A stretch of DNA of 9,450 nt, from NCBI GenBank assembly GCA_000004985.1, contig GG739037.1, one strand, 5' to 3'. This DNA comes from Naegleria gruberi. Lineage: Eukaryota. Shown here in pieces: positions 1 through 9,450 of this stretch. Position 1 is the first letter of the stretch; each line of letters begins with the position of its first letter. The notes beneath the pieces were generated by a model. The model had not been told where the DNA came from. It saw nothing but the letters and a program-made list of their open reading frames with translations, and made no database searches. The position numbers and the translations under genes are program-made.

Positions 1-1
1 T

Positions 2-628
2 CTCGATTCAGAACTTTACATGAAAATTGTAAAACAAGTTTGGAAAATTCATATTTTAATTGGATTACCAGTGAGTATATTGATGGGTGTGTTCTTTCCA
101 CCTCCTTTCAGTCGCAGCTATCAAGATTTACAAAACGAGTCACTTGTCAGTCAATTAGTCATCATTCCAATATTTATTTTATGTGATGACATTTTCACAT
201 TCATAGTTCACTTTCTATTACACAAAATTCCATATGTTTACAAGTATGTTCATTACCTTCATCATGAAATCAAATACTCAGTCTCAATTGGTTCTCAATA
301 TTTTCATCCAATTGAATTTTTAGTGACAGTGCCAGCTGTCATGAGTGGTCCTTTATTGACACATGCTCATTTATTTTGGTCTTTTGTTTGGACAGTGGTT
401 AAGACATTTGAAGCAATTCATTCTCATTCAGGATTTGATTTTATGAAATATTACAGAACTAGTCCTGTCACCAAGTCAATTTTATTGGATGCCAGTGAGC
501 ATACCTATCATCATACACATTATCAAGATTGCTATGGAGCGTGGTATTGTTTAATTGATAAATTGATTGGAACTAACCTTAATTTTGTGAAATTCACCGA
601 AAAGAAACAATATTCGAAAGATAAATAA
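2..628 (+). CDS. Fatty-acid hydroxylase superfamily membrane oxidase (sterol desaturase / C-4 methylsterol oxidase ERG25/SC4MOL-like); 5'-partial, open to the window edge (first in-window ATG at 20)
   Basis: The translation has the spaced histidine boxes of the non-heme di-iron FA_hydroxylase family: HFLLH (aa 64-68), HYLHHE (aa 78-83), HSHSG (aa 134-138) and HTYHHTHY (aa 161-168). The segment HKIPYVYKYVHYLHHEIKYSVSIGSQYFHPIE closely mirrors the ERG25-type motif LYKxIHKxHHE...P...YAHPxE. The N-terminal part is hydrophobic and TM-like. The frame stays open from nt 2, so upstream exon or N-terminus is probably outside the window. The stop is TAA at 626-628. Confidence 0.8.
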   Translation, partial: LDSELYMKIVKQVWKIHILIGLPVSILMGVFFPPPFSRSYQDLQNESLVSQLVIIPIFILCDDIFTFIVHFLLHKIPYVYKYVHYLHHEIKYSVSIGSQYFHPIEFLVTVPAVMSGPLLTHAHLFWSFVWTVVKTFEAIHSHSGFDFMKYYRTSPVTKSILLDASEHTYHHTHYQDCYGAWYCLIDKLIGTNLNFVKFTEKKQYSKDK

Positions 629-637
629 TCAAAATTA

Positions 638-643
638 AATAAA
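638..643 (+). promoter_or_regulatory. AATAAA poly(A) signal for the hydroxylase gene
   Basis: A canonical aataaa hexamer lies 10 nt downstream of the TAA stop at 626-628. Confidence 0.5.
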
Positions 644-717
644 GAGTTGCTTAATTCGCATGGAATCCTAAATTAATACACATTATAACATAGGACATTA
701 CCTTGGCTTAGCTAAAC

Positions 718-756
718 TTTAAGGTTGAGACTAATGGTAAACCTTAATTTAAGGTT
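718..756 (+). promoter_or_regulatory. Repeat/hairpin element immediately upstream of the 5S gene (tttaaggtt ... aaccttaa ... tttaaggtt), followed by a tttaaaat AT box
   Basis: The 9-mer tttaaggtt occurs at 718-726 and again at 748-756. Its exact reverse complement aaccttaa lies between them at 740-747. This can form an 8-bp stem with a 13-nt loop ending 7-15 nt upstream of the 5S +1. The AT box tttaaaat sits at about -12. Confidence 0.3.
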
Positions 757-762
757 TAAAAT

Positions 763-881
763 GGCTACGGCCATATCACGATGAATGCACCTCATCCCGT
801 CCGATTTGAGAAGTTAAGCTTCGTCGAGCCACATCAGTACTGAGGTTGGAGACAACTTTGGAACCTGTGGTGCTGTAGTCT
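763..881 (+). rRNA. 5S ribosomal RNA gene (single copy, not in a tandem array within this window)
   Basis: The 5' end ggctacggccatatcacg..., the internal tcatcccgtccgat...aagttaagc block (box A / loop region), the gtactgaggttggagacaa box-C-like segment and the 3' end ggtgctgtagtc all match the eukaryotic 5S consensus. The 5' ggctacggc pairs with the 3' gctgtagtc as a 9-bp helix I, including G-U wobbles. Length is about 119 nt. Confidence 0.9.
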
Positions 882-886
882 TTTTT
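881..886 (+). terminator. RNA polymerase III terminator (T6 run) at the 5S 3' end
   Basis: The run tttttt follows helix I directly. Confidence 0.7.
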
Positions 887-1377
887 AATATCAGGAATGT
901 TTTCCATACAATGCGTTGAATGATAATTATTATAATCAACACTTTATAAATTTCAATATAATCATTTAGTCAGTGAAAAACGTTATTGTTGAAACCAATA
1001 TCATTCTCTAACACTGTTGCCAGTAACACCACAATGAAACTACAGTTTCTAATAATTTCTTTTCATATTGTTATTAAGAATGATGGAAGAAAATAGGTAA
1101 ATATGGAATGGAAACAAGATAATTATTGAATAAATCCCAATTGGGTCAATGCTCAACTTGCCAAACTTACTATTTCCTACGTCCATAAAAGTCACAAAGA
1201 GTCAAGACAAGTGACGTTCCTCCATGAAAAGCGCTTCATTTTCATCATAGATCAAACACAAGGTGTTGAGTAAACAAGCCGACCTTGCTTACTAGCTCCA
1301 TTATTTTGAGAATCCACAAGCAGTTTCGAAAAGTAACAACAGAAAAATAGACGAAACCGAAAACTATTCTTGAAGAA

Positions 1378-2403
1378 ATGAATTGGTCAATCGATGAATA
1401 CTATCAACAAATAACAACGCTATGGAATCCTTCTTCACCAAAAATCAACAAACATTGCAAGGAAATTACAACAGAATTACAAAATTTGTGTTTTCAAGTT
1501 TTCAAATTTCCTTCAGATAATTATCACAAGTATGGAATTGCTGATTGTTGTGGATGCGCATGTGGACCGTTTCCACAAGTTTCTTACAAGATTATGAGGA
1601 TATTTGCATTGATTACATTGTACTTGTCAATTGTTGATGACGCTTGTGATTGTTTGAAAGATGTAGACGAAACTATTCGAAAGGAGTTGATCACGCACAT
1701 ACAACTGGTTGAGAAATTTGAAGGTCAAGAAGAGTACTTTTCAAGAACCCACAATCCATCGATTCGTTTAGGTCTCTATGTGATGGACGAATTATTCAAC
1801 TCTTGTTCATTCTTCACACAGTTTCAGATTCGAACATTACAATTCGAAATGGTGAAATATTTCAAAACAAGCTTGGAGATGGCAACTTACTGGGCTGATG
1901 GAAGTCAAATTTCAGTTGAAAAATGTGATCAGTGGCGAAGAATTGATTCTCTAGGTTCGATATATATGGAAATGGCTAAATTACAATTCGATTTTGTGAC
2001 CACTTTGGAAATTGAAAAGTTTCAACGAATTTCCAATGAATGTTTCTTCCTAATTAATGATTTGGCATCTTTTCCTAAAGAATTGAGGGATGGAACTTTG
2101 GTCAACCATGCCATTTGCTTACAAAATGAAACTAAACAATCGACAGAACAGAGTTTCTTGATGACTATTGCTAGATTGTATGATTTTCTTATGGAATTGG
2201 AAAGGATGGAAACTTGTCAAGTAAGAAACTCGATTAAGGAAGCAATGAAAGGTTTTGGAGTTTGGTGTTTAAATTCGAAACGTTACAAACATCCTGAGCA
2301 TTTGATTTCCGAACTGAAAGTGGAACAGATCAGTGAGAAATCATCAGCACCTGTGAATAAGATAAATTACTTGCAAATTTTAAAAGCAAATAATAAATTG
2401 TAA
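1378..2403 (+). CDS. Class I terpene synthase / terpene cyclase, microbial (bacterial/fungal/dictyostelid) type, single exon, 341 aa
   Basis: The aspartate-rich motif DDACD sits at aa 87-91 (LSIVDDACDCLKD). The NSE/DTE metal-binding triad NDLASFPKE sits at aa 227-235, about 140 residues after DDxxD. An RY dimer (NSKRYKHPE, aa 302-303) lies about 70 residues after the NSE motif. A WRR pair (aa 186-188) lies about 40 residues before the NSE motif, in the position of the pyrophosphate-sensor arginine. The length fits the alpha-domain-only microbial TPS fold. The frame is clean from an ATG preceded by an in-frame TAG at 1348, to the TAA stop at 2401-2403. Confidence 0.85.
   Translation: MNWSIDEYYQQITTLWNPSSPKINKHCKEITTELQNLCFQVFKFPSDNYHKYGIADCCGCACGPFPQVSYKIMRIFALITLYLSIVDDACDCLKDVDETIRKELITHIQLVEKFEGQEEYFSRTHNPSIRLGLYVMDELFNSCSFFTQFQIRTLQFEMVKYFKTSLEMATYWADGSQISVEKCDQWRRIDSLGSIYMEMAKLQFDFVTTLEIEKFQRISNECFFLINDLASFPKELRDGTLVNHAICLQNETKQSTEQSFLMTIARLYDFLMELERMETCQVRNSIKEAMKGFGVWCLNSKRYKHPEHLISELKVEQISEKSSAPVNKINYLQILKANNKL
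2392..2397 (+). promoter_or_regulatory. AATAAA hexamer overlapping the last codons of the terpene synthase; possible poly(A) signal
   Basis: An aataaa hexamer lies 4 nt upstream of the TAA stop. No other canonical hexamer occurs in the next ~140 nt. Confidence 0.3.
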
Positions 2404-2547
2404 ACTAATTTATATAACAGGAAAGTACTTGTTTTTGATCTACTTTCCAAAAATGGGGCATTTAAATTTCCTTGACAAAAATAGTCTTTTTCATGAATCG
2501 ATTCAAATTCTTTAAAAACATTTTCGTTTTATTTATTTAATTAGAAA

Positions 2548-2735
2548 ATGACTCGCATTAACAACCAGAAAACAGTTGAAGAAAATACAAGTCAATTAAA
2601 CCACAATCCTTACTTTCAACAAGAAGATTCTAATTACGAAGAGGAAGTTCCAACTCTTATTATTCATTCATCATCTCCTCCTTCTTCAACTCCAACAACT
2701 GTAGCTTTTGATTATTCGAATAGTAGTAAAACAGT
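2548..2735 (+). CDS. 5' fragment of a hypothetical protein (low-complexity S/P/T/Q-rich N-terminus) truncated by the assembly gap
   Basis: An ATG at 2548 opens a frame that runs without stop into the N-run: MTRINNQKTVEENTSQLNHNPYFQQEDSNYEEEVPTLIIHSSSPPSSTPTTVAFDYSNSSKT. The composition resembles other proteins in the window. It cannot be shown to belong to the same gene as the post-gap fragment. Confidence 0.3.
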
Positions 2736-5700
2736 NNNNNNNNNNNNNNNNNNNNNNNNNNNNNNNNNNNNNNNNNNNNNNNNNNNNNNNNNNNNNNNNN
2801 NNNNNNNNNNNNNNNNNNNNNNNNNNNNNNNNNNNNNNNNNNNNNNNNNNNNNNNNNNNNNNNNNNNNNNNNNNNNNNNNNNNNNNNNNNNNNNNNNNNN
2901 NNNNNNNNNNNNNNNNNNNNNNNNNNNNNNNNNNNNNNNNNNNNNNNNNNNNNNNNNNNNNNNNNNNNNNNNNNNNNNNNNNNNNNNNNNNNNNNNNNNN
3001 NNNNNNNNNNNNNNNNNNNNNNNNNNNNNNNNNNNNNNNNNNNNNNNNNNNNNNNNNNNNNNNNNNNNNNNNNNNNNNNNNNNNNNNNNNNNNNNNNNNN
3101 NNNNNNNNNNNNNNNNNNNNNNNNNNNNNNNNNNNNNNNNNNNNNNNNNNNNNNNNNNNNNNNNNNNNNNNNNNNNNNNNNNNNNNNNNNNNNNNNNNNN
3201 NNNNNNNNNNNNNNNNNNNNNNNNNNNNNNNNNNNNNNNNNNNNNNNNNNNNNNNNNNNNNNNNNNNNNNNNNNNNNNNNNNNNNNNNNNNNNNNNNNNN
3301 NNNNNNNNNNNNNNNNNNNNNNNNNNNNNNNNNNNNNNNNNNNNNNNNNNNNNNNNNNNNNNNNNNNNNNNNNNNNNNNNNNNNNNNNNNNNNNNNNNNN
3401 NNNNNNNNNNNNNNNNNNNNNNNNNNNNNNNNNNNNNNNNNNNNNNNNNNNNNNNNNNNNNNNNNNNNNNNNNNNNNNNNNNNNNNNNNNNNNNNNNNNN
3501 NNNNNNNNNNNNNNNNNNNNNNNNNNNNNNNNNNNNNNNNNNNNNNNNNNNNNNNNNNNNNNNNNNNNNNNNNNNNNNNNNNNNNNNNNNNNNNNNNNNN
3601 NNNNNNNNNNNNNNNNNNNNNNNNNNNNNNNNNNNNNNNNNNNNNNNNNNNNNNNNNNNNNNNNNNNNNNNNNNNNNNNNNNNNNNNNNNNNNNNNNNNN
3701 NNNNNNNNNNNNNNNNNNNNNNNNNNNNNNNNNNNNNNNNNNNNNNNNNNNNNNNNNNNNNNNNNNNNNNNNNNNNNNNNNNNNNNNNNNNNNNNNNNNN
3801 NNNNNNNNNNNNNNNNNNNNNNNNNNNNNNNNNNNNNNNNNNNNNNNNNNNNNNNNNNNNNNNNNNNNNNNNNNNNNNNNNNNNNNNNNNNNNNNNNNNN
3901 NNNNNNNNNNNNNNNNNNNNNNNNNNNNNNNNNNNNNNNNNNNNNNNNNNNNNNNNNNNNNNNNNNNNNNNNNNNNNNNNNNNNNNNNNNNNNNNNNNNN
4001 NNNNNNNNNNNNNNNNNNNNNNNNNNNNNNNNNNNNNNNNNNNNNNNNNNNNNNNNNNNNNNNNNNNNNNNNNNNNNNNNNNNNNNNNNNNNNNNNNNNN
4101 NNNNNNNNNNNNNNNNNNNNNNNNNNNNNNNNNNNNNNNNNNNNNNNNNNNNNNNNNNNNNNNNNNNNNNNNNNNNNNNNNNNNNNNNNNNNNNNNNNNN
4201 NNNNNNNNNNNNNNNNNNNNNNNNNNNNNNNNNNNNNNNNNNNNNNNNNNNNNNNNNNNNNNNNNNNNNNNNNNNNNNNNNNNNNNNNNNNNNNNNNNNN
4301 NNNNNNNNNNNNNNNNNNNNNNNNNNNNNNNNNNNNNNNNNNNNNNNNNNNNNNNNNNNNNNNNNNNNNNNNNNNNNNNNNNNNNNNNNNNNNNNNNNNN
4401 NNNNNNNNNNNNNNNNNNNNNNNNNNNNNNNNNNNNNNNNNNNNNNNNNNNNNNNNNNNNNNNNNNNNNNNNNNNNNNNNNNNNNNNNNNNNNNNNNNNN
4501 NNNNNNNNNNNNNNNNNNNNNNNNNNNNNNNNNNNNNNNNNNNNNNNNNNNNNNNNNNNNNNNNNNNNNNNNNNNNNNNNNNNNNNNNNNNNNNNNNNNN
4601 NNNNNNNNNNNNNNNNNNNNNNNNNNNNNNNNNNNNNNNNNNNNNNNNNNNNNNNNNNNNNNNNNNNNNNNNNNNNNNNNNNNNNNNNNNNNNNNNNNNN
4701 NNNNNNNNNNNNNNNNNNNNNNNNNNNNNNNNNNNNNNNNNNNNNNNNNNNNNNNNNNNNNNNNNNNNNNNNNNNNNNNNNNNNNNNNNNNNNNNNNNNN
4801 NNNNNNNNNNNNNNNNNNNNNNNNNNNNNNNNNNNNNNNNNNNNNNNNNNNNNNNNNNNNNNNNNNNNNNNNNNNNNNNNNNNNNNNNNNNNNNNNNNNN
4901 NNNNNNNNNNNNNNNNNNNNNNNNNNNNNNNNNNNNNNNNNNNNNNNNNNNNNNNNNNNNNNNNNNNNNNNNNNNNNNNNNNNNNNNNNNNNNNNNNNNN
5001 NNNNNNNNNNNNNNNNNNNNNNNNNNNNNNNNNNNNNNNNNNNNNNNNNNNNNNNNNNNNNNNNNNNNNNNNNNNNNNNNNNNNNNNNNNNNNNNNNNNN
5101 NNNNNNNNNNNNNNNNNNNNNNNNNNNNNNNNNNNNNNNNNNNNNNNNNNNNNNNNNNNNNNNNNNNNNNNNNNNNNNNNNNNNNNNNNNNNNNNNNNNN
5201 NNNNNNNNNNNNNNNNNNNNNNNNNNNNNNNNNNNNNNNNNNNNNNNNNNNNNNNNNNNNNNNNNNNNNNNNNNNNNNNNNNNNNNNNNNNNNNNNNNNN
5301 NNNNNNNNNNNNNNNNNNNNNNNNNNNNNNNNNNNNNNNNNNNNNNNNNNNNNNNNNNNNNNNNNNNNNNNNNNNNNNNNNNNNNNNNNNNNNNNNNNNN
5401 NNNNNNNNNNNNNNNNNNNNNNNNNNNNNNNNNNNNNNNNNNNNNNNNNNNNNNNNNNNNNNNNNNNNNNNNNNNNNNNNNNNNNNNNNNNNNNNNNNNN
5501 NNNNNNNNNNNNNNNNNNNNNNNNNNNNNNNNNNNNNNNNNNNNNNNNNNNNNNNNNNNNNNNNNNNNNNNNNNNNNNNNNNNNNNNNNNNNNNNNNNNN
5601 NNNNNNNNNNNNNNNNNNNNNNNNNNNNNNNNNNNNNNNNNNNNNNNNNNNNNNNNNNNNNNNNNNNNNNNNNNNNNNNNNNNNNNNNNNNNNNNNNNNN

Positions 5701-6419
5701 NNNNNNNNNNNNNNNNNNNNNNNNNNNNNNNNNNNNNNNNNNNNNNNNNNNNNNNNNNNNNNNNNNNNNNNNNNNNNNNNNNNNNNNNNNNNNNNNNNNN
5801 NNNNNNNNNNNNNNNNNNNNNNNNNNNNNNNNNNNNNNNNNNNNNNNNNNNNNNNNNNNNNNNNNNNNNNNNNNNNNNNNNNNNNNNNNNNNNNNNNNNN
5901 NNNNNNNNNNNNNNNNNNNNNNNNNNNNNNNNNNNNNNNNNNNNNNNNNNNNNNNNNNNNNNNNNNNNNNNNNNNNNNNNNNNNNNNNNNNNNNNNNNNN
6001 NNNNNNNNNNNNNNNNNNNNNNNNNNNNNNNNNNNNNNNNNNNNNNNNNNNNNNNNNNNNNNNNNNNNNNNNNNNNNNNNNNNNNNNNNNNNNNNNNNNN
6101 NNNNNNNNNNNNNNNNNNNNNNNNNNNNNNNNNNNNNNNNNNNNNNNNNNNNNNNNNNNNNNNNNNNNNNNNNNNNNNNNNNNNNNNNNNNNNNNNNNNN
6201 NNNNNNNNNNNNNNNNNNNNNNNNNNNNNNNNNNNNNNNNNNNNNNNNNNNNNNNNNNNNNNNNNNNNNNNNNNNNNNNNNNNNNNNNNNNNNNNNNNNN
6301 NNNNNNNNNNNNNNNNNNNNNNNNNNNNNNNNNNNNNNNNNNNNNNNNNNNNNNNNNNNNNNNNNNNNNNNNNNNNNNNNNNNNNNNNNNNNNNNNNNNN
6401 NNNNNNNNNNNNNNNNNNN
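2736..6419. other. Assembly/scaffold gap: 3,684 consecutive N
   Basis: The sequence shows an uninterrupted n-run from 2736 to 6419. A single n also occurs at 9439. Confidence 0.99.
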
Positions 6420-6420
6420 G

Positions 6421-7056
6421 AGTTCGGAAGGAATATTATTAAAGAATTATGAAATGATATTCTCTCGGGTGTCGAGAACATGGCACGGAGGAGGTGTCTG
6501 TTTTATTAGGAAGAATCAGAAGGGAAATTCTTTTGAAATTTATAATCACAAAGAACATTCAAGCCTTTTCGATGGTGCTAATAATACTCATCAAGAATTT
6601 AACAATCTAGTACTCGGAAGGATACACAAAATATTATATTCACAATTTGTGGATGTTGTTTCACAGGAGAATGGACATGTGGAGTGTCATAGTAAGGGAG
6701 GAAATGCTGTTCAACAAAAATTGGATAATCAATTCAATGAAATTGTAGGAAAATGTTTGGAGCAGGAAGAGAAAACAGGAGTTGCAGAATACAAACTATT
6801 TAATACTTGGTATGGGAATATAGTACTTGTAGGTATCCATCCAGTGGATGGATGTCCAATTATTTCATTCACAACAAGTTGCTTTTCAGATGAGATTGTA
6901 AATAAGGCGCACGTATCCTATCTGAAAACTGTTGGCTCAGGTATTATGGAATGTTTCAATTTGAATATAGCCCAATGTGCAAACTATTTCCTTTCCAAGG
7001 AAGGTGTTAAGGGGTTTTACACACAAGAAGAGTTGGCCAATAGTTTGAATAAATAA
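6421..7056 (+). CDS. 3' fragment (about 212 aa) of a hypothetical protein emerging from the gap; C-terminal globular domain of unrecognised family
   Basis: This 636-nt stop-free frame is the only open frame in the AT-rich stretch and ends at TAA 7054-7056. It is not low-complexity; segments include TWHGGGVCFIRK and GNIVLVGIHPVDGCPIISFTTSCF. AATAAA lies at 7048-7053. The true 5' extent is unknown: the frame is open from the gap, and a possible acceptor ttttattag ends at 6509. Confidence 0.5.
   Translation, partial: SSEGILLKNYEMIFSRVSRTWHGGGVCFIRKNQKGNSFEIYNHKEHSSLFDGANNTHQEFNNLVLGRIHKILYSQFVDVVSQENGHVECHSKGGNAVQQKLDNQFNEIVGKCLEQEEKTGVAEYKLFNTWYGNIVLVGIHPVDGCPIISFTTSCFSDEIVNKAHVSYLKTVGSGIMECFNLNIAQCANYFLSKEGVKGFYTQEELANSLNK
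7048..7053 (+). promoter_or_regulatory. AATAAA poly(A) signal overlapping the stop of the post-gap gene
   Basis: The hexamer aataaa sits immediately before and overlapping the TAA stop at 7054-7056. Confidence 0.4.
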
Positions 7057-7070
7057 GAGAGGGTGAACGG

Positions 7071-7076
7071 TTTATT
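7071..7076 (-). promoter_or_regulatory. AATAAA poly(A) signal (minus strand) for the convergent Ser/Pro-rich gene
   Basis: The plus-strand tttatt equals minus-strand aataaa. It lies about 115 nt downstream of the minus-strand TAG stop at 7191-7193. Confidence 0.3.
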
Positions 7077-7190
7077 ACAGAATTCAGTGATGATCATTTA
7101 GTATACAAGCAGTTAGGATGGGGATGGAATCTATTATTTACATTGGATGAATTATTATGGTACATTTGTGTGACTATTTTACATACGTCA

Positions 7191-8093
7191 CTATTTTACA
7201 AAGGCTGATTCTCTAGAAATCTTTTTCAAAGCCTTATCTTTGGATGTTTTATCGAGTTTGGAGAGTAGAACTTCTTGGATTGTTGGCGATAAGTGCTCAT
7301 AAGCATGAGGTTCTTCAGGTGTTGAGACATGTATTAATGGAACAGTATTTCTGTTAATTCCAATACACAAAGGAGGCAAATTGCTGCTAGCCATCATATT
7401 AGAAGATGAGGATGAGAAGAGAGAGAGAAGCAGCGGAGAGCTAGGTGAGCTAGGACTACTTGGACCAACAATAGAATAAGGATTGGCCACCACAGCAGAA
7501 CTACCACCATTATTACTGAATGATGAGCTTCTGGAAATGCTACTTTTTGGAACAGAGCCTAATGTTGATGATCTACCTCTGCTGATTCCATCATTTTTAT
7601 CTGTACGAAGGGCATGCATACTACTTGACTTTGGTAAGGCAACTTCAGCATTGACAGGAATAATTCTATTCTTCTTCAATTCCTTGCACGAGTTTACCAT
7701 TCGTTGCTCCTTGTACAATGATTGGCTTCTCTTTTTGGATGGACTAAAGACTGGAGGTGCTGATTGAGGGCTCCCGAAACTCATAACACTAGTCGTGTCA
7801 CTATTGTTTGAGAGAGAATCAGAGCGTTTTGGAGGTGTTCCCACAACAAAACCAAAGACCAAACTTGATAGCTCTGGACTTTCATAGTCAATCACCAGAG
7901 AGGACCTTCTACTGCTATTGGTCTTCTTTGGAGAGGATGATATTGTTTCATTAATGATTGTTGCTGGCAGAATTTTAGTTGGAGAGGATGGTTGCACTCT
8001 GTATTGTTGTTGTTTTGGCTGTGGTTGAGGAGAGCACAAGGATGGTGGTACCTTCTTTGATAGAGTTATGTTGGTTGGTTGTGAGTTCCCCAT
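7191..8093 (-). CDS. Hypothetical Ser/Pro-rich low-complexity (predicted intrinsically disordered) protein, 300 aa
   Basis: A 903-nt uninterrupted ORF lies on the minus strand in AT-rich DNA. Codon third positions are balanced, unlike random AT-rich sequence. Repeats include SSPSSPSSP, QPQPKQQQ and many S/T-rich runs. The non-repetitive C-terminal tail is EEPHAYEHLSPTIQEVLLSKLDKTSKDKALKKISRESAFVK. The stop is TAG. An upstream exon cannot be excluded. Confidence 0.45.
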   Translation of the reverse strand: MGNSQPTNITLSKKVPPSLCSPQPQPKQQQYRVQPSSPTKILPATIINETISSSPKKTNSSRRSSLVIDYESPELSSLVFGFVVGTPPKRSDSLSNNSDTTSVMSFGSPQSAPPVFSPSKKRSQSLYKEQRMVNSCKELKKNRIIPVNAEVALPKSSSMHALRTDKNDGISRGRSSTLGSVPKSSISRSSSFSNNGGSSAVVANPYSIVGPSSPSSPSSPLLLSLFSSSSSNMMASSNLPPLCIGINRNTVPLIHVSTPEEPHAYEHLSPTIQEVLLSKLDKTSKDKALKKISRESAFVK

Positions 8094-8624
8094 CCCAAGG
8101 TCCTTAGTGGAATATTAAGGATTTTTTTATTGTTGGAAAAATTTCTACAGATTCATTCTATATCACTGGAGCTTTTTGGTCGTGTTTTTACACCTATTTA
8201 CCACTTTCCTTAATTGTGCTCCCTCTGGAATTGTTCTTCAATTCCTAAAAATTACACTACATACCCGTAGATGGTATAGTACCATCCATTGAAGTCACGT
8301 GGACACGCACCTTTTCAAAAAACCAACATTATTAATAATGTATCTCCCTTATCATAATACCTAACTCTTGGAGAGATAGATCAAGAAAATTTGGAGAATA
8401 TAATGTGATCAAATCTCATTTTAGTGAGTCAACCAAATACCAAACATTTAAGGGAAAAGAGAGAGATGAATAATTTTTCCTTTTCAACTTTAATTCATAT
8501 TGTTTCCATCCTCTTCTTGACTTTTAACAAATCAATTCAAACAATTTTCAAGGCACTAGGAATTAGATTATCAAGTTTTTCAAATACTTCGCAAAGTCTT
8601 TAGAGATTTGATTGGGAAAAAGAT

Positions 8625-8644
8625 ATTTGAATTTATTTGAATTT
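8625..8644. repeat. Perfect tandem duplication of the 10-mer atttgaattt (x2) in an intergenic spacer
   Basis: The copies at 8625-8634 and 8635-8644 are identical. Confidence 0.5.
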
Positions 8645-8954
8645 TTAAAGTCAGGTATGAGATTTAAAACATACGCAGGAAATTGTATGGCCAATGAAAC
8701 AACCAATTTAACGAATATCAATTAAGGAAAGTGTTATTCAAAACAAATATTGCGCGAAATGAACCTCTCAGAAAATCAGCCAAAAAAACTTGCAGATTCT
8801 CTTCTATACCAACGTGTCAAATACCTTAATTGGACCCATATGCAAAAAAGAGCAATTATATCGAAATAATTTATTGTTGCTTGGATTCTTCCAAGTGATG
8901 CTAATGGTTTAATCACCACAAATTTGCCATCCACGAGGATCTCACTGGAAAACA

Positions 8955-8960
8955 TTTATT
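8955..8960 (-). promoter_or_regulatory. AATAAA poly(A) signal (minus strand) for the cysteine protease gene
   Basis: The plus-strand tttatt at 8955-8960 equals minus-strand aataaa. It lies 16 nt downstream of the minus-strand TAA stop at 8976-8978. Confidence 0.4.
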
Positions 8961-8975
8961 GCTATTCTAACAATA

Positions 8976-9450
8976 TTAAAGTTGTGGTAATGCTGCATGA
9001 GTTTGACCACCAATGGCGACTTCACCCATTCTAATTCTGTGAAATGTTAAACATTCAAATCGTTCAAAAAACAAACTTACTTGAAATATCCCTACATTAT
9101 TGAAATTGATAAGGCTAAAAGTTAATAATGCATTACTTACATTTAATCCCCAAGTTTCTCCCCAACCTATCAAGCAAATTGTAAAATCATTTAGGATGCA
9201 AAAAACTAGTTAATTAACTTACTGTTAACTCCAATCCAATAAGATTCTCCCTTCTCTTTTCCCCAACCAATTAATTGCACAGCATGAATTCCAACAAGTG
9301 TATCCGAATTCCTTGTGTAGATACCACTTTCATAGGTCAAAAAGTCACGAAGGGCAATCATGATGGTGTGGACACTGCCCTCATTCATGATTGATCTCTT
9401 GATTTCCATTTCTCCTTGCAATTGCTTGAAACTTCCTGNGTTTAGTTTTG
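8976..9450 (-). CDS. Papain-family (C1A) cysteine protease, 3' half of gene; 5' end beyond window. Exons (minus strand): 9450-9223, 9166-9141, 9091-9081 (11-nt micro-exon), 9036-8976 including stop
   Basis: Exon 1 translates to ...KLNxGSFKQLQGEMEIKRSIMNEGSVHTIMIALRDFLTYESGIYTRNSDTLVGIHAVQLIGWGKEKGESYWIGVNS. This carries the catalytic His context (HAV..GWG) and the YWIVKNSWG-like block. A GTAAGT donor after GTTAACA, a 56-nt intron and an ...gatAG acceptor restore the Asn-Ser-Trp-Gly active-site Asn motif: NSWGETWGLN. A second GTAAGT donor, a 49-nt intron ending tgtAG and the micro-exon GGATATTTCAA follow. A third GTAAGT donor, a 44-nt intron with a ttaac branch-like motif and a cacAG acceptor lead into the last exon. 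Together they give GYFKIRMGEVAIGGQTHAALPQL*, matching the papain/cathepsin C-terminal GYFRIxRG pattern. All junctions keep the frame. Confidence 0.8.

What the first reader, a model, noticed from the sequence alone, without database searches (positions are those of the whole stretch)
1378..2403. Microbial-type class I terpene cyclase encoded as a single exon in an AT-rich eukaryotic locus
The 341-aa product has the full catalytic motif set of bacterial/fungal/dictyostelid-type terpene synthases: DDACD, NDLASFPKE, a sensor Arg and an RY dimer at canonical spacings. Such genes are sporadic in eukaryotes, known in social amoebae, fungi, some non-seed plants and a few animals. The product chemistry (sesqui- versus diterpene) cannot be predicted from sequence. 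This gene has no introns, whereas the protease gene in the same window has three within 250 nt. That is compatible with, but does not prove, a horizontally acquired or retroposed origin.
Basis: partly seen in the sequence, partly recalled or inferred. Interest (0 to 1): 0.8.

Follow-up and report, generated by a model that had tools for sequence, protein, structure and literature searches.

The report
Naegleria gruberi terpene synthase gene
The ORF is a genuine, intact microbial-type terpene synthase gene of the free-living amoeboflagellate Naegleria gruberi; it is already in the reference annotation as an unnamed "predicted protein", belongs to a Naegleria-wide gene family noted in the literature, and shows no sign of recent horizontal transfer.

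Summary

The window is Naegleria gruberi. The protein is identical to XP_002680653.1 / D2V660 (NAEGRDRAFT_54762, "predicted protein"). N. gruberi terpene synthases are already cited in the literature (PMC6902781, referring to Chen et al. 2016).

An exhaustive search of 1.84 billion proteins found relatives only in Naegleria: four N. gruberi paralogues (at most 31% identical) and long fusion proteins in N. fowleri and N. lovaniensis. A 98%-identical metagenome contig shows the ORF evolving about nine times more slowly than its flanks.

The horizontal-transfer hint is not supported. GC3 and codon usage match the neighbouring genes, most genes in the locus lack introns, and the family spans three species. 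Product chemistry is unknown.

This is an ordinary, essentially known gene. The most interesting by-product is a terpene synthase fused to a fatty-acid-desaturase-like domain in N. fowleri and N. lovaniensis.

The parts
1378..2403 (+). Complete single-exon coding sequence (341 codons plus TAA) of the N. gruberi class I terpene synthase NAEGRDRAFT_54762 / XP_002680653.1 / D2V660
   Evidence: ORF. Exact-sequence match to the NCBI/UniProt entries. PF19086 at 44.9 bits against a 23.7 cut-off. Fold matches.
1636..1650 (+). Asp-rich metal-binding motif DDACD (residues 87-91), at the C-terminal end of modelled helix 70-90
   Evidence: All five residues are invariant in the 7 family members. Aligned in register with the DDQFD motif of BcBOT2. 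Helix position.
1936..1950 (+). R187-R-I-D190-S191: candidate pyrophosphate-sensor Arg with its linker and effector residues, at the helix break 190-193 of the model
   Evidence: R187, D190 and S191 are invariant in the family. R187 aligns with the Arg of 'DLRR' in BcBOT2. The helix break is seen. The functional role is inferred from the effector triad of bacterial selinadiene synthase (own knowledge).
2056..2082 (+). NSE/DTE second metal-binding motif NDLASFPKE (residues 227-235)
   Evidence: N227, D228, S231 and K234 are invariant, while position 235 is E here and D in the paralogues. Aligned with NDVLSYRKD of BcBOT2 and NDIASLEKE of pentalenene synthase.
2281..2286 (+). C-terminal RY pair (R302-Y303), directly after modelled helix 283-299
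   Evidence: R302 is conserved wherever the region is present, and the paralogues have RF. Aligned with the GRY of BcBOT2 and pentalenene synthase.

Best explanation
Window 1378-2403 encodes a functional, single-domain (alpha-only) class I terpene synthase of Naegleria gruberi. Inferred mechanism: the DDACD motif and the N227/S231/E235 triad hold a trinuclear Mg2+ cluster that binds the diphosphate of an all-trans prenyl diphosphate. Arg187 and the R302-Y303 pair close the active site over the diphosphate. Ionisation then gives an allylic carbocation, which is cyclised or quenched inside the hydrophobic helical barrel to give a terpene hydrocarbon or alcohol. Farnesyl diphosphate, giving a sesquiterpene, is my best guess for the substrate (about 50%), because FPP is available from the sterol pathway and most single-domain amoebal, fungal and bacterial enzymes of this size are sesquiterpene synthases. 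The gene is a resident, old member of a Naegleria-specific, fast-evolving TPS family and is not a recent import. Shown here: family membership, fold, motif conservation, purifying selection and organism. Inferred: metal binding, catalysis, substrate and product.
Against: There are no expression data and no biochemical data for this or any Naegleria TPS in the searchable literature. Identity to any solved or characterised enzyme is only 10-16%. I could not inspect the model coordinates, so the statement that the motif side chains line the cavity rests on the alignment and on helix positions alone. The pN/pS estimate rests on only four substitutions. Substrate chain length is a guess, since the top fold matches include di- and sesterterpene synthases.
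Confidence: 0.85

Rival explanations
1. The gene was acquired recently by horizontal transfer from a bacterium or fungus, or is a retroposed copy, which would explain why it has no introns.
For: It has no introns while the neighbouring protease has three. TPS genes are patchily distributed in eukaryotes (own knowledge). N. gruberi is reported to carry many laterally acquired bacterial genes (PMC4053784).
Against: GC3 of 0.33 lies within the neighbours' range of 0.26-0.34, and the RSCU correlation of 0.74 lies within the neighbours' own range. Every other complete gene in the locus is also intronless. No non-Naegleria protein among 1.84 billion representatives reaches E <= 1e-3, so there is no recognisable donor. 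There are five paralogues in N. gruberi and homologues in N. fowleri and N. lovaniensis, so any transfer would predate the divergence of these three Naegleria species. No poly(A) tract or target-site duplication is seen around the ORF in the sequence read. An ancient transfer cannot be excluded.
Confidence: 0.04
2. The protein has the terpene synthase fold but is not a cyclase. It could be an acyclic-product synthase (linalool/nerolidol type) or a prenyltransferase that attaches the prenyl cation to an acceptor, as the TPS-fold N-prenyltransferase DabA does.
Against: The best sequence-profile and fold matches are true cyclases. The full motif set, including the RY pair, is typical of cyclases. 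This rival changes only the product, not the ionisation mechanism.
Confidence: 0.1
3. The gene is a decaying or non-catalytic paralogue in an expanded family, that is, a pseudo-enzyme or a silent gene.
For: It is the most divergent family member, at most 31% identical to any paralogue, with no 1:1 orthologue detected in N. fowleri or N. lovaniensis. No expression data are available.
Against: The ORF is intact in two strains and about nine times more conserved than its flanks. Every catalytic motif is intact, and it is the only family member with the canonical E in NSE and Y in RY.
Confidence: 0.05

Closest known systems
Naegleria gruberi TPS genes reported by Chen et al. 2016 (PNAS 113:12132) and reused in the phylogeny of PMC6902781
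   Same: Same organism and same enzyme class. The window protein is an annotated N. gruberi protein (XP_002680653.1), and it and four N. gruberi paralogues all carry PF19086.
   Different: The 2016 paper is not held in the library, and no searchable paper names this accession. I therefore could not confirm that this particular paralogue is on their list. No Naegleria TPS has a reported product in the literature I could search.
Dictyostelid and Physarum terpene synthases (DdTPS1-9, PpolyTPS1/4)
   Same: They are single alpha-domain, microbial-type class I TPSs in amoeboid protists. The literature places N. gruberi TPSs in one group with them, nearer to fungal TPSs.
   Different: Naegleria is a heterolobosean, unrelated to Amoebozoa. 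No dictyostelid or Physarum protein reached E <= 1e-3 with phmmer, so the relationship is remote. I did not build a tree.
Fungal presilphiperfolan-8-beta-ol synthase BcBOT2 (PDB 8h6q)
   Different: Structure-based identity is only about 14-15%, so no product inference is possible.
Bacterial class I terpene cyclases (T-muurolol synthase 9hqd, 10-epi-cubebol synthase 7zrn, biformene synthase LrdC 6oh6, selinadiene synthase 4okm, pentalenene synthase 1ps1)
   Different: Identity is 12-16%. The sensor Arg lies 40 residues before NSE here, against about 46 in the bacterial enzymes (own knowledge). The host is eukaryotic.

Membership tests
Microbial-type class I terpene synthase (Pfam PF19086 Terpene_syn_C_2) | Scores above the curated gathering threshold of the family HMM | tested here: met
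   44.9 bits against a cut-off of 23.7, E 1.5e-11, covering residues 81-259.
Microbial-type class I terpene synthase (Pfam PF19086 Terpene_syn_C_2) | All-alpha terpenoid synthase (alpha-domain) fold | tested here: met
Microbial-type class I terpene synthase (Pfam PF19086 Terpene_syn_C_2) | Asp-rich DDxxD/E motif at the end of helix D | tested here: met
   DDACD at 87-91, invariant in the family and at the end of helix 70-90. Aligned to DDQFD of BcBOT2.
Microbial-type class I terpene synthase (Pfam PF19086 Terpene_syn_C_2) | NSE/DTE triad (N/D)Dxx(S/T)xxxE about 140 residues downstream | tested here: met
   NDLASFPKE at 227-235, 140 residues after DDxxD. Aligned to the NSE motifs of BcBOT2 and pentalenene synthase.
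Microbial-type class I terpene synthase (Pfam PF19086 Terpene_syn_C_2) | Pyrophosphate-sensor Arg upstream of NSE, and a C-terminal RY pair | tested here: met
   R187 (with D190 and S191) is invariant and lies at a modelled helix break. R302-Y303 follows the last long helix. Both align with the corresponding residues of BcBOT2. Their functional role is inferred.
Microbial-type class I terpene synthase (Pfam PF19086 Terpene_syn_C_2) | Mg2+-dependent ionisation and cyclisation of a prenyl diphosphate | not testable with these tools
   Needs a recombinant enzyme assay with GC-MS.
Amoebal TPS group of Chen et al. 2016 (dictyostelid, Physarum TPS1/4 and N. gruberi) | Phylogenetic placement within that clade | not tested
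   Only a literature statement for N. gruberi TPSs in general. No dictyostelid sequences were retrieved, because phmmer found Naegleria proteins only.
Plant-type terpene synthase (PF01397 N-terminal domain plus PF03936) | N-terminal glycosyl-hydrolase-like domain, and PF03936 above its threshold | tested here: not met
trans-Isoprenyl diphosphate synthase (same fold superfamily) | Two DDxxD motifs and a polyprenyl_synt HMM hit | tested here: not met
   There is only one DDxxD. The second motif is NSE. No polyprenyl synthase family appears in the Pfam output.
Recently horizontally transferred gene | Composition or codon usage deviating from resident genes, an identifiable close donor homologue, and presence limited to one lineage tip | tested here: not met
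   GC3 and RSCU lie within the neighbours' range. No non-Naegleria hit at E <= 1e-3. The family is present in three Naegleria species.

The most novel reading that the evidence does not exclude
Naegleria terpene synthases may work together with membrane-bound di-iron (His-box) oxygenases. In N. fowleri and N. lovaniensis the only detected TPS is fused in one ORF to a C-terminal fatty-acid-desaturase-like domain. In this N. gruberi window the TPS lies 750 bp downstream of, and on the same strand as, a fatty-acid-hydroxylase-family gene. If the two window genes form a functional pair, this would be a minimal two-gene terpenoid cluster making an oxygenated or desaturated terpenoid, and the fusion would be a TPS architecture that I have not seen described.
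Probability: 0.1. Interest if true: 0.55.

Novelty: already known. Interest (0 to 1): 0.25.

Why it matters
The finding adds little that is new. The gene has been in the public N. gruberi annotation as an unnamed "predicted protein", the database I searched already carries terpene synthase Pfam hits for its cluster, and the presence of TPS genes in N. gruberi is published.

What remains open is the chemistry and biology. No Naegleria terpene synthase product, and no physiological role such as signalling during encystment, the amoeba-to-flagellate switch or interactions with prey, appears in the literature I could search.

This paralogue is very divergent: at most 31% identical to any other protein among 1.84 billion representatives. 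It could therefore yield an unusual scaffold.

The related TPS-desaturase fusion in the human pathogen N. fowleri is the more promising lead. It is a Naegleria-restricted enzyme with no detectable close relative in other organisms.

Tried and rejected
- **Word-index homology search with the single protein:** it returned only the query's own cluster. The exhaustive phmmer run was needed to find relatives.
- **Single-sequence AlphaFold:** unusable, with pLDDT 36. The 7-sequence alignment gave a usable model.
- **PDB search with the single sequence:** only marginal hits (E 0.032). The family profile was needed.
- **The look-up of encoding contigs for the window protein, P0002 and P0006:** none is on record. 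I therefore could not inspect the reference scaffold beyond the window or the genomic contexts of three of the four N. gruberi paralogues; for the fourth (D2VWT4) only the short metagenome contig L004 was available.
- **afdb50 fold library:** not available.
- **Chen et al. 2016 (PMC5087028):** not held. Accession, locus-tag and project-id searches found no papers.
- **Intron density for N. gruberi:** I could not find a citable genome-wide figure in the held papers. The intron argument rests on the genes visible in this locus.
- **Is the upstream FA_hydroxylase gene homologous to the desaturase-like domain fused to the N. fowleri/N. lovaniensis TPSs?** No similarity (BLASTP E 2.3). No desaturase-like sequence near the N. 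gruberi TPS genes by tblastn against the window and L001; L004 could not be included because its file was missing. The cluster idea therefore rests on functional analogy only.
- **Other checks:** NCBIfam gave only sub-threshold hits to bacterial TPS equivalogs. There are no tRNAs in the window. The 1244- to 1502-aa "ORFs" are artefacts of the run of N.

Full report
**1. The observation**

Window 1378..2403 (+) is an ATG-to-TAA ORF of 341 codons. With the window's base composition (33% G+C), 341 consecutive sense codons have a chance probability of about 4e-12.
- DDACD at residues 87-91 (nt 1636-1650)
- Arg187 (nt 1936-1938)
- NDLASFPKE at 227-235 (nt 2056-2082)
- RY at 302-303 (nt 2281-2286)

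The spacings are 140, 40 and 75 residues.

**2. What the protein is**

*Sequence evidence.* The protein passes Pfam's microbial terpene synthase model PF19086 (44.9 bits, cut-off 23.7, E 1.5e-11). It falls just short of the plant-centred PF03936 model (23.4 against 26.3). On its own it barely hits anything in the PDB (pentalenene synthase, E 0.032). A profile of the family, however, hits 70 PDB sequences, and all 60 listed are terpene synthases/cyclases. The best is the fungal BcBOT2 (E 4.6e-7). The alignment runs from DDxxD to RY with every motif in register.

*Structure evidence.* A single-sequence AlphaFold run failed (pLDDT 36). With a 7-sequence family alignment the model reached pLDDT 84 and pTM 0.87 and is all-helical.
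- DDACD ends helix 70-90.
- The NSE motif lies at the junction of helices 210-230 and 232-238.
- R187-D190-S191 lies at a helix break.
- RY follows helix 283-299.

**3. Whose gene it is**

The upstream ORF (20..628, FA_hydroxylase) is 100% identical to a Naegleria gruberi predicted protein on a 695-kb scaffold.

The terpene synthase itself is letter-for-letter N. gruberi EFC47909.1 / XP_002680653.1 (also EFC35757.1 / XP_002668501.1). This is UniProt D2V660, locus NAEGRDRAFT_54762, named only "predicted protein / uncharacterized protein". The annotated product equals the ORF, so the reference model is also a single exon.

A metagenome contig (L001, ENA ERZ929261) is 98.2% identical over window 787-2735 and encodes the same protein with one substitution, A55V.

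**4. Family and distribution**

An exhaustive phmmer scan of 1.84 billion representative proteins found only five clusters at E <= 1e-3, all from Naegleria. A profile search added two more N. gruberi paralogues.

N. gruberi thus has at least five paralogues in three groups:
- this gene
- D2VWT4 (31% identical to this gene)
- D2VAF3, P0012 and P0013 (24% identical to this gene, 68-83% to each other)

N. fowleri and N. lovaniensis each show one long homologue (865 and 891 aa). All pass PF19086.

The residues invariant across the family are the catalytic ones: V86, D87, D88, A89, C90, D91, R187, D190, S191, N227, D228, S231 and K234. The window protein is the only member with the textbook Glu at the end of NSE and Tyr in RY. 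The others have Asp and Phe.

**5. Is it functional?**

Between the window and L001 the ORF has 4 differences in 1026 nt, of which 3 are synonymous and 1 is not (pN/pS about 0.08). The flanking intergenic DNA has 27 differences in 737 aligned nt (Fisher p = 2e-7).

Together with the intact motifs, this argues for a gene under purifying selection. I found no expression or enzyme data.

**6. Mechanism (inferred)**

From what is established for class I terpene cyclases (own knowledge):
- The DDxxD and NSE motifs bind three Mg2+ ions, which grip the substrate diphosphate.
- The sensor Arg and the RY pair close the site.
- Ionisation produces a carbocation, which the hydrophobic pocket steers to the product.

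Chain length cannot be derived. The best fold matches include sesqui-, di- and sesterterpene synthases. I favour FPP, giving a sesquiterpene, at about 50%. That is based on enzyme size, on precedent, and on FPP being available from sterol biosynthesis.

**7. The HGT / retroposition hint**

This hint is not supported.
- GC3 is 0.326. The neighbouring genes have 0.26-0.34.
- The RSCU correlation with the pooled neighbours is 0.74, inside the 0.62-0.90 range the neighbours show among themselves.
- The other complete genes of the locus are also continuous ORFs, as is the N. fowleri homologue. Lack of introns is therefore the local norm.
- No candidate donor exists at detectable similarity.
- The family is shared by three Naegleria species.

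An ancient transfer into the Naegleria lineage cannot be excluded and was not tested phylogenetically.

**8. Comparison with what is known**

PMC6902781 states that TPSs of "another amoeba Naegleria gruberi" were taken from Chen et al. 2016 (PNAS). It also states that they group with dictyostelid TPSs and Physarum TPS1/4, nearer to fungal TPSs. [quoted passage not shown]

The 2016 paper is not held, and no searchable paper names this accession. I cannot say whether this paralogue is on their list. I found no report of a product for any Naegleria TPS.

I rate the finding "already known": an annotated gene of a published gene family in a reference genome, without functional characterisation.

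**9. By-product worth a note**

The N. fowleri homologue is one uninterrupted 2598-bp ORF, seen in two independent assemblies (L002 8001-10598 and L003). Its C-terminal 320 residues carry three His boxes (HTLLH, HKTHH, HAIHH). In the N. lovaniensis orthologue this region passes Pfam FA_desaturase (33.5 bits, cut-off 29.7). The N. fowleri domain alone does not reach significance.

A terpene synthase fused to a membrane desaturase-like domain is an architecture I am not aware of. In the window, the TPS sits 750 bp downstream of an FA_hydroxylase-family gene, with a 5S rRNA gene in between. The two oxygenase domains are not detectably homologous, and the loci are not syntenic. A functional TPS-oxygenase pairing in N. 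gruberi is therefore only a speculation, at about 10%.

**10. Verdict**

The enzyme assignment is correct. The suggestion about the gene's origin is unsupported. Novelty is low, and I score interest at 0.25.

Noticed in passing
L002:8001-10598 (N. fowleri VFQX01000006.1), L003:1164-3761; proteins P0010, P0011: The N. fowleri (865 aa) and N. lovaniensis (891 aa) homologues are single-ORF fusions of the terpene synthase domain to a C-terminal membrane domain with three His boxes. That domain passes Pfam FA_desaturase in N. lovaniensis (33.5 bits against 29.7). They also carry long Ser/Thr/Pro-rich insertions inside the TPS domain. I know of no description of a TPS-desaturase fusion.
   Followed up: partly
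window 763-881 (+): A full-length 5S rRNA gene (Rfam 98.5 bits) followed directly by a T6 run lies between the FA_hydroxylase and TPS genes. Over the 95 nt shared with contig L001 it differs at 4 positions (802, 820, 823, 859). This is as divergent as the intergenic DNA, which is odd for a functional rRNA gene. It may reflect errors at the contig end or a decaying dispersed copy.
   Followed up: partly
window 2736-6419 (and single N at 9439): A run of 3684 N, probably an assembly gap or masking. It creates spurious 1244- to 1502-aa 'ORFs' in the ORF list. Contig L001 fills about 3 kb of it with a 394-aa Q/N-rich protein that has C-terminal hydrophobic segments (L001 1761-2945 +; its first 63 codons are window 2548-2735). 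L001 also carries a 617-aa Ca2+-dependent PI-PLC-like gene on the opposite strand (L001 2953-4806; PF16670, 112.6 bits).
   Followed up: partly
window 20-628 (+): A fatty acid hydroxylase family gene (PF04116, 64 bits) with His boxes. The NCBI model (181 aa) starts at the second Met (nt 83). It is on the same strand as the TPS and 750 bp upstream of it. No sequence similarity to the desaturase-like domain of the N. fowleri fusion.
   Followed up: partly
window 8976-9450 (-): The 3' end of a papain-family cysteine protease gene (Peptidase_C1, 81 bits after splicing). It has three GT..AG introns of 56, 49 and 44 nt (9167-9222, 9092-9140, 9037-9080) and an 11-nt micro-exon at 9081-9091 encoding G-Y-F-(K).
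   Followed up: yes
proteins P0008 vs P0003/P0009; P0013: The RefSeq model of the paralogue D2VWT4 (P0008, 418 aa) diverges at its C-terminus from the ORFs on metagenome and Logan contigs (P0003, 403 aa; P0009, 401 aa). Those ORFs keep the family's conserved C-terminal 'TYLDVI' motif, so the reference model is probably frameshifted or mis-spliced there. P0013 (322 aa) ends before the R(F/Y) motif and may be truncated or a pseudogene.
   Followed up: no
window 7191-8093 (-) and 6421-7056 (+): A 300-aa Ser/Pro-rich ORF with no Pfam hit, and the C-terminal 211 codons of a gene whose start is lost in the N run, also with no Pfam hit. Both are continuous ORFs. The Ser-rich gene raises local GC to about 0.42.
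   Followed up: no
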